Source: a virus
Virus record (IMG/VR): IMGVR_UViG_3300022885_000010
Reading direction: 5' to 3' (one strand)
Length of the DNA stretch: 64,000 bases
Shown here: positions 1 through 64,000 of the stretch, in pieces
Position numbering within the stretch: the first letter of the stretch is position 1
Layout: each line of letters starts with the position of its first letter
Notes under the pieces: generated by a model
Told to the model about the DNA's origin: nothing
The model's input: only the letters and a program-made list of their open reading frames with translations
Databases searched by the model: none
Position numbers and translations under genes: made by a program

Positions 1-1
1 C

Positions 2-178
2 TTATATTTAATGTCATTATGCAAACATAATATAATAGCAAATTCATCATTTTCTTGGTGGGGTGCTTGGGTGAATGGTAATATAGACAAAACAGTTGTA
101 GCTCCAAGTAAATGGTTTGGAGATAGTATAAACTTAGATTATAAAGATATAATTCCAAATGAATGGGTAAAAATATGA
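2..178 (+). CDS. C-terminal fragment of GT11 alpha-1,2-fucosyltransferase (5' truncated by window)
   Basis: Hand translation [38 protein letters not shown]; ANS[ST]FSWWGA is the GT11 motif; not in ORF track. Confidence 0.88.
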
Positions 179-765
179 AAATTTACGTTTCTGGTATATC
201 ACGTGGTATAGGACACGCAATTTACAATAGATTATTAAATGTATATGATGTTATTGGTGGGTCTAGTTCGGATGGACATAATATAGAAAGTAATTATGAT
301 GGAGTTATACAATATATAAATGATTGTGATGTATTCATTAATAATGCATATGCTCCTGAATATCAAACAAAGATGTTAATTGATATGTATGATTTATGGA
401 AATATGATAATAAGCACATTATCAATATAGGTAGTTGTGCTAGTGATATGAAACATGATAATCCAGATAGATTAAAAGAGTATCCACGTAATAAGATAAA
501 CCAAGATGATTTTATAAAAGATGTTAATATTGATTATTGTGTGAATGGATACAAAGATAAAGTTTTATGTAAAGTTACTAATATTAAACTTGGATATGTA
601 ATGACTGAGTTTCCATCTTTATATGATAAGCGATATTTTCCAACTATGGATGTAGATTACGTTTCTGATGTGGTTGAATGGATAATAAACCAACCAACTA
701 ATATTAATATAAGAGATATATCTATACATTCAACTAACACACCAATTTATAATGGGGTATTATGA
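175..765 (+). CDS. SDR-family NAD(P)-dependent oxidoreductase
   Basis: SGISRGIG Rossmann motif, FINNA, YxxxK (YPRNK); start 175 overlaps upstream stop (ATGA). Confidence 0.8.
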
Positions 766-1517
766 TTAGAACAACAGATCCAACCAAGATAGATTTCAAG
801 TCTTTATTTGACTTAACAAATAAAGTTATTGTGATAACTGGTCATAATGGATTAATAGGTAAGGCATTTGTAGAAGCATGTGAACAATTTGGTGCTAATG
901 TAATTGGATTTGATCTTCCTGATAACGATGTTACTGATAAAAATAACATCGAGAAATTTACAAATGATGTAATTGATAAATATGGTCATATTGATGGTTT
1001 GGTTAATTGTCATTGGTCTAAACCACAGGGGTTCTTTGATATATTTGAAAACTACGATTCTGATGTGTGGGATGATGTAATGGATTGCAATTTAAAAGGT
1101 ACATTTTTAATGTGTAAAATAATTGGAACTCATATGAAAGAAACTGGTGGTAGTATAATTAATATAGCATCCACATATTCTGTAGTAGCTCCAAACCATA
1201 GTATATATGATGGTTTATCACAGCCACTAAAGACACCAGCATCATATTCGGCATCTAAGGGTGGTATAATGGCATTATCAAATTATCTATCAACATACTG
1301 GGCTAAAGATAATATAAGAGTTAATATGATAACACCACACGGAGTCTGGAATAACCATGAAACCACATTCGAGGATAACTTTTCACATTTATCTCCTATG
1401 GGGAGATTAAGTTATAACTATGAAGTTGCTGGTGCACTATTATATTTACTTTCTAATGCATCATCATACGTAACAGGTCACAATCTAGTTGTTGATGGGG
1501 GTTGGACTGCATGGTAA
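762..1517 (+). CDS. SDR oxidoreductase (PtmA-like, nonulosonic acid pathway-associated)
   Basis: TGHNGLIG, YSASK, NIRVN, YVTGHNLVVDGGW. Confidence 0.85.
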   Translation: MIRTTDPTKIDFKSLFDLTNKVIVITGHNGLIGKAFVEACEQFGANVIGFDLPDNDVTDKNNIEKFTNDVIDKYGHIDGLVNCHWSKPQGFFDIFENYDSDVWDDVMDCNLKGTFLMCKIIGTHMKETGGSIINIASTYSVVAPNHSIYDGLSQPLKTPASYSASKGGIMALSNYLSTYWAKDNIRVNMITPHGVWNNHETTFEDNFSHLSPMGRLSYNYEVAGALLYLLSNASSYVTGHNLVVDGGWTAW

Positions 1518-1804
1518 TATATGTTGATATAGATGAGACTATTTGTTTTTATGATGGAGTTCGAAATTATGAATTTGCGATACCAAACAAAGTTAATATT
1601 GATAAAATAAATAATTTATTTGATAGTGGTAACGAGATAGTTTATTGGACTGCAAGGGGTAGTGGTACAGGTATAGATTGGACAGAGTTAACTATATACC
1701 AGTTAAATGAATGGGGTTGTAAGTATAATAGGTTATCTAATGAATACAAACCAGTTTGGGATTTATTGGTAGATGATAAAACTAAAATAATAGAGGAAGT
1801 ATGA
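1511..1804 (+). CDS. Small HAD-superfamily phosphatase
   Basis: YVDIDET (DxDxT), WTARG, DLLVDDK. Confidence 0.8.
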   Translation: MVIYVDIDETICFYDGVRNYEFAIPNKVNIDKINNLFDSGNEIVYWTARGSGTGIDWTELTIYQLNEWGCKYNRLSNEYKPVWDLLVDDKTKIIEEV

Positions 1805-2661
1805 AAGTAAATAATAACAACCCAGTATATTTTATTGCTGAGATAGGTCAGAATCACCAAGGTGATATTAACATTGCAAAGCAAATGGTAGATTCACTTA
1901 AAGGATTACCTATATCATGTATTAAAACTGCAAAGCGAGATATAGATGTGTGTTTATCGGAAAAACAAAAAAATATGATTTATGATAATGCAAATTCATT
2001 TGGTATGACTTATTATGAACATAGAAATGCATTGGAATTATCAAAAGATGAATTTATAGAATTAAAAGATTATGTAGAGAATGCTGGTTTTGATTTTATC
2101 AGTAGCTACACAGATATTAATAGCTTAGATTTTTTATGTGATATTGGAATATCTGGATTAAAAATTGCATCACAGAGAATAACCGATATAGATTTAATTG
2201 ATGCTACGTCAAATACAGGATTACCAGTTATAATATCATCTGGTATGTCATCTATAGAAGATATTGATATGGTAGTTAATATATTAAAACATAACGAAAA
2301 ATATGTATTGCAATGTACAAGTACATATCCATGTCCAGATGACGAATTAAATTTAAATGTGATTCCTATGTTACGTGATAGGTATAAGGAAAGAATAGAT
2401 GGAGTTGGTTTTAGTGGTCATCACAGTGGAATAGCACCAGATATAGCTGCTTATATGTTAGGATCAAGAATAATAGAAAGGCATTATACTTTAAGTAGAA
2501 CAATGAAAGGAACTGATCACGCAGCATCATTAGAATACAAAGGAGTTGAGAATATTTTAAAATATATAAATCAAGTAAAAACATCACTTGGAACATCAGA
2601 AAAAAGAGTATTGGATTCTGAACAAATAGCTATCAAAAAATTAAGATCGGATTTACTATGA
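1801..2661 (+). CDS. neuB: N-acetylneuraminate/nonulosonate synthase (short form, no C-terminal SAF domain)
   Basis: FIAEIGQNHQGD, LQCTSTYP, GFSGH, IERHYTL, GTDHAASL. Confidence 0.92.
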   Translation: MKVNNNNPVYFIAEIGQNHQGDINIAKQMVDSLKGLPISCIKTAKRDIDVCLSEKQKNMIYDNANSFGMTYYEHRNALELSKDEFIELKDYVENAGFDFISSYTDINSLDFLCDIGISGLKIASQRITDIDLIDATSNTGLPVIISSGMSSIEDIDMVVNILKHNEKYVLQCTSTYPCPDDELNLNVIPMLRDRYKERIDGVGFSGHHSGIAPDIAAYMLGSRIIERHYTLSRTMKGTDHAASLEYKGVENILKYINQVKTSLGTSEKRVLDSEQIAIKKLRSDLL

Positions 2662-4160
2662 TAGGTATAAATTTATTTGATAATGCATTTAAACATCTTG
2701 CAATTGATAGTGGTATATACTCAATTACTGATAATAGAACTCCCAAGTTTATAAAGTATAATAGGGGTAATTATGAATGGGATTCAATTACTATATTTAC
2801 AGATTCATATATACTATCTGATGTAGTTGATAAAGTTGATAGTAAATATAAGGTTGCTTGGATTATAGAGAACAGAGAGACTAATGGTAATAGGGTATTT
2901 GATAATATAGAATCGATTATAGATAAATTTGATTTTATAATTACATATGATGATGAATTACTAAATCAATACCCAGATAATACTGAATTTTATCCGTTTG
3001 GTGGGTGTTGGGTATTAGATGATAATTATGGTATATATGATAAGAGTAAATTAGTTTCTATGATATACTCACATAAAACAATGACAACTGGTCATAAATT
3101 AAGACATCAAATAGCTAATCACATAACTGACATGGTTGATTGTTACGGATCTGGGTGTGGTGTGGATTTTGAATATAAAGAAGAGATTTTAGCACCTTAT
3201 AAATTTTCTATAGTCATTGAAAATACGAAAAGTGATTATTATTTCACAGAGAAATTACTGGATTGTATGGCTGTTGGGACTATTCCTATATATTGGGGTG
3301 CAAATAAAATAGATAAGTTCTTTAATGTTGATGGTATATTAACATTTAATATTATTGATGAATTAGATGATATATTATCAATGTTAAGTGATGATTTGTA
3401 TAATGATATGTTACCACATGCAATTGATAATTTAGAAAGCGTTAAATTGTATGATACACAGGAAGATTGGATATTTGAGAATGTATTTTTAAAGCGAGGG
3501 ATGATTGATAATAATATCAATATTGATATTAACACCAACGACATCAGGACTTATGTTGATGGCAATCTGCAATCAGAATGGTTAAAATTATTTTTCGAGT
3601 CTGGTGGTGATAATATGTTATATGATATAGATAATATAACTGATAAATCTATAATTTTTGATGTTGGTTCTTATGATGGGGAATATTCATATGAAATGAA
3701 TAAGATATATAATTGTAAAACTTATGGTTTCGAGCCAGTTAGCGATTTATATTCAAAGTCAAATGCTAAATCCAATGAAAATATCAAATTCTTTAATTTT
3801 GCATTAGGATCTACAACTAAAAATATAGATATGGTGGTGTCAGATAACAAATCATCTGTGTTTTTGGGAACAGGTGAATTAGAAACTGTATCTCAAATGA
3901 ATATTATAGATGTTATTGATGATTTACACCTTAACCATATAGACTTAATAAAATTAAATATTGAAGGTGGTGAATATGATATTTTGAATAGTTTAATATC
4001 AAATGATAAATTGTCAATGTTTGGTAATGTATTGATACAATTCCATTATTACGGTGATAATCCTGTATATAAACGACATAAGATAATATCAGAATTATCT
4101 AAAACTCACGATGTTGTATTTTCATATCCATTTGTATGGGAATTATGGAGGCTTAAATGA
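2658..4160 (+). CDS. GT10 (alpha-1,3-fucosyltransferase-like) domain fused to FkbM-family methyltransferase
   Basis: YKFSIVIEN..YFTEKLLDC..GTIPIYWGA; C-terminal FDVGSYDG, FEPV, DLIKLNIEGGEY. Confidence 0.8.
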   Translation: MIGINLFDNAFKHLAIDSGIYSITDNRTPKFIKYNRGNYEWDSITIFTDSYILSDVVDKVDSKYKVAWIIENRETNGNRVFDNIESIIDKFDFIITYDDELLNQYPDNTEFYPFGGCWVLDDNYGIYDKSKLVSMIYSHKTMTTGHKLRHQIANHITDMVDCYGSGCGVDFEYKEEILAPYKFSIVIENTKSDYYFTEKLLDCMAVGTIPIYWGANKIDKFFNVDGILTFNIIDELDDILSMLSDDLYNDMLPHAIDNLESVKLYDTQEDWIFENVFLKRGMIDNNINIDINTNDIRTYVDGNLQSEWLKLFFESGGDNMLYDIDNITDKSIIFDVGSYDGEYSYEMNKIYNCKTYGFEPVSDLYSKSNAKSNENIKFFNFALGSTTKNIDMVVSDNKSSVFLGTGELETVSQMNIIDVIDDLHLNHIDLIKLNIEGGEYDILNSLISNDKLSMFGNVLIQFHYYGDNPVYKRHKIISELSKTHDVVFSYPFVWELWRLK

Positions 4161-4906
4161 TATTAAGTTCATATGAAGATATGTACAGGGGTAAAACTAT
4201 AGTTATCGTTGGGTGTGGTTATAGTATAAATAACCTAAGTGAATATGATATGAGTTTAATAAATGCATGTTGTTCTATAGGAACAAATCAATCATACATC
4301 AAAATCAAATCGAATTACTACATGTCTGGTCATTTCCACCACACAGCAATGCAACATAAATTTGGAAATGGTGATATGTGTTTTTTTCAGGGAGAACCAC
4401 ATAACTTTTTTGATAGTGATGAGTATAGTGATGTAACTACATTAACTAATATAAATGTAGTTGGTGATTATGGATGGCTACCAAAGATAACAGATAGTAA
4501 TTTTAAGTTGGTTGGTGCAGAACAGATAGCATTTTCAGCAACTCATATGGCATATATACTTGGAGCCAAACGAATAGTTTATGTAGGCTTTGATTTCTCA
4601 GCACAAGGACACTTTTATAACAATAATGATGTATTATTGGATATACTAAAGGAGAATTCCAAATATCTTATGGATAATTATTATGGTATAAATTCATTTA
4701 TAAATGAAGATATAGATGATTTCTTTAGATTGAATTTTGATGCTAATATAAACATTAATAAATTTAGAAATTCAACTGATATTATTAATAAATTTAAGTA
4801 TTATATAGATACATTGAAACGTAATGATATTGAGGTTTATTCTATCCATGATAATGTATTGATTGATATTGGTGCAACAAAAATAAATATAGAGGATATA
4901 ATATGA
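4157..4906 (+). CDS. DUF115/Maf-like (MptE-fold) sugar transferase-like protein
   Basis: IVIVGCGYS, IGTN, AYILGAKRIVYVGFDF. Confidence 0.65.
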   Translation: MILSSYEDMYRGKTIVIVGCGYSINNLSEYDMSLINACCSIGTNQSYIKIKSNYYMSGHFHHTAMQHKFGNGDMCFFQGEPHNFFDSDEYSDVTTLTNINVVGDYGWLPKITDSNFKLVGAEQIAFSATHMAYILGAKRIVYVGFDFSAQGHFYNNNDVLLDILKENSKYLMDNYYGINSFINEDIDDFFRLNFDANININKFRNSTDIINKFKYYIDTLKRNDIEVYSIHDNVLIDIGATKINIEDII

Positions 4907-5484
4907 ATATAATTGGTATTATACCTGCACGTGGTGGTTCTAAGAGATTAAAAAATAAAAACATATTACCTATAATGGGTAAGCCACTAATCAATTGGAC
5001 TATAGATGCTGCATTAAATAGTAAATATATATCACATAATAATTTATATGTATCTACGGAATCGGATGATATTATGACTGTAGTTGGTGATAAATGTAAG
5101 ATTGTTAGGCGACCTATAGAATTATCTAATGATGATGTTTGGATGCAAGTTCCAATAACACATGCAATAGAACATATTGGTGTTGATTTGGATGATGAGG
5201 ATATTATTGTTATATTACAAGCAAATTCACCACAGATGACTTCCGATACAATAGATGAATGTATAGAACGTCTATTATATAATGATGCTATTTGGGAATT
5301 ATCAACTATGGATAACGATTATATTAATAATAGCCATATACATGTAATTCGAAAAAAAGTATGTTATCATATTGGAAAATCAAATTATAATACATTGTAT
5401 GTTGTTGATTGGATAGATATTCATGATGAAACTGAGTTTGAATATGTTAAATTGTTATTAGAGGGGAATTATAACTATGATTAA
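4903..5484 (+). CDS. neuA: Acylneuraminate cytidylyltransferase (CMP-nonulosonate synthetase)
   Basis: IIPARGGSKRLKNKN, VSTES, RPIELS, IDIHDETEF. Confidence 0.9.
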   Translation: MNIIGIIPARGGSKRLKNKNILPIMGKPLINWTIDAALNSKYISHNNLYVSTESDDIMTVVGDKCKIVRRPIELSNDDVWMQVPITHAIEHIGVDLDDEDIIVILQANSPQMTSDTIDECIERLLYNDAIWELSTMDNDYINNSHIHVIRKKVCYHIGKSNYNTLYVVDWIDIHDETEFEYVKLLLEGNYNYD

Positions 5485-5914
5485 AATATACTCACGTATA
5501 GACGATACTATATTATTACATATAGTTGATTATTTAGAAATGCATATAAATTCAGATTATAACAGGATTGATATTTGTCCAGAATCTGAATTTATACAAT
5601 GTGCATTCTTAAAGCCAGATAAAGATGTAAAATATAGACCACATCAACATATATGGAAGGATGGGGAACCGAGTGTAATAGCACAAGAATCTTGGTGTGT
5701 AGTTAGAGGTAAAGTTAAATCGTACTTTTATGATACAGATGGTTCATTAATAGATACCTATGTTATTGGTGAGGGTGATGCAACATTTACATTTCAAGGT
5801 GGACATACATATGAGATACTGACGGATGATACTCTAATTAGAGAATATAAAACTGGTCCATATACTGGTGTTGATAATGATAAAGTATTTATACAGGATA
5901 ATATAAATGATTAA
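5477..5914 (+). CDS. WbuC-like cupin protein
   Basis: PHQH, QESWCVVRG, GGHTYE, EYKTGPY; glycan operon context. Confidence 0.7.
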   Translation: MIKIYSRIDDTILLHIVDYLEMHINSDYNRIDICPESEFIQCAFLKPDKDVKYRPHQHIWKDGEPSVIAQESWCVVRGKVKSYFYDTDGSLIDTYVIGEGDATFTFQGGHTYEILTDDTLIREYKTGPYTGVDNDKVFIQDNIND

Positions 5915-6449
5915 TATAAATATGGGTTGTGGGTGGAGAGATTTTGGTGATGATTGGATTCATATTGATGGTGGTGATTATTCACATTTGGATTATAATG
6001 ATATAACTAAACTAGAATTCATAGATAATAGTGTTGATTTGATATATGCATCACACGTTATAGAATATTTTGATAGGACATCAATTATTAACATTCTATC
6101 TGAGTGGAAACGTGTATTGAAACCCAATGGTATATTGAGAATTGCAGTTCCAGACTTTAACTCTATATGTAGGTTATATATGACTGGTGATTATAAACTT
6201 GATTCATTTACAGGCCCTTTATATGGCAGAATGGATATGGGTGATGATATTATATACCACAAAACAACTTATGATTATGATTCACTACAGGAATTATTAT
6301 CTAATAATGGATTTACTAATATTGATTATTGGGATTGGCGTGATACTGATCATGGGGTTTATGATGATCATTCACAGGCATACATACCTAAGATGGATAA
6401 ATCGAATGGAACATTGATAAGTTTAAATATTGAATGTAATAAAATATAA
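5907..6449 (+). CDS. Class I SAM-dependent methyltransferase
   Basis: NMGCG, DLIYASHVIEY, WKRVLKPNGILRIAVPD. Confidence 0.85.
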   Translation: MININMGCGWRDFGDDWIHIDGGDYSHLDYNDITKLEFIDNSVDLIYASHVIEYFDRTSIINILSEWKRVLKPNGILRIAVPDFNSICRLYMTGDYKLDSFTGPLYGRMDMGDDIIYHKTTYDYDSLQELLSNNGFTNIDYWDWRDTDHGVYDDHSQAYIPKMDKSNGTLISLNIECNKI

Positions 6450-6460
6450 GTTGGGGTTAT

Positions 6461-7051
6461 ATGTTTGAAATAGTTAGTGAGTTTGAAAATGAAATTGCTA
6501 AATTCTTTGGATCTAAGTATGCAATAGCAACTGATTCGTGTACTCATGGTATTGAGTTATGTATGAGATATAAAAATATATCAATATTTAGTGTTCCAAA
6601 ACGAACATATCTATCAGTTCCAATGCTAGGGAACAAATTAGGTATTCCATTTGAATGGAGAGATGAATCATGGGAAGATTATTATTATATGGGTGATAAT
6701 AACATAATAGATTCTGCTGTATTATGGAAACCAAATTCATATATAGATGGAACTTATATGTGTATAAGTTTCCAATATCAAAAACACCTTAGTCTTGGTA
6801 GAGGTGGAATTATATTAACTAATGACTTCGAATCTTACAATACATTAAAGAAAATGTCTTATGATGGTAGATTACCAAATGTACCATGGAGAGAACAGAA
6901 TATTGATGTGTTTGGTTATCACTATTATATGACACCAGAAACAGCTAAATTGGGATTAGAAAAATTAAATGATGCTAAAAATACTGAACCACGTAAATGG
7001 GTGTATACTGATTGGGTGGATTTAACAACAATGGAGATTTTTAATGATTAA
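6461..7051 (+). CDS. Short DegT/DnrJ/EryC1-family sugar aminotransferase
   Basis: AIATDSCTHG, SFQYQKHL (PLP Lys), GRGGIILT. Confidence 0.8.
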   Translation: MFEIVSEFENEIAKFFGSKYAIATDSCTHGIELCMRYKNISIFSVPKRTYLSVPMLGNKLGIPFEWRDESWEDYYYMGDNNIIDSAVLWKPNSYIDGTYMCISFQYQKHLSLGRGGIILTNDFESYNTLKKMSYDGRLPNVPWREQNIDVFGYHYYMTPETAKLGLEKLNDAKNTEPRKWVYTDWVDLTTMEIFND

Positions 7052-8015
7052 GAAAAAAGCGTTTATAACAGGTATATCAGGACAGGATGGGTCATATCTG
7101 TCAGAGCATTTATTAGATAATGGGGTTGATGTTTATGGTATAACAAGACGAAATTCAACACCAGAACATCAAATTAATAGAATAGATCATTTAGATGGTG
7201 ATATAGAGGTTTCTTATGGTGATTTAAGTGATGTTAATGGATTGAATCGATTAATAAAAACTATACAACCAGATTATATTTTTAATTTGGCTGCACAATC
7301 ACATGTAAGAATAAGTTTTGATGTTCCTGAATACACAGCTCAAACAAATGCACTTGGAGTATTAAATATATTGGAAGCATATAGAACTAATGCACCTAAT
7401 GCTAAATTCTACCAAGCTAGTAGTTCTGAGATGTTTGGTAATGCAGTAGATGATGATATGATGCAAAGAGAAACTACACATATGCAACCAGTTAGTCCTT
7501 ATGGATGTGCTAAGTTATATGCATACTCAATAGTTAGAAATTATAGAAATTCATATAAGTTATTTGCGTCAAATGGAATTTTATTTAATCATGAATCACC
7601 ACGTAGAGGTTCAAACTTTGTAACTAACAAGATAATAAAGTCAGCAGTATCTATAAAAAAAGGACTACAGGATAAACTCGAATTAGGCAACTTAGATTCT
7701 AAACGTGACTGGGGTCATTCTTATGATTATGTTAGAGCTATGAAATTAATATTAGATCATGATGTGCCAGATGATTTTGTAGTTTCAACTGGAATAGCAC
7801 ACTCAGTAAGAGATCTATGTGAATTAGCATTTAACCGTGTTGGATTGGATTATAGAGATTATGTGGTTCAGAATGAAAAATATATTAGACCAGAAGAATT
7901 AAATTATTTATGTGGTGATTGCAGTAAAGCAAAGAAAACATTAAATTGGAATACAACATATACATTTGAATCTATGGTTAATGAAATGGTTGATTATTGG
8001 GATAACAAGGTATAA
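7044..8015 (+). CDS. gmd: GDP-mannose 4,6-dehydratase
   Basis: ITGISGQDGSYL, NLAAQSHV, YQASSSEMFG, SPYGCAK, GILFNHESPRRG, RDWGH. Confidence 0.96.
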   Translation: MIKKKAFITGISGQDGSYLSEHLLDNGVDVYGITRRNSTPEHQINRIDHLDGDIEVSYGDLSDVNGLNRLIKTIQPDYIFNLAAQSHVRISFDVPEYTAQTNALGVLNILEAYRTNAPNAKFYQASSSEMFGNAVDDDMMQRETTHMQPVSPYGCAKLYAYSIVRNYRNSYKLFASNGILFNHESPRRGSNFVTNKIIKSAVSIKKGLQDKLELGNLDSKRDWGHSYDYVRAMKLILDHDVPDDFVVSTGIAHSVRDLCELAFNRVGLDYRDYVVQNEKYIRPEELNYLCGDCSKAKKTLNWNTTYTFESMVNEMVDYWDNKV

Positions 8016-8017
8016 TT

Positions 8018-8956
8018 ATGAATATTGCTATAATAAGCGAAAAATCTTATATTGGGAAAATAGATAGAACATCACATAATATACGAACTGATGTTGCTTG
8101 GTCTATAGCTATAAAGACTGATAATTTTCCATTCTTTTATAAAACAGATATTATATATGATATAGTTATATGTATATTCCCTAAGAATGGTATAGAAACT
8201 ATACTTGGTAGAGATGTAATTTCATATCTACGGTCTATATCAAAGAAAATATTATTTATGCAAGAAGGAGCTAATGATTATTGGCAAGATTATAATTTAG
8301 CAATCCAGATAGAATATATTAATGTTATAAATCAATTTGATGGTATATTATGTCATAATGAAAGTGATGTTAGGTATTACAAAGGATTGTATGATACACC
8401 AGCATTTACATTGCAATCATTGATGATAGAGGATAATATATTATTAACACGACCTATAGAACGGTCTGGTGTGATGATAGGTGGTAATATGTGTTCTTGG
8501 TATAGTGGTATGGATTCTTTATTGGTAGCTAATAATATATCAACTAACATAACTGCACCATCAATGGGTAGAAAAACACCAGATGAAGATAGATTTGATA
8601 GTGTTAAATATCTTCCTTATATGGAATTCAATCAATGGATATATGAACTCAATAAAGTTAAATATGGAGTTCATATGATGAGAACATTTGCAGCTGGAAC
8701 GTTTGCATTAAATTGTTCATATTTAGGGATTCCATGTATAGGGTATGATTATTTAGATACACAGAGAATATTACACCCAGAAACATCAGTTGAATTATGT
8801 GATATACAATCAGCAAAAGAATTAGCGATTAGATTAAGAGATGATGATGATTTTTATAATGAATGTTCTACAACAACGAAAGAGTTGTATAATAAGTATT
8901 ATAAAGAGAGTGTATTTTTAGAAAAATTTAATAATGTAATTAAGGAATTGGGTTAA
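8018..8956 (+). CDS. Putative glycosyltransferase
   Basis: GT-B-like C-terminal half (LGIPCIGY); operon context. Confidence 0.55.
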   Translation: MNIAIISEKSYIGKIDRTSHNIRTDVAWSIAIKTDNFPFFYKTDIIYDIVICIFPKNGIETILGRDVISYLRSISKKILFMQEGANDYWQDYNLAIQIEYINVINQFDGILCHNESDVRYYKGLYDTPAFTLQSLMIEDNILLTRPIERSGVMIGGNMCSWYSGMDSLLVANNISTNITAPSMGRKTPDEDRFDSVKYLPYMEFNQWIYELNKVKYGVHMMRTFAAGTFALNCSYLGIPCIGYDYLDTQRILHPETSVELCDIQSAKELAIRLRDDDDFYNECSTTTKELYNKYYKESVFLEKFNNVIKELG

Positions 8957-10146
8957 TGGAAATTTCGTTTATACAACCAAGCCGAAATAATTTAAAATAT
9001 TTAAAATGGTCATATGAATCAATTAGAAAAAATCAAGGTAAGCATATCGTAGAAATATGTGTTGCTGACGATAATTCTAATGATGGTACTTGGGAATGGT
9101 GTCAACAGATAATGTCTAATGATCCCAATTTCAAAGCTATACGTAATGAGTCTGGTGATAGAATTGGACATACCATTTTATATGATACACTGGTAAATGA
9201 TGTATCAACTAATGATATAGCCATTATATTTCATGCTGATATGTATTTAGCACCTAAAGCATTGGATGCTATTGAGAAACATATAAAAAAAGGTACTATT
9301 GTATCATTAACACGGATTGAACCACCATTACATCCAGATGGAGTAGAAAAGGTATTAAATGGATTTGGTATCGAAACTGAAGAGTTTGATGAAAAATCAT
9401 TTTTAAAATTCAACACTAAACTAATTAAAGAATATAAAGGTAAGGTCACAGAGGGTATATTTGCTCCGTGGGCGTTTTACAAGGAAGATTTTCAGAATAT
9501 AAATGGCCATGACCCATTATATAAGCCTCAGAGTAAAGAGGATTCGGATATTTTCGATAGATTCCAATTAAACGGTGTTAAGTTTATACAAACTTGGGAT
9601 GGATACGTGTATCACATGACATGTAGGGGTAGTAGATTTAATCCAACTATAACAAATGTTGGAACCGAAAGTGATGAATGGCTAAAGCAAAATCAAAAAT
9701 CAACTAGGAATTTCATTCGTAAGTGGAGTAGAATGGTAACTCATGACGAATATATGAAACCTATAATATATCCACGTTATAGAAAGTTATTGAATATTAA
9801 CAATCTGAATTTAATGAATGATACACAAATACAAGATTATTTACATTTATTGGAACCTTGGTTTGATTATATAAATGTAGATAATAACATAGTTAATGAG
9901 TATATAAACAAACGTCAATTAGAAACAGATTTTGATCTAAATGCTAAGTTTAACACGACAGAAACATCAGATATTAATATAACTATAGACGTAGGAACAT
10001 TCACAAAAGAAGATTATAGTTATATAACTATGTTAAGTGCAATAATACAAGATTCTGGTGTTATAGGTGAATCTATAATTGGCAATCTAAAATTAGATAT
10101 AAAGTCTATGACTGATTATAACAAAGAACTAATAATAAGGAAGTAA
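8956..10146 (+). CDS. GT2-family glycosyltransferase
   Basis: VADDNSNDGT, FHADMY (DxD-like), EDSD. Confidence 0.85.
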   Translation: MEISFIQPSRNNLKYLKWSYESIRKNQGKHIVEICVADDNSNDGTWEWCQQIMSNDPNFKAIRNESGDRIGHTILYDTLVNDVSTNDIAIIFHADMYLAPKALDAIEKHIKKGTIVSLTRIEPPLHPDGVEKVLNGFGIETEEFDEKSFLKFNTKLIKEYKGKVTEGIFAPWAFYKEDFQNINGHDPLYKPQSKEDSDIFDRFQLNGVKFIQTWDGYVYHMTCRGSRFNPTITNVGTESDEWLKQNQKSTRNFIRKWSRMVTHDEYMKPIIYPRYRKLLNINNLNLMNDTQIQDYLHLLEPWFDYINVDNNIVNEYINKRQLETDFDLNAKFNTTETSDINITIDVGTFTKEDYSYITMLSAIIQDSGVIGESIIGNLKLDIKSMTDYNKELIIRK

Positions 10147-10331
10147 TGACGTTAACTGAACTAAAACAATGGCTAAATGACTTACCAGATAACTATTATG
10201 ATACTTATGATGTAGTATCATCGGAAATTAATAATGATAATTCAAGAGAAGATAAAAATATATCAAGACTTAATATAGATGAAGAAACCAACCAAATAAT
10301 ATTATTTACAAAACTAAATGGTGATATATGA
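10146..10331 (+). CDS. hypothetical protein
   Basis: ORF track, coupled to upstream stop. Confidence 0.6.
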   Translation: MTLTELKQWLNDLPDNYYDTYDVVSSEINNDNSREDKNISRLNIDEETNQIILFTKLNGDI

Positions 10332-10708
10332 TAAGCGTAGAATATGAATCAAATAACGAAAAAGTAAAATTCAAATTACAATCAGATTACAACTTAAATA
10401 GTATAATCGCATTCTGTCAAGAACATAACTTTGATATGAGTAATGTAATTATATGTTCTGGTGTTAATGAAGCACTTCAAGATGCAGTAGTAGATTCAAT
10501 GCGTAGTGGTGTAATCACTGATAACCCAGAAGATCTAAGGTTACTTGGGATATGGCCATATAAAGATACTATATATGATCCAAAAACATATGATATTTGT
10601 GGTTATGTAACTAAAGATGGTTATATAGTATCAATCAATTCTAGTGGTACAACAGTGAACACGAATGATGGTAATGTAACATTTTACCCACGTAACACTC
10701 CTATCTAA
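10328..10708 (+). CDS. hypothetical protein
   Basis: ORF track, ATGA overlap. Confidence 0.6.
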   Translation: MISVEYESNNEKVKFKLQSDYNLNSIIAFCQEHNFDMSNVIICSGVNEALQDAVVDSMRSGVITDNPEDLRLLGIWPYKDTIYDPKTYDICGYVTKDGYIVSINSSGTTVNTNDGNVTFYPRNTPI

Positions 10709-10747
10709 AATAAAATTTGTTTATATCGATTTATTTTCGTAAATTTG
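10707..10747 (+). promoter_or_regulatory. Bacteroidota-type promoter copy 1
   Basis: AAAATAAAA-TTTG-N20-TAAATTTG. Confidence 0.85.
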
Positions 10748-10752
10748 TAATT

Positions 10753-11136
10753 ATGATACTTAAAAAATTATATATTGATGAAATCACATCTATTATTCAA
10801 ATATTCCATTCTAATAATAATAATAAAATTTATTATGAAGATAGTAATGGATTTTGGGTAAAAAGCGAATTTGATTCTAATAACAATAGAATTTATTATG
10901 AAGATAGTAATGGATTTTGGGTAAAAAGCGAATTTGATTCTAATAATAATGAAATTTATTATGAAAATAGTGATGGATATTGGTCAAAAAAGGAATTTGA
11001 TTCTAATAACAATCGAGTTTATTGGGAAACTGATGATGGATATTGGGTAAAACAAGAATATAATTCTAATAATATAGGAATTTATTTTGAAAGTAGTGAT
11101 GGAACTATATTTGACGAAAGACCTAACAAAAAATAA
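10753..11136 (+). CDS. 21-aa repeat family protein
   Basis: MILKKLY cap, DSNNNxIYYEDSNGFWVKxEF repeats, RPNKK end. Confidence 0.85.
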   Translation: MILKKLYIDEITSIIQIFHSNNNNKIYYEDSNGFWVKSEFDSNNNRIYYEDSNGFWVKSEFDSNNNEIYYENSDGYWSKKEFDSNNNRVYWETDDGYWVKQEYNSNNIGIYFESSDGTIFDERPNKK

Positions 11137-11170
11137 AATTTGTTTATATCGATTTATTTTCGTAAGTTTG
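11130..11170 (+). promoter_or_regulatory. Bacteroidota-type promoter copy 2
   Basis: AAAATAAAA-TTTG-N20-TAAGTTTG, overlaps repeat-gene stop. Confidence 0.85.
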
Positions 11171-11195
11171 TAATTATTTTAATACAGAGGAAACA

Positions 11196-11873
11196 ATGAA
11201 CAATTTATATTTTGATATAGAAACATATCCAATATATGATTCTTACAAAGAAGATGAACTATTAATACCTATATGGGAACGGTTTTGTAATTACAAATTA
11301 AATAAAAAGCCAGAATACGAAGATGAATTAAATAGATACGATCTATTATGGGATAGTTCTTCGTCATTATATCCTACATTTGCAAAGATATTATGTATAT
11401 CATTTATATATGATAATGATGGGGAATTACACACTGGAACATTAAAAGGTGAAGAGTCCGAAATAATAGGACAGTTCAATGAATTACTAGAGAACTATAT
11501 AGATTTTATAGTAGGTCATAACATACTACAATTTGATTTACCATTTATAATTAGACGTGCTATGGTAAATGGGATTCCATATAAGAATTTACCTAAATAT
11601 CTACACGTAGTAGGTAAAAAACCATGGAATTTACATTATATATATGATACTAAGCAAAAATTAACATTTACTTCTAACTTCGGTGGTGTTATAACACCAT
11701 CATTAGAACAAGCGTGTTATGAGGCTAATATAGACACACCTAAGACCGATATAGTCAATGGTGGTAATTTAGTACCATTTATCAAATCTGGTGGTGATAT
11801 AGAGCTTATATATGAGTATTGTGAGAAAGATGTTTATACTACATATAGGTTATATGAATGGATGAACCAGTAG
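11196..11873 (+). CDS. PolB-like DEDDy 3'-5' exonuclease
   Basis: FDIET, GHNILQFDLPFI, YCEKDV. Confidence 0.88.
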   Translation: MNNLYFDIETYPIYDSYKEDELLIPIWERFCNYKLNKKPEYEDELNRYDLLWDSSSSLYPTFAKILCISFIYDNDGELHTGTLKGEESEIIGQFNELLENYIDFIVGHNILQFDLPFIIRRAMVNGIPYKNLPKYLHVVGKKPWNLHYIYDTKQKLTFTSNFGGVITPSLEQACYEANIDTPKTDIVNGGNLVPFIKSGGDIELIYEYCEKDVYTTYRLYEWMNQ

Positions 11874-12073
11874 TCACACACATCGCTTTTGTTGTGGATT
11901 ATATTTATATACATTCAATACAAGAACCGAGATCAAACAGAACTATAGTTATAATGTTTTATAATTTTTTGGTGACTGGTGATCATAGAGTTCCATATTC
12001 CATCTATGGCTATCAGATTGAATATAATAGAATATACGAATCATACGTAAAATGGAAATTAATTAATGGATGA
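11858..12073 (+). CDS. WKL-tail family small protein
   Basis: C-terminal YESYVKWKLING. Confidence 0.65.
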   Translation: MDEPVVTHIAFVVDYIYIHSIQEPRSNRTIVIMFYNFLVTGDHRVPYSIYGYQIEYNRIYESYVKWKLING

Positions 12074-12272
12074 GCATGACTTTATATACTTCAGAGATGA
12101 TCATATAGAGGTAGATTTATATCCACCACAAACAGTGAATATGAAATTTGCTTATAATTTTTATAATAGTTTCCAACCTATAAACGAAGATTATTATAGG
12201 CGTTATGGGAATGAATTTAGTTATATACGTATTTTTTATAATTATGTAAAATGGAAATTAATTAAGGAGTGA
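12066..12272 (+). CDS. WKL-tail family small protein
   Basis: C-terminal YNYVKWKLIKE. Confidence 0.65.
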   Translation: MDEHDFIYFRDDHIEVDLYPPQTVNMKFAYNFYNSFQPINEDYYRRYGNEFSYIRIFYNYVKWKLIKE

Positions 12273-12275
12273 AAT

Positions 12276-12839
12276 ATGCCATGCTATTCATATTATGGTG
12301 AAAAGGATGATAATTGTGGTTGTAGAAATACACCAGAACCAACTAAGAAACAAAAAAAAGAATCCAAACGTCTTAATGTTTTGTATTACGTTAGATGTAA
12401 TTCGTTATTACTAAATAAATTAATTGAATGTACGATTACAATGTTAAATCCGAGTATGGATCCAGTAATATCTAAATCTATATTTGAAGATATTATTAAT
12501 AAATCTAGATTATCATTTAATATGTTAGAATTGGTATTTGATGAGAATGATACACTAAAGGAATTAAATAAGATTAAACATAAGTACGATTCCAGTCTAT
12601 GTGCTATATTAAGTTATCTTGATATGGAACTGATGGTAGATAATGTTATATCATCAAGTGAATATGAGAACTTCAAAGAGGACATCTACGAATTCTGGGT
12701 AGAACATAAAAGAAAAGATATAGATAGGGTTACTGCTGAACTCAATCGTGTGTTTAGTGAGACTGAAATGCATTTGTTAATTAATAATATTATAAATGAA
12801 GCTAAAGAACTTAAAATAATTCAGATGGTTATACTATAA
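12276..12839 (+). CDS. hypothetical protein
   Basis: ORF track. Confidence 0.65.
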   Translation: MPCYSYYGEKDDNCGCRNTPEPTKKQKKESKRLNVLYYVRCNSLLLNKLIECTITMLNPSMDPVISKSIFEDIINKSRLSFNMLELVFDENDTLKELNKIKHKYDSSLCAILSYLDMELMVDNVISSSEYENFKEDIYEFWVEHKRKDIDRVTAELNRVFSETEMHLLINNIINEAKELKIIQMVIL

Positions 12840-13047
12840 GAGTACGAGATTTTAACAATCGTGTAATTTATCATAAAGATATTAATGAAAATTGGCAAAT
12901 GTATAAATATGATTCTAAAGGTGACTGTATTTATATTGAAATAGTTACGGTGAATGGGCAAAAAAAGAATTTGATTTTAATGGTAATGAAATTTATTATG
13001 AACGTAATGATGGTACTATAATAGATAATCGACCTAACAAAAAATAA
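12796..13047 (+). pseudogene. Frameshifted 21-aa repeat family gene
   Basis: MKLKNL start, YDSKGDCIYIE and EFDFNGNEIYYERNDGTIIDNRPNKK* in different frames; two indels in A-runs. Confidence 0.7.
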
Positions 13048-13081
13048 AATTTGGAAGTTAATAAATAATTCCGTAAGTTTG
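13041..13081 (+). promoter_or_regulatory. Bacteroidota-type promoter copy 3
   Basis: AAAATAAAA-TTTG-N20-TAAGTTTG. Confidence 0.85.
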
Positions 13082-13141
13082 TAAATTATCTTTCAGAAAG
13101 AAAGTAATTAAGTTTTAACATTAACAAAAAGAGTAAATATA

Positions 13142-14038
13142 ATGAGTGTAGATATTAAATATGGTAGAAAGAAATCAGGTATCAGAAAGGAACTAAATAA
13201 AAAAGTATCTAATTGGATAGATAGTATAGATGATGAGAATATACAAAAATTATGTAGAAAAAATACAATCGTAACTGGTGGCTCTATAGCATCTATGTTA
13301 TTAGGTGATCCAGTAAATGATTATGATATATATTTTAAAACTAAAGATTGCAATATACAAGTAGCTAAATATTACATTAATAAATTAAATAGTATTAGAG
13401 TATCTAATAAATTAGATGAAGTTCCTATGAATGTAATTGAAAAGTCTATTTGTAATATTAAAGGTGTAGATGAAGATAGAGTTTATATTGAAGCAAGAGG
13501 TGGTAAGGGTATCGTAACAAATGAAACAGATTCTGATGATTTCGGTGATTTTGTTACAGATGAAAATGGTAAATATGCACCTGTGTTCATATCAAGTAAT
13601 GCTATAACATTAACAGATAAGATTCAATTAGTAACTAGATTTTATGGTGATCCACAAACTATCCATAGTAATTATGATTTTGTTCATGCTATGAATTATT
13701 ATGATTATGATAATGATACGTTGGTATTGCACCCAGAAGCATTAGAATGCTTGTTATCGAGGACTTTAGTATATAAAGGTAGTTTATATCCAATAGCATC
13801 TATATTTAGAACTAAGAAGTTCTTAGAACGTGGTTGGAGAATATCTGCTGGAGAACAATTAAAAATAATGTGGCAAATATCTGAAATAGATATGTCTGAT
13901 ATTAATGTCTTAACTGAACAATTAACTGGTGTTGATCAAGCATATATGTATGCGTTAGTAGATATATTACAAGATTCTAAGAAAGAAGATATTAATTCTA
14001 CTTATGTAGCTAAAATTATAGATAAGTTATTTGACTAA
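13142..14038 (+). CDS. Putative Pol-beta-fold nucleotidyltransferase-like phage protein
   Basis: VTGGSIASMLLG..NDYDIYF resembles GG..DxD NTase signature. Confidence 0.55.
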   Translation: MSVDIKYGRKKSGIRKELNKKVSNWIDSIDDENIQKLCRKNTIVTGGSIASMLLGDPVNDYDIYFKTKDCNIQVAKYYINKLNSIRVSNKLDEVPMNVIEKSICNIKGVDEDRVYIEARGGKGIVTNETDSDDFGDFVTDENGKYAPVFISSNAITLTDKIQLVTRFYGDPQTIHSNYDFVHAMNYYDYDNDTLVLHPEALECLLSRTLVYKGSLYPIASIFRTKKFLERGWRISAGEQLKIMWQISEIDMSDINVLTEQLTGVDQAYMYALVDILQDSKKEDINSTYVAKIIDKLFD

Positions 14039-14079
14039 AAAATAAAATTAGGATATGTCATTTCTTTTTCGTAAGTTTG
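14039..14079 (+). promoter_or_regulatory. Bacteroidota-type promoter copy 4 (drives ncRNA array)
   Basis: AAAATAAAA-TTAG-N20-TAAGTTTG. Confidence 0.85.
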
Positions 14080-14113
14080 TATTAAGAATTGACACAAAAT
14101 AAAAATTAAACTG

Positions 14114-14185
14114 TTTGCTATGATATTTCATACTTCTAAACTACTATACCATGAATATAACAAGAAACGAAATATCAATTACAAA
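14114..14185 (+). ncRNA. Y-RNA-like stem-loop unit 1
   Basis: TTTG/CAAA stem, CTA/ATTA internal loop, TGATATTTC/GAAATATCA stem, ATACTTCT loop motif. Confidence 0.75.
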
Positions 14186-14194
14186 TAATACTAT

Positions 14195-14262
14195 GGGTTG
14201 CTATATAGAAACATACTTCTAAAATATACAAAACGCAAACTACGTTTTTATAATTACAACCC
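14195..14262 (+). ncRNA. Y-RNA-like stem-loop unit 2
   Basis: GGGTTG/CAACCC, CTA/ATTA, TATAGAAAC/GTTTTTATA, ATACTTCT. Confidence 0.75.
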
Positions 14263-14283
14263 TTTCTTTTAAAATTAATTTAA

Positions 14284-14345
14284 GTCTGCTATGAAATTTC
14301 ATACTTCTATAATTTTGGATATTAATCGAAATTTCAATTACAGAC
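14284..14345 (+). ncRNA. Y-RNA-like stem-loop unit 3
   Basis: GTCTG/CAGAC, CTA/ATTA, TGAAATTTC/GAAATTTCA, ATACTTCT. Confidence 0.75.
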
Positions 14346-14357
14346 ATTTTTTACTTA

Positions 14358-14490
14358 AATTGCTATATGAAATCATACTTCTAACATTAAGGAACTTCAG
14401 GTCGTAGGTTCGAGTCCTACCTAATCGTAATAATCGGTTAGTAGCTCAGTTGGTAGAGCAGAAGTATAAAACGATTTCATAATCACAATT
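14358..14490 (+). ncRNA. YrlA-like RNA: unit 4 with circularly permuted tRNA module
   Basis: AATTG/CAATT, CTA/ATCA, TATGAAATC/GATTTCATA; inside: T-arm GTAGG-TTCGAGT-CCTAC, then CTAATCG/CGGTTAG acceptor stem closed by a loop, then D-arm GCTC-AGTTGGTA-GAGC. Confidence 0.82.
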
Positions 14491-14518
14491 TAATATTTAA
14501 TAATAAGGAAATCTTTAA

Positions 14519-16624
14519 ATGAATAAAGACCTATTAAAAATAGCATTAAAATATAGATCATCTATATTCATAATGGACTCATCTTCTACAGTATTAGAAG
14601 ATATTGATATTAATAATTACAAACAATCAATAAAAGAGACTATAGCATATAACCAAATATTGAATAATTTGGGTTATACGATAGATTCTCATTTACTTAA
14701 ACTTGTATTACGATATAACTTAAATTTAATTGATATAATTTTTATATTGGAAGAATTTAAAGGTGCACGTTCATATAAAACATTTTATCCAAACTTCCCA
14801 GAAGAAGTTTATAATATGTCTGAATTTGAGCTATACTTTAACGCTATAATACATTATTTGTCATTAGGCGAATACTATCCAGATATAGATAAAAAGCCAA
14901 GACAAACTGATATTGACGTATTAAACTTCAAACGTATAGGTATAATAGATATTAATGGTATGATAGAAATATTATGTGATTTATTATCTACTAATGATTC
15001 TCTATCTGATTTCGATAAGGAATCAGTTAAGGTATTAATAGCTCACTTTGGAGAGATATATGATATTAATACTATAAATATTCCATATAAAGAAAACTTA
15101 TGTTATGTAGTTGAATATACTGATAATTTAGAATTACTCAAAACACCAACTGATATACTACGTTACTGTACATATCTATCTGGTGGTGATGTATCATTAA
15201 CTGAAAATACCAAGTTTAAATCATTATCTAAAAGTCTTAGACGTAGAATAACTAATAGACTTGATAAAGTGTTTAACGTAGATGACTTCAAGAGACATAA
15301 AAATAAATGGATTAAATTAACACATTCATTACATTGTGGTGAATTTCTAAAACAATCCAAATTTTCAGATGTATTGAGATCATTTAGAAATAATAAAAAT
15401 GTAGAGAGTTTAAGCACTATTATAAATGAATCTTTAAAAAATAAAGACTATCATTCAGCTATTAATTCTCTAATGAAGAAACCAGGTGAATACGTAAGAA
15501 ACATAGTAACTTTAATTAATATCTCTGATGGATATAACTCTGGTAAATTAGGTATTGATAATTTAGAAGAATGTATATCAGAAGTATCAACACGAGTATT
15601 ATTACAAGCTAAAGGACACTTACAAGTTATATTAAAAGGTTATGATAGTAGATTAGTATTTCCTAAAGGTTCTACATCTAAAGTTAGAAGAGTGCAATTT
15701 AAGAAATTTACAGATTGGCAATTGCAATTAGTACAAGACTATCTAAATTGTATAAACTCACATTTAAGATTGAGATTACAAGGAACGTCAGAAGGTAAGA
15801 AAGTATATATAGATGAAAGATTAAGTCAATATACATTACCTACACAACAAAGAAGTGTATCGGAAGGTCAATTCTCTTATGGTAGAGGATCTAAGATTGA
15901 TTTAGAAGATAAAAATAAAAATATAACTTTACGAATGTTTTGTCATTGGATAGGACAAGATATTGATTTGTCAGCTACATTATATAATGATAAATTTGAA
16001 ATGGTAACTCATTGTTCATTTCAACAATTAAAAATTAAAGAATTAGAAATAGTACATTCTGGTGATATTACACGAGCACCAAATGGAGCATCTGAATTTA
16101 TTGATATAACTATGAATAAAGTAGTAAAATCAGAAGTTAGATATATAACATTAAATATAAATGTTTATAGTGGCCCAACATTTAAAGAACATAAAGAATG
16201 TTTCGCAGGTTTTATGCTAAGAGAACGTCCTAATTCAAATGAGATTTATGATCCTAAAACAGTTAAGTATTCTATGAAATTAGATGGAAATTCTAAGGTA
16301 GCAGTTCCATTTATCTTTGATATTGAAACTAAACAGATAATCTGGACTGATTTATATTTTAGAAATGGTGGTATGCATCATAACACAGTTATCAATAATG
16401 ATGTGAATGTATCTGATGTGTTAAGGTCTATAGTTAATCTAACTGATAAAACTACATTAAAAGACTTATTTAGTATGTACTATGCACCATCACAATTAAC
16501 ATTTGACATTGATAACGCTGATATGCTATATGTTACGGATGAGTATGAGGATGATACGTTAGATAATAAAAATGTTGTTAGAGCAAGTGATGTTCTAACT
16601 ATAAATTCAAAATATATAAAATAA
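14519..16624 (+). CDS. Probable Rot/TROVE-like helical domain fused to C-terminal TerD-like domain
   Basis: FYPNFPEEVYNMSEFELYFNAIIHY; C-terminal DIDLSA..HSGDITRAPNGASEFIDI (TerD-like); Rot assignment inferred from family recall and adjacent Y-like RNAs. Confidence 0.7.
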   Translation: MNKDLLKIALKYRSSIFIMDSSSTVLEDIDINNYKQSIKETIAYNQILNNLGYTIDSHLLKLVLRYNLNLIDIIFILEEFKGARSYKTFYPNFPEEVYNMSEFELYFNAIIHYLSLGEYYPDIDKKPRQTDIDVLNFKRIGIIDINGMIEILCDLLSTNDSLSDFDKESVKVLIAHFGEIYDINTINIPYKENLCYVVEYTDNLELLKTPTDILRYCTYLSGGDVSLTENTKFKSLSKSLRRRITNRLDKVFNVDDFKRHKNKWIKLTHSLHCGEFLKQSKFSDVLRSFRNNKNVESLSTIINESLKNKDYHSAINSLMKKPGEYVRNIVTLINISDGYNSGKLGIDNLEECISEVSTRVLLQAKGHLQVILKGYDSRLVFPKGSTSKVRRVQFKKFTDWQLQLVQDYLNCINSHLRLRLQGTSEGKKVYIDERLSQYTLPTQQRSVSEGQFSYGRGSKIDLEDKNKNITLRMFCHWIGQDIDLSATLYNDKFEMVTHCSFQQLKIKELEIVHSGDITRAPNGASEFIDITMNKVVKSEVRYITLNINVYSGPTFKEHKECFAGFMLRERPNSNEIYDPKTVKYSMKLDGNSKVAVPFIFDIETKQIIWTDLYFRNGGMHHNTVINNDVNVSDVLRSIVNLTDKTTLKDLFSMYYAPSQLTFDIDNADMLYVTDEYEDDTLDNKNVVRASDVLTINSKYIK

Positions 16625-16685
16625 TAATTAATTTACAAAAAACGTATCTCTATTTATTAATAGAAGTAAAATTAAAAAGATAATA

Positions 16686-16772
16686 ATGACTCGTAATAAT
16701 AAACATATGAATAGCTTTAGACCTAATATACACGTTGAGTGTGGGTTTGGGGTGTATGTACGAAGGGCATAA
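16686..16772 (+). CDS. 28-aa putative leader peptide of tRNA cluster 1
   Basis: MTRNNKHMNSFRPNIHVECGFGVYVRRA*, followed by terminator then tRNAs. Confidence 0.5.
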   Translation: MTRNNKHMNSFRPNIHVECGFGVYVRRA

Positions 16773-16800
16773 TAATAAATTCATTTCTAAAAATTTATAA

Positions 16801-16838
16801 AAATCCTTCAACTTAAAACACTGAAGGATTTTTTATTT
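16801..16838 (+). terminator. Intrinsic terminator upstream of tRNA cluster 1
   Basis: AAATCCTTCA/TGAAGGATTT stem plus T-run. Confidence 0.75.
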
Positions 16839-16845
16839 ATAATTC

Positions 16846-16918
16846 GGTCTTATCGTCTAAATGGTTAGGACACAACTCATTCGAAGTTGCAATCAGGATT
16901 CGAGTTCCTGTAAGATCA
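16846..16918 (+). tRNA. tRNA-Glu(TTC), atypical A33
   Basis: GGTCTTA/TAAGATC; CAACT-CATTCGA-AGTTG; CAGGA-TTCGAGT-TCCTG. Confidence 0.75.
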
Positions 16919-16926
16919 CAAGTTAT

Positions 16927-17010
16927 TGCGGAATGGTGTAATGGTTAACATCCTGGGCTCATAACCCAGAGACGAGAAGTATAATGACAGTTCGAATCTG
17001 TCTTCCGCAA
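16927..17010 (+). tRNA. tRNA-Met(CAT), initiator-like, 16-nt variable region
   Basis: TGCGGAA/TTCCGCA; CTGGG-CTCATAA-CCCAG (3 GC pairs); GACAG-TTCGAAT-CTGTC. Confidence 0.85.
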
Positions 17011-17021
17011 CTTTTTATTAT

Positions 17022-17096
17022 GGTGTTTGTAGCTCAGTTGGTTAGAGCGTCGGTCTGTGAAACCGAAGGTCGTGGGATCGTAGCCCATCATTCACC
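17022..17096 (+). tRNA. tRNA-His(GTG)
   Basis: G-1/C73; TCGGT-CTGTGAA-ACCGA; two acceptor mismatches; T-loop ATCGTAG. Confidence 0.8.
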
Positions 17097-17103
17097 CAAA
17101 TAT

Positions 17104-17177
17104 TGATCTGTAGCTTAGTTGGTCAAAGCAGCGAACTCATAATTCGAAGATCGACGGTTCAAGTCCGTCCAGGTCAA
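17104..17177 (+). tRNA. tRNA with CAT anticodon (Ile2 or elongator Met)
   Basis: TGATCTG/CAGGTCA; CGAA-CTCATAA-TTCG; GACGG-TTCAAGT-CCGTC. Confidence 0.85.
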
Positions 17178-17189
17178 CTCGTTAGAAAT

Positions 17190-17263
17190 GTACATTTGGT
17201 GTAATTGGCAACATTATCCTACCTCCAATTGGAGATAAAGGTTCGAATCCTACCTTGGGTACA
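17190..17263 (+). pseudogene. Degenerate tRNA (possibly Trp, CCA)
   Basis: D-arm TGGTGTAATTGGCAACAT and GGTTCGAATCC present; acceptor and anticodon stems poorly paired. Confidence 0.45.
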
Positions 17264-17275
17264 AAATATAATAAT

Positions 17276-17348
17276 GGTGAATTAGTCGAGTGGTTTCAGA
17301 CAACGGATTGCAAACTCGTTTACCCCAGTTCGAATCTGGGATTCACCT
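17276..17348 (+). tRNA. tRNA-Cys(GCA)
   Basis: GGTGAAT/ATTCACC, U73; loop TTGCAAA; CCCAG-TTCGAAT-CTGGG. Confidence 0.88.
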
Positions 17349-17366
17349 CTTTAAACTAAGGTATAT

Positions 17367-17846
17367 ATGTATTTCAAGACATTCCAAACAAACGAAATAA
17401 TTGATGATTGGATTTTACATGTTCAGAAATTCATTGAAATGAATCCTGATGCTAAAATAGCAGTTGGATCGGATTCAAAATATAAGAAGGCATCTAAAAA
17501 AGTTATTTATGTTACCGTGATAGCTATGTTTTATTATGGAACTGATGGATACAATAAAGGTGCTCATTTAATATATTCTATGGATAAACATAAAAAAGAA
17601 TTATCTATATTTGAAATGCTTTGGACTGAAGTAGAGAAATCTAAATGTATAGCCGAAGAAATACAAGATATTTTACAAGAACCTGTAGAAATCCATATCG
17701 ATTTAAATTCAGAAGCTAAATATAAATCTAATATAGCATATCCTGCGGCTGTAGGTTGGCTTAAAAGTTTAGGGTTTGATGTATTTGCAAAACCAAATGC
17801 ACCTGCTGCAACGTGTGCAGCTGATTTAATAGCTAATAGAAAATAA
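17367..17846 (+). CDS. RNase H-like YkuK-family protein
   Basis: AVGSDS, LWTEVEKS, VEIHIDLN, KPNAPAATCAAD. Confidence 0.8.
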   Translation: MYFKTFQTNEIIDDWILHVQKFIEMNPDAKIAVGSDSKYKKASKKVIYVTVIAMFYYGTDGYNKGAHLIYSMDKHKKELSIFEMLWTEVEKSKCIAEEIQDILQEPVEIHIDLNSEAKYKSNIAYPAAVGWLKSLGFDVFAKPNAPAATCAADLIANRK

Positions 17847-17880
17847 AATTTGTTTATATCATTATTTTTTCGTAAGTTTG
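17840..17880 (+). promoter_or_regulatory. Bacteroidota-type promoter copy 5
   Basis: AAAATAAAA-TTTG-N20-TAAGTTTG. Confidence 0.85.
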
Positions 17881-17916
17881 TATTATTATTTTAAACGATA
17901 TTAAAAAAATAACATT

Positions 17917-18387
17917 ATGAATGAGAATTATGAATTTTTCTGGTCAGGGCCATTTAGTCAATGGCATCCTTGTAAATTTGAAATAGATGGTGATATGTAT
18001 AATTGTACAGAACAGTATATGATGCAACAAAAGGCTTTATTCTTTGGTGATGAATTAACTGCTTCAAAGATTATGAATACTTTACATCCAAAACAACAGA
18101 AGAAACTAGGTAGAGAAGTTTCAAATTTCATTGCTGAAAAATGGTCAGTTGTATGTGAAGAAATTGTATATAAAGGAAACCATGCAAAGTTCACACAAAA
18201 CGAAAAATTATTAAATAAATTACTTGATACTAAAGATAAAACTTTAGTTGATGCTTCTCCATGTGATAAGATTTGGGGTATTGGTTTACTTGAAGATGAT
18301 CCAAGAGCACAAGACCCTGAACAGTGGTTAGGTTTAAATTTGTTAGGAAAGGTCTTAACTAAATTAAGAGATGACTTAGTTAAATAG
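17917..18387 (+). CDS. NADAR (YbiA-family) protein
   Basis: FSQWHP, EQYMMQQKA, KKLGR, AKFTQN, DKIWGIG, NLLGKVL. Confidence 0.92.
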   Translation: MNENYEFFWSGPFSQWHPCKFEIDGDMYNCTEQYMMQQKALFFGDELTASKIMNTLHPKQQKKLGREVSNFIAEKWSVVCEEIVYKGNHAKFTQNEKLLNKLLDTKDKTLVDASPCDKIWGIGLLEDDPRAQDPEQWLGLNLLGKVLTKLRDDLVK

Positions 18388-18423
18388 ACATATTAAGAAT
18401 ACATTAAAAAAAAGAGAGTAAAA

Positions 18424-19353
18424 ATGTTCTGGAAGAAGAAGAATGAAAGTAAAACTATAAGTTTAACAACTATATTATATGATTTATGTAGAAATAAAAC
18501 ACATAATAAACTATTTTGGAATGCAATTACAGAATCTATGGAACGTAATAGCTATAACACAGACGGTTTTAGTATAATTGGTAATTATCAAGATTTTGGT
18601 GATATAGATGTAACATATAATAATAATGACGAACGAATTACAATCGAAGTTAAACCACTTAGAAGTCTACACAATAGATACGGTTATGGGTGTTGTTATG
18701 ATGAGTATCATTCTTACAAATTCCCAAAGTGGAAACAACTTGACAAATTACAATCAATTACATTTTCCATTTCTACGATAGAAGATATAGATAAATTCAT
18801 AAGTCAATTTGAAGAATGGTTATCTGTATTAAATGATTTAGTGTCTAAATATGAAGTTTTAAATGATAGATTAACTAAGATAAAAACACATATAAATACT
18901 AAATTGTATAATGAGCATAAACAAATAAGAACTATAAAAATAAAAGATGATTATAACGATGAATATATAAAGTTTATGTCGTATAATGGTAAAACGAAAC
19001 AATTACAAGTAAGCGATTATATAAAACCAGATGCTGACACTACATGTTTATTAATTGATAATATAAGAATCAATTTTCAACAAGTAATTCAATTCTTGCA
19101 ATCTCATTTAGTAGGATTTGAAACTATAGAAATACAAGATGATCATGATGACTATAATTGTGAATCTCATGGTTCAACTACTACTATAGCGTTGACCAGT
19201 GAGAATATGAATATTAGATATGAAATACAAGGTACGAATAAAAATACTACGTTTTATTTTAATGTTATCGGTAGTATATTGATAATAAGCATAGATAATA
19301 TAGAACAAGATGGATGTCATATAGACACTAAATATATAGGGAATGTACAATGA
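18424..19353 (+). CDS. hypothetical protein
   Basis: ORF track, 309 aa. Confidence 0.7.
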   Translation: MFWKKKNESKTISLTTILYDLCRNKTHNKLFWNAITESMERNSYNTDGFSIIGNYQDFGDIDVTYNNNDERITIEVKPLRSLHNRYGYGCCYDEYHSYKFPKWKQLDKLQSITFSISTIEDIDKFISQFEEWLSVLNDLVSKYEVLNDRLTKIKTHINTKLYNEHKQIRTIKIKDDYNDEYIKFMSYNGKTKQLQVSDYIKPDADTTCLLIDNIRINFQQVIQFLQSHLVGFETIEIQDDHDDYNCESHGSTTTIALTSENMNIRYEIQGTNKNTTFYFNVIGSILIISIDNIEQDGCHIDTKYIGNVQ

Positions 19354-19655
19354 CAAATGAATTCGATAAATTTAAAAGGTTCATAACAGAATCTACAGTG
19401 GAAGATGAAATATCTTCATATGGTAATTGGGAAGAAACAGATACTAAGTTTAATTTAGATTCTATGGTCTATGGTGAACAATTGGGATATGAACTTACTT
19501 TTATAGATAATGATGGTACAGAACAAGTAACAAAATCCATCAGAACAGGAACAAGAAGTATTAGACCGATTAAGGTTCAATTCAAAACTGAAAATGGGAT
19601 TTTATTTTATAGGGTATTAGCAACTTTAGATAAAGAAAAGTTTCTCGTAAATTAA
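19350..19655 (+). CDS. hypothetical protein
   Basis: ORF track, ATGA overlap. Confidence 0.65.
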   Translation: MTNEFDKFKRFITESTVEDEISSYGNWEETDTKFNLDSMVYGEQLGYELTFIDNDGTEQVTKSIRTGTRSIRPIKVQFKTENGILFYRVLATLDKEKFLVN

Positions 19656-19658
19656 TTT

Positions 19659-19796
19659 ATATTGATATTGGTGAAAGATAGACACGCCTAACATAAGTAA
19701 AGTAGGAGTCAGTGCTTCTTATTAGATTAAGTTTTATGTGGGTTGACGTGCGTGGGAGAATCGTTTTTGTTGGTATCGAGTCCAACATATCGATAT
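19659..19796 (+). ncRNA. Oversized tRNA-like RNA (Leu-type D-arm, long central insert)
   Basis: 10-bp ATATTGATAT/ATATCGATAT closing stem, TGGTGAAAGATAGACAC D-arm, GTTGG-TATCGAGT-CCAAC T-arm. Confidence 0.55.
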
Positions 19797-19835
19797 AATT
19801 AATTTACGAGAAACTTATCTCTATTTATATATAAG

Positions 19836-19949
19836 ATGAAAAATACAATAATAACATATCAACAACCGAGTATATTACAACCAATCACATTGTGGTCGTT
19901 AGCGACTGCTCTGGATTCGATGGTAGGGGATATTTATGTTATTAATTAG
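19836..19949 (+). CDS. 37-aa putative leader peptide of tRNA cluster 2
   Basis: MKNTIITYQQPSILQPITLWSLATALDSMVGDIYVIN*, followed by terminator then tRNAs. Confidence 0.5.
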   Translation: MKNTIITYQQPSILQPITLWSLATALDSMVGDIYVIN

Positions 19950-19980
19950 ATAAAATAAAATTATATAATGAATATGAAAT

Positions 19981-20020
19981 AAAATCTCCTCTAATAAAAT
20001 AGACGAGATTTTTTCTTTTT
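19981..20020 (+). terminator. Intrinsic terminator upstream of tRNA cluster 2
   Basis: AAAATCTC-C-TCTA/TAGA-C-GAGATTTT stem plus T-run. Confidence 0.7.
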
Positions 20021-20022
20021 AT

Positions 20023-20109
20023 GGAAGTTCAGCAATTGGTGTAGCAAACTGTTTTGAAAACAGCTAAGCCCCTAATAAGGCAATGGGGTTTCGACTGCCC
20101 CAACTTCCT
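20023..20109 (+). tRNA. tRNA-Ser(TGA)
   Basis: GGAAGTT/AACTTCC; loop TTTGAAA; long variable arm. Confidence 0.8.
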
Positions 20110-20116
20110 CTTTAAT

Positions 20117-20201
20117 GCGTCGTACGGGAGTTGGAGATCCCAGCCAGACTGTAAATCTGGTTAGTTCATACTATAGCTAAGTTCGAATCTCTCACCACCT
20201 A
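20117..20201 (+). pseudogene. tRNA-Tyr(GTA) with unpaired acceptor and T stems
   Basis: CCAGA-CTGTAAA-TCTGG arm intact; 5' GCGTCGT does not pair with 3' ACCACCT. Confidence 0.6.
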
Positions 20202-20211
20202 CAACAAAAAT

Positions 20212-20284
20212 GCGAATGTACCCCAACGGAAGAGGGATCGAGTTTAAACCTCGTTCAGTGATGGTTCGAATCCATTCATTCGTA
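20212..20284 (+). tRNA. tRNA-Leu(TAA), short variable loop
   Basis: GCGAATG/CATTCGT; CGAG-TTTAAAC-CTCG; GATGG-TTCGAAT-CCATT. Confidence 0.8.
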
Positions 20285-20292
20285 CAATATAT

Positions 20293-20364
20293 TGGGTGGT
20301 AGCCAAGTGGTAAGGCATCGGTTTTTGAAGCCGACATTCGGTGGTTCGACCCCACCCCACTCAA
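20293..20364 (+). tRNA. tRNA-Gln(TTG)
   Basis: TGGGTGG/CCACTCA; TCGGT-TTTTGAA-GCCGA. Confidence 0.85.
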
Positions 20365-20369
20365 CATTA

Positions 20370-20426
20370 GTATGATATGTCATTCATATAACATATAATC
20401 CATATAATATGAATGATATATCATAC
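20370..20426. repeat. 20-bp inverted repeat between tRNAs
   Basis: GTATGATATGTCATTCATAT ... ATATGAATGATATATCATAC (one G-T pair). Confidence 0.75.
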
Positions 20427-20432
20427 AATAAT

Positions 20433-20506
20433 GGGCCATTAGCTTAATTGGGAAAGCACCATACTTGCAATATGGGGGTTATCGGTTCAAATCCGATATG
20501 TGTCCA
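20433..20506 (+). tRNA. tRNA-Ala(TGC)
   Basis: CCATA-CTTGCAA-TATGG; ATCGG-TTCAAAT-CCGAT; bulged acceptor stem. Confidence 0.78.
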
Positions 20507-20513
20507 CAAATCT

Positions 20514-20600
20514 ACCGGTATAGACAAATGGTAAAGTCACGCGATTTAGACTCGTGGGTAAACGAAGATACACTTGGAAGTTCAAATCTTCCTACCGGTA
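20514..20600 (+). tRNA. tRNA-Leu(TAG)
   Basis: ACCGGTA/TACCGGT; CGCGA-TTTAGAC-TCGTG; long variable arm. Confidence 0.85.
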
Positions 20601-20612
20601 CACTAAAAAAAT

Positions 20613-20697
20613 GGAAATACGGCAATTGGTGTAGCAAACTCTTTGCTAAAGAGTCAATCGTGAAAACGAGATGAAGGTTCGATTCCTTTTATTTCCG
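20613..20697 (+). tRNA. tRNA-Ser(GCT)
   Basis: GGAAATA/TATTTCC, G73; ACTCT-TTGCTAA-AGAGT. Confidence 0.88.
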
Positions 20698-20702
20698 CAT
20701 TT

Positions 20703-20732
20703 TCGAAGTACATCTATACTTCGACTTTTAAA
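20703..20732 (+). terminator. Hairpin at end of tRNA cluster 2
   Basis: TCGAAGTA/TACTTCGA followed by CTTTT. Confidence 0.5.
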
Positions 20733-20746
20733 TTTAACATATCATT

Positions 20747-20787
20747 AAAATAAAATTTGTTTATATCAATTTAATTTCGTAAGTTTG
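20747..20787 (+). promoter_or_regulatory. Bacteroidota-type promoter copy 6
   Basis: AAAATAAAA-TTTG-N20-TAAGTTTG. Confidence 0.85.
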
Positions 20788-20812
20788 TATATTATTAATT
20801 ATTAGATTTAAT

Positions 20813-21061
20813 ATGACACAATTTTACTCAACCATCGATGACGGATTAACTGGAATTGATAAAGATATATTTGAGTGTGAAATGGTAATAAATGAATTAG
20901 AAACCATTTTAAATACTAGATATGAGCTTCCAACGCACGGATATGAAGAAACTATATGGGATAAAGCTACTATATACCGAAATGAATGTAAACGAATAGT
21001 TGCAGAAAAGAATGTAGAATTACAACAACTCATAAAGCAAAAACATGAGTGTATAAAATGA
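20813..21061 (+). CDS. hypothetical protein
   Basis: First ORF after promoter. Confidence 0.65.
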   Translation: MTQFYSTIDDGLTGIDKDIFECEMVINELETILNTRYELPTHGYEETIWDKATIYRNECKRIVAEKNVELQQLIKQKHECIK

Positions 21062-21237
21062 AACTTAAATGTATATACAATACCAATAACCACAATTTAT
21101 CAAATATAATAGATAAGTTGCTTGTACGTGTATACAATACACATAAATCTTCTTATCCAAATAACATTATGATTTTGGAACTCAATGAACTCTCGATTGT
21201 GAATCGTGTGTATTTAGTACGATATTTTATAAAATAA
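21058..21237 (+). CDS. MxxKxxY-tag small protein
   Basis: MKLKCIYN start. Confidence 0.55.
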   Translation: MKLKCIYNTNNHNLSNIIDKLLVRVYNTHKSSYPNNIMILELNELSIVNRVYLVRYFIK

Positions 21238-21243
21238 AATAAA

Positions 21244-21753
21244 ATGAAACTTAAAATATTATATATCAATGTAACTGATGAAATAAATATATACAATTCA
21301 AATAATAAATGGGTTTATTGGGAATATAATGATGAATTTTGGGTAAAAAGAGAATTTGATTCTAATAATAATCGAATTTATCGTGAAGATAGTAATGGAT
21401 TTTGGGTAAAAAGCGAATTTGATTCTAATAATAATGAAATTTATTGGGAATATAATGATGGAAATTGGGTAAAAAGAGAATATGATTCTGATAGTAATGA
21501 AATTTATCATGAGGATATTAATGGATTCTTTTATATAAAAGAATATGATTCTAATAATAATGAAATTTATTATGAAGATAGTGATGGAGATTGGTCAAAA
21601 AGAGAATTTGATTCTAATAACAATCTAATTTATCATGAAGATAGTGATGGAACTATAATAGATAACAGACCTAAAGAAGTTAAAAGATTAACTCATAAAG
21701 AAATATGTGAATTAATTGGATTTGATGTAGAAATAATTAAAGAGAAGGAATAA
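21244..21753 (+). CDS. 21-aa repeat family protein with LTHKEICELIG tail
   Basis: MKLKILYINVTDE cap, repeats. Confidence 0.85.
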   Translation: MKLKILYINVTDEINIYNSNNKWVYWEYNDEFWVKREFDSNNNRIYREDSNGFWVKSEFDSNNNEIYWEYNDGNWVKREYDSDSNEIYHEDINGFFYIKEYDSNNNEIYYEDSDGDWSKREFDSNNNLIYHEDSDGTIIDNRPKEVKRLTHKEICELIGFDVEIIKEKE

Positions 21754-21762
21754 TAAAATAAA

Positions 21763-22200
21763 ATGAAACTTAAAATATTATATATCAATGTAACTGATGA
21801 AATAAATATATACAATTCAAATAATAAATGGGTTTATTTTGAAAATAGTAATGGAGATTGGATAAAAAGAGAGTTTGATTCTAATAACAATGAACTTTAT
21901 TGTGAAGATAGTGATGGATTTTGGGTAAAAAAGGAATTTGATTCTAATAACAATGAACTTTATTATGAAGATGGTGATGGATTTTGGGTAAAAAACGAAT
22001 TTGATTCTAATAATAATGAAATTTATTATGAAGATAGTAATAGATTTTGGGTAAAAAAGGAATTTGATTCTAATAACAATGAACTTTATTATGAAGATGG
22101 TGATGGATTTTGGGTAAAAAACGAATTTGATTCTAATAATAATGAAATTTATTATGAAGATAGTAATGGTATGATAACGGATAACAGACCTAAGAAATGA
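21763..22200 (+). CDS. 21-aa repeat family protein
   Basis: Same cap, GMITDNRPKK end. Confidence 0.85.
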   Translation: MKLKILYINVTDEINIYNSNNKWVYFENSNGDWIKREFDSNNNELYCEDSDGFWVKKEFDSNNNELYYEDGDGFWVKNEFDSNNNEIYYEDSNRFWVKKEFDSNNNELYYEDGDGFWVKNEFDSNNNEIYYEDSNGMITDNRPKK

Positions 22201-22634
22201 AACTTAAAATATTATATATCAATGTAACTGATGAAATAAATATATACAATTCAAATAATAAATGGGTTTATAGTGAAAATAGTAATGGACTTTGGGTAAA
22301 AATCCAATATGATTCTAATAATAATGAAATTTATTGGGAAAATCATGATGGACTTTTGGTAAAAAAAGAATACGATTCTAATAACAATCTAATTTATTGT
22401 GAACATAGTAATGGATTCTTTTATATAAAAGAATTTGATTCTAATAACAATGAACTTTATTGTGAATATAGTAGTGGACTTTGGGTAAAAAAAGAATTTG
22501 ATTCTAATGGTAATATACTTTATCGTGAAAATAGTAATGGACTTTGGGTAAAAATCCAATATGATTCTAATAATAATGAAATTTATTGGGAAAATTATGA
22601 TGGAACTATAATAGATAGTAGAACTAAAAAATAA
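22197..22634 (+). CDS. 21-aa repeat family protein
   Basis: Same cap, stop inside promoter. Confidence 0.85.
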   Translation: MKLKILYINVTDEINIYNSNNKWVYSENSNGLWVKIQYDSNNNEIYWENHDGLLVKKEYDSNNNLIYCEHSNGFFYIKEFDSNNNELYCEYSSGLWVKKEFDSNGNILYRENSNGLWVKIQYDSNNNEIYWENYDGTIIDSRTKK

Positions 22635-22668
22635 AACTTGTATATATCATTTCTTTTTCGTAAGTTTG
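22628..22668 (+). promoter_or_regulatory. Bacteroidota-type promoter copy 7
   Basis: AAAATAAAA-CTTG-N20-TAAGTTTG. Confidence 0.85.
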
Positions 22669-22692
22669 TAAATTATAATAAGGGAATATTAA

Positions 22693-23193
22693 ATGGGATT
22701 GATAGAACACGCACAAAAAGAATTACGTTTGGCAGGTGTAGATAGTAAAGAAGCTATGTACGATGGTATGTTGTATAATGCAATTATGGAATTAATAACA
22801 ACATTCAGTAAACAAGGACATTCTGGTTATTCAGCAAGAATAGTAATTGATATATTTAACAAATTAGCTAATTTTGAACCTATATCACCTTTAACGTATG
22901 AAGACGATGAATTTAATGATAATAATAAAAATATAAGACGTTCTGATGTATTTAGAGAAACCGAAGATGGTAGATTTTACTATATCAGTGCTATACAATG
23001 GTTAAATCCAGATGGTAGTGTGTGGACTGGTACTGCTACTTGTAATGGAAAATCAATATCATCAACACAATATATTAAACATAGAAATATGCCATTAAAA
23101 ACATTTACTATTGAAGTAGATGATGATTTTAATGTATTAAATAGTGATGATTTGAATGATGTGTTTGTTTATTATGATAGATATGAAACTTAA
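22693..23193 (+). CDS. Conserved-looking phage hypothetical protein
   Basis: HAQKEL..FSKQGHSGYSA motif recalled from phage proteins. Confidence 0.7.
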   Translation: MGLIEHAQKELRLAGVDSKEAMYDGMLYNAIMELITTFSKQGHSGYSARIVIDIFNKLANFEPISPLTYEDDEFNDNNKNIRRSDVFRETEDGRFYYISAIQWLNPDGSVWTGTATCNGKSISSTQYIKHRNMPLKTFTIEVDDDFNVLNSDDLNDVFVYYDRYET

Positions 23194-23683
23194 AATATTA
23201 TATATCAATGTAACTGATGAAATAAATATATACAATTCTAATAATAATGAAATTTATTGGGAAAATAGTAATGGAGATTTGGTAAAAAGCGAATTTGATT
23301 CTAATAACAATAGAATTTATTATGAAGATAGTAATGGAGATTGGTCAAAAAGAGAATATGATTCTAACAGTCTTGAAATTTATTATGAAGATAATGATGG
23401 ATTTTGGGTAAAAAGCGAATTTGATTCTAATAATAATGAAATTTATTGTGAATATAATGATGGAAATTGGGTAAAAAGAGAATATGATTCTAATAACAAT
23501 AGAATTTATTATGAAGATAGTGATGGATATTGGTCAAAAAGCGAATTTGATTCTAACAGTCTTGAAATTTATTATGAAGATAGTAATGGATTTTGGGTAA
23601 AAAAAGAATTTGATTCTAATAACAATAGAATTTATTATGAAGATAGTAATGGTATGATAACGGATAACAGACCTAAGAAATGA
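23183..23683 (+). CDS. 21-aa repeat family protein
   Basis: MKLKILYINVTDE cap, GMITDNRPKK end. Confidence 0.85.
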   Translation: MKLKILYINVTDEINIYNSNNNEIYWENSNGDLVKSEFDSNNNRIYYEDSNGDWSKREYDSNSLEIYYEDNDGFWVKSEFDSNNNEIYCEYNDGNWVKREYDSNNNRIYYEDSDGYWSKSEFDSNSLEIYYEDSNGFWVKKEFDSNNNRIYYEDSNGMITDNRPKK

Positions 23684-24496
23684 TACTTAAAATATTATAT
23701 ATCAATGTAACTGATGAAATAAATATATACAATTCAAATAATAAATGGGTTTATTGTGAAAATAGTAATGGACTTTGGGTAAAAATCCAATATGATTCTA
23801 ATAATAATGAAATTTATTGGGAAAATAGTAATGGAGATTTGGTAAAAAGCGAATTTGATTCTAATAATAATGAAATTTATTGTGAATATAGTGATGGAGA
23901 TTGGTCAAAAAGAGAATATGATTCTAATAATAATAGAATTTATTGTGAAGATAGTGATGGAGATTGGTCAAAAAGAGAATATGATTCTAATAATAATGAA
24001 ATTTATTGTGAAGATAGTAATGGAGATTGGGTAAAAAAAGAATTTGATTCTAATAATAATAAAATTTATTATGAAGATAGTAATGGATTTTGGGTAAAAA
24101 GCGAATTTGATTCTAATAACAATAGAATTTATTATGAAGATAGTAATGGATTTTGGGTAAAAAGCGAATTTGATTCTAATAACAATCTAATTTATTGTGA
24201 AGATAGTGATGGAGATTGGTCAAAAAGAGAATATGATTCTAATAACAATGAACTTTATTGTGAAGATAGTAATGGATTTTGGGTAAAAAAGAGAATATGA
24301 TTCTAATAATAATGAAATTTATTATGAAAATAGTAATGGATTTTGGGTAAAAAACGAATTTGATTCTAATAATAATTGTATTTATTGGGAAGATAGTAAT
24401 GGATATTGGATAAAAAAAGAATTTGATTCTAATAACAATCTAATTTATTTTGAAAATAGTGATGGTGGAACCTATGATTATAGACCTAACGGATGA
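23680..24496 (+). pseudogene. Longest 21-aa repeat family gene, frameshifted in an A-run near 24290
   Basis: ORF stops at 24300; repeats continue in shifted frame to DYRPNG* at 24496. Confidence 0.75.
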
Positions 24497-24690
24497 AATA
24501 TAAAACTATATATAATAATAAGAAAATTTATTTTTGGTGTATATATACGTATGACCACAAAATTAATTGTATTATAGGTAGGAAAATACATACATCACGA
24601 ATAGAATATGATTCTACTGGTTCTCCACATTATTACGAATATGATAGTGATTATAATTTAATACAAATCCCCAAACCTAAGCAATGGTAG
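24493..24690 (+). CDS. MxxKxxY-tag small protein
   Basis: MKYKTIYNN; degenerate EYDS repeat. Confidence 0.6.
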   Translation: MKYKTIYNNKKIYFWCIYTYDHKINCIIGRKIHTSRIEYDSTGSPHYYEYDSDYNLIQIPKPKQW

Positions 24691-24923
24691 TTAAAACAGT
24701 ATATAATAATGTACATATAATATATGATTTGTGTTTCGTCACAATATATCATATTAGAGATAATATTGAGTGTAGAATTGTGCATAGTTATGATTATGAT
24801 AAGGTACATCATATCTATAGTGATGGTTGGTGGTCAAAACATGAATACGGTCCTGGTAATGAAGAAATTTATTATGAAGATGGTGATGGAATTATAATAG
24901 ACAGCAGACCTAACAAAAAATAA
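24684..24923 (+). CDS. Divergent repeat family protein
   Basis: MVVKTVYN, WWSKHEY..EIYYEDGDG, RPNKK end. Confidence 0.7.
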   Translation: MVVKTVYNNVHIIYDLCFVTIYHIRDNIECRIVHSYDYDKVHHIYSDGWWSKHEYGPGNEEIYYEDGDGIIIDSRPNKK

Positions 24924-24957
24924 AATTTGGAAGTTAATAAAAAATTTCGTAAGTTTG
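24917..24957 (+). promoter_or_regulatory. Bacteroidota-type promoter copy 8
   Basis: AAAATAAAA-TTTG-N20-TAAGTTTG. Confidence 0.85.
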
Positions 24958-25010
24958 TATTAGTAATTCGAACAAATAATAATTTTAAATAATAATTAAG
25001 GAGTATAGAG

Positions 25011-25229
25011 ATGGACATCTATATGGAAAAATGTGTTTCGTTTGATATTCATAACGAGAAACACGAAGAAATAATCTGTCAGTTTTTTGCTGACAACACA
25101 GTTGTATTTACTATGGAGCCAACTGAAGAAGATGATATTAAACATGATATTGGTTATGCTGATACAAGTGGTTTAAATCGTTCGTATGTAGAGTGGAAGC
25201 TAACAGGTCAAAATTCAGCGAGGGAATAA
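25011..25229 (+). CDS. WKL-tail family small protein
   Basis: SYVEWKLTG near C-terminus. Confidence 0.6.
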   Translation: MDIYMEKCVSFDIHNEKHEEIICQFFADNTVVFTMEPTEEDDIKHDIGYADTSGLNRSYVEWKLTGQNSARE

Positions 25230-25230
25230 C

Positions 25231-26058
25231 TTGTCAGAAACTAAAGTTTTAGATAAAGGGTTTGTTAGATTAGTTGATAGTATGGGTGATGATTCATCTA
25301 TAGTTCAAGCAGCAAGAGTATCTTACGGTAAAGGAACTAAAACTGTAAATGAAGATAGAGGTCTAATTCGGTATTTGATTCGTATGAAACATTCTACTCC
25401 AGTAGAATTAGTAGATTTCAAGTTTCATGTTAAATTACCTATTTTCGTAGCTCGCCAATGGATGAGGCATCGTGCGTGTACATTTAATGAGTATTCTGGT
25501 AGATATTCTATAATGTCAGATGATTGTTATATTCCAGAGTTGGATAGAATAACAGAACAATCTACAGATAATAAGCAAGGTTCCAGTAACATAGTATTAG
25601 ATGACGCTGATAATATACAACTTAGTATGGAACAACAAACGCAGTCTGATTTGGATAATTACCATGATTTTTTGGATAAAGGTGTTTCTCGTGAGATAGC
25701 AAGAATCAATCTACCTGTATCAAATTATACAGAATTCTATTGGAAGATTAATTTACATAATCTATTTCATTTTTTGAAATTAAGAATGGATTCACATGCT
25801 CAATATGAAATTAGAGTTTATGCTGAAGCTATCTATGAGATGATAAAAGAAATTGTACCTTTAGCATGTGAGGCATTTGATGATTATGTATTAAACGCAG
25901 AACAACTATCATCTAATGAGTTATTTGCATTAAGACATATGATATTCAGTAGAAATATATCAAAACAAGATATATCATCTGAACTACAGTCTATAGAACA
26001 TAAATTATCTAAACGTGAATTAGATGAGTTTATTAAGAAACTTGGGTTCATAGTATAA
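25231..26058 (+). CDS. thyX: FAD-dependent thymidylate synthase
   Basis: AARVSY, RQWMRHR..NEYSGRY (RHRx7SxR), REIAR, LRMDSHAQYEIR. Confidence 0.96.
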   Translation: MSETKVLDKGFVRLVDSMGDDSSIVQAARVSYGKGTKTVNEDRGLIRYLIRMKHSTPVELVDFKFHVKLPIFVARQWMRHRACTFNEYSGRYSIMSDDCYIPELDRITEQSTDNKQGSSNIVLDDADNIQLSMEQQTQSDLDNYHDFLDKGVSREIARINLPVSNYTEFYWKINLHNLFHFLKLRMDSHAQYEIRVYAEAIYEMIKEIVPLACEAFDDYVLNAEQLSSNELFALRHMIFSRNISKQDISSELQSIEHKLSKRELDEFIKKLGFIV

Positions 26059-26090
26059 TATGTTAGTTAGAAAGATATATAATAATCATA

Positions 26091-26315
26091 ATGTTTATAT
26101 TACTTGGTTGTAATGAAGCATCAGAACCAGAATTAAATCGAGAAAAAGTAATTAATGACATCACATATATCTATACTGATAAAATGGTAGTTGATGGGCA
26201 GACTTACCTAATAACTAAATATGTAAGTTATGGTGTTTTTGTTAATAATCTAACATTAGATAAATTACAGAAAGAAAAATTAGAATTAGAAATCAAAAGA
26301 TTAAAGAATCAATAA
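26091..26315 (+). CDS. hypothetical protein (possible lipoprotein)
   Basis: LLGC near N-terminus. Confidence 0.55.
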   Translation: MFILLGCNEASEPELNREKVINDITYIYTDKMVVDGQTYLITKYVSYGVFVNNLTLDKLQKEKLELEIKRLKNQ

Positions 26316-26316
26316 T

Positions 26317-27390
26317 ATGAATATATTTAAATTAGAAAATGACATAACTTCCGAAGTTGGAGTTATAATAGGTAGGTTTCATGTAGATGACTTACATAAG
26401 GGGCATATAGACCTAATACAGAGAGTTTCTGATAGACATCAGAGAGTATTAATATTAATCGGTACAACGTCTGTAATGTCCACTAAATGTAATCCATTGG
26501 ACTTTATCTCCAGAGAGAGAATGATTAAACATAGATTTCCTAATGTTATATGTATGCCTATACAAGACGTACCACATTCAGATGAACTTTGGTCAGCTAA
26601 TGTAGATATAGCAGTTAGAAGTGTATTTGCCAGAGGAAGTGTATTGTTATATGGTTCAAGAGATTCATTTATCAAGTATTACACTGGTAGATTTGATTGT
26701 GTAGAGTTAGCCGAAATATATACTGCTACTGGAACATCTATAAGAGATAAGATTGGTAGTGGTGTTTATGATGATTCTTCATTTAGAGCAGGATGTATTC
26801 ATTCGTTCTACAATCAATATGATTCTGCATTTGCTTGTGTAGATGTAGCTATAATAAATACTAATAATGAGATACTATTAGGTAGGAAGGTTGGTAGAGA
26901 TGGTTATTGCTTTATAGGTGGCTTTGTAGACCCAACCGATGATAACTATGAACATACTGCCAGACGAGAGGTATATGAAGAAACAGGAATAGAAATAACT
27001 GGATTGGAATATATTACTAACGCAAAGATAAACGATAAACGTTATCAATCAGAGAATAACAAAATATTTTCTACTTTGTTCTTAGCAAAATATAGTTTTG
27101 GTAAACCAACTCCTAATGATGATATGCATGAGCTTAAATGGTTTGATATATCTACATTAAAGTCAAGTATATTTATTGAAGCTCATAGACTTTTTTATGA
27201 TAAATTACAAATGTATTTAAGTAGTCAGATTGTATATGAGAATCCATATAGAAATATCTCAATGGAGGATAACTCAGGTTATGATCCTACACCAACATGG
27301 AATATAACTTTTAGTGATACACTTGAAATGAGTGGATTACCAGGTATACCTTGTGTTCATGATGATGTATCACCATTGGTGATAACGTAA
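26317..27390 (+). CDS. nadM: Bifunctional NMN adenylyltransferase / Nudix hydrolase (NadM-Nudix)
   Basis: IGRFH..HKGH (HxGH), NPLDF; Nudix box GGFVD..ARREVYEETG. Confidence 0.9.
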   Translation: MNIFKLENDITSEVGVIIGRFHVDDLHKGHIDLIQRVSDRHQRVLILIGTTSVMSTKCNPLDFISRERMIKHRFPNVICMPIQDVPHSDELWSANVDIAVRSVFARGSVLLYGSRDSFIKYYTGRFDCVELAEIYTATGTSIRDKIGSGVYDDSSFRAGCIHSFYNQYDSAFACVDVAIINTNNEILLGRKVGRDGYCFIGGFVDPTDDNYEHTARREVYEETGIEITGLEYITNAKINDKRYQSENNKIFSTLFLAKYSFGKPTPNDDMHELKWFDISTLKSSIFIEAHRLFYDKLQMYLSSQIVYENPYRNISMEDNSGYDPTPTWNITFSDTLEMSGLPGIPCVHDDVSPLVIT

Positions 27391-27499
27391 TGGAAATATT
27401 AAAATTCATATTTAGTAGTGGTTGGATATTCATAGGGTGTGTTATACTACTCTGTGTTATAGGTGAAATTATAGTTGAAATTATTGATAGGATTAAACG

Positions 27500-27688
27500 A
27501 TGAAATTTAAAACATTATATGATTATAATGATATTGTATATGTGATAATTAATATTAATGGATGTATTATATACAAGAGTCATAGAAATCATTCATTAGA
27601 TAGAATCCAACAGGTATTACCTATGGCACAACCAACTGGAACGTTGTTTTACATAGATTATATATATGGAAACTCAAATGAAAATTAA
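27500..27688 (+). CDS. MxxKxxY-tag small protein
   Basis: MKFKTLYDY; PTGxLFYID shared with 27836. Confidence 0.6.
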   Translation: MKFKTLYDYNDIVYVIININGCIIYKSHRNHSLDRIQQVLPMAQPTGTLFYIDYIYGNSNEN

Positions 27689-27839
27689 AACTACATATAA
27701 TATTAATGATTTAGAAGATGTTATATATAATATGAATAACAGAATAATCTATGGGGCGTATATAACAACCATCTATGGATATAGTATTAATTCAACAGAC
27801 TGCATGATATATAATTTAGATAGTTTGGTCTGTAAATGA
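27678..27839 (+). CDS. MxxKxxY-tag small protein (53 aa)
   Basis: Hand translation MKIKTTYNIND...LVCK*. Confidence 0.55.
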   Translation: MKIKTTYNINDLEDVIYNMNNRIIYGAYITTIYGYSINSTDCMIYNLDSLVCK

Positions 27840-28042
27840 AAATAAAAACTAAATATAATTTTAATAGTATTTATGATAATATATTTGATTATGATGATAA
27901 TTGTATATATGGGCTTGCTTCGTTAAGAAGAAATATAATATTTGCACCAATACAACAATATAATATCAATATAAATCCTATATCATCCCCAACAGGACAA
28001 TTGTTTTATATAGATTCTAATATTACAGGAAAAATAAAATGA
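27836..28042 (+). CDS. MxxKxxY-tag small protein
   Basis: MKIKTKYN. Confidence 0.6.
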   Translation: MKIKTKYNFNSIYDNIFDYDDNCIYGLASLRRNIIFAPIQQYNININPISSPTGQLFYIDSNITGKIK

Positions 28043-28224
28043 AATTGAAACATACATATAATATGACAGAATACATGATTATAATAGATAAATATAGAGT
28101 TGGAATTACACGTGGAATATCAACTGCTAAATTTGATTTGAAATTGAATAAATGGACGAACTATCATGTATATTACAATTGCATTTCTGATAGGATTAAA
28201 TCAATGCCATCAGTAATAAAATGA
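28039..28224 (+). CDS. MxxKxxY-tag small protein
   Basis: MKLKHTYNMTEY; paralog of next ORF. Confidence 0.6.
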   Translation: MKLKHTYNMTEYMIIIDKYRVGITRGISTAKFDLKLNKWTNYHVYYNCISDRIKSMPSVIK

Positions 28225-28229
28225 GTAAT

Positions 28230-28394
28230 ATGAAAATTAAAAACACATATAATATGACAGAATACATAATGTTAATGGATAAATGTGGAGTTGGAATTAC
28301 ATATGGAATTAGCCATTATAAGTTTGATTTGAAATTGAATAAATGGACGCAATATGAATCATCCATAATTGTAACACTTAATAAGAAACGGTAG
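28230..28394 (+). CDS. MxxKxxY-tag small protein (54 aa), tandem paralog of 28039
   Basis: MKIKNTYNMTEY..KFDLKLNKWT shared. Confidence 0.6.
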   Translation: MKIKNTYNMTEYIMLMDKCGVGITYGISHYKFDLKLNKWTQYESSIIVTLNKKR

Positions 28395-28399
28395 AAAAA

Positions 28400-29116
28400 A
28401 TGAGAAATATATTCTGTGAAAGATTCACAAGAGATAAAAAATTATATACGATGAGCATAGACATTAAAGTCGATACTTCTAATCCGAAGATGAATGAGTG
28501 TGAGATTCTATCAATTATACGTGATTCCGATAAGAAACAAATGACTACGTTTGATTTAAAACATATAATACCAAATGGATTAGATGTGTGTGAAGCGTGG
28601 ATACCAAGAGGTAATGATAAGAATGTATTTATATATAATACTGAACCTGGTTATCAAGATGTAAATTGTTCACTTCCTTTGTTATTCATTGTAGCTTCTA
28701 ATTGGTATTCTTACTGGCCAAGCATATACGTCATAGATACATCTGACTTTGATAATATACATGTTACTTCGATAAATGAATATGATATATTTGATGTGAA
28801 TAGCGTGTATAATATGAATATAGATAAGTTTTCTATATTTGATTTAATCAGTGTCAAATTATCTTACGGAACTGATAATGTTATAAATGAATTTAATGTA
28901 TCTCTACCATTGATGGATGACGTTGGATTGGATTACGAAGAACAAATAGAAAATAAAGAATGTAATTATAATGGTAAACGATATAGAGTTGTATCATACA
29001 ACTATAGTGATAATATTGCTAAGATAGAAGAAATAACCGATATAATATCAGTTAATAAAAATGATTTGAAATTTGATAAAGAATTAGCTAAGCCAATAAC
29101 AAAGTTTGTAATATGA
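28400..29116 (+). CDS. hypothetical protein
   Basis: ORF track. Confidence 0.7.
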   Translation: MRNIFCERFTRDKKLYTMSIDIKVDTSNPKMNECEILSIIRDSDKKQMTTFDLKHIIPNGLDVCEAWIPRGNDKNVFIYNTEPGYQDVNCSLPLLFIVASNWYSYWPSIYVIDTSDFDNIHVTSINEYDIFDVNSVYNMNIDKFSIFDLISVKLSYGTDNVINEFNVSLPLMDDVGLDYEEQIENKECNYNGKRYRVVSYNYSDNIAKIEEITDIISVNKNDLKFDKELAKPITKFVI

Positions 29117-29251
29117 TATGTATATTTAAAGGTTGTAATTGTACATTTTTAAAATATAGTTTAGATTGTAAGTATATAACATTACTTAGAAATCATGATA
29201 TATTAGTTGTTGATTATGATAGAGTTTCATTTATTAATATAACGAAATGGA

Positions 29252-29482
29252 GTGTATAATATGAAAAGTACAGATATGGGTCTATTGAATATGTTATTAG
29301 TTCTATTTATAGGATTGAAATTAACTGATAATATAGATTGGTCTTGGTGGTTAGTGTTAAGTCCAATGATATTAAATATACTTAGTGTGGTTGCACTATA
29401 TTCTATAGACAAGATATGGAAGAAAGTCGATCCAGTTGGGTATCAAAAAATGAAAGTTAAATATATGGTAGGTGATGAATGA
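29252..29482 (+). CDS. Small membrane protein
   Basis: Two hydrophobic segments around IDWSWWLVLSP. Confidence 0.65.
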   Translation: MYNMKSTDMGLLNMLLVLFIGLKLTDNIDWSWWLVLSPMILNILSVVALYSIDKIWKKVDPVGYQKMKVKYMVGDE

Positions 29483-29664
29483 GTAAATCCAATTTAATGG
29501 TGTTAGATAGTATATTTGGATTTGGTAAATATGAAGGTAGTATGTTAGTAGATTTGATTGATACTAATATAGAATATGTCTTATGGTGTATTCATCACGA
29601 TATAATTTCTGTAGATAGCAATACTATGGAGTTAATAAATTCTAGAATTACGGATATATTTTAA
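29479..29664 (+). CDS. Small protein with FGKY-G motif (ExoX C-terminal/DUF3820-like)
   Basis: FGFGKYEG..YVLWC. Confidence 0.55.
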   Translation: MSKSNLMVLDSIFGFGKYEGSMLVDLIDTNIEYVLWCIHHDIISVDSNTMELINSRITDIF

Positions 29665-29673
29665 GGTAAACAT

Positions 29674-30197
29674 ATGAATTATAGTAAAATTGATTTTCTA
29701 ATCATAAATTAGACATTGTAGAAACGGAACATATTACGATATATGACTTTTCTATTCCAAATAGAAGAATACTTAATGTTGTGTTCGTAGTCGGTAAAGG
29801 AATAACATCCGTAACTGGTGATTTTGGTAATTGGATATTTTCAAAAGAATTTCACCCTATTAACGATGATACAATATCAAGAGGTTATGCTGATAGTAAA
29901 TTAACATATCTATCAGAACAAACATGTTCAAAATTTGATACTGGTGACACTATAGAATTAATAGAACAATTCAGGAATGAATTTATTGAATTGCACGATA
30001 GAGATATGAATGAAGATGAGGTAGATTGGTTAGAACAATTAGATAATCATGTATATGATGAAATAGAATATACATATGTAGCTTATAGAGAAAAACCAGA
30101 TAATATTGATTATGATTCTGTTCCATTTGGAACTATAAGGCATCCAAGATTAGATATAATCTATGATGTGTTCGATGAAATATGTAAAGTTAAATAA
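29674..30197 (+). pseudogene. Phage hypothetical gene with 1-nt frameshift in T-run at 29694-29697
   Basis: MNYSKIDF joins SNHKLDIVETEHITIYDF..VFVVGKG (track ORF 29781) if one T is added. Confidence 0.6.
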
Positions 30198-30231
30198 AAT
30201 TTGTTAATGTCAACATAAATTCGTAAGTTTG
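30192..30231 (+). promoter_or_regulatory. Bacteroidota-type promoter copy 9
   Basis: AAATAAAA-TTTG-N20-TAAGTTTG. Confidence 0.8.
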
Positions 30232-30269
30232 TAAGTAAGAGTTGAACATAAAAAAATATTAGGGATTAT

Positions 30270-30581
30270 ATGCTTCCGTATGTGTTTAAATTCAAAGATA
30301 ATTTGGATGAATCTAAAGAATATTTTTTAGATAATATAAAACATTGGTTTATCAAATATAGAAATGGATTGCCATCAACAATGGTATTAAATAAATATAT
30401 TCGTGATTTTGAGAACGGTGTATTAGTTTATAGACTCCCTGATGATTGTTGTAGGTTTTTAAGAACATTTACTTGTTGGGAATCTATTGTAAGGGGCGAT
30501 AAAGTAATTAATAAATTAGATAATGGTAGTAATCATTATCGAAATTTAAAAATTGGAAATTTAAAAATTGGAAATTTATAA
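30270..30581 (+). CDS. hypothetical protein
   Basis: First ORF after promoter. Confidence 0.6.
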   Translation: MLPYVFKFKDNLDESKEYFLDNIKHWFIKYRNGLPSTMVLNKYIRDFENGVLVYRLPDDCCRFLRTFTCWESIVRGDKVINKLDNGSNHYRNLKIGNLKIGNL

Positions 30582-30868
30582 TGGCTAATGAATCAATTGG
30601 AATGATATTTGGATTTATTTTTATAGGTGGAATCGGTTTAACTATTGCACTTTTACTAATTTTAAAGTCTTTTGGAAAGACATCAGCCCAATTATATTGG
30701 GAGAAACATTTATCCGAAAGAGATGAAGATTGGTTAAATCAATATCCACCAAAACCAATACCAAGATTCCCTGAAGACCCAAATAACGAATGGTTACAGA
30801 TGGTTGCTAAAGAAGAAAGGGATTTATGGTCTGCACATCAAGAAATTGAAAGACATTATGATATATAG
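30581..30868 (+). CDS. hypothetical membrane-anchored protein
   Basis: N-terminal hydrophobic segment. Confidence 0.6.
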   Translation: MANESIGMIFGFIFIGGIGLTIALLLILKSFGKTSAQLYWEKHLSERDEDWLNQYPPKPIPRFPEDPNNEWLQMVAKEERDLWSAHQEIERHYDI

Positions 30869-30894
30869 AAATTGAACGTTCTTTAAATAATTCT

Positions 30895-31003
30895 GGGTAG
30901 ATGGCGAAATTGGTAAACGCTTATGTCAGGTCGTAAAATCGACACACTCTATGAGTTCCGTAAATGCAGACGTGCAATGTAGGTTCGAATCCTACTCTAC
31001 CCA
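30895..31003 (+). ncRNA. Solitary oversized tRNA-like RNA (109 nt)
   Basis: GGGTAGA/TCTACCC acceptor, TGGCGAAATTGGTAAACGC D-arm, GTAGG-TTCGAAT-CCTAC T-arm, expanded anticodon arm. Confidence 0.72.
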
Positions 31004-31024
31004 CTAAATAACAAATGGATTAAA

Positions 31025-31504
31025 ATGAATAAATACAAGTATATCACTAAAGTTGTTGATGGTAAGCCATTAAGCAAAAAGAAAATAAAAAAATTACATA
31101 AACAATATGAATTTTTTATAGATGACGAACGTTTAAATTTTATTAATATTGGTGATTGGACTGAAATGTTCGATGCTAACACAGAAATGCATGTATATGA
31201 TCAGTTCTTAACAGAACATATAGTAGATAAGGTGCCTGTGATTGACTTTGAAACCTTATGGTTAGAAGTAGAAGAAAACTTTAAATGGAAACGTGTTCAT
31301 AAAACTATGAAATACTTAAATTGGGAATGGCAAGAACATGGTGTTCCAAGTAAAAAACAAATTAAAGCACAAGCTAAAAGACTATTAAAGTATTCATTTG
31401 ATACTGGTAATGCAACTTCTACTGGTGGTTTATATGCCTCTTGTGATGAAGATGGTTTATTATTACAATTTGTATTAGATAGTTGGGATGTATTTTATGA
31501 ATGA
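31025..31504 (+). CDS. hypothetical protein
   Basis: ORF track. Confidence 0.65.
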   Translation: MNKYKYITKVVDGKPLSKKKIKKLHKQYEFFIDDERLNFINIGDWTEMFDANTEMHVYDQFLTEHIVDKVPVIDFETLWLEVEENFKWKRVHKTMKYLNWEWQEHGVPSKKQIKAQAKRLLKYSFDTGNATSTGGLYASCDEDGLLLQFVLDSWDVFYE

Positions 31505-32014
31505 AGATTGGAAAGGAAACACTCAAAGTGTAATGGCTACGTTAAATGCAAGTAGTCACTCTGATACTGACAGAGAACAAAATGATTATTATGCTACTCC
31601 ACCTAAAGCAGTATCACAACTGTTAGAATTAGAAACATTCCAAAATAATATATGGGAATGTGCATGTGGAGAAGGACATATATCAAAGGTATTACTTGAT
31701 AATGGATTTAATATTATAAGTTCGGATTTGATAGATAGGGGTTTTGGTGAAGTATCAAATTTCTTAGAAACTACCGATGTATTCGACGGAGATATAATCA
31801 CTAATCCACCATTCAGTTCTTAGAAGGAGTGAAGAGAGGTATCATCTATAAGAAATATCCACCTAAGAAAGTTTATGTTGTATCTCGTAACATTAGATGT
31901 GCTAAAAATGGTGATTTTAAGAACGCTACAGGTAATGCTTCTACGTATTGTTGGTTCATATGGGAAAATGGTTTTGGTGGTGCTACGGGGCTTGGTTGGT
32001 TTAATGGGGATTAA
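31497..32014 (+). pseudogene. Amino (N6A/N4C) DNA methyltransferase broken by internal deletion/frameshift
   Basis: YATPP, WECACGEGHI, DIITNPPF then shifted frame QFLEGVKRG..YPPKKVYV..WFIWE. Confidence 0.8.
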
Positions 32015-32020
32015 GAATAT

Positions 32021-32293
32021 ATGAGATTTAAAAAACTATATAATGATAATATTAACATGACAATTAATGATTATAATATGTCAATTACATCTACATATCA
32101 TTCACCCATAGCAAATAGAATGGTATCCTGTGTACGAGTAATACCAATGAATGAATATGGTAGTTATGACTATTGGGAACAAGATGATAGATGGCATCTA
32201 AAAACGTACAAAACTGGTTCTATGGGCGAATATCTAATATGTGATATTCACGAGAATCCATCAGAATATATAAATAATATAATATATAAATAA
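32021..32293 (+). CDS. MxxKxxY-tag small protein
   Basis: MRFKKLYND. Confidence 0.6.
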   Translation: MRFKKLYNDNINMTINDYNMSITSTYHSPIANRMVSCVRVIPMNEYGSYDYWEQDDRWHLKTYKTGSMGEYLICDIHENPSEYINNIIYK

Positions 32294-32304
32294 GGAAATA
32301 TAAA

Positions 32305-33027
32305 ATGAGTGAATCACATGATAATCCCGGAAATTATTTTAGTAATTTCCTAAATGAGAATAAACCTCACTTCAAACAAGAAGTAAAAGTAGCAATAGGA
32401 TTACCTATGTTATTTCCGTTTATACCGATTAAATTCTTTAATTCATATCAAATGCTTAATAAACCTACTAATCACGTTGTAGTGGCTATGCCTGGCTCAA
32501 TAACAACAATAGCAAGAAATAACATATGTGATGTAGCTGAACAACAGAAATGTACTCATGTTATGTTCTTAGATACTGATATGACATTTCCATCAGATAC
32601 AATACAGAAGTTATTAGCTCATGATATGGATATAGTTGGTGGATTGTATTTTGAAAGATATGAACCATATAAACCAGCTGTATTTTGGAAACACCCTGAT
32701 GGTAGTGGTGATTATGCACTTAGAAATGATATACCTTATGGTGAAACTATAGAGTGTGATGCATTAGCTACTGGTTGTATGTTAATTAAATTAGATGTTC
32801 TTAGAAAGTTAGAGAAACCTTGGTTTGAGTATAGAGTAGCTGAATATGGTTCTAAGAAAGAAATTAAATTCTTTTCTGAGGATATAGTATTTAGTGAACG
32901 AGTTAAGGAATTAGGATATAAGATATTCGTTGATACTTCTATTGAATGTGGTCATATATTGAATGATGTAGAGGTTAATCGTGCTTGGTGGGAAGCTCAA
33001 CCTAAACAAGATGTTATTAGTAGATGA
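32305..33027 (+). CDS. GT2-like glycosyltransferase
   Basis: IARN, THVMFLDTD, GCMLIK, SEDIVFS, CGH. Confidence 0.82.
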   Translation: MSESHDNPGNYFSNFLNENKPHFKQEVKVAIGLPMLFPFIPIKFFNSYQMLNKPTNHVVVAMPGSITTIARNNICDVAEQQKCTHVMFLDTDMTFPSDTIQKLLAHDMDIVGGLYFERYEPYKPAVFWKHPDGSGDYALRNDIPYGETIECDALATGCMLIKLDVLRKLEKPWFEYRVAEYGSKKEIKFFSEDIVFSERVKELGYKIFVDTSIECGHILNDVEVNRAWWEAQPKQDVISR

Positions 33028-33395
33028 TACTTAAAACTTTATATAAAGTTATATATCCTATATGGTTGTATGATTCTAATAATAATAGAATTTATATTGA
33101 AAATAGTAATGGGTCTTGGATAAAACAAGAATATGATTCTAATAATAATAGAATTTATTGTGAAGATAGTGATGGATTTTGGGTAAAAATAGAATTTGAT
33201 TCTAATAATAATAAAATTTATTATGAAAATAGTAATGGATTCTTTTATATAAAAGAATATGATTCTAATAATAATGAAATTTATTATGAAGATAGTAATG
33301 GATTTTGGGTAAAAAGCGAATATGATTCTAATAATAATGAAATTTATTATGAAGATAGTAATGGTATGATAACGGATTATAGACCTAAGAAATGA
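33024..33395 (+). CDS. 21-aa repeat family protein
   Basis: MILKTLYKVIYPIWLY cap. Confidence 0.85.
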   Translation: MILKTLYKVIYPIWLYDSNNNRIYIENSNGSWIKQEYDSNNNRIYCEDSDGFWVKIEFDSNNNKIYYENSNGFFYIKEYDSNNNEIYYEDSNGFWVKSEYDSNNNEIYYEDSNGMITDYRPKK

Positions 33396-33898
33396 TACTT
33401 AAAAAATTATATATTGATACTGTAATTCATAATCCTATAGTGCTATTTGATTCTAATAACAATCTAATTTATTGTGAAGATAGTGATGGAGATTGGGTAA
33501 AAAAAGAATTTGATTCTAATAATAATAAAATTTATTGTGAAGATAGTAATGGATTTTGGGTAAAAAGCGAATTTGATTCTAATGATAATTGTATTTATTG
33601 GGAAAATAATAATGGAGATTTGGTAAAAAGCAAATATGATTCTAATAATAATAGAATTTATTGGGAAAATTATGATGGATTTTGGTCAAAAAGAGAATTT
33701 GATTCTAATAATAATCTAATTTATCGTGAATATCATGATGGATTTTGGGTAAAAAACGAATTTGATTCTAATAACAATAGAATTTATTATGAAGATAGTA
33801 ATGGATTTTGGGTAAAAAGCGAATTTGATTCTAATAATAATGAAATTTATTATGAAGATAGTAATGGTATGATAACGGATAACAGACCTAAGAAATGA
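33392..33898 (+). CDS. 21-aa repeat family protein
   Basis: MILKKLYIDTVIHNP cap, GMITDNRPKK. Confidence 0.85.
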   Translation: MILKKLYIDTVIHNPIVLFDSNNNLIYCEDSDGDWVKKEFDSNNNKIYCEDSNGFWVKSEFDSNDNCIYWENNNGDLVKSKYDSNNNRIYWENYDGFWSKREFDSNNNLIYREYHDGFWVKNEFDSNNNRIYYEDSNGFWVKSEFDSNNNEIYYEDSNGMITDNRPKK

Positions 33899-34275
33899 TA
33901 CTTAAAAAATTATATATTGATACTGTAATTCATAATCCTATAGTGCTATATGATTCTAATAATAATCGAATTTATCGTGAATATAATGATGGGCACTGGC
34001 TAAAACAAGAATATGATTCTAATAATAATGAAATTTATTGGGAAGATAGTAATGGATATTGGGTAAAAAGAGAGTTTGATTCTAATAATAATGAAATTTA
34101 TTGGGAAAATAGTAATGGAGATTTGGTAAAAAGTGAATTTGATTCTAATAACAATAGAATTTATTATGAAGATAGTGATGGATTTTGGGTAAAAAACGAA
34201 TTTGATTCTAATAACAATAGAATTTATTGGGAAAATAGTAATGGAATTATATTTGATAACAGACCTAAAAAATAA
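33895..34275 (+). CDS. 21-aa repeat family protein
   Basis: Same cap, stop inside promoter. Confidence 0.85.
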   Translation: MILKKLYIDTVIHNPIVLYDSNNNRIYREYNDGHWLKQEYDSNNNEIYWEDSNGYWVKREFDSNNNEIYWENSNGDLVKSEFDSNNNRIYYEDSDGFWVKNEFDSNNNRIYWENSNGIIFDNRPKK

Positions 34276-34309
34276 AATTTGTTTATATCAATTTAATTTC
34301 GTAAGTTTG
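34269..34309 (+). promoter_or_regulatory. Bacteroidota-type promoter copy 10
   Basis: AAAATAAAA-TTTG-N20-TAAGTTTG. Confidence 0.85.
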
Positions 34310-34342
34310 TAATTATAATTTAGAACTTAATGAGATAATACA

Positions 34343-35101
34343 ATGAACAAAGTTATAGCATATCATGGAAATGGACTTGGTTATACAAATAAAGATACAT
34401 ACTTAAAATTAAAAGATTATATATTAACTGATAGTACAGTATATAAATTACCAGATAATTTATTATGTTTAACTTGGTCTGACTATACAGATAAAATAAC
34501 TGATGCTGAATTAACATATACTAATAGAGGATATGGTGAATTACTTAGATTGGGTATAGATGGTGGGCTTGGAGATTGGTATCAATATAATAAAGTAGTT
34601 AATACAGACCATCCAGATAAATGGGTTAACATAAATAAATACTTTCTATTGAAGGACTTTCTATTAACAACCGACTTATCTAAGTATGATTATGTAGTGT
34701 GTATGGATGCAACTGATGTTCTTATCAATGGTGATTTAAATGAGTTAATCAAATATTTTGAAACTTTGAATTGTAACACACTATTCAACTCCGAAACTAA
34801 TATGTTTCACGTAAAAACAACACAGCCGTTCCAAGAAGAGATAAATAGAAATCATGGAATAGACGGTATAAACAAGAGATATAAATATCTAAACTCTGGT
34901 TTCTATATAACACGTAAAGATGAATTATATAAATTAGTTGATTTTGTATTAAATTATTTTTTAACTATGCTTACCACTAGTGACCAGTGCATATGTCACA
35001 ATTACTATAAATTAAATTATCCTAATGTTAGAGTTGATTTAAACGATGATGTAACGCAATGTCTATTTGATAACACTGATATTCGTGATATTAATCTATG
35101 A
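34343..35101 (+). CDS. GT-A fold glycosyltransferase (PLOD-GT-like)
   Basis: VVCMDATDV, LFNSE, YLNSGFYI, SDQ. Confidence 0.7.
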   Translation: MNKVIAYHGNGLGYTNKDTYLKLKDYILTDSTVYKLPDNLLCLTWSDYTDKITDAELTYTNRGYGELLRLGIDGGLGDWYQYNKVVNTDHPDKWVNINKYFLLKDFLLTTDLSKYDYVVCMDATDVLINGDLNELIKYFETLNCNTLFNSETNMFHVKTTQPFQEEINRNHGIDGINKRYKYLNSGFYITRKDELYKLVDFVLNYFLTMLTTSDQCICHNYYKLNYPNVRVDLNDDVTQCLFDNTDIRDINL

Positions 35102-35469
35102 TATTTAAAACTTTATATAAAGTTATATATCCTATATGGTTGTATGATTCTAATAATAATGAAATTTATTATGAACATAGTAATGGATATTGGGTAAAAA
35201 AGGAATATGATTCTAATAATAATGAAATTTATTATGAAGATAGTAATGGATTCTTTTATATAAGAGAATATGATTCTAATAATAATCAAATTTATTGGGG
35301 AAATAGTAATGGATATTGGTTTAAAAGCGAATTTGATTCTAATAATAATGAAATTTATTGTGAAGATAGTGATGGAGATTGGTCAAAAAGAGAATATGAT
35401 TCTAATAATAATGAAATTTATCGTGAAGATAGTAATGGAACTATACGAGGTAAAAGACCTAAAAGATGA
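35098..35469 (+). CDS. 21-aa repeat family protein
   Basis: MIFKTLYKVIYPIWLY cap, IRGKRP end. Confidence 0.85.
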   Translation: MIFKTLYKVIYPIWLYDSNNNEIYYEHSNGYWVKKEYDSNNNEIYYEDSNGFFYIREYDSNNNQIYWGNSNGYWFKSEFDSNNNEIYCEDSDGDWSKREYDSNNNEIYREDSNGTIRGKRPKR

Positions 35470-35849
35470 TACTTAAAAAATTATATATTGATACTGTAAT
35501 TCATAATCCTATATGGTTGTATGATTCTAATAATAATGAAATTTATTATGAAAATAGTAATGGATTTTGGGTAAAAAGAGAATTTGATTCTAATAATAAT
35601 AAAATTTATTGTGAAGATAGTGATGGATATTGGGTAAAAAGCGAATTTGATTCTAATAACAATCTAATTTATTGTGAAGATAGTGATGGAGATTGGTCAA
35701 AAAGAGAATATGATTCTAATAATAATGAAATTTATCGTGAAGATAGTGATGGAGATTGGTTAAAAAGAGAATATGATTCTAACAGTCTTGAAATTTATTA
35801 TGAAGATAGTGATGGAACTATACGAGGTAAAAGACCTAACAAAAAATAA
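35466..35849 (+). CDS. 21-aa repeat family protein
   Basis: MILKKLYIDTVIHNP cap, RPNKK stop inside promoter. Confidence 0.85.
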   Translation: MILKKLYIDTVIHNPIWLYDSNNNEIYYENSNGFWVKREFDSNNNKIYCEDSDGYWVKSEFDSNNNLIYCEDSDGDWSKREYDSNNNEIYREDSDGDWLKREYDSNSLEIYYEDSDGTIRGKRPNKK

Positions 35850-35883
35850 AATTTGGAAGTTAATAAATAATTTCGTAAGTTTG
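35843..35883 (+). promoter_or_regulatory. Bacteroidota-type promoter copy 11
   Basis: AAAATAAAA-TTTG-N20-TAAGTTTG. Confidence 0.85.
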
Positions 35884-36081
35884 TATGTGTTTAAGAAACA
35901 AAAGAAAATATATAACAATCAAAGGGAACTTAAATATGATAATAACTCAAGATATGGGTAATGTAAATCAAAATGATTGGATAGGACAACATCCATTTTA
36001 GGTTTTTTTATCATTGACTCTGAGAAGATGGAAGAACACAAAGAAGAACATTTATATAATTAAAATGGATTTGGAGAGAAT

Positions 36082-36314
36082 ATGAAAATTACACAACATA
36101 GACCAGCGTATATGACGGCTTTGAAAATGAAACTGTTGAGTTTAATAGTGTCGATGAAATATTAAATATCGAATTTGTTAAGAATTTTAGCAAGAGTGAA
36201 ACATTCTACAGATATTCATTAAGCATTTGGGATAATCCGATTTGTACTATTGAATCAATCAAGGTTTACCATATAGATAAAGTTCTTGTTGATTTAGTTT
36301 CGAAGTATCCGTGA
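36082..36314 (+). pseudogene. Frameshifted phage hypothetical gene
   Basis: MKITQHRPAY joins DGFENETVEFNSVDEILNIEFVKNF in another frame. Confidence 0.5.
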
Positions 36315-36342
36315 GTTATAATTATTAAATAAAGGAGAATAA

Positions 36343-36735
36343 ATGAAAAAATTTGAAGGGCTAACATTAACAGAATCTAAAAAGTCAAAGGTCAATTGTT
36401 TTAAATTAACAATTTCTTGTGATGTAGAAGATGAAGGTGTAGTAGAAGAAAAAGTTAATTGGTTTCCAGAAGAACAAATTGAAGATTACATGGACATTCT
36501 GAAATTCATTAAATATTTAATGAATAAGAAAACACATATAGAATCTTGTAATTATTCTGGGTTGATGGAAGAAATGGGTTATACGGAAGAACAGATTTCT
36601 GGCGTAGAAGATGAGTTAAATTATATTGCTATTAAAGCTCAATACGAAACAGAGTCAGAAAATTGTGATCACCGAATAGTAGAGTTTATTTACTATGATG
36701 AAAATGGTGTGATGTATAATGTGGAAGTTGAATGA
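36343..36735 (+). CDS. hypothetical acidic protein
   Basis: ORF track; AAGGAG upstream. Confidence 0.7.
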   Translation: MKKFEGLTLTESKKSKVNCFKLTISCDVEDEGVVEEKVNWFPEEQIEDYMDILKFIKYLMNKKTHIESCNYSGLMEEMGYTEEQISGVEDELNYIAIKAQYETESENCDHRIVEFIYYDENGVMYNVEVE

Positions 36736-36758
36736 TGAAGAAGTTAAACATAACATTT

Positions 36759-36799
36759 AAAATAAAATTAGGAATTGATTAAATAATTCCGTAAGTTTG
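36759..36799 (+). promoter_or_regulatory. Bacteroidota-type promoter copy 12
   Basis: AAAATAAAA-TTAG-N20-TAAGTTTG. Confidence 0.85.
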
Positions 36800-36862
36800 T
36801 ATATTATTCTTTCACAGAGAAATAAAAAAAGTTTTTAAAATTTAATTAATAAAGGTATTATT

Positions 36863-37612
36863 ATGGGTTTATTCAACTCAACAAAAAATACAGATTTACA
36901 GTCAACTAATGACTATTCATTATTCAAATTACATCCTAACAATAGAGATGTAGATAAAAAACACGTTGATAGTCTAAAGGCATCTATGCAAGTCAAGTAC
37001 ATTATGCAACCTATCATTGTGAATAACAAGATGGAAGTGATTGATGGTCAACATAGACTTAAAGCAAGTGAAGAATTAGGATATGAAGTATATTTCATTA
37101 AAGGTGATTATGAACTATCTGATATGGTAGCATTAAACACCAATCAGAAGAATTGGTCATTACCAGATTATGTGAATTATCACGCTACAAGTGGAAATAA
37201 AACATATCAACAATTATTAGATTTATCTAATGAATTTGGAGTTACAATATCATTAGTTTATTATAATACGATTGCCAATAAGGATGTGAGTGGTAACACC
37301 AATAAGAAAGAAACTAAAACATTGTCTATGTTCAAAAACGGTACATTGCAATTCAATTACGAAGATACATATGCGTTATTAGAAAAGGCATCTAATGTAT
37401 GTATTGCTTTAGAAACTAAAATGGAAACTAGACTTGTAGCTGCTATACGTAATATAAATCAAAGTGATAATTATGATCATGATAGAATGGTTGCAAAATG
37501 CAAAAAATATAATTATTTATTTGAGTTGAAACGTAATGCAAGTGAATATATAGATTTATTAGAACAAATCTATAATTTCCATAACAAATATAAGTTATCC
37601 TTAAAATACTAA
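36863..37612 (+). CDS. ParB/Srx N-terminal domain protein
   Basis: PNNRDV, PIIV..VIDGQHRLKA. Confidence 0.82.
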   Translation: MGLFNSTKNTDLQSTNDYSLFKLHPNNRDVDKKHVDSLKASMQVKYIMQPIIVNNKMEVIDGQHRLKASEELGYEVYFIKGDYELSDMVALNTNQKNWSLPDYVNYHATSGNKTYQQLLDLSNEFGVTISLVYYNTIANKDVSGNTNKKETKTLSMFKNGTLQFNYEDTYALLEKASNVCIALETKMETRLVAAIRNINQSDNYDHDRMVAKCKKYNYLFELKRNASEYIDLLEQIYNFHNKYKLSLKY

Positions 37613-37616
37613 TTGT

Positions 37617-37895
37617 ATGTTAGATATAAAAAGAATATTCTATAACCACTTAAAACATGGTTATTCACATGATGACGAATGGTATAATGACTATTGTGTA
37701 GATGTAGAGATTTCTAAAAGAAATCAATATGATATTAGGGTGTTGGTTACGATAGTTGATGAAGATGGTGATGAAGATGTATTATACAACGAGTCTATAC
37801 CATTCGATTGTTATGATGATTTAGAGATTATATGTGATACTCTATTTCAATCAATATATGCTATATTCAATATTAATGTTAAATATAAGGTTTAA
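37617..37895 (+). CDS. hypothetical protein
   Basis: ORF track. Confidence 0.6.
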   Translation: MLDIKRIFYNHLKHGYSHDDEWYNDYCVDVEISKRNQYDIRVLVTIVDEDGDEDVLYNESIPFDCYDDLEIICDTLFQSIYAIFNINVKYKV

Positions 37896-37939
37896 TTTTA
37901 TATTTATTATAGTAATTTTTAAAATTTAAGGTAGTAATA

Positions 37940-38812
37940 ATGTATTTGAAATTAGATGATACATGTAATGAAGTTAAGATTCTACAGGAACTTCTAAATA
38001 AAGCTATACAGTCGAAATTAACGACTGATGGTATATTTGGTAAAGGAACTAAAGAGGCAGTTGAAAACTTCCAACGAATACACAAATTAAAAGTTGATGG
38101 TATCGTAGGTCAAAACACCTATTCTGAATTATTAACTTCTCAAACGGATAAACACGAACTATATGAATCACAGGGTGATTGTGATATAGTTGGTTCTCCA
38201 AGAGAACATATAAATAAAGATAGTAAGTATATATGGCTATTAGATGCTGGTCACGGTGGAATGGTTAATGGTAAATACGTTACACCAGGAAAAAGAAGTC
38301 CAAAGATACCACCAGGTGTATATGAAGGTGTTGTTAATAGAAAAATAGTTGGTTATTTACAAGAATTACTAATTGATAATGATATTGATTGTGTTGTTAT
38401 AGTTCCAGAAGAAGAAGATGTTACTTTAGGTGAGAGAGTTAGGCGAGCTAATAAAATACATAAAGAAACTGGTAGAGCAAGATACATCTCTGTACATTGT
38501 AATGCTGCTGGTGATGGTGTATCTTGGAATATGGCTAATGGTATGGATACATTTTATGATGCTACATCATCTAAATCAAGGGATATGGCTGAAACTATCC
38601 AAGATAGACTAATTGAATTTACTGGTAGACGTGATAGAGGTAGTAAAGTAGCTAACTTCTATGTATTACGAAGTACAATTATGCCTGCTATATTATGTGA
38701 ATGTGGATTTATGACTAATTATGAAGAAGCATTGTTATTAGGTAGTGTAGAATTTCAGAAGTTGATAGCACATTCTATTATGGAAGGTATTTTAGATATT
38801 GAGAATGAGTAA
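37940..38812 (+). CDS. Endolysin: peptidoglycan-binding domain plus N-acetylmuramoyl-L-alanine amidase (Amidase_3)
   Basis: DGIFGKGT..FQR..LKVDGIVG; LDAGHGG, SVHCNA, LCECGFMTN. Confidence 0.92.
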   Translation: MYLKLDDTCNEVKILQELLNKAIQSKLTTDGIFGKGTKEAVENFQRIHKLKVDGIVGQNTYSELLTSQTDKHELYESQGDCDIVGSPREHINKDSKYIWLLDAGHGGMVNGKYVTPGKRSPKIPPGVYEGVVNRKIVGYLQELLIDNDIDCVVIVPEEEDVTLGERVRRANKIHKETGRARYISVHCNAAGDGVSWNMANGMDTFYDATSSKSRDMAETIQDRLIEFTGRRDRGSKVANFYVLRSTIMPAILCECGFMTNYEEALLLGSVEFQKLIAHSIMEGILDIENE

Positions 38813-38817
38813 TTGAA

Positions 38818-39072
38818 ATGGATTTAGTTAGAGAATATGATTGGTTGGACATGTGGACTGAACTTCGTGTTGGGGATGGAGAAGCATATATAGATTATGA
38901 TATAGCACATCCAATGTTATGTAGTATCCCTCATATAGAGTTTATTAGGAGTATCAGTCGTAATACTGGATGTAATATCATATATTGGTATATGATAGAA
39001 TATAGTTGTAATATAGAGTTAGAAATATACAGTTTATATTCTGAATATATAAAATGGAAATTGATTCAATGA
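38818..39072 (+). CDS. WKL-tail family small protein
   Basis: YSEYIKWKLIQ*. Confidence 0.65.
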   Translation: MDLVREYDWLDMWTELRVGDGEAYIDYDIAHPMLCSIPHIEFIRSISRNTGCNIIYWYMIEYSCNIELEIYSLYSEYIKWKLIQ

Positions 39073-39266
39073 CAATAGTATTGACATTTTCATCTATATA
39101 TAAGTTTAGAATTAAACAACATATGGAAATTCATAAAAAGTTTACAAGTGGTATATATATGAATATATTCCATATATATAAATATGCAAGTGATGACTCA
39201 CATGTATTTGGGTTTAACATCGAAACATTATATTCTGAATATATAAAATGGAAATTGATTCAATGA
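39069..39266 (+). CDS. WKL-tail family small protein
   Basis: YSEYIKWKLIQ*. Confidence 0.65.
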   Translation: MTIVLTFSSIYKFRIKQHMEIHKKFTSGIYMNIFHIYKYASDDSHVFGFNIETLYSEYIKWKLIQ

Positions 39267-39490
39267 CAATAGAACTTGTATCTCATCATAAAAATTTATT
39301 TAATAATTATTCATTTACATATGATCATAATATTGATAATCCTTTATTTTATAATGTATATGTAGACTTGTTAATTGAAACTGATACAGGTATCATGTAT
39401 AATATGGCTTATGGGCATAATACATTTCGTATTCGTATTAATCCGATAAATGTATATTCTAAATATATAATATGGAAATTGATTCAATAA
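39263..39490 (+). CDS. WKL-tail family small protein
   Basis: YSKYIIWKLIQ*. Confidence 0.65.
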   Translation: MTIELVSHHKNLFNNYSFTYDHNIDNPLFYNVYVDLLIETDTGIMYNMAYGHNTFRIRINPINVYSKYIIWKLIQ

Positions 39491-39491
39491 C

Positions 39492-39532
39492 AAAATAAAA
39501 TTTGTTTATATGGATTTAATTTCGTAAGTTTG
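39492..39532 (+). promoter_or_regulatory. Bacteroidota-type promoter copy 13
   Basis: AAAATAAAA-TTTG-N20-TAAGTTTG. Confidence 0.85.
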
Positions 39533-39618
39533 TAATTATAAAAAAGAGATTTTGTACAATATAACGTACAAAACTAAATTTAAAAATTTTTAATTAATAT
39601 TTATTAAAGGAGCTTGAT

Positions 39619-39867
39619 ATGGCTATTGATATATCAGAATATGACATCGATAGATTCACAGAAGAACAGAAGCATGTATATTTCTCTATGTTAGATGAGA
39701 TTATAACAAGTAATAAAATCGTAAATCCAATAAGTGGTGAATTTATTGATGATGAAGGTAACACTTATACAGCCGATGATTGGGATGATGCTAAATGTGT
39801 TGAAATATTCAAGCAAGCACACGAGAAATGGGTGAATGGTGTTGATTTTGAATCTTATAGAAAGTAG
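39619..39867 (+). CDS. hypothetical protein
   Basis: ORF track; AAGGAG upstream. Confidence 0.65.
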   Translation: MAIDISEYDIDRFTEEQKHVYFSMLDEIITSNKIVNPISGEFIDDEGNTYTADDWDDAKCVEIFKQAHEKWVNGVDFESYRK

Positions 39868-39876
39868 GAACTTTAT

Positions 39877-40059
39877 ATACCTCTATATGAATATAAATGT
39901 GATAAATGTTGTAAAGTTGAAACCATATTAGAAAAATCTAAACAAATAGATGGGTTTGAATGTGAATGTAAAGATGGTGTTATGTTACCAGTTATATCAC
40001 GTATATCATCTCCAAATTTTAAAGGTAATTGATTTTACGGAACAGATTATAAAAAATAG
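39877..40059 (+). pseudogene. FmdB-family zinc-ribbon gene with ATA start and internal TGA
   Basis: IPLYEYKCDKC..CEC..FKGN*FYGTDYKK*; family pattern MPxYEYxC..FKGxGFYxTDY. Confidence 0.65.
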
Positions 40060-40070
40060 AGGGTTGGGTA

Positions 40071-40436
40071 TTGGATTTATCCAAAATAGAGATTGATATT
40101 CTCAATCTTAGAACGGAAGGATATGTATTATGTCATAATGATATAAAACGTGATATAAACAGTATATGCACTCAATACAGGACAGAACATCAATATGTGA
40201 TATTATCTTCTACATTGTATAATAAGATGTGGCAGAACGACATTAAAATGGTTTATTTTAAATCTGATGAAGAAGGTCACGCTAAGATAATTGATATTAT
40301 TTATAGTATTTATGTAAAGAATACTATTGGTAAGAAAGAAAGTATAGAATTCTTATTTAATTATGATAAGGATCATCGGAAAAATAGAGATTTGGTTAGG
40401 ATATTAAACAAGCAAGGGTGGTATTATTCGCATTAA
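40071..40436 (+). CDS. hypothetical protein
   Basis: ORF track (TTG start). Confidence 0.55.
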   Translation: MDLSKIEIDILNLRTEGYVLCHNDIKRDINSICTQYRTEHQYVILSSTLYNKMWQNDIKMVYFKSDEEGHAKIIDIIYSIYVKNTIGKKESIEFLFNYDKDHRKNRDLVRILNKQGWYYSH

Positions 40437-40569
40437 CAAAGATATATATCTTGTATTTGTTTTAGATGGTAAATCAATATCATTAATCAGACATAATATA
40501 GTAGATGAAAATATCATTATTGATGACATTAAGGATTTTATAATTCATATAAAGAATAATAAGATACCA

Positions 40570-40839
40570 ATGGACTTGTATAGTATAGCTAATAGATTTG
40601 TTTTATATAGTTTCTTTGATGATATTTCATCTAATAGGAATTATACTGATTCAGTTGGGTATATGGCTTTAATAGATAATTCTATGAAATATAGTAGTAA
40701 ATACTCATTATATTCAGGTAAATATAATAGATATATATCTGGAGTTGTAGAATTAAATCTAAATACATTAACATTAAACATTATAAATTATGGATTTAAA
40801 ACTTATTTTAAAAACGATTATATTAGGAACAGACAGTGA
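40570..40839 (+). CDS. hypothetical protein
   Basis: ORF track. Confidence 0.55.
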   Translation: MDLYSIANRFVLYSFFDDISSNRNYTDSVGYMALIDNSMKYSSKYSLYSGKYNRYISGVVELNLNTLTLNIINYGFKTYFKNDYIRNRQ

Positions 40840-41078
40840 AACATAAAAAAGTTTTAAAATCTCTAATAGAAGAGTTCAGATCAGTTTATAATCTATATCA
40901 TATAGAAGTTCAATCTTATGATTATAAGAAAGACTTAAATGCTTATGCTGTGTATATACAAGAGAATAAAGGTGATGAACCATTTAAACTTTGCAATCGT
41001 TACTTTACTAATAAGGAATTACGTGAGTTTATAAACAATCTATTAGAATTTAAAGATCAAATTAGGTTAGGTAAATGA
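40836..41078 (+). CDS. hypothetical protein
   Basis: ORF track. Confidence 0.55.
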   Translation: MKHKKVLKSLIEEFRSVYNLYHIEVQSYDYKKDLNAYAVYIQENKGDEPFKLCNRYFTNKELREFINNLLEFKDQIRLGK

Positions 41079-41554
41079 TAGAAGAAGACCAAATTAGATT
41101 TGCTATGTCTAATACTATGAGTAATAAAGAGGCTGCAAGATTTCTTAGAGTTTCGTTTAATACTTATAAGAAGTATTCTAAAGCGTATATTGATTCCGAA
41201 ACAGGAGTTAGTTTATTCGAGTTGCATTTTAATCACGGAGAGAATAAATATAAATCTGTAGAATATACATCATATAAGTCTATGCCATTAGAGTCTATAT
41301 TAACATCCGACGGTAGAAAAAGTCCTATTGATGATTGGAAGTTAAGAGATTTATTAATTGAAAATCAATATAAGATTGATAGATGTGAATTATGTGATTT
41401 TGATGAGCAACGTATAACGGATGGTAAAGTGCCATTAATTTTAACTTATATAGATAACGATAATAACAATAGAGATATATTTAATTTACAATTTGTATGT
41501 CCTAATTGCTATTGTTTGACTGTAGGTGACATAATAGGAACTAACAAGATATGA
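41075..41554 (+). CDS. HNH-like zinc-binding protein lacking the usual His residues
   Basis: RCELC..PLILTYID..NLQFVCPNCY. Confidence 0.6.
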   Translation: MIEEDQIRFAMSNTMSNKEAARFLRVSFNTYKKYSKAYIDSETGVSLFELHFNHGENKYKSVEYTSYKSMPLESILTSDGRKSPIDDWKLRDLLIENQYKIDRCELCDFDEQRITDGKVPLILTYIDNDNNNRDIFNLQFVCPNCYCLTVGDIIGTNKI

Positions 41555-41778
41555 AATCTAAACCAAGTGAATTCGACTTTAGAGATAAAATAATATTACT
41601 GGAATTTGTAACATCTATAACTCAAATGAAGGGTATGAATATAGATCCACTAATATTAGAATCAGCTAATAAGTTAAAACAAGATGCAATTAACGATGTA
41701 AGTGGCAGTGAAGTTAAATTTTTAAGATTGAGGGATGATATACTACAACAAGTCAATAGTAGTTATCATGTGAATTAA
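41551..41778 (+). CDS. hypothetical protein
   Basis: ORF track. Confidence 0.55.
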   Translation: MKSKPSEFDFRDKIILLEFVTSITQMKGMNIDPLILESANKLKQDAINDVSGSEVKFLRLRDDILQQVNSSYHVN

Positions 41779-42164
41779 ATGACAAATAACGATAAATTAG
41801 ACAATAGAAAAGTTAAATTTGAAGAAGATTTAGTTTCTTTAATAGAAAAGTATCAATATGATATTTTAGAAGAATGTAATTTAACGATTGATATTACTAT
41901 CAATACACAGATGGATCATAGTGGATTATATGAATATCTTATAGATTTTAAGATATAAACGAATAACAAGGTATATTTATGTATAATAAAGAAGTTAAAA
42001 TTAAATCCAAAAAACACTCTGATATAGAGTATTTAGTATTAACTGGGTTTTTTAATAAGTTGGTTTATGATAATAAAGGTTATTATTATGGTAGTTATAT
42101 CATAGATAAAGATAATCAAGAGATATTATCAGAGTGCGATTCGATAAAGGAGTTATAATTAGAT

Positions 42165-42362
42165 ATGATTACATTTCAATATAATGTTATGGACAAATCA
42201 AAACATACATTACAAATATTAGAAAAAGACGATAGTGGTAGTTACGAAGCTATTATAGATGGTAAACATTGTATGATAGATAATGGGTTTCTACATAGTA
42301 TAATCGTTATCAAGAATGAAGGTGATGATGGACAAGCAACTAAATCTATGATATTAGGATGA
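42165..42362 (+). CDS. hypothetical protein
   Basis: ORF track. Confidence 0.5.
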   Translation: MITFQYNVMDKSKHTLQILEKDDSGSYEAIIDGKHCMIDNGFLHSIIVIKNEGDDGQATKSMILG

Positions 42363-42676
42363 TAGTAATTTCCGTAGTTGATATAGAACGTAGAATATTC
42401 AGAGTTTATACTAAGAAGTATGAATATAAAGAATATCCATTTAATAGTGATTGTGATATTACTAATAGTAAATTGGTACGTAGATATATACTTCATAAAA
42501 TAAATGATATTAGTAAGAATAAAAATAAATACGATATGTATGTTATAATCACTAATACTGATACTATAGATAAATTTAATGATACTTATACTGTAAATAA
42601 CATCTTAACTGATAAAGTTAATATTCTATTTACTTTTAGAAATTTTAAAACTAATAAACATTTGATAGTGAGTTAA
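42359..42676 (+). CDS. hypothetical protein
   Basis: ORF track. Confidence 0.55.
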   Translation: MIVISVVDIERRIFRVYTKKYEYKEYPFNSDCDITNSKLVRRYILHKINDISKNKNKYDMYVIITNTDTIDKFNDTYTVNNILTDKVNILFTFRNFKTNKHLIVS

Positions 42677-42679
42677 TAT

Positions 42680-42904
42680 ATGCTAATATTATTTATGTGG
42701 ATATACATATTACCATCCTTATTCTGTTACGCTGTGTATATTATAGCTGATCCAGAAAGTGATGCTACAACAGAAGACGAATATGATGTTACTGATCTAG
42801 CGATAGTAACTTATTTTATACCTCTTCTAAACATAGTAATTATGTCATTGATTGTATATGGTATGGTAACTGCTAATTACGATTCGGATGGAGGTGATGA
42901 ATAA
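42680..42904 (+). CDS. Small two-TM membrane protein
   Basis: Two hydrophobic segments, IPLLNI. Confidence 0.6.
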   Translation: MLILFMWIYILPSLFCYAVYIIADPESDATTEDEYDVTDLAIVTYFIPLLNIVIMSLIVYGMVTANYDSDGGDE

Positions 42905-43142
42905 TGAAAATGAACTATATTTCTATGAAGTTATATATAATACGCTATCTAATGAACGTGTGTATATACACAAGCCAAGCTCATTTGTAGAATACAAAGA
43001 CTTAACATATAAACTAATATATTGTAAAGGTTGTATCTCATTATTAATCACATCAGAACTTGATGTGTTTTCATTTGGTATTCAATTTGTGAGATATACT
43101 GATATTTTCACAGAGTATATAAAGTGGAAATTGAGTAATTGA
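42897..43142 (+). CDS. WKL-tail family small protein
   Basis: FTEYIKWKLSN*. Confidence 0.65.
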   Translation: MNNENELYFYEVIYNTLSNERVYIHKPSSFVEYKDLTYKLIYCKGCISLLITSELDVFSFGIQFVRYTDIFTEYIKWKLSN

Positions 43143-43193
43143 TTTATATTTATATCTGAATTATATTTTTTGCTTTAAATTAGAGAATCAACA

Positions 43194-46100
43194 ATGAATT
43201 TATATAAATCAGGTTATATACAATACTCATCTTCATTATCACAATCAGTTTTTAATGCTTCTTCTTCGTTATCCTATTCTAAGACTTATTCCGAAACAGC
43301 ACTATTTAATACTGCGTTAAACTACGATGGTACGACTTATACTGCTATAACAGGGATTTTGTCATTTGACACTAAAAATACGTCTGAACGTGATGTATTA
43401 AGCCCTACGGTTAGTTATAATATAACTGGTTCAACTGTAAACTTCCGAAGTAAAACTCTACCTGATGGAGTTACAAATTCAATAAAATTAATATCTTATA
43501 ATGGAAATCTAAGTAGCGATTCAGCTTATAGTATTATTAGTACGTCTAATAGTGGTGTTGTAGTTGGTGAAATAACTTTAGATGATTATTATAATTACAC
43601 GACTGGTAGTGATAATTACCAATCAGGTTCATTACAAGATTCTGGTTCTTTTACTTTAACATTAAGCTCATCAGCTATTAATAGATATGGTTATACTAAT
43701 TTAATTGCTTATACAGATCATTTATATCAACAGGTAGATATAAATGATAAAGAAGACCGAATAGATTATATCAATACATCAATATTATCCGATCCATCTA
43801 CATTCTCAGCATTTAATCGAGTTGATATAAGCTCAAATGGAACTTATATAGCGTCAGCTGATGTAAAAGTTTTGGTATTTAAGGCAACAGGTGAAGGTAG
43901 TGATAGAACATACACAAAGCTAAGTTCTCCATCCACATTTCCAAATGTAAACACAGTTAGACATACCAAATTCTCACCAAATGTGAATTATTTATGTGTT
44001 AGTGTTGATGGAAATCTAACTGGTGCCAATATAAATAAGGCATTTATGTATTATCGAAGTGGAGATTCATTTATAAAATTAAATTCACCAGTATCAAATA
44101 ATTTTAATTATGACGTAAGGTATTGCGTATGGTCACATGATGAAAATTATTTAGCTAGATTAAATGACAGTGGTGCTGATGGTAATATTCAATTTTACTA
44201 CAAATCAGGTACAGGTTCAGGAACTACATTCACCAGATTGACATTCCCCACTACATTACCTGGTGGAAGACCTGTATTGGGTGAATTTATAGATGGTTCC
44301 AATTACTTTGTAATGTCTACAGATACTAATTTAGTAACATACTCAGCTAGTGATAGTGGGGTTAATAGAACATATACTTTATTAGGTAGTCCAAGTACAA
44401 AACCAAGCACAACATCAGCATATAATGGTATATCTAAGACTACAGATGAAAACTATATTGCTATAACATCAGCTACAACACCATATTTATTTATATATAA
44501 ACATAATGGGGATGGAACATTAACTAAACTAAATAACCCAAGTAGCACGGTAACTGTTTCGAACACATTTGCGTTTTTACATAATACAAATACATTAGTA
44601 CGAAAACTAAGTTCCAAGTTACAAGTTTTTAATATAATAGATGATGTCGTTCAGGATCCACTTATATATGATTTGGGTCTTGTAAATGCAATCAATTATG
44701 CTATGGCAATTGATTCATCATCAACATATGGTGTTATCGGTGGTGGTGGAGTAATCACAACTTCAAGTGCATGGGAATTAATATATTTACCGCATATAAC
44801 TAACAATTTCACTCAAACAATAATATCACATTCAGATATAAATTCATTAAGTTTAAATCCATCTGCGTTACCACAACACACATTTAAGAAGTTAATAGAA
44901 CCTGATTATAAAGGAACTATTCAATTTACATCTTCTTTATCGGAATCGGTTTATAACGCATCTGGTTCATCTTATTATAGTCGTAGTTATGATATATTTG
45001 AGAGTGGTATGGAAATATCACAATCTAAATATATTAATAGAACTGGATTTGTTTCTTTTGATGTTCCCCAATACAAAACTGGTAATTCTACTGTTACAGC
45101 GTCATTAAACTTTACATTTAATGATAATGCAAGTGTATTTAGATCTAATGTATTACCTACTGACGTAGAGAATAAATTATATATTACTTCTTATACTGGT
45201 AGTATAACTGGTGATGCCGAATATAGTATTATTAGTTCTTCTTATCAACTCCCTACGGAGAGTATAATAGGAACTATCGATTTAGATAATTACTTTGCTT
45301 ATACAACACAATCAGGTGTTAATATAGTTAGTTCTTCTAAATTGGGTAATTATACAGCGTCTATAGTTATACCATCGGAATCTATCCAATATGGAGAAAC
45401 TAATAATTATTTGGTTTATAGTGATTTCTTTAAGAAGAAAGAAGACTTTGTAAATCAGGTTGAGGGGTATAATCCAATAAACATGGCAATTTCAACTGGA
45501 TATATTAATTATAATGAAAGTACATATCCACTTGGAGTTTCATCTGTGAATGATTATTTTGCATTGCAATTTGCAGCCACACCATACATGTATATATATA
45601 GAAATAATTATAATAATACATTTACTCGCATGAATAATCCATCGTCAGTACCAGCACTTACGAGTGGCAATAATAGAGGTATTGATATTAGTTCGGATGG
45701 TACGTATATAGTAACAAAGGATGATACTACTTCAAAATTTAGTGTTTTCAAGCGAAATGTGAATACAATTACTAGATTAGCAAATCCAGATACATTACCA
45801 CCACAAGCATCGAAAGGAATATCAATAACTAGTGATGCTGAATATATAGCTGTTAATGCAACAAATACATCACCGTATTTTTATATATATAATATGAATA
45901 GTGATGTGATGACTAAATTAAATGATGCAAATATAGACCAGTTTCCAAATGGGTATGTACTCAATCTTAAATTTAGTTTGGATGGTAATTTTTTGGCTGT
46001 ACAACACAGAACTTCACCATATCTATCAATATATTCTGGTAGTGGTGATGGGTTGAGTCGTACATTTACTAAGTTGGATGACCCAAATACATTATATGTA

Positions 46101-46649
46101 CAATTTGACCATAATCGATTATCACTTGATTTTAGTAATGATGGTTCACGGCTATTATTAGGATTTCAAACTTTATATTATGATAATATATTGAATAAAT
46201 ATAACAATCTTGTATATAATAACACTATGTATGGACATAACCAAGCAACTATATCTGGTGATGGAAATTTTGTTTGTACATATGGTGGAACTGCTGGTGT
46301 ATACCCTATAAGTTATGATATAGATGCCAATACAAATTCATATGTTAGGATTGATGACCCATCAACTATACTTGGTAGTGATGTAAGTTACATGGCTTTA
46401 CCACCAAATGACAAATATTTGGTTGTTACTCGTGTATCATCACCATATGCACAACTTTATGATTTAACCAATATGACATCAAATAAAACATCATTACGTC
46501 TTAATCCAGACATCAAATTAGAATTAGACGTGAATTACCCATTAGGTAAAATTGGTAGTGTGGGTGAAACTCCTATGTCAAATACAAAAAGAGTAAATAA
46601 CAAACAAATAAATGACATAGATAATATAAGTGGAATAGACAAAACATAG
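43194..46649 (+). CDS. 1151-aa internally duplicated beta-propeller protein, probably virion-associated
   Basis: Ser/Thr-rich; blade repeats (F/Y)TKLxxP and DISSDGTY; two homologous halves starting YKSGYIQYSSSLSQSV and YKGTIQFTSSLSESV. Confidence 0.7.
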   Translation: MNLYKSGYIQYSSSLSQSVFNASSSLSYSKTYSETALFNTALNYDGTTYTAITGILSFDTKNTSERDVLSPTVSYNITGSTVNFRSKTLPDGVTNSIKLISYNGNLSSDSAYSIISTSNSGVVVGEITLDDYYNYTTGSDNYQSGSLQDSGSFTLTLSSSAINRYGYTNLIAYTDHLYQQVDINDKEDRIDYINTSILSDPSTFSAFNRVDISSNGTYIASADVKVLVFKATGEGSDRTYTKLSSPSTFPNVNTVRHTKFSPNVNYLCVSVDGNLTGANINKAFMYYRSGDSFIKLNSPVSNNFNYDVRYCVWSHDENYLARLNDSGADGNIQFYYKSGTGSGTTFTRLTFPTTLPGGRPVLGEFIDGSNYFVMSTDTNLVTYSASDSGVNRTYTLLGSPSTKPSTTSAYNGISKTTDENYIAITSATTPYLFIYKHNGDGTLTKLNNPSSTVTVSNTFAFLHNTNTLVRKLSSKLQVFNIIDDVVQDPLIYDLGLVNAINYAMAIDSSSTYGVIGGGGVITTSSAWELIYLPHITNNFTQTIISHSDINSLSLNPSALPQHTFKKLIEPDYKGTIQFTSSLSESVYNASGSSYYSRSYDIFESGMEISQSKYINRTGFVSFDVPQYKTGNSTVTASLNFTFNDNASVFRSNVLPTDVENKLYITSYTGSITGDAEYSIISSSYQLPTESIIGTIDLDNYFAYTTQSGVNIVSSSKLGNYTASIVIPSESIQYGETNNYLVYSDFFKKKEDFVNQVEGYNPINMAISTGYINYNESTYPLGVSSVNDYFALQFAATPYMYIYRNNYNNTFTRMNNPSSVPALTSGNNRGIDISSDGTYIVTKDDTTSKFSVFKRNVNTITRLANPDTLPPQASKGISITSDAEYIAVNATNTSPYFYIYNMNSDVMTKLNDANIDQFPNGYVLNLKFSLDGNFLAVQHRTSPYLSIYSGSGDGLSRTFTKLDDPNTLYVQFDHNRLSLDFSNDGSRLLLGFQTLYYDNILNKYNNLVYNNTMYGHNQATISGDGNFVCTYGGTAGVYPISYDIDANTNSYVRIDDPSTILGSDVSYMALPPNDKYLVVTRVSSPYAQLYDLTNMTSNKTSLRLNPDIKLELDVNYPLGKIGSVGETPMSNTKRVNNKQINDIDNISGIDKT

Positions 46650-46840
46650 TGTTTGATAATACATATATAATAACACTACTATTATTAGAAAATCATGATT
46701 TTGATTCTATGCTATACTATATGACTTTGGGTGATATAGTGCCTGAATGGAAAATGGAATTTGTCGCTGATATATACAAAGAGTATATTTGTTGGAAACT
46801 TATGACGGTGGACTATGATTGCAAAGATACTTCACATTAG
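46649..46840 (+). CDS. WKL-tail family small protein
   Basis: YKEYICWKLM. Confidence 0.6.
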   Translation: MFDNTYIITLLLLENHDFDSMLYYMTLGDIVPEWKMEFVADIYKEYICWKLMTVDYDCKDTSH

Positions 46841-46974
46841 CAATTGATGATAACTATACAATATTGTATATGCATAATCGTGTTATATTTCACGATATTG
46901 ATTTTGTAAATCATATCTTTTATTATGAAAATATTTTAGTAGAGTATATAAAGTGGAAATTAACAGAGATTTAA
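46819..46974 (+). CDS. WKL-tail family small protein (51 aa, TTG start)
   Basis: Hand translation ending LVEYIKWKLTEI*. Confidence 0.55.
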   Translation: MQRYFTLAIDDNYTILYMHNRVIFHDIDFVNHIFYYENILVEYIKWKLTEI

Positions 46975-46982
46975 TTAATTCA

Positions 46983-47255
46983 ATGACAAATGTCGAATGT
47001 GATACTGAGTTTTCAATTGATAATTTCATATTTGATTTGATTGAGGGTATCACGTACGAAACTATGGAAGAATATGATATGAATATATCAATTAAATTCA
47101 TAAATGAATATATAGGGTATCATTTAGAATTATATACTATGATTAATGATGAAAATGACAATGTGAATAACTATACTAAATATATAAATCGACATCTAAC
47201 CAATACATCAAAGCCAATCTTTAAATCATACATATTCTGGAAACTGACCAACTAA
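46983..47255 (+). CDS. WKL-tail family small protein
   Basis: FKSYIFWKLTN*. Confidence 0.6.
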   Translation: MTNVECDTEFSIDNFIFDLIEGITYETMEEYDMNISIKFINEYIGYHLELYTMINDENDNVNNYTKYINRHLTNTSKPIFKSYIFWKLTN

Positions 47256-47296
47256 AAAATAATATTTGTATTTGTCAATTTAATTTCGTAAGTTTG
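47256..47296 (+). promoter_or_regulatory. Bacteroidota-type promoter copy 14
   Basis: AAAATAATA-TTTG-N20-TAAGTTTG. Confidence 0.85.
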
Positions 47297-47330
47297 TAAT
47301 TATATTTTAAATGAAATACGAGAAGTTAAA

Positions 47331-48419
47331 ATGAAATTTGACAAAAAAGAAATACGTCGGTTAGTAGATGAAAAGTATATTACCGAGAACAGACACCCAA
47401 ACTACAATATTTATGTATATAAATATACATCTAAGACTGTATATGAACGTTATTGGAACGATTATACATTAAACCTACGTGGAACTGTATTAGACAGATT
47501 CTCTAATTTAATATCTATACCATTCTCTAAATTCTTTAATTATAGCGAATACCCATCTCTTGAATTTTCTGATGACACTACCTATATCTATGAGAAGATG
47601 GATGGTGCATTACTAAACTTATTTAATTATGAGGGTAAATGGAATTTTGCAACTCAACAAAGGTTCGTTTCTGAACATACAGAACGAGCAATGAAAATAT
47701 TTGAAGGTAAGTATATAAAGCTAATGCCTATATTAGATCCAACAAAAACATATATGTTTGAGTTAATATCTGATGTATCACATGTAATTGTTAATTATGA
47801 AGAAGAAGATTTACATTTATTAGGTGTTAGGAATAACGTTACTTGTGAATATGATAATTTTGAATATTTCAATTTAAGAAATATGTTCTCATCTGCCAAA
47901 ATATTATTTAAAACTAAAAAACCAGAAGAAGTAAATAATTTTATAGCTAATATAGACACCATATTAGATGAAAATTCTGAAGGTGTTGTTATATACCAAC
48001 CTACTAATGACATACGTGTAAAGGTTAAAACTCAACGTTATATAGAACTGCATAAATTACTATATGTTAATAATGAACGTGCTATGTTTAATTCGTTAAT
48101 ACAAAATAAGAATATAGTCGATGAAACTATATTAAAAGATATACCTGATGAATGGTATAACAATATTAAGACTATGCAAAATAGAATTAAATCTGAAATG
48201 GATAGAATTATAAGTGAAGTGTCAATCTATGTTACTGATAATAGAGATGTAATCCGTTATATGTTAGAGAAGAATAAAGAAAATAGAAAGTTAATGGCTA
48301 TATCAATCAAAGATTATAAATATAAGCATGTGGTATTCTCTCTATTAGACGATAAGAAAGATGATGAATTGTTATTTGATATTATCAAATCTGAAAAGAA
48401 GTGTTTTAATGAAAATTAA
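47331..48419 (+). CDS. T4 Rnl1-type RNA ligase
   Basis: YKYT, RG.V.D, PFSKFFNY.E, EKMDG (motif I), FELI, EGVV, RVKVK. Confidence 0.9.
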   Translation: MKFDKKEIRRLVDEKYITENRHPNYNIYVYKYTSKTVYERYWNDYTLNLRGTVLDRFSNLISIPFSKFFNYSEYPSLEFSDDTTYIYEKMDGALLNLFNYEGKWNFATQQRFVSEHTERAMKIFEGKYIKLMPILDPTKTYMFELISDVSHVIVNYEEEDLHLLGVRNNVTCEYDNFEYFNLRNMFSSAKILFKTKKPEEVNNFIANIDTILDENSEGVVIYQPTNDIRVKVKTQRYIELHKLLYVNNERAMFNSLIQNKNIVDETILKDIPDEWYNNIKTMQNRIKSEMDRIISEVSIYVTDNRDVIRYMLEKNKENRKLMAISIKDYKYKHVVFSLLDDKKDDELLFDIIKSEKKCFNEN

Positions 48420-48546
48420 GAAATTGTATTTTGATTACCATATAAGTTCATATGCTAACGTAGGTAGTGTGATGTCACCACTTAGGTTTGATATGTTACA
48501 TTCTATGTCATTCGATACTAAAGGTCGTTATACTTATAAATACTAA
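48409..48546 (+). CDS. MxxKxxY-tag small protein
   Basis: MKIKKLYFDY. Confidence 0.5.
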   Translation: MKIKKLYFDYHISSYANVGSVMSPLRFDMLHSMSFDTKGRYTYKY

Positions 48547-48558
48547 GGGAAATTCAAA

Positions 48559-48723
48559 ATGAAGATTAAGAAATTATATTTACCTCTTGATATTATGATA
48601 TATATACATGACTATAAATTTAGATGGGTATATATATGTACAACCAGTAATTTCTTTGAATGTTACATTCATACTGGTGTGCGTGTGGAGAGTTATAGTG
48701 GATATAGAAGTGATGAAGATTAA
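48559..48723 (+). CDS. MxxKxxY-tag small protein (54 aa)
   Basis: Hand translation MKIKKLYLPLDI...SDED*. Confidence 0.55.
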   Translation: MKIKKLYLPLDIMIYIHDYKFRWVYICTTSNFFECYIHTGVRVESYSGYRSDED

Positions 48724-48874
48724 GACGATATATTTACCTCTTGATATTAATATTAATGTAATAGATGTAAAACAGAGATATATCTATACATGTCTATATA
48801 GTAATTCCTATATGGGATATATCTATTCTGGTAGCGATGTTATGCAATATTATGATGAACGAGATGAAGATTAA
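48713..48874 (+). CDS. MxxKxxY-tag small protein, paralog of 48559
   Basis: MKIKTIYLPLDI..RDED*. Confidence 0.55.
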   Translation: MKIKTIYLPLDININVIDVKQRYIYTCLYSNSYMGYIYSGSDVMQYYDERDED

Positions 48875-49004
48875 AAATATATATACTGACGATGATATAT
48901 TACTCTATGCTATATGGAAACCGAGAATGGTTTTATGGGGTATATCTATATTTGGATTGGAAGATTATATGTCTGTTTTTGATACCGATGGATTTTTACT
49001 ATGA
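48864..49004 (+). CDS. MxxKxxY-tag small protein (46 aa)
   Basis: Hand translation MKIKNIYTDD...GFLL*. Confidence 0.5.
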   Translation: MKIKNIYTDDDILLYAIWKPRMVLWGISIFGLEDYMSVFDTDGFLL

Positions 49005-49198
49005 TAGTTAAAAATTTATATATAAATTCCAATTTTAACTGTATCATGTACGTCAAGGATAACGAATACAATATAATATATGGTTGTTATATACATGTAG
49101 GTGGGTATTGGGTAAAACGTGTTATAGGTTCTAATAATAAACAAATATATTATGAAAATAATCATGGGTTTATAATAAATGAAAGACATAAGAAATGA
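49001..49198 (+). CDS. Divergent repeat family protein
   Basis: MIVKNLY; YWVKRV..SNNKQIYYEN. Confidence 0.7.
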   Translation: MIVKNLYINSNFNCIMYVKDNEYNIIYGCYIHVGGYWVKRVIGSNNKQIYYENNHGFIINERHKK

Positions 49199-49749
49199 TA
49201 CTTAAAAAATTATATAATGATGTAACTGGTATCATGAATATATTAAATTCTAACGAGAATTCTATATTCTGGAAACACACTGATGGGTTTTGGGATATAC
49301 AAGAATATGATTCCAATGGAAATATAGTTTATTCTATTAATAGTTTTGGGAATTGGTATCGATGTGAATATGATTCTAATAATAATCAAATTTATCGTGA
49401 ATATAATGATGGGCACTGGCTAAAACAAGAATATGATTCTAATAATAATGAAATTTATTGGGAAGATAGTAATGGATATTGGGTAAAAAACGAATTTGAT
49501 TCTAATAATAATGGAATTTATTGGGAAAATAGTGATGGATATTGGGTAAAAAACGAATTTGATTCTAATAATAATGAAATTTATTGTGAAAATAGTAGTG
49601 GGCACTGGGTAAAAAGAGAATATGATTCTAATGGTATGATCTATTATGAGGATAGTGAAGGTGAGTTGGTAGATAACAGACCTAAAGAAAATAAAATTTG
49701 GAAGTTAATAAATAATTTCGTAAGTTTGTATTATAATTTTAAACAATAA
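49195..49749 (+). CDS. 21-aa repeat family protein reading through the promoter
   Basis: Ends RPKENKIWKLINNFVSLYYNFKQ (promoter translated). Confidence 0.85.
   Translation: MILKKLYNDVTGIMNILNSNENSIFWKHTDGFWDIQEYDSNGNIVYSINSFGNWYRCEYDSNNNQIYREYNDGHWLKQEYDSNNNEIYWEDSNGYWVKNEFDSNNNGIYWENSDGYWVKNEFDSNNNEIYCENSSGHWVKREYDSNGMIYYEDSEGELVDNRPKENKIWKLINNFVSLYYNFKQ
49688..49728 (+). promoter_or_regulatory. Bacteroidota-type promoter copy 15
   Basis: AAAATAAAA-TTTG-N20-TAAGTTTG. Confidence 0.85.
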
Positions 49750-49763
49750 ATGGATTTGATAAA

Positions 49764-49988
49764 TTGATAAGAAATATATTCACTATAATAATAGAATTAC
49801 TAATGTCTACTTTGGTAGTATGGATAATAACTACATACTCAAAATGGAACTTTAGTGACACAGACCAATGCTTCTTATTTATATTACTTTACATAGTAAT
49901 GCAATTAAACAAGATAAAGTTGGCAAACGCATTAGTAATAAATAATTTGGTTATTGATAGTACGTCAGTAACAGAACCGAAAAAATAA
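49764..49988 (+). CDS. Small membrane protein
   Basis: Two hydrophobic segments; TTG start. Confidence 0.55.
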   Translation: MIRNIFTIIIELLMSTLVVWIITTYSKWNFSDTDQCFLFILLYIVMQLNKIKLANALVINNLVIDSTSVTEPKK

Positions 49989-49998
49989 TAAGGTAAAT

Positions 49999-50253
49999 AT
50001 GCAAAACAAGAATTTAATAGATAGTTTATTGATGTATCAAATAGACATCAATATAGATGGTAAAGTAATATCAGTCAAAGTAACTGTTAAGAACTTCGAG
50101 CCATTAAGAATAGAACCAGCTGTAAAAACTAATGATGATTTAATGTTGTTTATGAATTTAAAGCTAGACCAGAAGAAAGCTATAAATAAAATAATATCGG
50201 ATCATATGGAAACTATTAGGTATTCGATGGAGTACATACCAAATGAAAGTTAA
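49999..50253 (+). CDS. hypothetical protein
   Basis: ORF track. Confidence 0.55.
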   Translation: MQNKNLIDSLLMYQIDINIDGKVISVKVTVKNFEPLRIEPAVKTNDDLMLFMNLKLDQKKAINKIISDHMETIRYSMEYIPNES

Positions 50254-50509
50254 TTATGATTATCAGCAATTATATGACTTAATATATGAAACTATAACTG
50301 ATTTGGAATATGTGCATAATTTGAAACTTAATGATGCATTGATATTAACCGATAAGATAGTATTAGTGTATAAACGTGATGTAATGGTTTTAATTGACAA
50401 ATTCGGTAGAGACCTACAAGTCCATATACAATTAATTGATACTAATATCAAAGTTTTACTTGAAGAATATGATGATAGATACCAATTTATCATACAACGT
50501 AAATTTTAA
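50243..50509 (+). CDS. hypothetical protein
   Basis: ORF track. Confidence 0.55.
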   Translation: MKVNYDYQQLYDLIYETITDLEYVHNLKLNDALILTDKIVLVYKRDVMVLIDKFGRDLQVHIQLIDTNIKVLLEEYDDRYQFIIQRKF

Positions 50510-50535
50510 AACAATAAACAAAGAAGAGATATAAA

Positions 50536-50931
50536 ATGAAAAATGTAGAGTATAATATAGTAGATAATAAAATAGAATTGACTTGTAATTTGGATAATGA
50601 TTATGAATTATCATTAACTATATATAATAACGAAGATTACTTTGTATGTGACTTCACTATACATGATATATCTGATATTAATGATGTATTGGTTACAGGT
50701 GAGAATATATCATTGGAAGAGTTCGGTAAGAAAGCAAATATTAAATTCCCAGATTATAAGTTTAGATTGGTTAATAGAAATAATCAAACTATAGAATTAT
50801 TCAATTATATGGTTGAAAGTAATTATACACATAAAACTATAATATTAGCAACTGAAACTGGATTTGATAGTGTGTTCATTATAGATATTGAATATGCTGA
50901 GTTCGTGGAAGACTCATGTGATATGGCATAA
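50536..50931 (+). CDS. hypothetical protein
   Basis: ORF track. Confidence 0.6.
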   Translation: MKNVEYNIVDNKIELTCNLDNDYELSLTIYNNEDYFVCDFTIHDISDINDVLVTGENISLEEFGKKANIKFPDYKFRLVNRNNQTIELFNYMVESNYTHKTIILATETGFDSVFIIDIEYAEFVEDSCDMA

Positions 50932-51242
50932 TGATAGTTAAGAAATTATATAATATTGTGTTTGATCCAATAGATATAAACAACTCTAATAACAATCTAA
51001 TTTATTGGGAAAATAATAATGGATTTTGGGTAAAAAGCGAATATGATTCTAATAATAATGAAATTTATTATGAAGATAGTGATGGATTTTGGGTAAAAAG
51101 CGAATTTGATTCTAATAATAATGAAATTTATTGTGAAAATAGTAATAGATTTTGGGTAAAAAAGGAATTTGATTCTAATAATAATGAAATTTATTGTGAA
51201 AATAGTAATGGAACTATATTTGACGAAAGACCTAAAAAATGA
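50931..51242 (+). CDS. 21-aa repeat family protein
   Basis: MIVKKLY cap, GTIFDERPKK. Confidence 0.85.
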   Translation: MIVKKLYNIVFDPIDINNSNNNLIYWENNNGFWVKSEYDSNNNEIYYEDSDGFWVKSEFDSNNNEIYCENSNRFWVKKEFDSNNNEIYCENSNGTIFDERPKK

Positions 51243-51691
51243 TACTTAAAAAATTATATATTGATACTGTAATTCATAATCCTATAGTGCTATATGATTC
51301 TAATAATAATGAAATTTATTATGAAGATAGTAATGGATATTGGGTAAAAAGAGAATTTGATTCTAATAATAATGAAATTTATTATGAAGATAGTAATGGA
51401 TTTTGGGTAAAAAGCGAATATGATTCTAATAATAATCGAATTTATCGTGAAAATAATAATGGATTTTGGGTAAAAAGCGAATTTGATTCTAATAATAATG
51501 AAATTTATTGGGAATATAATGATGGATTTTGGGTAAAAAGAGAATTTGATTCTAATAATAATCTAATTAATCATGAATATAGTAATGGAATTATACGAGG
51601 TAAAAGACCTAAAGAAACAAAAAGATTAACTCATAAAGAAATATGTGAATTAATTGGATATAATGTAGAAATAATCAAAGAGAAGGAATAA
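51239..51691 (+). CDS. 21-aa repeat family protein with LTHKEICELIG tail
   Basis: MILKKLYIDTVIHNP cap; tail as in 21244. Confidence 0.85.
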   Translation: MILKKLYIDTVIHNPIVLYDSNNNEIYYEDSNGYWVKREFDSNNNEIYYEDSNGFWVKSEYDSNNNRIYRENNNGFWVKSEFDSNNNEIYWEYNDGFWVKREFDSNNNLINHEYSNGIIRGKRPKETKRLTHKEICELIGYNVEIIKEKE

Positions 51692-51695
51692 TAAA

Positions 51696-52331
51696 ATGAA
51701 GATGACTTTAGAAAAATTACTTAAAAATCAAGAATTTCCGAAGGAACTATTTGATAAAAACGGAAATCAAATTTATTGGGAACGTAGTAATGGAGATTGG
51801 TCAAAAAGCGAATTTGATTCTAATAATAATGAAATTTATTGGGAAAATAGTAATGGAGATTTGGTAAAAAGAGAATTTGATTCTAATAACAATCTAATTT
51901 ATTGGGAAAATAATAATGGATTTTGGGTAAAAAGCGAATATGATTCTAATAATAATGAAATTTATTATGAAGATAGTAATGGATTTTGGGTAAAAAGCGA
52001 ATTTGATTCTAATAATAATGAAATTTATTGGGAATATAATGATGGATTTTGGGTAAAAAGAGAATTTGATTCTAATAATAATAGAATTTATTGTGAATAT
52101 AGTGATGGATTTTGGGTAAAAAGCGAATTTGATTCTAATAATAATGAAATTTATTGGGAATATAATGATGGATTTTGGGTAAAAAGAGAATATGATTCTA
52201 ATAATAATAGAATTTATTGTGAACATAGTGATGGAATTATACGAGGTAAAAGACCTAACAAAAATAAAATTTGGAAGTTAATAAATAATTTCGTAAGTTT
52301 GTATTATAATTTTAAACGAAACAATAAATAA
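51696..52331 (+). CDS. 21-aa repeat family protein reading through the promoter
   Basis: MKMTLEK..FPKELFDKNGN cap; ends NKIWKLINNFVSLYY. Confidence 0.85.
   Translation: MKMTLEKLLKNQEFPKELFDKNGNQIYWERSNGDWSKSEFDSNNNEIYWENSNGDLVKREFDSNNNLIYWENNNGFWVKSEYDSNNNEIYYEDSNGFWVKSEFDSNNNEIYWEYNDGFWVKREFDSNNNRIYCEYSDGFWVKSEFDSNNNEIYWEYNDGFWVKREYDSNNNRIYCEHSDGIIRGKRPNKNKIWKLINNFVSLYYNFKRNNK
52261..52301 (+). promoter_or_regulatory. Bacteroidota-type promoter copy 16
   Basis: AAAATAAAA-TTTG-N20-TAAGTTTG. Confidence 0.85.
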
Positions 52332-52345
52332 TAAAGGAAGTAATT

Positions 52346-53602
52346 ATGTCAGTTAGATTCGATCTAATAAACAAAATAGACTCTATCCAATCAGAGCTAC
52401 AAAGAAAATATGCAGGTGTTATCTTGTCACAAGGAGCAACCTTATATATTAAAGGTGCGGCTGGAACAGGTAAATCAGCTGTATTACGTGAACTTGCTAA
52501 AAGTTTAGATATGCAAGTTATTGTACTTGTAATCTCACAAGTAGATGAGGCTGATTTAGGTATCTATCCAGAAACTTATGATTATATACCTGATGATGAA
52601 CCTAATGCTAAACCAGTTAGATGTTTTAGATATTTACCTGCTGAATGGGCTATCAAGGCAAGTCAACAACCAACGTTAGTTATATTTGAGGAATTGAATA
52701 GATCAACTATAGAAAAGAGAAATGCTTGTTTACAGATTTTAACTGAATGGAGAGTAGGTCAATATCTAATGAACAAAGAGAATGTATTTTTTGCCGCATC
52801 CGGTAATATAGGTAATGAAGATGGTAATGACGTAGATGAATTTGATAATGCTATGATTAATAGATTGTGTATTATGAATCAAATATCAAACTATCAACTA
52901 TGGAAATCAGAGTTTGGTGATGCAAACGTATCAAGTGTATTAATGGATTATTTAGATTCGACTGGTGGTAGTGTTATACACGATCAAGCACATGTTAAGA
53001 ATAATACAGCTAATCGTACTCCATACGCTACAGAACGTAGTTGGAGTAATCTATCAGAGTATATAGTTAGTATTCATCATACAGACCCAACAGATCCTAA
53101 ATCACCTATTAAGGATAAAGGTAAATTAATCTATGAATTAGATAATAATGGTATTGCACATGGATATATTGGTAATAATGCTATTAAATTCATTTCATAC
53201 TTGAAAAATTCAAATGATGTATCAGTAGATAATATATTAAATGATTTTGATTTAGTTAGAAAATCAATTAGAAAATTAGAACAATCTGACGCAACATCAA
53301 TTATATATGACTTAGGTAAGTTAGATATTGGTGCATTAAAAGAATCTCAAATTATGAATATATTTGCTTTCTTAGATTTAATGCCATCTAAGGATTTACG
53401 TGCTACTTACATTAAAGATGTATTTATGAAATGTATTGATGAACATGGAATGAAATTAACATTTATAAATGATAGACCTTCATATTTCAAGCCACAATTC
53501 ATTAGTAATTTCAAATTGTTTAGAGATAACAATATGGAGTTATTCAAAGAGACTATCAAAGGTTGTAATAATGATGAACTTGGCTTAACAAATACAAAAT
53601 AA
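52346..53602 (+). CDS. MoxR-like AAA+ ATPase
   Basis: GAAGTGKS (Walker A), IFEELNR (Walker B), AASGN, AMINR, TERSW. Confidence 0.85.
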   Translation: MSVRFDLINKIDSIQSELQRKYAGVILSQGATLYIKGAAGTGKSAVLRELAKSLDMQVIVLVISQVDEADLGIYPETYDYIPDDEPNAKPVRCFRYLPAEWAIKASQQPTLVIFEELNRSTIEKRNACLQILTEWRVGQYLMNKENVFFAASGNIGNEDGNDVDEFDNAMINRLCIMNQISNYQLWKSEFGDANVSSVLMDYLDSTGGSVIHDQAHVKNNTANRTPYATERSWSNLSEYIVSIHHTDPTDPKSPIKDKGKLIYELDNNGIAHGYIGNNAIKFISYLKNSNDVSVDNILNDFDLVRKSIRKLEQSDATSIIYDLGKLDIGALKESQIMNIFAFLDLMPSKDLRATYIKDVFMKCIDEHGMKLTFINDRPSYFKPQFISNFKLFRDNNMELFKETIKGCNNDELGLTNTK

Positions 53603-53617
53603 AGGAAAATAAATAAT

Positions 53618-55153
53618 ATGTATTTCGATTCAATAAAAAATATAAGAATACAAAATATATTAACTGAATTTATATTAAATTATAAATTAAATGCAAGGTT
53701 CTACGGATACTTTTGTCAATATATAAACTTTAGAGAAAACACACATACAAAGACATATCATCCATACGTGGATAAGCATGGTATGGTTGTATCATACAAC
53801 TCTGAATTTATAGATAGTTTATCAGAAGAAGAATTAAGATATTTAATATGTTTTGTATGTTTTCAATTTATATCTAATCACTCATTAGTAGAAGTAACAA
53901 ACGAAGCTACGTTTATAGATTTCTTATCATCTACGATAGTATTAACTAATATACTTAGTATGGCATCAGATCAAACTAACTTTAAACGTTTTGGGTTTCT
54001 ACCTCCATTTCCAAATAAAGAACTTGATGATTATACTGTATTCTATAAGAACACTAAACATCTAACTGAAATTAATGAGGGTGTTAAAGACTATATCAAT
54101 ACTAATTACAAAGGTAGAATGGATTATAGTGATTTAACAGATAAACTTATAGAGTTAAGAAATATAGACCCTACATTAATACAAAAGTTAATGGAAGCTA
54201 CTAAAGATATGACAGAGGAAAATAAAAATGACTATTCCGACATATTAGAGGAACATACAGAAGCTATACAAGCTATATCTGATACTAAAGATACTATCGA
54301 AGAGATAATAACTTCAATCAAAGAGTTCTTTGATTGGGTTGATACTGATAAATTCTTTAATAATAGTGATGATATTAAGAAGTATAATGAATCAAATAAA
54401 GAAGTAGAAGAATTTAAACCTGTTAGTGAAAATAACAAATCTAATAAATCAAGTGAATATACTTCGTTATTGAGAGTTCTTGCAAAAAAAGAACTTAACT
54501 TTGAAAGTATAGGTAGTGGTTGTTCAGGTAACAATTGTGAGAATAGAGGTTCAATTGAAAACGCATTATCATCAGCAAGAAATAGAGGGTCTGGTGCTGG
54601 TGCATTAGATAGACACTTAGATTCTTTAACTGAATCAAGAGTTGATTATATGAAATTAATTAAATCTAAAACTAATAGTTTAATGTCTAATTATACTAAT
54701 AGAAAATACACTAAACCTAATAGAAAAGGTCTTAAAGGTATCAAAGGTAAACATAAGACTGGTAATGCTATAACTTGTATATTAGATACATCGGGTTCTA
54801 TGTGGGGTTCATTAGAAGTTGTATTATCAACGATATTTAAACATGGTCTTCACGTTAATTTAATACAAATTGATACTAACGTTAAAGATCCAATTATATT
54901 AAAGAGTAAAGCTGACTTTTCTAAGATAGACTTGTTGGGTGGTGGTGGAACTGAATTGCAACCTGCTATTGACTATGTAGTTGAGAATGATAAATATAAT
55001 AAACATAATGTAGTTATTCTAACGGATGGTTATACTGATACATTAGATACTTCTAACTTAAAGCAAGTGTTGATATTGTCTGTTGGTGTGGAATGTGATT
55101 TAATAACATATAACAATGTAACTCAAATTATATTAAATCCAGAGGAATTATAA
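53618..55153 (+). CDS. DUF2201-like protein with C-terminal vWA domain
   Basis: ILDTSGSM (MIDAS), GGGTELQP, ILTDG; adjacent to MoxR ATPase. Confidence 0.85.
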   Translation: MYFDSIKNIRIQNILTEFILNYKLNARFYGYFCQYINFRENTHTKTYHPYVDKHGMVVSYNSEFIDSLSEEELRYLICFVCFQFISNHSLVEVTNEATFIDFLSSTIVLTNILSMASDQTNFKRFGFLPPFPNKELDDYTVFYKNTKHLTEINEGVKDYINTNYKGRMDYSDLTDKLIELRNIDPTLIQKLMEATKDMTEENKNDYSDILEEHTEAIQAISDTKDTIEEIITSIKEFFDWVDTDKFFNNSDDIKKYNESNKEVEEFKPVSENNKSNKSSEYTSLLRVLAKKELNFESIGSGCSGNNCENRGSIENALSSARNRGSGAGALDRHLDSLTESRVDYMKLIKSKTNSLMSNYTNRKYTKPNRKGLKGIKGKHKTGNAITCILDTSGSMWGSLEVVLSTIFKHGLHVNLIQIDTNVKDPIILKSKADFSKIDLLGGGGTELQPAIDYVVENDKYNKHNVVILTDGYTDTLDTSNLKQVLILSVGVECDLITYNNVTQIILNPEEL

Positions 55154-55480
55154 TTGTCAAGAAAGATATTAATTTCAAAGTTTAAACATAATAACTATAA
55201 CTTTGAATTTAAAGAACCTATAGTTGTTTCTGTTGGTGGATGTGAACGTGGACAAGTTAAGTTATCTAATGAATACTTTGAGATTTACGCAAGAGGTATA
55301 AATTATAAAGTAGCACTAACGAATTTTAAGATTAACTTTATAACTGGATATAGATTCTATACTATGAGATATTTAAACCACTTAGCACCATCAGTACAGG
55401 AACTAACTTATAAATTCAGTAATGATGTTATAATACCAAGAAGAAAGATTAAATATGATGAAATTGAAGAAGTTGTATAA
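55154..55480 (+). CDS. hypothetical protein
   Basis: ORF track (TTG start). Confidence 0.55.
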   Translation: MSRKILISKFKHNNYNFEFKEPIVVSVGGCERGQVKLSNEYFEIYARGINYKVALTNFKINFITGYRFYTMRYLNHLAPSVQELTYKFSNDVIIPRRKIKYDEIEEVV

Positions 55481-55570
55481 TACTAATAATAGAATATTAA
55501 AACATTACTATAATGTTGTGTTGGGTGAGTATAGATATAAATATATTTACGGTTCACGTTGGTATAAATT

Positions 55571-55738
55571 ATGAAACTTAAAAACTTATATAATGATTCT
55601 AAGCGATTGGAACTAATATATTCACGTATCAATCGTTATGTAGTCTATACATTACATCATACTACTGGTGGATTAACTTGGCAAAAGACAATAACTGGAA
55701 TATTTAATGTGTCATCTAAAATATATAACGTTAAATGA
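55571..55738 (+). CDS. MxxKxxY-tag small protein (55 aa)
   Basis: Hand translation MKLKNLYND...YNVK*. Confidence 0.5.
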   Translation: MKLKNLYNDSKRLELIYSRINRYVVYTLHHTTGGLTWQKTITGIFNVSSKIYNVK

Positions 55739-55947
55739 AAATTAAACGAATATATATTGATATTACTAATATTCATCGTGTATATACAAGAAAATATGAT
55801 GATCAGAATGTATTTGTAATAATAAATAATCCATCATATAACCATGTTGTATATCGGCACTTCTATAATAGAAGTGAAATTATGATACGACGTGATGAAT
55901 ATGATAAAAATTACAATTTAATTAGTGAAAATATAGTACGGTTTTGA
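55735..55947 (+). CDS. MxxKxxY-tag small protein
   Basis: MKIKRIYID. Confidence 0.55.
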   Translation: MKIKRIYIDITNIHRVYTRKYDDQNVFVIINNPSYNHVVYRHFYNRSEIMIRRDEYDKNYNLISENIVRF

Positions 55948-55951
55948 ATCA

Positions 55952-56239
55952 ATGAATAATACATACCAATTAGGACTTTTAAAGAAGTATAGAAAATTAT
56001 ATACTTCTATTATAGATGAGTTTATTTCTAAACATGAATTTAAAGATGATTTGGAGTGGGTAGAAAGCGACAGGATAAAGGTAGGGGATATAATCATATC
56101 TTTAGACCTAATACTAAAAGACTTTCAATATAACGCACCTAAACACGCTATTTTAGAGTATATGGATTATAGATATGAATCCGATACAGATCGTTCCAGT
56201 TATTATGACTTTTTAAAGGGATTATATGCAAAGAAATGA
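55952..56239 (+). CDS. hypothetical protein
   Basis: ORF track. Confidence 0.6.
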   Translation: MNNTYQLGLLKKYRKLYTSIIDEFISKHEFKDDLEWVESDRIKVGDIIISLDLILKDFQYNAPKHAILEYMDYRYESDTDRSSYYDFLKGLYAKK

Positions 56240-56457
56240 TATAGACTTCCTTATATAGAAGGAACATCAAGAAACACAAGAATACAAAGATATGGTTTCA
56301 GCTAAAGATATTGAATATAACAAATATATCTCTGAAATGGAATCTAAGGGATTTGATAATCAACATGATTATGAAGATTATATATTTAGTTCATTAATAA
56401 CAAATATTAAATTAATATCAATATCAATTTCTGTAATATCGTTAATATGTATAATAT

Positions 56458-56625
56458 ATGCAAATTAAAACTGTATATAAGTCTGTATTTAGAGAACCAA
56501 TGACTATATACAAGTTAAAGCATAAACTCGATTTCAGCTATCACAATAAAAGTAATTATTATGTATTTTATTATGATGAAAATGGTAAATTCATATCTAA
56601 CAATATAAGAAAAGTCTGGAAATGA
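56458..56625 (+). CDS. MxxKxxY-tag small protein (55 aa)
   Basis: Hand translation MQIKTVYK...KVWK*. Confidence 0.5.
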   Translation: MQIKTVYKSVFREPMTIYKLKHKLDFSYHNKSNYYVFYYDENGKFISNNIRKVWK

Positions 56626-56738
56626 TACTTAAAAAATTCTATAATACTAAACGTCAATCATGGATAATCAATAAAAATTACGAGATCGATTATGCGTTAG
56701 ACATAGATGGTTATTATGCACATGAAAGAACTATCTAA
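56622..56738 (+). CDS. MxxKxxY-tag small protein (38 aa)
   Basis: Hand translation MILKKFYN...ERTI*. Confidence 0.5.
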   Translation: MILKKFYNTKRQSWIINKNYEIDYALDIDGYYAHERTI

Positions 56739-56783
56739 TCTACAAGTAAATTTATCGAATATAATAAATATTCAATATGGCAT

Positions 56784-56824
56784 AAAATAAAATTAGGAAA
56801 TGATAAAATAATTTCGTAAGTTTG
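56784..56824 (+). promoter_or_regulatory. Bacteroidota-type promoter copy 17
   Basis: AAAATAAAA-TTAG-N20-TAAGTTTG. Confidence 0.85.
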
Positions 56825-56865
56825 AATTGTAATTTTTAACAATAACAAATTAAAAGGTAATTATA

Positions 56866-57471
56866 ATGGGAACACGAAATCTAACAATGGTCATTTTTAA
56901 TGACGAAGTAAAAGTAGCACAATATGGTCAATGGGATGGACATCCAGATGGTCAAGGTCAAACCGTATTTAATTTCTTGGCTAATACTGATTTAGATATA
57001 TTCAAATCAAAATTAGATAAAGTTAGATTCTTTAATGACGAAGACTCAAAAACATACGAAGAGTTTTGTACTAAATGTGCAATTGATGGTTGGATGGATT
57101 CTAATCAAGCTAATACACTACACGAAGAATACCCATATATATCAAGAGATTTAGGTGCTGATATTTTAGAGATGATATTAAAGTCTGATGACGAAGTATG
57201 TCTTCTTAACGATTCAACTACGTTTGGCTATGATACTCTATTATGTGAATATTCGTATATAGTTGATTTAGATAATAACAAACTTCATATATATGGAGTT
57301 GACATTGGCTATCTGAATAGTGGTGATAATTGGTTTGAGAACAACAAATCTAAATATGAATTAGAAGATGAAGATTTTGGTATTCAATCATTAATGAGTA
57401 TATTTGATATAAATGATATGCCTTCTTACGAAGATTATATATCTATATTAATACCTGTAGAAGTAGAATAG
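56866..57471 (+). CDS. Conserved-looking phage hypothetical protein
   Basis: MGTR..AQYGQWDGHPDG motif recalled from phage proteins. Confidence 0.7.
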   Translation: MGTRNLTMVIFNDEVKVAQYGQWDGHPDGQGQTVFNFLANTDLDIFKSKLDKVRFFNDEDSKTYEEFCTKCAIDGWMDSNQANTLHEEYPYISRDLGADILEMILKSDDEVCLLNDSTTFGYDTLLCEYSYIVDLDNNKLHIYGVDIGYLNSGDNWFENNKSKYELEDEDFGIQSLMSIFDINDMPSYEDYISILIPVEVE

Positions 57472-57659
57472 GAAGAAGATGAAGAAGATGAAGAAGATAT
57501 TGATAAAGCTAACATAGGTTCGGTTTGTTTTTATGAAATGCAAAAAACAGAAGTAAGAATTGAATCTATAAAAGTTAGAATTGAAGTTCTTGAAGAATGT
57601 CTTCGAGGTGAGGAATTAAGCAATTATGATTTTTTATAATAAATTAAACGAGATTAAAA

Positions 57660-58520
57660 ATGAAAATTAAAATATTACAAGGTGTCCCAGCATCAGGCAA
57701 GACAACCTACGCATTGGATTACTGCAATAAAAATACAGATTGGTTTCGAGTATCACGTGATGATATTAGAAATATGAGAGGTAAGTATTGGCTTCCTAAA
57801 GATGAGCAAATCATAACAGACATTGAAAAATCATGTATTAAATTTGCATTAGAACACAATAAAAACGTTATAGTTGATGCTATGAACCTAAATCCAAATC
57901 ATCTTAGAACATTAAAAGATTATATCAAATCTATAGATCCAAATACACAAATCACAATTAAGAAGTTTCATGTGGATATTGTAGTTGCTATTGATAGAGA
58001 TTCTAAACGTAGTAATCCAGTAGGAGAAAAGGTTATTAGAGAAATATATAATAAGTATTTCAAAATAGAACCTAAAGTCTTAAAACAAGATATATCATTA
58101 CCATCAGCTATTATATGTGATATTGATGGTACTATTGCTGATAGAGTAGATAGAAGTCCATTTGAATGGGATAGAGTAGATGAGGATATTGCTATACAAC
58201 CAATTATAGATATAATTTGTAAGTATAATGAATTAGGAACTGAAATTATATTTTTGTCTGGTAGAGATGGCGTGTGTTATGATAAAACTTTAAAGTGGAT
58301 AAATAATAACGTTGGATTTACAACGTTAGATACTAAGTTGTATATGAGAGATGAGGGTGATATGCGTAAAGATAATATAATCAAAACAGAATTATTCGAT
58401 AAGCATATCAGAGATAAATACAATGTATTGTTTGTATTGGATGATAGAGATCAAGTTGTTAAGATGTGGAGAGAAGAGATGGGTCTAACTTGTTTACAAG
58501 TAAATTATGGAGACTTCTGA
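57660..58520 (+). CDS. pseT: Polynucleotide 5'-kinase/3'-phosphatase (T4 PNKP-like)
   Basis: GVPASGKTT, SRDDIR; HAD ICDIDGT, LSGRD, DDRDQVV.MWR. Confidence 0.93.
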   Translation: MKIKILQGVPASGKTTYALDYCNKNTDWFRVSRDDIRNMRGKYWLPKDEQIITDIEKSCIKFALEHNKNVIVDAMNLNPNHLRTLKDYIKSIDPNTQITIKKFHVDIVVAIDRDSKRSNPVGEKVIREIYNKYFKIEPKVLKQDISLPSAIICDIDGTIADRVDRSPFEWDRVDEDIAIQPIIDIICKYNELGTEIIFLSGRDGVCYDKTLKWINNNVGFTTLDTKLYMRDEGDMRKDNIIKTELFDKHIRDKYNVLFVLDDRDQVVKMWREEMGLTCLQVNYGDF

Positions 58521-59161
58521 TGGATCGCAAATATGGAGTAGAACCTTTATTATTAGATAATATTAGGATTGATTGTAATGAAATGATGTTATATATGTAT
58601 TTGCCTATTTACATAGAAGATTTACATGATAATATCAGAGTTCCAGAGAGATTAAAAATATTTAATTCATTGATATATAGTTCTATTGGTAACGTTCAAT
58701 CTATGGATATAAAATATAAATATATGTATCTAACTGTTAAATGTAGGTATGTAGATAGATATAACTTAGCTAATAGACCAGGTTGGCACTCTGATGGCTT
58801 TGGTACTGATGATATTAATGTTATATGGTGTGATAATGATCCAACTGTATTTTCTATACAAGACTTTGATTTATCTGATGACCATAATCTTTCTATGAAA
58901 GAGATGACTAATCAATGTAATCCGATAAACAATAAAACTTATAATAGTTATGATTTGTTATTATTAGATCAATACGTTATACATAGAAGTCCTATTATAG
59001 AAGATGCAAAAATAAGAACGTTTTTTAAATTGAGTTTCTCTAATTATAGATATAATTTAATAGGTAATTCTCATAATTATTTATTTGATTATAAGTGGGA
59101 TATGCATCAACGACAAATAGAACGAAATCATCCAATATATGAAGAATCTGATATTTCATGA
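58520..59161 (+). CDS. Putative Fe(II)/2-oxoglutarate-dependent oxygenase
   Basis: NRPGWHSDG (HxD), distal IHRSP, RTFFK. Confidence 0.65.
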   Translation: MDRKYGVEPLLLDNIRIDCNEMMLYMYLPIYIEDLHDNIRVPERLKIFNSLIYSSIGNVQSMDIKYKYMYLTVKCRYVDRYNLANRPGWHSDGFGTDDINVIWCDNDPTVFSIQDFDLSDDHNLSMKEMTNQCNPINNKTYNSYDLLLLDQYVIHRSPIIEDAKIRTFFKLSFSNYRYNLIGNSHNYLFDYKWDMHQRQIERNHPIYEESDIS

Positions 59162-59352
59162 TACTTAAAAAATTATATATTGATGAAATCCATATTCTTA
59201 TACGGATATTTAAATTTAATCTTAATATTAAGCGAGTTTATTGGGAAAATAGTAATGGATTTTGGGTAAAAAACGAATTTGATTCTAATAATAATGAAAT
59301 TTATTATGAAGATAGTAATGGAATTATCGATGATAACAGACCTAAAAAATGA
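59158..59352 (+). CDS. 21-aa repeat family protein (short)
   Basis: MILKKLYIDEI cap, RPKK end. Confidence 0.8.
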   Translation: MILKKLYIDEIHILIRIFKFNLNIKRVYWENSNGFWVKNEFDSNNNEIYYEDSNGIIDDNRPKK

Positions 59353-59579
59353 TACTTAAAAAATTATATATTGATACTGTAATTCATAATCCTATAGTGC
59401 TATTTGATTCTAATAATAATGAAATTTATTGGGAATATAGTAATGGACTTTGGGTAAAAATAGAATATGATTCTAATAATAATGAAATTTATTGTGAATA
59501 TAATGATGGATTTTGGGTAAAAAGAGAATATGATTCTAATAATAATCAAATTTATCGTGAAGATAGTAATGGTAAATAA
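59349..59579 (+). CDS. 21-aa repeat family protein, C-cap frameshifted
   Basis: DNRPKI cap present in shifted frame just after the stop. Confidence 0.75.
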   Translation: MILKKLYIDTVIHNPIVLFDSNNNEIYWEYSNGLWVKIEYDSNNNEIYCEYNDGFWVKREYDSNNNQIYREDSNGK

Positions 59580-59598
59580 AGGATAATAGACCTAAGAT

Positions 59599-59967
59599 AT
59601 GATACTTAAAAAATTATATATTGATGAAATCCATAATCCTATAGTGCTATTTGATTCTAATAATAATGAAATTTATTGGGAATATAATGATGGATTTTGG
59701 GTAAAAAGAGAATTTGATTCTAATAATAATCGAATTTATCGTGAAGATAGTAATGGATTTTGGGTAAAAAGCGAATTTGATTCTAATAATAATGAAATTT
59801 ATTGGGAATATAATGATGGATTTTGGGTAAAAAGAGAATATGATTCTAATAATAATGAAATTTATTATGAACATAGTGATGGAATTATACGAGGTAAAAG
59901 ACCTAACAAAAATAAAATTTGGAAGTTAATAAATAATTTCGTAAGTTTGTATTATAATTTTAAATAA
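59599..59967 (+). CDS. 21-aa repeat family protein reading through the promoter
   Basis: Ends RPNKNKIWKLINNFVSLYYNFK. Confidence 0.85.
   Translation: MILKKLYIDEIHNPIVLFDSNNNEIYWEYNDGFWVKREFDSNNNRIYREDSNGFWVKSEFDSNNNEIYWEYNDGFWVKREYDSNNNEIYYEHSDGIIRGKRPNKNKIWKLINNFVSLYYNFK
59909..59949 (+). promoter_or_regulatory. Bacteroidota-type promoter copy 18
   Basis: AAAATAAAA-TTTG-N20-TAAGTTTG. Confidence 0.85.
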
Positions 59968-59983
59968 CATTAGAAAAAGTAAA

Positions 59984-60739
59984 ATGAATAAATACTATAT
60001 AAAATATCTCATCAACAAATTCAGAATCAGATTTAACAAATATATGTATAATGAATATTGGACTACTATCAAGCAAGAGACTATAGAATTAAAATCTCGT
60101 ATCAAAAATGAATGCTCTGAAATGAACACTAATAGACATGCTAATACTAAGTTATTAAATAGCAAATGTTCCAAATGTGATAGTAGAAATGTCATAGATA
60201 AATACGAACGAATTAAAGGTAAAGGTTCGTTTGATATGTCTGGTAGTTCTGTTTTCGGAATTGGGTCTATGTCTGGTCGTAGTAACATTTCACTTGATAC
60301 TAAAATTGTTAATGAATGTAGTGATTGTGGTAATCAATGGAAAAAAGCTAATTATAATTATAATTATCCATCTACTGGATTTGATAGTTATATTAATGAA
60401 GTTTACTGGTTTAGATATAGACATAACAATTTAACATCTGTAACATATGACGTTACTGATGCGTCAGAAAGTTATGATTCGTTAGAAGCAAAAGAGGAGG
60501 ATTTGAAACTATATGTACGATCTACAACCAATGCAATCAAGAAATATTCTAATGGAATTAGTATAGATACTTTATTAGAACTATATAAATTCAAACCAAT
60601 TGGTTATAGGTTTTCTGTAAGGAATTGTATCGCATTTTATAAAGGAAAATATAAAGAAGAATGTTTACGTTTATTTGATGTATATGACTTACAAGATAAA
60701 TTAATCCGAGATAAGAAAAATACTAAAGGAATTAAATGA
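59984..60739 (+). CDS. hypothetical protein with split CxxC..CxxC zinc ribbon
   Basis: CSKC ... CSDCGNQW. Confidence 0.65.
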   Translation: MNKYYIKYLINKFRIRFNKYMYNEYWTTIKQETIELKSRIKNECSEMNTNRHANTKLLNSKCSKCDSRNVIDKYERIKGKGSFDMSGSSVFGIGSMSGRSNISLDTKIVNECSDCGNQWKKANYNYNYPSTGFDSYINEVYWFRYRHNNLTSVTYDVTDASESYDSLEAKEEDLKLYVRSTTNAIKKYSNGISIDTLLELYKFKPIGYRFSVRNCIAFYKGKYKEECLRLFDVYDLQDKLIRDKKNTKGIK

Positions 60740-60921
60740 TTGAAATAACGATATTAGGATTAACATTTTTAATCATGGCATTAATAACTTTAATTATTAG
60801 TGTGTTTACTAATGACGAGTTTACAGATATTATTGGTGCATTTGCATTTATATCAATGGTATGCTTTATTGTTTCATTTGGAGTTTGGATTTATAATTTG
60901 TTATTGGGATTAATAAAATGA
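60736..60921 (+). CDS. Small two-TM membrane protein
   Basis: Almost entirely hydrophobic. Confidence 0.6.
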   Translation: MIEITILGLTFLIMALITLIISVFTNDEFTDIIGAFAFISMVCFIVSFGVWIYNLLLGLIK

Positions 60922-61529
60922 AAATATTACATTTGTATAGTGGTATTGGTGGGAATAGAAAGTTGTGGGGTAATGAACACCAAATTACAGCCGTTGAATT
61001 TGACCCTGATATTGCAGCAATTTATAAATCATATTTCCCTAATGATAAAGTAATTGTAGCAGATGCACATCAATTTTTATTAGAGAATTACAAGGATTAT
61101 GATTTCATTTGGAGCAGTCCACCTTGTCAAACACATTCAAGATTACTTACTTCTTGGAAAAACCAACCTAAATTCCAAAAACATATTAAATATCCTGATA
61201 TGAAGTTATATCAAGAGATACTATTTTTAAAACATTGGTTTGATGGTAAATATGTAGTTGAAAATGTAATTCCATACTATAAAGCATTGATAGAGCCAAC
61301 GATAGAATTACATAGACATAACTTTTGGACTAATATATCTTTAACTAAAAGAACATTTGAAGATGATAGAAAGCATAGGAACATTGAAGATAATACAACT
61401 GTATATGGTTTTAGTTTGGAAGGTATGAAGATAAAGGGTAAACGTCAAATATTAAGAAATTTAGTTAATCCTGAAGTTGGGAAGTACATATTAGATTCTC
61501 TAACTGATGATAATGTTAATCCATATTAA
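60918..61529 (+). CDS. Short C5-cytosine DNA methyltransferase
   Basis: LYSGIGG (motif I), SPPCQ (IV), VENV (VI). Confidence 0.88.
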   Translation: MKILHLYSGIGGNRKLWGNEHQITAVEFDPDIAAIYKSYFPNDKVIVADAHQFLLENYKDYDFIWSSPPCQTHSRLLTSWKNQPKFQKHIKYPDMKLYQEILFLKHWFDGKYVVENVIPYYKALIEPTIELHRHNFWTNISLTKRTFEDDRKHRNIEDNTTVYGFSLEGMKIKGKRQILRNLVNPEVGKYILDSLTDDNVNPY

Positions 61530-61540
61530 GTAAAGGTAAA

Positions 61541-61843
61541 ATGATGAAAGATATTGCAAATATAGCTTTGGTTGGTATCGTCTTATTCTATCTGATGATA
61601 CTTACTATTGAAAATAGTAATAGAATTAGAATTGAATTTCCATACAAATATACACCTGAAGAGTTACATGATGATAGTAATATAATATATAGATATGTTA
61701 AATGGGATAAGTGGAATAAAAGAATTGTAAAATTTAAAACTGATGAATTAGTTATACCAGTTATGAGAATAGTTAAGTGCAATGATGGTAAGATTGATAC
61801 GTTTTATAGATATAAACAACCGATGAATTATATAATATTTTAA
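61541..61843 (+). CDS. hypothetical membrane-anchored protein
   Basis: N-terminal hydrophobic segment. Confidence 0.55.
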   Translation: MMKDIANIALVGIVLFYLMILTIENSNRIRIEFPYKYTPEELHDDSNIIYRYVKWDKWNKRIVKFKTDELVIPVMRIVKCNDGKIDTFYRYKQPMNYIIF

Positions 61844-61883
61844 AAATAAAATTTGGAAGTTAATAAATAATTTCGTAAGTTTG
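61843..61883 (+). promoter_or_regulatory. Bacteroidota-type promoter copy 19
   Basis: AAAATAAAA-TTTG-N20-TAAGTTTG. Confidence 0.85.
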
Positions 61884-61913
61884 TAAATTAATAATCAAAG
61901 AAAAGGAATAAAA

Positions 61914-62342
61914 ATGTCAAAATACAAAGTAACTGATGAATATGCTAAATATTTAGAATTAGAAAATAAAATAGAATCGTTAGGAGGATTTGATTATGGT
62001 TATCTAATAAGTTCAAACGTAAAAATGATATTTAAAAAATTATATATGAATAAAGTCGATTATTCTATATGGATAAACGATTCCAATAATAATCAAATTT
62101 ATATTGGTAATGGTGGTGGTTATTGGTTTAGAAGAGAATTTGATTCTAATAATAATGTAATTTATCGTGAAAACAGTGATGGATTTTGGGTAAAAAGCGA
62201 ATTTGATTCTAATAACAATAGAATTTATTATGAAGATAGTGATGGAGATTGGTTTAAAAGTGAATTTGATTCTAATAGTCTTGAAATTTATTGTGAATGT
62301 AGTGATGGAACTATACGAGGTAAAAGACCTAACAAAAAATAA
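61914..62342 (+). CDS. 21-aa repeat family protein with extra unrelated N-terminal segment
   Basis: 37 foreign residues fused before MIFKKLY cap; RPNKK end. Confidence 0.8.
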   Translation: MSKYKVTDEYAKYLELENKIESLGGFDYGYLISSNVKMIFKKLYMNKVDYSIWINDSNNNQIYIGNGGGYWFRREFDSNNNVIYRENSDGFWVKSEFDSNNNRIYYEDSDGDWFKSEFDSNSLEIYCECSDGTIRGKRPNKK

Positions 62343-62376
62343 AATTAGGAATTAACTAAATAATTTCGTAAGTTTG
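62336..62376 (+). promoter_or_regulatory. Bacteroidota-type promoter copy 20
   Basis: AAAATAAAA-TTAG-N20-TAAGTTTG. Confidence 0.85.
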
Positions 62377-62411
62377 TATTATTAAGATAAACAATTAAGG
62401 AATTTATTAAA

Positions 62412-62684
62412 ATGAAACCAATCGAAGTAGTAAAATATGTTAATGATGGAGATACTAAGGGTTTCTGGTGGCATTTCTGGTGGAAGTGGGTAACATTAGG
62501 AACATCTATATTGATTGGATTAAATCTACTGATTTTATCTGATGTACTTGCCCTTGTTAGTTTTGTGTTAGTTTTATTAGTATGTTTGAGTAGAATTGCT
62601 TTTATGGATATTAGTTTATATGGGAGTTATAATGGACGACGTGAAGCAATGGCAAAGTTATTAATTAAAAAATACTTTAGATGA
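62412..62684 (+). CDS. Membrane protein
   Basis: Two hydrophobic segments, Trp-rich. Confidence 0.6.
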   Translation: MKPIEVVKYVNDGDTKGFWWHFWWKWVTLGTSILIGLNLLILSDVLALVSFVLVLLVCLSRIAFMDISLYGSYNGRREAMAKLLIKKYFR

Positions 62685-62942
62685 GATTATTATATTGATA
62701 TTAGATTTAAACATCATACATATTATATTGATTTAATTTATATAAATCGTAACACCAATACATTTAATAGTATTAATGATTGGGTATATAATGAAGATGA
62801 TATTATAAGTTTAACTGATGAATTAAAAGAGAAGTATAATAATATTAATAATGAACATCTATTATCTACCGAAGCAATTGATAGAATCAAAAGAAAATTA
62901 GATTTGTATAATAAAGAATTAAATAACTAACAAAGGATTAAA

Positions 62943-63560
62943 TTGATTAAATATAATATAAATGGAAATTTAATAGTTTCCGATAAAATAGATGAACTAA
63001 TAAATAAACCTATTATCGTTGATGTTATAGGTAATTTTGATGAGAAACAAGATAAAACATTTATTGAAAGTTGCGATAAAGCATTACAAACAGGACAAAC
63101 GATATTACCTATTAGGATTGATTCCTATGGTGGTCATGCGTATTCTGTAATAGGTCTAATGGATTATATTGATAATATAAGAAATCAAGGAATAGAAGTA
63201 GTTACTATATGCGTTGGTAAAGCTATGAGTTGTGGCTCTATACTATTCTGTATGGGTGATAGACGTTATGTAGGTGATAGAAGTATGTTATTATTTCATA
63301 GAGTTTCTGGTTGGACACATGGAAATCAAGATGATATACAAGTTGAGGCAGAAGAAATAAAACGACTTGATAATACAATATATAATGATTTATCAATTAG
63401 AATGGGCAAAGAAAAGAATTATCTTCTTAGCAAGATGAAAGAAAAGAATTATGCTGATTGGTACGTTACGTCGAAGTTAGCAAAAAAAGAAGGAATAGCG
63501 ACTGACATCGGAATACCTACGTTTGAAGTTAATATTGATACAGAATTTGTAATAGGATAA
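62943..63560 (+). CDS. clpP: ClpP-like protease subunit
   Basis: IDSYGG, AMSCGS (catalytic Ser), LFH (catalytic His). Confidence 0.88.
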   Translation: MIKYNINGNLIVSDKIDELINKPIIVDVIGNFDEKQDKTFIESCDKALQTGQTILPIRIDSYGGHAYSVIGLMDYIDNIRNQGIEVVTICVGKAMSCGSILFCMGDRRYVGDRSMLLFHRVSGWTHGNQDDIQVEAEEIKRLDNTIYNDLSIRMGKEKNYLLSKMKEKNYADWYVTSKLAKKEGIATDIGIPTFEVNIDTEFVIG

Positions 63561-63567
63561 AATAACT

Positions 63568-63795
63568 ATGGAAGATGAATTTAAAGCATACGTATTTGAT
63601 TTAGAAACAAGAATTATAGAATTAGAAGATGCGTTACTCAAACAATCTAAATTGTGTAAAACACTTACATACGCCCTATCACAAACACAAACTAATGTTA
63701 TAATGTTAAATAACGTTGTGTATGGCGAAGAAGATGAAGAGATTGACACAGATAAAATTAATTTATTAATTAAAATAGAATCTGAATATGAATAA
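63568..63795 (+). CDS. hypothetical coiled-coil protein
   Basis: ORF track. Confidence 0.55.
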   Translation: MEDEFKAYVFDLETRIIELEDALLKQSKLCKTLTYALSQTQTNVIMLNNVVYGEEDEEIDTDKINLLIKIESEYE

Positions 63796-63930
63796 CGAAG
63801 TTGAATATCTAATGGAATTAGTGCGTAGAAATGATATAATAATATCAGAGAAAAACAGAACTATAAATCAAATGACTGCATGTATAATTGTATTGTTATT
63901 ATCAATTACAGGTATAGTGTTTGGTGTAAA

Positions 63931-64000
63931 ATGAAAGTTAAAAACGTATATGAGAATGATAACTTGATTAGTATATATAAGTATGTTAGTTATGGTGGTA
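63931..64000 (+). CDS. MxxKxxY-tag small protein (3' truncated by window)
   Basis: MKVKNVYEND. Confidence 0.45.
   Translation, partial: MKVKNVYENDNLISIYKYVSYGG

Follow-up and report, generated by a model that had tools for sequence, protein, structure and literature searches.

The + strand of the window, by which we mean the whole 64,000-nucleotide stretch of viral DNA analysed here, contains an array of four tandem Y-RNA-like hairpins with a common handle (UUGCUAU, a 9-bp stem, AUACUUCUA and a 3' AAUUACA). It is 27 nt from the end of the array to the ATG, at 14519, of a gene for a 701-aa protein. The features of the locus are:

14112..14187, + strand: unit 1, with handle UUGCUAU, stem GAUAUUUC/GAAAUAUC, loop motif AUACUUCUA and 3' handle AAUUACAA; no tRNA-like cargo
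14195..14262, + strand: unit 2, same scaffold, stem AUAGAAAC/GUUUUUAU with one G-U pair
14284..14345, + strand: unit 3, same scaffold, stem GAAAUUUC/GAAAUUUC; outermost handle pair changed from U-A to C-G
14356..14492, + strand: unit 4, same scaffold, with a permuted tRNA-like module as apical cargo
14360-66, + strand: 5' handle UUGCUAU of unit 4
14367-74, + strand: stem AUGAAAUC of unit 4, whose partner is GAUUUCAU at 14473-80
14375..14382, + strand: handle loop motif AUACUUCU, invariant in 4/4 units (family consensus UUCCUUCU) and 5' partner of an alternative 8-bp pairing
14481-88, + strand: 3' handle AAUCACAA of unit 4
14505-10: ribosome-binding site AAGGAA, directly after unit 4
14519..16624, + strand: 701-aa protein, with predicted alpha-helical repeats (residues ~1-450), a TerD beta-sandwich (~460-635) and a small C-terminal domain

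A conserved scaffold in four tandem units

Covariance model R1 recognises unit 1 with 49.8 bits (E=1.9e-12), unit 2 with 58.3 bits (E=1.2e-14) and unit 3 with 55.1 bits (E=8e-14). Outer and inner stems are both present in the predicted fold of unit 1 (z=-2.8), unit 3 folds with z=-4.4, and the G-U pair of unit 2 becomes a C-A mismatch if read from the opposite strand. Unit 4 reaches only 9.9 bits (E=0.043) in an alignment limited to 14356-14418, since an 80-nt insert deprives it of a whole-length score; all motifs are nevertheless in place, and the fold of 14355-14500 amounts to -36.4 kcal/mol (z=-5.05). Each unit holds exactly one copy of CATACTTCT, at 14129, 14212, 14300 and 14374, in agreement with the invariant motif that the preliminary description had reported in all four units.

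The family consensus of these RNAs is GGCYAY-N9-UCCUUCUA...AUUUCC. All four window units have UGCUAU for GGCYAY on the 5' side, then the 9-bp stem of free sequence and the (U/A)(C/A)CUUCUA motif. The 3' handle, A-AUU(U/A)CC in the family, is AAU(U/C)ACA here, and it forms a C.A/U.U internal loop and a one-nucleotide bulge opposite the 5' handle. Among 26 short units the scaffold is paired in 90.3% of cells vs 61.6% in shuffles and 40-52% in sliding controls, with compensatory changes at 13/17 pairs. The outer stem (columns 3-5 with 80-82) shows 12-18 double-sided changes, and pair 6/79, which in 22 units is GC, reads UA in 3, these being window units. U-G pairs are found on the + strand only, for example seven at columns 11/73.

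The same letters can be read at the DNA level, with no RNA gene at all: four tandem sigma-70-type promoters (TTGCTA-N16-TAnnnT) or DNA repeats, plus a decayed tRNA remnant from recombination between tandem tRNA genes. The units do offer TTGCTA, a 16-nt spacer and TAAACT, TAAAAT, TATAAT or TAACAT, one of them passes a promoter scan with 9/12 matches, and tRNA clusters lie 2.4 kb downstream. However, promoter-like sites occur in this AT-rich window at chance level (34 found vs 34.6 expected), the homologues have GGCYAY and no -35 box, and the free-sequence stem downstream of the putative -35 box maintains its pairing, through compensatory changes, with a partner 40-110 nt off, which a promoter does not need. 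These three observations speak against tandem promoters, a reading that we rejected. The G-U pairs, moreover, fit a + strand RNA only, and no tertiary-contact nucleotide is missing from the supposed remnant, whose covariation extends over phages and bacteria. We give the DNA-level account as a whole only the slightest chance.

The sequence is contained in 15 sequencing runs, all of salt-lake metagenome DNA in the form of contigs, with no RNA run among them. Comparison of four runs that cover it in part revealed no variants within the array. Apart from this, the comparison brought up only unrelated tRNAs with the same D and T arms and Asn/Lys-type anticodon loops.

A permuted tRNA body without anticodon loop in unit 4

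By direct reading, positions 14394-14465 of the + strand are a circularly permuted tRNA body without anticodon loop, in the order anticodon-stem 3' strand, variable loop, T arm, 7-bp acceptor hairpin, D arm and anticodon-stem 5' strand. The preliminary description had given the coordinates and element order correctly throughout, and it was also right that the anticodon is missing and the acceptor end sealed, as the acceptor is closed as a hairpin. The elements are:

14394-98, + strand: anticodon-stem 3' strand ACUUC (DNA ACTTC), tRNA positions 39-43
14399-403, + strand: variable loop AGGUC (AGGTC), tRNA positions 44-48; C48 pairs with G15
14404-20, + strand: T arm GUAGG, loop UUCGAGU, CCUAC (GTAGG-TTCGAGT-CCTAC)
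14421-27, + strand: acceptor 3' strand CUAAUCG (CTAATCG)
14428-34, + strand: acceptor sealing loop UAAUAAU (TAATAAT)
14435-41, + strand: acceptor 5' strand CGGUUAG (CGGTTAG)
14442-43, + strand: U8 A9 (TA)
14444-59, + strand: D arm GCUC, loop AGUUGGUA, GAGC (DNA GCTC-AGTTGGTA-GAGC)
14460, + strand: A26
14461-65, + strand: GAAGU (GAAGT), anticodon-stem 5' strand, tRNA positions 27-31
14460-67, + strand: 8-mer AGAAGTAT (RNA AGAAGUAU), which as a whole pairs alternatively with 14375-82

The classical tertiary-contact nucleotides can be read directly and are complete: U8, A14, G15:C48, G18 G19, A21, G46, G53, U54 U55 C56, A58 and C61. When the module is folded in isolation, the permuted cloverleaf is the minimum free energy structure, with an ensemble frequency of 0.69 and z=-3.1. 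The acceptor hairpin (14421-41, + strand) contains G3-U70 among its 7 bp; alanine identity was considered on this account and discarded, as the pair is not conserved in homologues and we treat it as chance.

The module is not a canonical tRNA, as it departs from the canonical order, 7-nt anticodon loop and free acceptor end. ARAGORN called no tRNA at the module, as expected of a permuted body without anticodon loop, and the Rfam tRNA model matches the T arm only, with 14.5 bits. Permuted tRNA genes of the Cyanidioschyzon merolae type and two-piece tmRNA (permuted ssrA) also place the 3' half before the 5' half. They have this order in common with the window module, but they give rise to a tRNA that decodes or to a tRNA-like domain that can be aminoacylated at its free acceptor end. 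In the window module a hairpin closes the acceptor, and de-permutation does not restore the intact anticodon arm that a permuted tRNA gene needs: the anticodon stem runs into linkers of 11 nt and 7 nt and the handle stem, with no 7-nt loop.

A closer likeness is found in Rfam YrlA (RF02553), which aligns 14396-14463 to model positions 23-85, the tRNA-like domain (37.9 bits, E=1.2e-6). The YrlA gathering score of 69 bits is not reached, and the Rsr-binding stem of the model (positions 1-22 and 86-114) remains unaligned. The 5' Rsr-recognition motif of YrlA is GNCGAAN0-1G (Chen et al. 2014, PMC4201824); it is missing here, with no CGAA in 14356-14493 on direct reading. In YrlA RNAs of bacteria and mycobacteriophages, the tRNA-like domain is permuted in the same way (T arm, hairpin-closed acceptor, D arm), is joined to a long stem via the anticodon-stem position and has the same conserved tertiary nucleotides. 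As in the window family, there are several RNAs per locus and only some carry the tRNA-like domain (YrlA vs YrlB), the RNA gene adjoins that of a large helical protein, and a link to RNA-repair genes is common to both. They differ in the handle, which has the Rsr motif in YrlA and GGCUAU...UCCUUCUA.../AUUUCC in the window family, and in the protein, which is Rsr/Ro60 for YrlA, whereas in the window neighbour neither a TROVE nor a vWA domain is recognised by sequence, and a TerD domain is present.

Further evidence for the module comes from its homologues. In 11 of them the permuted cloverleaf is paired in 95.6% of cells vs 69% in shuffles, with double-sided changes in 16/21 pairs; the acceptor stem is paired in 98.6% of cells and shows compensatory changes at 7/7 pairs. 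Nearly all homologues have an acceptor of exactly 7 bp and a T stem of exactly 5 bp. When the set is extended to 21 homologous units from phages and bacteria, every helix of the module is kept via compensatory changes, with pairing of 100% in the T-arm helix, 98.8% in the D arm and 83.8% in the anticodon-like helix, where 4/5 pairs change on both sides. The last of these, ACUUC at 14394-98 with 14461-65, is thus conserved by covariation, and its variants include ACUUC/GAAGU, ACCGG/CCGGU, GCCGC/GCGGC, CUGAU/AUCAG and GCGGAU/AUCCGC. The architecture of unit 4 is identical to that of the tRNA-carrying units at six other loci (L003, L005, L007, L011, L018 and L026). Two close copies of the locus (L031, L032) have an array 100% identical to that of the window and hence carry no covariation information.

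The flagged piece is therefore a genuine tRNA look-alike, beyond chance, with its halves swapped and its anticodon missing. The YrlA-type permuted tRNA mimic that the preliminary description had placed in unit 4 is borne out by the Rfam match, the fold and the covariation.

Two pairings, one conserved fold

The preliminary description had also noticed that the strand after the D arm has two mutually exclusive partners, and both pairings do exist in the sequence: ACUUC/GAAGU, of 5 bp, and AUACUUCU/AGAAGUAU, of 8 bp. It had read them as a conformational switch or docking code. Unit 4 would then be bistable, AGAAGUAU toggling between ACUUC (tRNA-like fold) and AUACUUCU, as a switch in cis or by docking to units 1-3 in trans; in a softer version, a protein on the handle motif would free AGAAGU, so that the tRNA fold would form only within the RNP, in this phage lineage. 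Energies speak for the longer pairing. The nearest-neighbour model favours it by ~4 kcal/mol (ensemble -37.5 vs -33.5 kcal/mol for the tRNA type), the 8-bp helix stacks on the handle stem (predicted minimum -35.7 kcal/mol), a random 10-mer would seldom match the motif over 8 bp (P ~0.0008), and a weaker 5-bp version is found at L005. However, this model takes no account of tRNA tertiary contacts, and as AGAAG is already fixed by the tRNA-type stem, the chance of extending it to 8 bp is ~6.5%.

The homologues point to the shorter pairing. In the 21 tRNA-like units, changes in the strand after the D arm are matched by changes in the proximal strand and not in the handle motif, which stays constant (UCCUUCU) while the anticodon stem varies; covariation of ATACTTCT with AGAAGTAT, on which the preliminary description had made its idea depend, is absent. 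Pairing between motif and strand has a median of 3 bp and is limited to 4 bp or fewer in 19/21 units; it reaches 6 bp or more (8 bp) in the window only, so a switch or docking code is no feature of the family. L005 has AGAAGUAU together with the motif UCCUUCU, so it was not the motif that gave AGAAGUAU its sequence. The UACUUCU variant of the motif also occurs in L014 units without tRNA cargo, and the handle motif is single-stranded in all short units, as in the consensus structure of the 26. Finally, AGAAGTAT has about ten copies on the + strand of the window and would therefore be a poor address for docking in trans.

Judging by covariation, the conformer maintained in evolution is the tRNA-type fold, with ACUUC/GAAGU closing the four-way junction, and the coexistence of two pairings is by the same comparison a lineage-specific coincidence and not a conserved mechanism. 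A two-state switch would be confined to a single phage, and the RNA probably works in some other way; we consider a bistable unit 4, in either version, quite unlikely.

The comparison also bears on another suggestion of the preliminary description, a decoy for tRNA-targeting defence nucleases. In the infected cell, such a mimic would sequester anticodon nucleases of the host or other toxins directed at tRNA. The neighbourhood resembles a counter-defence island, with a Gad2-family ORF (precomputed Pfam), NADAR and RNase H-like genes and tRNA clusters, and the phage has an Rnl1 and polynucleotide kinase pair for healing and sealing. Yet the family retains the tRNA elbow and the acceptor/T helix, in permuted and unpermuted versions, and never the anticodon loop. 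In one relative (L009) the module is joined via the acceptor stem, and there the anticodon arm is capped by UUCG. Since the anticodon loop is the substrate of PrrC/RloC/colicin/VapC-type nucleases, these would find nothing to cut, and acceptor-end toxins would lack a substrate unless the closing loop were cut first. Free-living bacteria, too, have these RNAs next to RNA-repair genes, a poor fit to a phage-specific decoy. A decoy function, weakened in this way, appears highly improbable.

A proposed RNP with a TerD-domain protein

The RNA family lies on the same strand as, and adjoins, homologues of the 701-aa helical and TerD-domain protein. We collected 26 distinct IMG/VR loci encoding a homologue of this protein (30-41% identity), and all 26 contain R1 matches, 70 in total and all on the gene strand; in bacteria, 27 of the 30 loci examined have 49 matches. 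In five whole phage genomes (236-379 kb), 12/16 R1 matches lie <3 kb from the gene and the rest within 22 kb. An exact-pattern scan of IMG/VR for GGCTAT-N9-TACTTCTA returned many loci, some with arrays (L208, L228, L252), and GGCUAU-handle arrays reach 4-8 tandem units. Filtering these loci for permuted tRNAs gave no convincing tRNA-like unit beside a UACUUCU-type handle. The corresponding scan for TGCTAT-N8-CATACTTCT gave single matches only, in line with a rough chance estimate. We found no published description of a GGCUAU-handle RNA family with a helical/TerD protein.

Gene adjacency makes the 701-aa protein the likely partner of the array RNAs, and it is from this adjacency that we infer binding. 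An AlphaFold2 model (pLDDT 84) shows a TerD fold (2qz7, Z=12.6; 3ibz, E=5e-6). Its helical domain aligns over 253-269 residues with three Ro60 structures in VIA alignments (Z 6.4-8.3), best with Ro60 of Thermus phage phiLo (Z=8.3); other structural matches cover at most ~100 residues, except two alignments of 141-153 residues with an rmsd of ~12 A. The first AFDB matches of the protein were the ZorC EH domain and DUF4132. Pointers to Ro60 come from the VIA alignments only. Foldseek against PDB and Swiss-Prot models returned no Ro60, the 701-aa protein has no Pfam match, and 38 family members gave no TROVE match and one weak TerD match only. A profile of the 38 found nothing among PDB sequences, and hhalign to the DUF2828 N-domain profile gave 0.5% probability. 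In the modelled structure, the resemblance of the helical repeat domain to Ro60 is thus weak. A PF05731 (TROVE) gene is present in none of five related phage genomes, while control genomes do match; PF11443 matched none of the five, but the controls were unmatched too.

Klebsiella phages phi1_175008 and KP2025 (Stephanstirmvirinae) offer a comparison. They encode YrlA-like RNAs beside DUF2828/vWA_Ro60-like proteins, likewise as tandem small RNAs next to a protein gene, within a tRNA cluster. Their module is ~80% identical to that of the window over 81 nt, including the flanks GAACUUUUGGUC...GAGCAGAAGUA. Their handle, however, is of the CAGCAA type, the RNAs give full-length sub-threshold YrlA matches (34-40 bits), R1 finds no match there, and their protein belongs to PF11443/PF25043, unlike the 701-aa protein. 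The Klebsiella-phage DUF2828 protein found nothing among all window ORFs with phmmer, nor did BLASTP align it to the 701-aa ORF. As module is shared and handle and protein are not, the same cargo is carried on two unrelated scaffolds.

In Deinococcus radiodurans Yrn1 and metazoan Y RNAs, which partner Ro60, the 5' and 3' ends likewise form a conserved bulged helix, their protein-binding site, and the effector loops vary; their binding helix has no sequence similarity to the window handle. The tRNA-like features of Yrn1 stand in the opposite orientation, as in L009, and the tethering of PNPase is a role of the known Yrn1/Ro60 system.

From sequence and comparison, we think it rather probable that 14356-14492 is a + strand gene for a small non-coding RNA, in which a YrlA-type tRNA mimic sits on a Y-RNA-like scaffold with a TerD-protein partner. 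The best reading is that the scaffold is new and canonical Ro60 absent, in an arrangement that resembles bacterial Y RNAs beside Ro60. Unit 4, the fourth member of the array, is probably co-transcribed with the downstream 701-aa gene. Each unit consists of an outer stem, a GGCUAU/AUUUCC internal loop (here UUGCUAU/AAUUACA), the 9-bp free stem, a single-stranded (U/A)(C/A)CUUCUA and a variable apical cargo. The cargo of unit 4 is a tRNA body joined to the handle via its anticodon stem, the acceptor being closed by a 7-nt loop, and this attachment accounts for the permuted gene order. We propose that the handle is bound by the adjacent helical and TerD-domain protein, as a functional analogue, possibly a very remote relative, of Ro60. 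[quoted passage not shown] YrlA RNAs, which Rsr binds in vivo, are modified by TruB and DusA (PMC4201824), the enzymes behind their Psi55 and D.

RNase P deserves separate mention. YrlA of Mycobacterium smegmatis, which has a 7-bp acceptor stem and, unlike the window, canonical Rsr as partner, is cut by RNase P at tRNA +1 in vitro and receives CCA in vivo (PMC4201824); as the acceptor here is exactly 7 bp, the sealing loop may be opened in the same way, at 14434/14435. The module could even be mainly a processing signal, where RNase P (with 3' trimming and CCA addition) cuts at 14434/14435 or tRNA-processing enzymes release the array RNAs. RNase P depends mainly on the 12-bp acceptor/T helix, which nearly all homologues build from 7 + 5 bp, and the array abuts the ribosome-binding site of the 701-aa gene, which argues for co-transcription and a need for processing. 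Against this, the module is present in one of four units only and so cannot release units 1-3, many related arrays have no tRNA-like unit within 3-kb flanks, and Salmonella YrlA and Deinococcus Yrn1 are not cleaved. Processing as the main role is unlikely in our judgement; as an additional role it is compatible with the RNP that we favour.

Such a particle could have a part in the surveillance or repair of tRNAs, alongside the Rnl1-type ligase of the phage and its polynucleotide kinase. The Rnl1-like ligase (47331-48419) and the kinase (57660-58520) are both encoded within the window, but their genes are 33-43 kb away from the array. In Aliikangiella, RNAs and gene are flanked by a nucleotidyltransferase on one side and by an RNase T-like exonuclease, an RNA ligase and an HD and kinase protein on the other, and in Zooshikella an RNA ligase is directly upstream. 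It is tempting to propose, tentatively and at slightly under even chances, that these loci encode an undescribed RNP family without recognisable Ro60, composed of a ~700-residue helical and TerD protein and tandem GGCUAU-handle RNAs. Found in large phages and diverse bacteria, it would be wired to ligase/kinase repair genes, its cargo recruiting tRNA-recognising enzymes or damaged tRNAs.

Until now, Ro60/Rsr has been the known partner of Y RNAs that carry a tRNA-like domain. In the present family this cargo is found on another scaffold, one with strong covariation, and in many large phages and bacteria that scaffold is accompanied by another protein architecture (helical repeats and TerD), often with RNA ligases and kinases next to it. 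The family would thus be an independent case, supplied by nature, in which to study how a tRNA-shaped module serves an RNA-surveillance particle: either end of the module can be the point of attachment, and the elbow and acceptor/T helix are kept but the anticodon never. Cultivable bacterial carriers are available in Aliikangiella, Zooshikella and Arenicella.

The permuted tRNA-like module of unit 4

The window is AT-rich (27% G+C) and belongs to an uncultured phage from salt-lake metagenomes; it contains two tRNA clusters, glycan-synthesis genes, and genes for an RNA ligase of Rnl1 type and a polynucleotide kinase. Four tandem units, predicted small hairpin RNAs with common scaffold ends (the handle), lie in the 480-nt gap between the end of the preceding ORF at 14038 and the start of a 701-codon ORF at 14519. 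CATACTTCT occurs once in each of the four units. Re-reading unit 4 gave the order below, and all coordinates of the preliminary description proved exact.

Elements of the unit 4 module (direct reading)
14394-98, +, anticodon-stem 3' strand ACTTC
14399-403, +, AGGTC
14404-20, +, T arm
14421-27, +, CTAATCG
14428-34, +, loop TAATAAT
14435-41, +, CGGTTAG
14444-59, +, D arm
14460-67, +, AGAAGTAT

The permuted tRNA recognized in that description is real. Rfam YrlA aligned to 14396-14463 (E=1.2e-6) through its tRNA-like domain only (model positions 23-85 of 114), scoring 37.9 bits, below the gathering score of 69. For the isolated module, folding predicts a permuted cloverleaf (ensemble frequency 0.69), and direct reading shows that the elbow and core nucleotides are kept (U8, A14, G15:C48, G18 G19, A21, G46, G53, U54 U55 C56, A58 and C61). 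Neither ARAGORN nor the Rfam tRNA model called the module, because the anticodon loop is absent and the order is permuted. Across 11 tRNA-like modules, 95.6% of positions are paired, with compensatory changes in 16 of 21 pairs, all 7 acceptor pairs among them. In the larger set of 21 modules, pairing reaches 100% in the T stem, 98.8% in the D stem and 83.8% in the anticodon-type helix (4/5 pairs compensatory). The sealed acceptor stem also holds the alanine identity pair G3-U70 (14425/14437), which is not conserved in homologous modules and is probably due to chance.

Two partners are available to the strand following the D arm (AGAAGUAU). Pairing with the proximal ACUUC would yield the tRNA-type fold. 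Pairing with the handle motif AUACUUCU, a single-stranded loop motif after a 9-bp stem, would span 8 bp and stack on the handle stem. It had been proposed that AGAAGUAU toggles between both partners as a conformational switch or docking code, and a nearest-neighbour model, which ignores tertiary contacts and protein binding, does favour the handle-motif pairing (ensemble free energy of -37.5 vs -33.5 kcal/mol). However, covariation among 21 tRNA-like units supports the proximal helix, which is formed in all of them by 4-6 bp of highly varied sequence, while the handle motif does not vary, and the longest helix that it could form with the 3' strand is 3 bp in the median. A motif helix of at least 6 bp was found in the window only, locus L005 having 5 bp. 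Moreover, AGAAGUAU also occurs in L005, where the motif is UCCUUCU, and the variant UACUUCU is found in L014 units lacking tRNA cargo; both points argue against motif and 8-mer having shaped each other. As AGAAG is already fixed by the tRNA stem, chance alone would add three more pairs in about 6.5% of trials. Docking in trans meets a further objection, since the window's + strand carries about 10 copies of AGAAGTAT, which is therefore a poor trans address. For these reasons we consider a switch or docking code improbable, though conceivable as a peculiarity of this phage.

A scaffold family linked to a TerD-family gene

DNA similarity among database phages was limited to Klebsiella phages, which carry an 80%-identical module immediately after a DUF2828/vWA_Ro60-like protein gene, with full-length, sub-threshold Rfam YrlA matches. 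In Klebsiella phage phi1_175008, two short hairpin units (3818-3871 and 3902-3956) precede the YrlA-like RNAs and match Dictyostelium Class I RNA weakly (24-25 bits, gathering score 41.5); their handle, with the common motif AAUACAGCAA, differs from that of the window.

The 701-aa ORF (14519..16624, +) has hundreds of homologues of 35-41% identity. We compared 28 IMG/VR loci (26 distinct) and 30 bacterial loci, all encoding one, using a simple structural filter for T arm, 7-bp acceptor hairpin and D arm. In many loci a permuted module lies on the same strand, immediately beside the gene. The family scaffold reads, on its 5' side, outer stem, GGCYAY, 9 nt of free sequence, UCCUUCUA and a variable apical part, and on its 3' side the complement of the 9 nt, A-AUU(U/A)CC and the outer stem. 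The window has a variant handle (UUGCUAU ... AUACUUCUA ... AAUUACA), in which the G-C to U-A change at pair 6/79 is compensatory.

In 26 short units, pairing across the 17 scaffold pairs amounts to 90.3%. Column shuffles gave 61.6% and sliding the partner by 1-3 columns gave 40-52%; 13 of the 17 pairs show double-sided changes. The frequent U-G pairs are compatible with the + strand only. R1, a covariance model built on the alignment of these units, gave 70 matches in the IMG/VR loci, all on the gene strand and covering 26/26 distinct phage loci, and 49 matches in 27 of the 30 bacterial loci (Planctomycetota, Verrucomicrobiota, Omnitrophota, and isolates of Arenicella, Aliikangiella, Zooshikella, Pleionea and Pseudoalteromonas). 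Searching five complete phage genomes of 236-379 kb yielded 16 matches: 12 are no more than 3 kb away from the gene, and the others no more than 22 kb. R1 scores units 1-3 of the window at 50-58 bits; unit 4 has every handle motif and is penalised by its 80-nt insert.

No Pfam domain was found in the 701-aa protein. The AlphaFold2 model (pLDDT 84) comprises a helical repeat domain, a TerD beta-sandwich (2qz7, Z=12.6; 3ibz, E=5e-6, in structure searches) and a small C-terminal domain. In searches with an exhaustive structural aligner, one of them using the whole protein, three Ro60 structures were the sole low-rmsd matches covering most of the helical domain.

Ro60 matches to the helical domain
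Thermus phage phiLo Ro60, Z=8.3, 253 residues aligned
Xenopus Ro, Z=6.5, 267 residues aligned
Deinococcus Rsr, Z=6.4, 269 residues aligned

These Z values (6.4-8.3) are middling for helical repeats, and Foldseek, Pfam and hhalign against DUF2828 returned no Ro60 likeness. On the modelled structure, the protein is possibly a remote Ro60 relative. Canonical TROVE genes were not found in the five related phage genomes, so the 701-aa protein is the only conserved neighbour of the RNAs.

Cargo types and RNA-repair context

The cargo varies across the family: a short loop alone, lone T-arm-like hairpins, permuted tRNA bodies or, in L009, an unpermuted body; thus, cargo can be attached through either end.

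Cargo other than short loops and permuted bodies
L005 2271; L007 395; L017 5559; L026 5354, lone T-arm-like hairpins
L009 2599-2732, +, unpermuted tRNA body joined by an acceptor stem open to the handle, anticodon arm replaced by a UUCG-capped hairpin

Since the family retains the elbow and the 7+5-bp acceptor/T helix and never an anticodon, recognition by enzymes reading tRNA shape is favoured; the lack of an anticodon argues against the suggested decoy for anticodon nucleases. [quoted passage not shown] As the stem in the window is likewise exactly 7 bp, we predict that RNase P would open the sealed acceptor loop at 14434/14435.

The window itself encodes a heal-and-seal RNA repair pair.

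Repair genes of the window
47331-48419, +, T4 RnlA-type RNA ligase (Rnl1; phrog_562, E=1e-51)
57660-58520, +, polynucleotide kinase (phrog_505, E=2e-87)

Immediately upstream of the array, the 298-aa ORF at 13142-14038 (+) is assigned to PF26128 (Gad2, Gabija anti-defence) in precomputed Pfam for identical copies; it had no match in our local Pfam copy, and PHROG 4400 lists its function as unknown. RNase H-like (PF04308) and NADAR (PF08719) genes lie between both tRNA clusters (17367-18387, +), and together with the Gad2-like ORF they look like a counter-defence or RNA-metabolism island. At 30895-31003 (+), a 109-nt Rfam tRNA match (45.5 bits, no ARAGORN call) may be an interrupted or enlarged tRNA. 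At 52346-55153 (+), a gene for a MoxR/AAA-type ATPase precedes one for DUF2201 (vWA-like with a putative metallopeptidase). Five near-identical copies of about 60-130 nt (AAAAAATTATATATTGATACTGTAATTCATAATCCTATAGTGCTAT...GATTCTAATAA) within ORFs (33401-33459, 33904-33962, 51248-51306, 59358-59416 and 59605-59663, +) represent a multi-copy paralogous gene family or repeat domain.

In Aliikangiella coralliicola (L164 980-7840), the order is HD protein, Pol-beta-type nucleotidyltransferase, GGCUAU-handle RNA array including a permuted tRNA unit (2786-2839), TerD-family gene, RNase T-like exonuclease, RNA ligase (PF09414) and HD + AAA_33 kinase. Zooshikella has an RNA ligase gene immediately upstream. 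The repair-gene context in both bacteria and in the window fits the RNA-repair gene-neighbourhood scheme reportedly drawn by Burroughs and Aravind in 2016, and also the rsr-yrlBA-rtcBA arrangement.

In summary, the tRNA-like module is of an already known type (YrlA). Rfam 15 and the publications found in our literature search contain neither the scaffold and its handle motifs nor the TerD-family partner, whose role we infer from gene adjacency. Aliikangiella coralliicola provides a cultivable host for this system.

Follow-up and report, generated by a model that had tools for sequence, protein, structure and literature searches.

Both tRNA clusters of a Bacteroidota-type phage, carried within the 64,000-nucleotide stretch of DNA analysed here (the window), are quite probably under the control of ribosome-mediated transcription attenuators, which is the best explanation for the arrangement as a whole. 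In silico, this reading is well supported for both clusters, because tRNA expression requires read-through, antiterminators that a ribosome could switch are predicted in both leaders (2/2), the leader codons match the tRNAs behind them, and three other phage lineages show the same design. What was observed comprises the layout, the codon content, the predicted alternative helices and the recurrence. The features are listed in Table 1.

Table 1: Features of the two leader-tRNA units, in window coordinates.
Feature	Position	Strand	Remarks
Shared 34-bp upstream block, copy 1	16624–16657	+	TATTTAT core 16651–16657; putative promoter
Leader ORF 1	16686–16772	+	28 codons; presumably translated
Predicted antiterminator strand 1 (GAAGGG)	16762–16767	+	pairs with 16804–16809; −7.7 kcal/mol; equalled by 66/400 shuffles (weak)
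Intrinsic-terminator-like hairpin 1 and U-run	16799–16838	+	hairpin 16799–16833, −11.3 kcal/mol, 11-nt loop; U-run to 16838
tRNA cluster 1	16846–17349	+	Glu(UUC) 16846, Met(CAU, initiator-like) 16927, His(GUG) 17023, CAU tRNA (Ile2 or Met) 17104, remnant 17189–17264, Cys(GCA) 17276
Degenerate tRNA remnant	17189–17264	+	anticodon register: Gly(UCC) 4/5 stem pairs, Trp(CCA) 2/5
20-bp perfect inverted repeat	19638–19657 / 19797–19816	+	closes a long hairpin around a tRNA-like element, 19659–19796
Shared 34-bp upstream block, copy 2	19795–19828	+	TATTTAT core 19822–19828
Leader ORF 2	19836–19949	+	37 codons; presumably translated
Predicted antiterminator strand 2	19920–19938	+	pairs with about 19978–19993; −11.8 kcal/mol; equalled by 3/400 shuffles
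Intrinsic-terminator-like hairpin 2 and U-run	19981–20020	+	hairpin 19981–20013, −9.8 kcal/mol, one 1x1 mismatch; U-run to 20020
tRNA cluster 2	20023–20698	+	Ser(UGA) 20023, Tyr(GUA, degenerate) 20117, Leu(UAA) 20212, Gln(UUG) 20293, Ala(UGC) 20433, Leu(UAG) 20514, Ser(GCU) 20613

In both units, a short ORF sits between a putative promoter and the tRNA genes. An ORF check confirmed the two reading frames (28 and 37 amino acids) reported in the first-pass annotation, and the encoded peptides have no common sequence. An ORF of at least 25 codons ending 20–36 nt ahead of a terminator arm arose in ~2% of shuffles per unit. Folding also recovered the hairpin with a T-run that had been described behind each leader; it starts about 27–31 nt past the leader stop, and is a predicted terminator in both cases. 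These are weaker than the terminators of the other phages' units (−11.3 and −9.8 kcal/mol, against −14 to −20), and a simple terminator scan called neither of them on the plus strand, and hairpin 1 on the minus strand only. The first tRNA, Glu(UUC) or Ser(UGA), begins 2–8 nt past the U-run, in agreement with the earlier estimate of about 10 nt at most. The gap after the U-run is too short to hold another promoter, and tRNA expression therefore needs read-through. Searches against Rfam gave no match to a T-box or riboswitch (no T-box at E ≤ 1, and none at E ≤ 10 for unit 2).

Among the tRNAs, Ser(UGA) was called by ARAGORN at a relaxed threshold only. Neither Rfam nor ARAGORN called the remnant in cluster 1; its anticodon register favours Gly(UCC), and a Trp(CCA) identity is disfavoured by its 2/5 stem pairs.

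I modelled antiterminators in both leaders, significant in unit 2 and weak in unit 1. Both lie at the 3′ end of the ORF, and in the folding models a ribosome beyond codon ~23 or ~27, respectively, disrupts them. The element GGGTTTGGGG, proposed in the first-pass annotation as the antiterminator of leader 1, was rejected in this role by the folding model, as it pairs inside the leader; GAAGGG is predicted to pair with the terminator arm instead. When the RNA was folded with a ribosome mask, the terminator arm of unit 1 was captured at 0.5–0.6 until codon 22 and at 0.01 afterwards, and that of unit 2 at 0.8–0.94 until codon 25, later mostly at low values, with 0.01 at the stop. The switch amplitude was matched by 2/400 shuffles for unit 2 and by 51/400 for unit 1, the latter being within chance. 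For the full RNA at equilibrium, folding favours the terminator at all ribosome positions, and switching must therefore be kinetic. An anti-antiterminator (1:2) helix such as that of trp was not found in either unit, the arm still being captured with no ribosome present (0.59 in unit 1, 0.69 in unit 2). Such a helix, which gives termination in the absence of translation, is not obligatory for attenuators. The proposal that the tRNA genes are read through only upon ribosome stalling is supported in part: the required read-through and the switchable antiterminators agree with it in silico. Both units are also predicted to be ON without any ribosome.

In the mechanism proposed here, transcription that starts at a late-type phage promoter, or continues from the operon upstream, would yield a leader RNA containing the short ORF. 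A fast ribosome would reach the final 5–10 codons and mask the G-rich strand, the terminator would form, and transcription would stop 2–8 nt ahead of the first tRNA. With a ribosome delayed within the first ~22–26 codons, or absent, the free G-rich strand would capture the 5′ arm of the terminator and the tRNA cluster would be transcribed. The leader ORF would act as a checklist of codons for the downstream tRNAs, and would therefore exert negative feedback on tRNA supply. Promoter use, leader translation, coupling, the switching itself and its physiological trigger are the inferred steps, and the model assumes transcription-translation coupling in the host.

The match between leader codons and tRNAs had been overlooked in the first-pass annotation. 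In leader 2, 14 of 36 codons are read by cluster-2 tRNAs, with all species represented (7/7; P 0.007 relative to gene windows and 0.02 relative to shuffles), and 12 of these 14 fall in codons 8–26. Leader 1 carries codons for Met, His, Ile2, Glu and Cys, largely in a single run (His and Met at codons 7–8; Ile(AUA), His, Val, Glu, Cys and Gly at codons 15–20), and its overall count of 6/27 matched codons is not significant alone (P about 0.35). Swapped leader-cluster pairings show no enrichment. In zone and clustering tests that were selected after data inspection, the fold-defined sensing zone holds 12/26 matched codons in unit 2 (P 0.013) and, if the remnant is Gly, 8/22 in unit 1 (P 0.035), with 0/5 past the switch in the latter. 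Glu, His and Cys occur in leader 1 only, Leu and Gln in leader 2 only (Fisher P 0.02 without Ile, 0.23 with Ile). Codons without a matching tRNA in the window make up ~60% of leader 2 and a larger share of leader 1 (Arg, Val, Phe, Asn, Lys; Thr, Pro, Trp, Asp).

These unmatched codons speak for an alternative that I consider unlikely, in which the attenuator is real but answers whatever slows or halts translation, be it antibiotics, cold, toxins or failed initiation. Codon identity would then be secondary, with the leaders simply sampling all 20 amino acids. It would account for the antiterminator being the default state without a ribosome, and for the enrichment of rare G-ending codons (12/32 against 15.5%, P 0.002). 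Between them, the two sensing zones do contain every one of the 20 amino acids (P about 0.015), but this cover is also expected from an ancestral, complete two-cluster set after tRNA loss. Moreover, leader codons are partitioned by cluster in this phage as in other lineages, and leaders devoted to a single amino acid, such as eight Gln codons before tRNA-Gln, demand codon-specific sensing.

Such leaders were found among six units of comparable geometry in three other phage lineages (three in L057, two in L064/066/068/069, and one in L111). In these, the distance from stop to arm is 25–35 nt, a G-rich antiterminator lies in or near the 3′ end of the ORF, and the matched codons end at the switch. 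Examples include 8 Gln codons ahead of three tRNA-Gln genes, FYYFKK ahead of Tyr, Phe and Lys tRNAs, and a leader of 41 codons that covers all 20 amino acids, ahead of a near-complete tRNA set. The pairing of each leader with its own cluster ranks 1/5040 including this window and 1/120 excluding it, a rank inflated by the by-eye choice of units from pipeline output. Within L066/068/069, the sole ORF indel has a length of 3 nt, and several of the differences are synonymous. No diverged homologue of leaders 1 and 2 was found, all available copies (L006–L011) being identical in both units; the geometry is common to non-homologous units, and a search of INPHARED for relatives gave distant matches only. 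The design is patchy and not general to tRNA arrays, being absent at most other tRNA-bearing loci: no further convincing unit was found in 160 metagenome and genome loci, nor in most of the 48 (redundant) loci of the first set that bear at least three tRNAs, nor in the tRNA clusters of G006 and G008.

The comparison also bears on whether the switch still operates in the present phage. The hairpins could be leaky terminators, or processing or stability signals fixing the tRNA level, and the leaders non-switching relics; terminators weaker than in the other lineages, a degenerate Tyr tRNA and 17189 remnant, and the weak unit 1 antiterminator all point that way. However, both ORFs are intact with spacing that matches the other lineages, and unit 2 retains a strong predicted switch and 7/7 codon classes, which makes a vestigial or constitutive role quite unlikely. 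The attenuators do look partially decayed, because of the weak terminators, the degenerate tRNAs, and the leader codons that lack a downstream tRNA.

Upstream of the leaders, exact search confirmed the identical motif seen earlier: the window contains exactly two copies of TATCTCTATTTAT, one at 16645 and one at 19816 (expected 0.06; two copies were reached in 1/100 shuffles). It is the 3′ portion of a larger shared block, with 35/43 columns identical from 16624 and 19795. The TATTTAT core, whose likeness to the late promoter had been missed, is enriched ahead of structural genes in G010, and is probably a phage late-type promoter. A sigma-70-like reading (TTTAC-17-TATnnA) is possible, yet the late-type core is a better fit; a host Bacteroidota promoter was ruled out, all 20 copies of that promoter in the window lying elsewhere. 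In copy 2 the core ends 7 nt ahead of the leader 2 ATG, which is possibly a leaderless start. The right arm of the 20-bp inverted repeat constitutes the 5′ half of motif copy 2. Exact scans of viral and metagenome contigs for the 26-bp motif gave no match. It is very improbable that a phage factor reading the 34-bp block, as DNA or RNA, permits read-through of terminators that end the upstream operons and leader, the ORFs being incidental or small-protein genes. In favour of this reading, other late-type promoters lack the 5′ half of the block, no third copy was found in the roughly 170 kb covered, and copy 2 can be sequestered within the 20-bp stem. Against it, codon match and antiterminator position would be left unexplained, the other lineages have ordinary promoters in place of the block, Rfam gave no T-box or riboswitch, and the two peptides are unrelated in sequence.

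The proposed attenuators resemble those of amino-acid operons (E. coli trpL, hisL and pheL, and the multivalent thrL and ilvGMEDA leaders), where control codons and mutually exclusive antiterminator and terminator let ribosome position sense charged tRNA. The short ORF with control codons, the exclusive helices and the position sensing (here predicted) are alike. In contrast to E. coli, the proposed control acts on the tRNA genes themselves, and these belong to a phage; the control codons form a mixed checklist, mostly 1–3 of each, rather than runs; and the modelled untranslated state is ON, without super-attenuation by a 1:2 helix. T-box riboswitches, marked by a stem I with specifier loop and a T-box antiterminator bulge, also report tRNA charging through a terminator/antiterminator switch, but bind tRNA directly, with no translation.

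Leaderless polycysteine sORF attenuators in mycobacteria sense a single amino acid and control protein-coding cysteine genes on the bacterial chromosome (bioRxiv 10.1101/834739; PMC13096801), unlike the phage tRNA clusters described here; a leaderless start is possibly shared by unit 2. When VapC4 cleaves tRNA-Cys, ribosomes stall at Cys codons, those of the attenuator sORFs among them (PMC13096801), and tRNA loss can therefore be sensed by such leaders. The trn operon of Anabaena PCC 7120, a tRNA array that becomes active only when translation is impaired, is governed by a repressor, TrcR, and by direct repeats in its promoter; it is neither codon-specific nor of phage origin (PMC8421152; PMC10272220), and the word "attenuation" is absent from PMC8421152. 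RNA-repair genes co-occur with the Anabaena array and with the phage clusters, in the latter case an Rnl1-type ligase and PNKP. No tandem 9-nt repeats were seen by eye in the 34-bp block; in arrays of the trn/TrcR type, direct repeats span the −10 box and the transcription start and are bound by the repressor.

The purpose of phage tRNA genes is an old open question, the answers considered being codon bias, replacement of degraded host tRNA, and escape from anticodon nucleases. Literature searches on attenuation of tRNA genes or its setting, in a library with few subscription papers, gave no description of such control. On balance, I favour the view that in several large-phage lineages tRNA genes are under codon-matched leader-peptide attenuators, a feedback gauging the decoding capacity of the same tRNAs, so that phage tRNAs would be inducible on tRNA loss, including that caused by host anticodon nucleases. 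The depletion of tRNAs by host defence, suggested initially, is not needed as a specific trigger; amino-acid starvation, poor wobble decoding, failed initiation, or any slow decoding would suffice. If slow decoding of its own codons activates each tRNA block, the leader would be a natural sensor of scarce tRNAs and of timing during infection, and its sequence a record of the tRNAs present, or formerly present, in the cluster. Attenuation would then extend from amino-acid supply to tRNA supply.

The two-unit module is a real feature of this DNA: every element that the first-pass annotation had placed before each tRNA cluster, a 13-bp motif, a short leader ORF and a terminator hairpin, is found in position. 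The 13-mer occurs exactly twice in the window, against 0.06 copies expected, and belongs to a 34-bp block shared by both units. The hairpins (predicted folding energies −11.3 kcal/mol in unit 1 and −9.8 kcal/mol in unit 2) both carry a terminal U-run, which is followed after 8 nt by tRNA-Glu in unit 1, and after 2 nt by tRNA-Ser(UGA) in unit 2. Because this gap is too small for a promoter, it appears from the layout that both clusters can only be synthesized by read-through of the hairpin.

Features of the two units and of other elements in the window
Feature	Position	Strand
Shared block, copies 1 and 2	16624-16657; 19795-19828	
Leader ORF 1	16686-16772	+
Leader ORF 2	19836-19949	+
Arm-capturing strand, unit 1	16762-16767	
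Arm-capturing strand, unit 2	19920-19938	
Degenerate tRNA	17189-17264	
AT-rich long hairpin	20366-20432	
20-bp inverted repeat	19638-19816	
tRNA-like element	19659-19796	
Rnl1-type RNA ligase	47331-48419	
PNKP	57660-58520	

The switch was modeled by folding the nascent RNA as far as the terminator loop while masking all sequence 5′ of the ribosome front. The 5′ arm of the terminator is predicted to be captured by GAAGGG in unit 1 until the ribosome is at codon 23–24, and by an upstream strand in unit 2 until codon 26–28. The arm is likewise captured in the modeled state lacking a ribosome, and a ribosome near the stop is therefore needed for termination. When the whole RNA is folded, the terminator is more stable than the alternative throughout, which requires control to act co-transcriptionally. 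The predicted antiterminator is supported in unit 2, where shuffled ORFs matched the switch in 2/400 cases and the helix in 3/400, while the strand found in unit 1 is within chance (51/400 and 66/400, not significant). The strand originally proposed for leader 1, GGGTTTGGGG, was rejected, as it is base-paired within the leader in the fold; GAAGGG captures the arm instead.

In leader 2, 14 of the 36 codons are read by cluster-2 tRNAs, 12 of them preceding the switch point, and each of the seven species (Ser-UGA, Tyr, Leu-UAA, Gln, Ala, Leu-UAG and Ser-GCU) is matched (P 0.007 when compared with windows from the phage's genes and 0.02 with base shuffles). The match is lower in the other two frames and in swapped leader-cluster pairings. 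Leader 1 shows no enrichment by count (6/27), but has Ile(AUA), His, Glu and Cys inside a stretch of five consecutive codons, with Gly next in line; among overlapping windows taken from the phage's genes, none had a comparable run, in a test picked post hoc. The AUA match presupposes that the CAU tRNA at 17104 is Ile2. The tRNA at 16927 has three G-C anticodon-stem pairs, as in the initiator. Cluster 1 also holds a degenerate tRNA, called by neither ARAGORN nor Rfam, which reads better as Gly(UCC) than as Trp(CCA). Many leader codons have no matching tRNA in the window, and the two sensing zones jointly cover all 20 amino acids (P about 0.015), the pattern that partial loss of a formerly complete two-cluster set would leave. 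In cluster 2, a long, AT-rich hairpin separates tRNA-Gln from tRNA-Ala, at a site that a tRNA might once have occupied.

A search baited with homologs of the 701-aa gene nearby found six further units in three lineages: L057 (n = 3), L064/066/068/069 (n = 2) and L111 (n = 1). These are unrelated in sequence and alike in construction, with 25–35 nt from stop to terminator arm, an antiterminator in the predicted fold, and a set of matched codons ending at the switch position. In locus L066, amino acids are split between two clusters, and the leaders are split likewise. The true leader-cluster pairing ranks 1/120 without the window and 1/5040 with it, for units selected by eye. The leaders of L066/068/069 keep their reading frame, their indel being 3 nt. 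A leader of this type is absent from most other tRNA-bearing loci examined. In one L057 unit (7313-7540), the first tRNA has the ochre suppressor-like anticodon UUA. Homologs of the 701-aa gene often adjoin tRNA arrays; in the window, four repeats with TGCTA...CATACTTCTA lie upstream of it (14114-14463), of which the last includes a tRNA-like domain that is circularly permuted and resembles YrlA (Rfam E 1e-5, under the gathering threshold). At locus L002 (8000-9922), a TROVE gene is preceded by repeated RNA-like elements and by a terminator, with an RNaseH-like homolog and a 2′-5′ RNA ligase-like gene adjoining.

The window, with 27% G+C, belongs to a large phage, and the same DNA was recovered in several metagenome assemblies. 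A Bacteroidota-type host promoter occurs in it about 20 times, always on the + strand. The same sample also yielded G010, a 68-kb viral contig encoding head, portal, terminase and sheath; it shares this promoter and a 63-bp repeat gene family with the window, and is probably another part of the phage's genome. It bears a lone tRNA-Met(CAU) directly 3′ of a gene, with neither leader nor terminator (L290, 127-201). The 63-bp (21-aa) repeats build a large family of small genes, with dozens of copies across 10700-62400; their neighbours are rearranged among L006-L010, which suggests recombination between copies.

The shared block ends 3′ in TATTTAT. In G010 this sequence is strongly enriched in non-coding DNA, which makes up 6.6% of the sequence and holds 23 of the 45 coding-strand copies, against 9 of 53 for the reverse complement, and the genes that follow include sheath, tail and PhoH; TATTTAT also stands before three further genes of the window. 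From this distribution, I read it as the core of a late-type promoter of the phage. The equivalent position in the other phages' units has a duplicated TTGACA...TATATT or a Bacteroidota −7 element, which fits such a role. Neither the window nor G010 or G011 has another same-strand copy of the block's 5′ half; the units therefore probably arose by duplication, or this half is a dedicated site. In unit 2, the leader ATG is 7 nt 3′ of the core, and leader 2 may be leaderless. Upstream host promoters at 14068 and 17869 could also supply transcription into both leaders. A perfect 20-bp inverted repeat, whose left arm is the end of an ORF (19350-19655) and whose right arm coincides with half of motif copy 2, encloses a tRNA-like element in a hairpin of ∼190 nt (−56.7 kcal/mol); a processing stem and a reversed copy of the promoter are both possible readings.

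What is observed or computed is the layout, the codons and the helices; their most likely reading adds use of the promoter, translation of the leaders, coupling and switching. Quick decoding of the leader checklist would bring the ribosome over the antiterminator strand and stop transcription; slow decoding or failed initiation would let RNA polymerase enter the tRNA cluster. The initiator-like tRNA sits in cluster 1. Multivalent attenuators of amino-acid operons work in the same way and agree with the phage units in structure, whereas the 1:2 helix of the trp attenuator is lacking here. Anabaena has tRNA arrays that are induced by stress (PMC8421152, PMC10272220), but these are controlled by a repressor. 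No account of tRNA-gene attenuation emerged from a literature search of partial coverage.

Cleavage of one tRNA stalls ribosomes at its codons, including in attenuator ORFs (PMC13096801), and the window encodes an RNA repair pair, an Rnl1-type ligase (PHROG 562) and PNKP (Pfam HAD_PNKP); host tRNA attack, the trigger originally suggested, is therefore reasonable. Poor wobble reading of G-ending codons, which are enriched in the leaders, would have the same effect on the switch, as would starvation. As an example of the design, this phage is moderately good and appears partly decayed.
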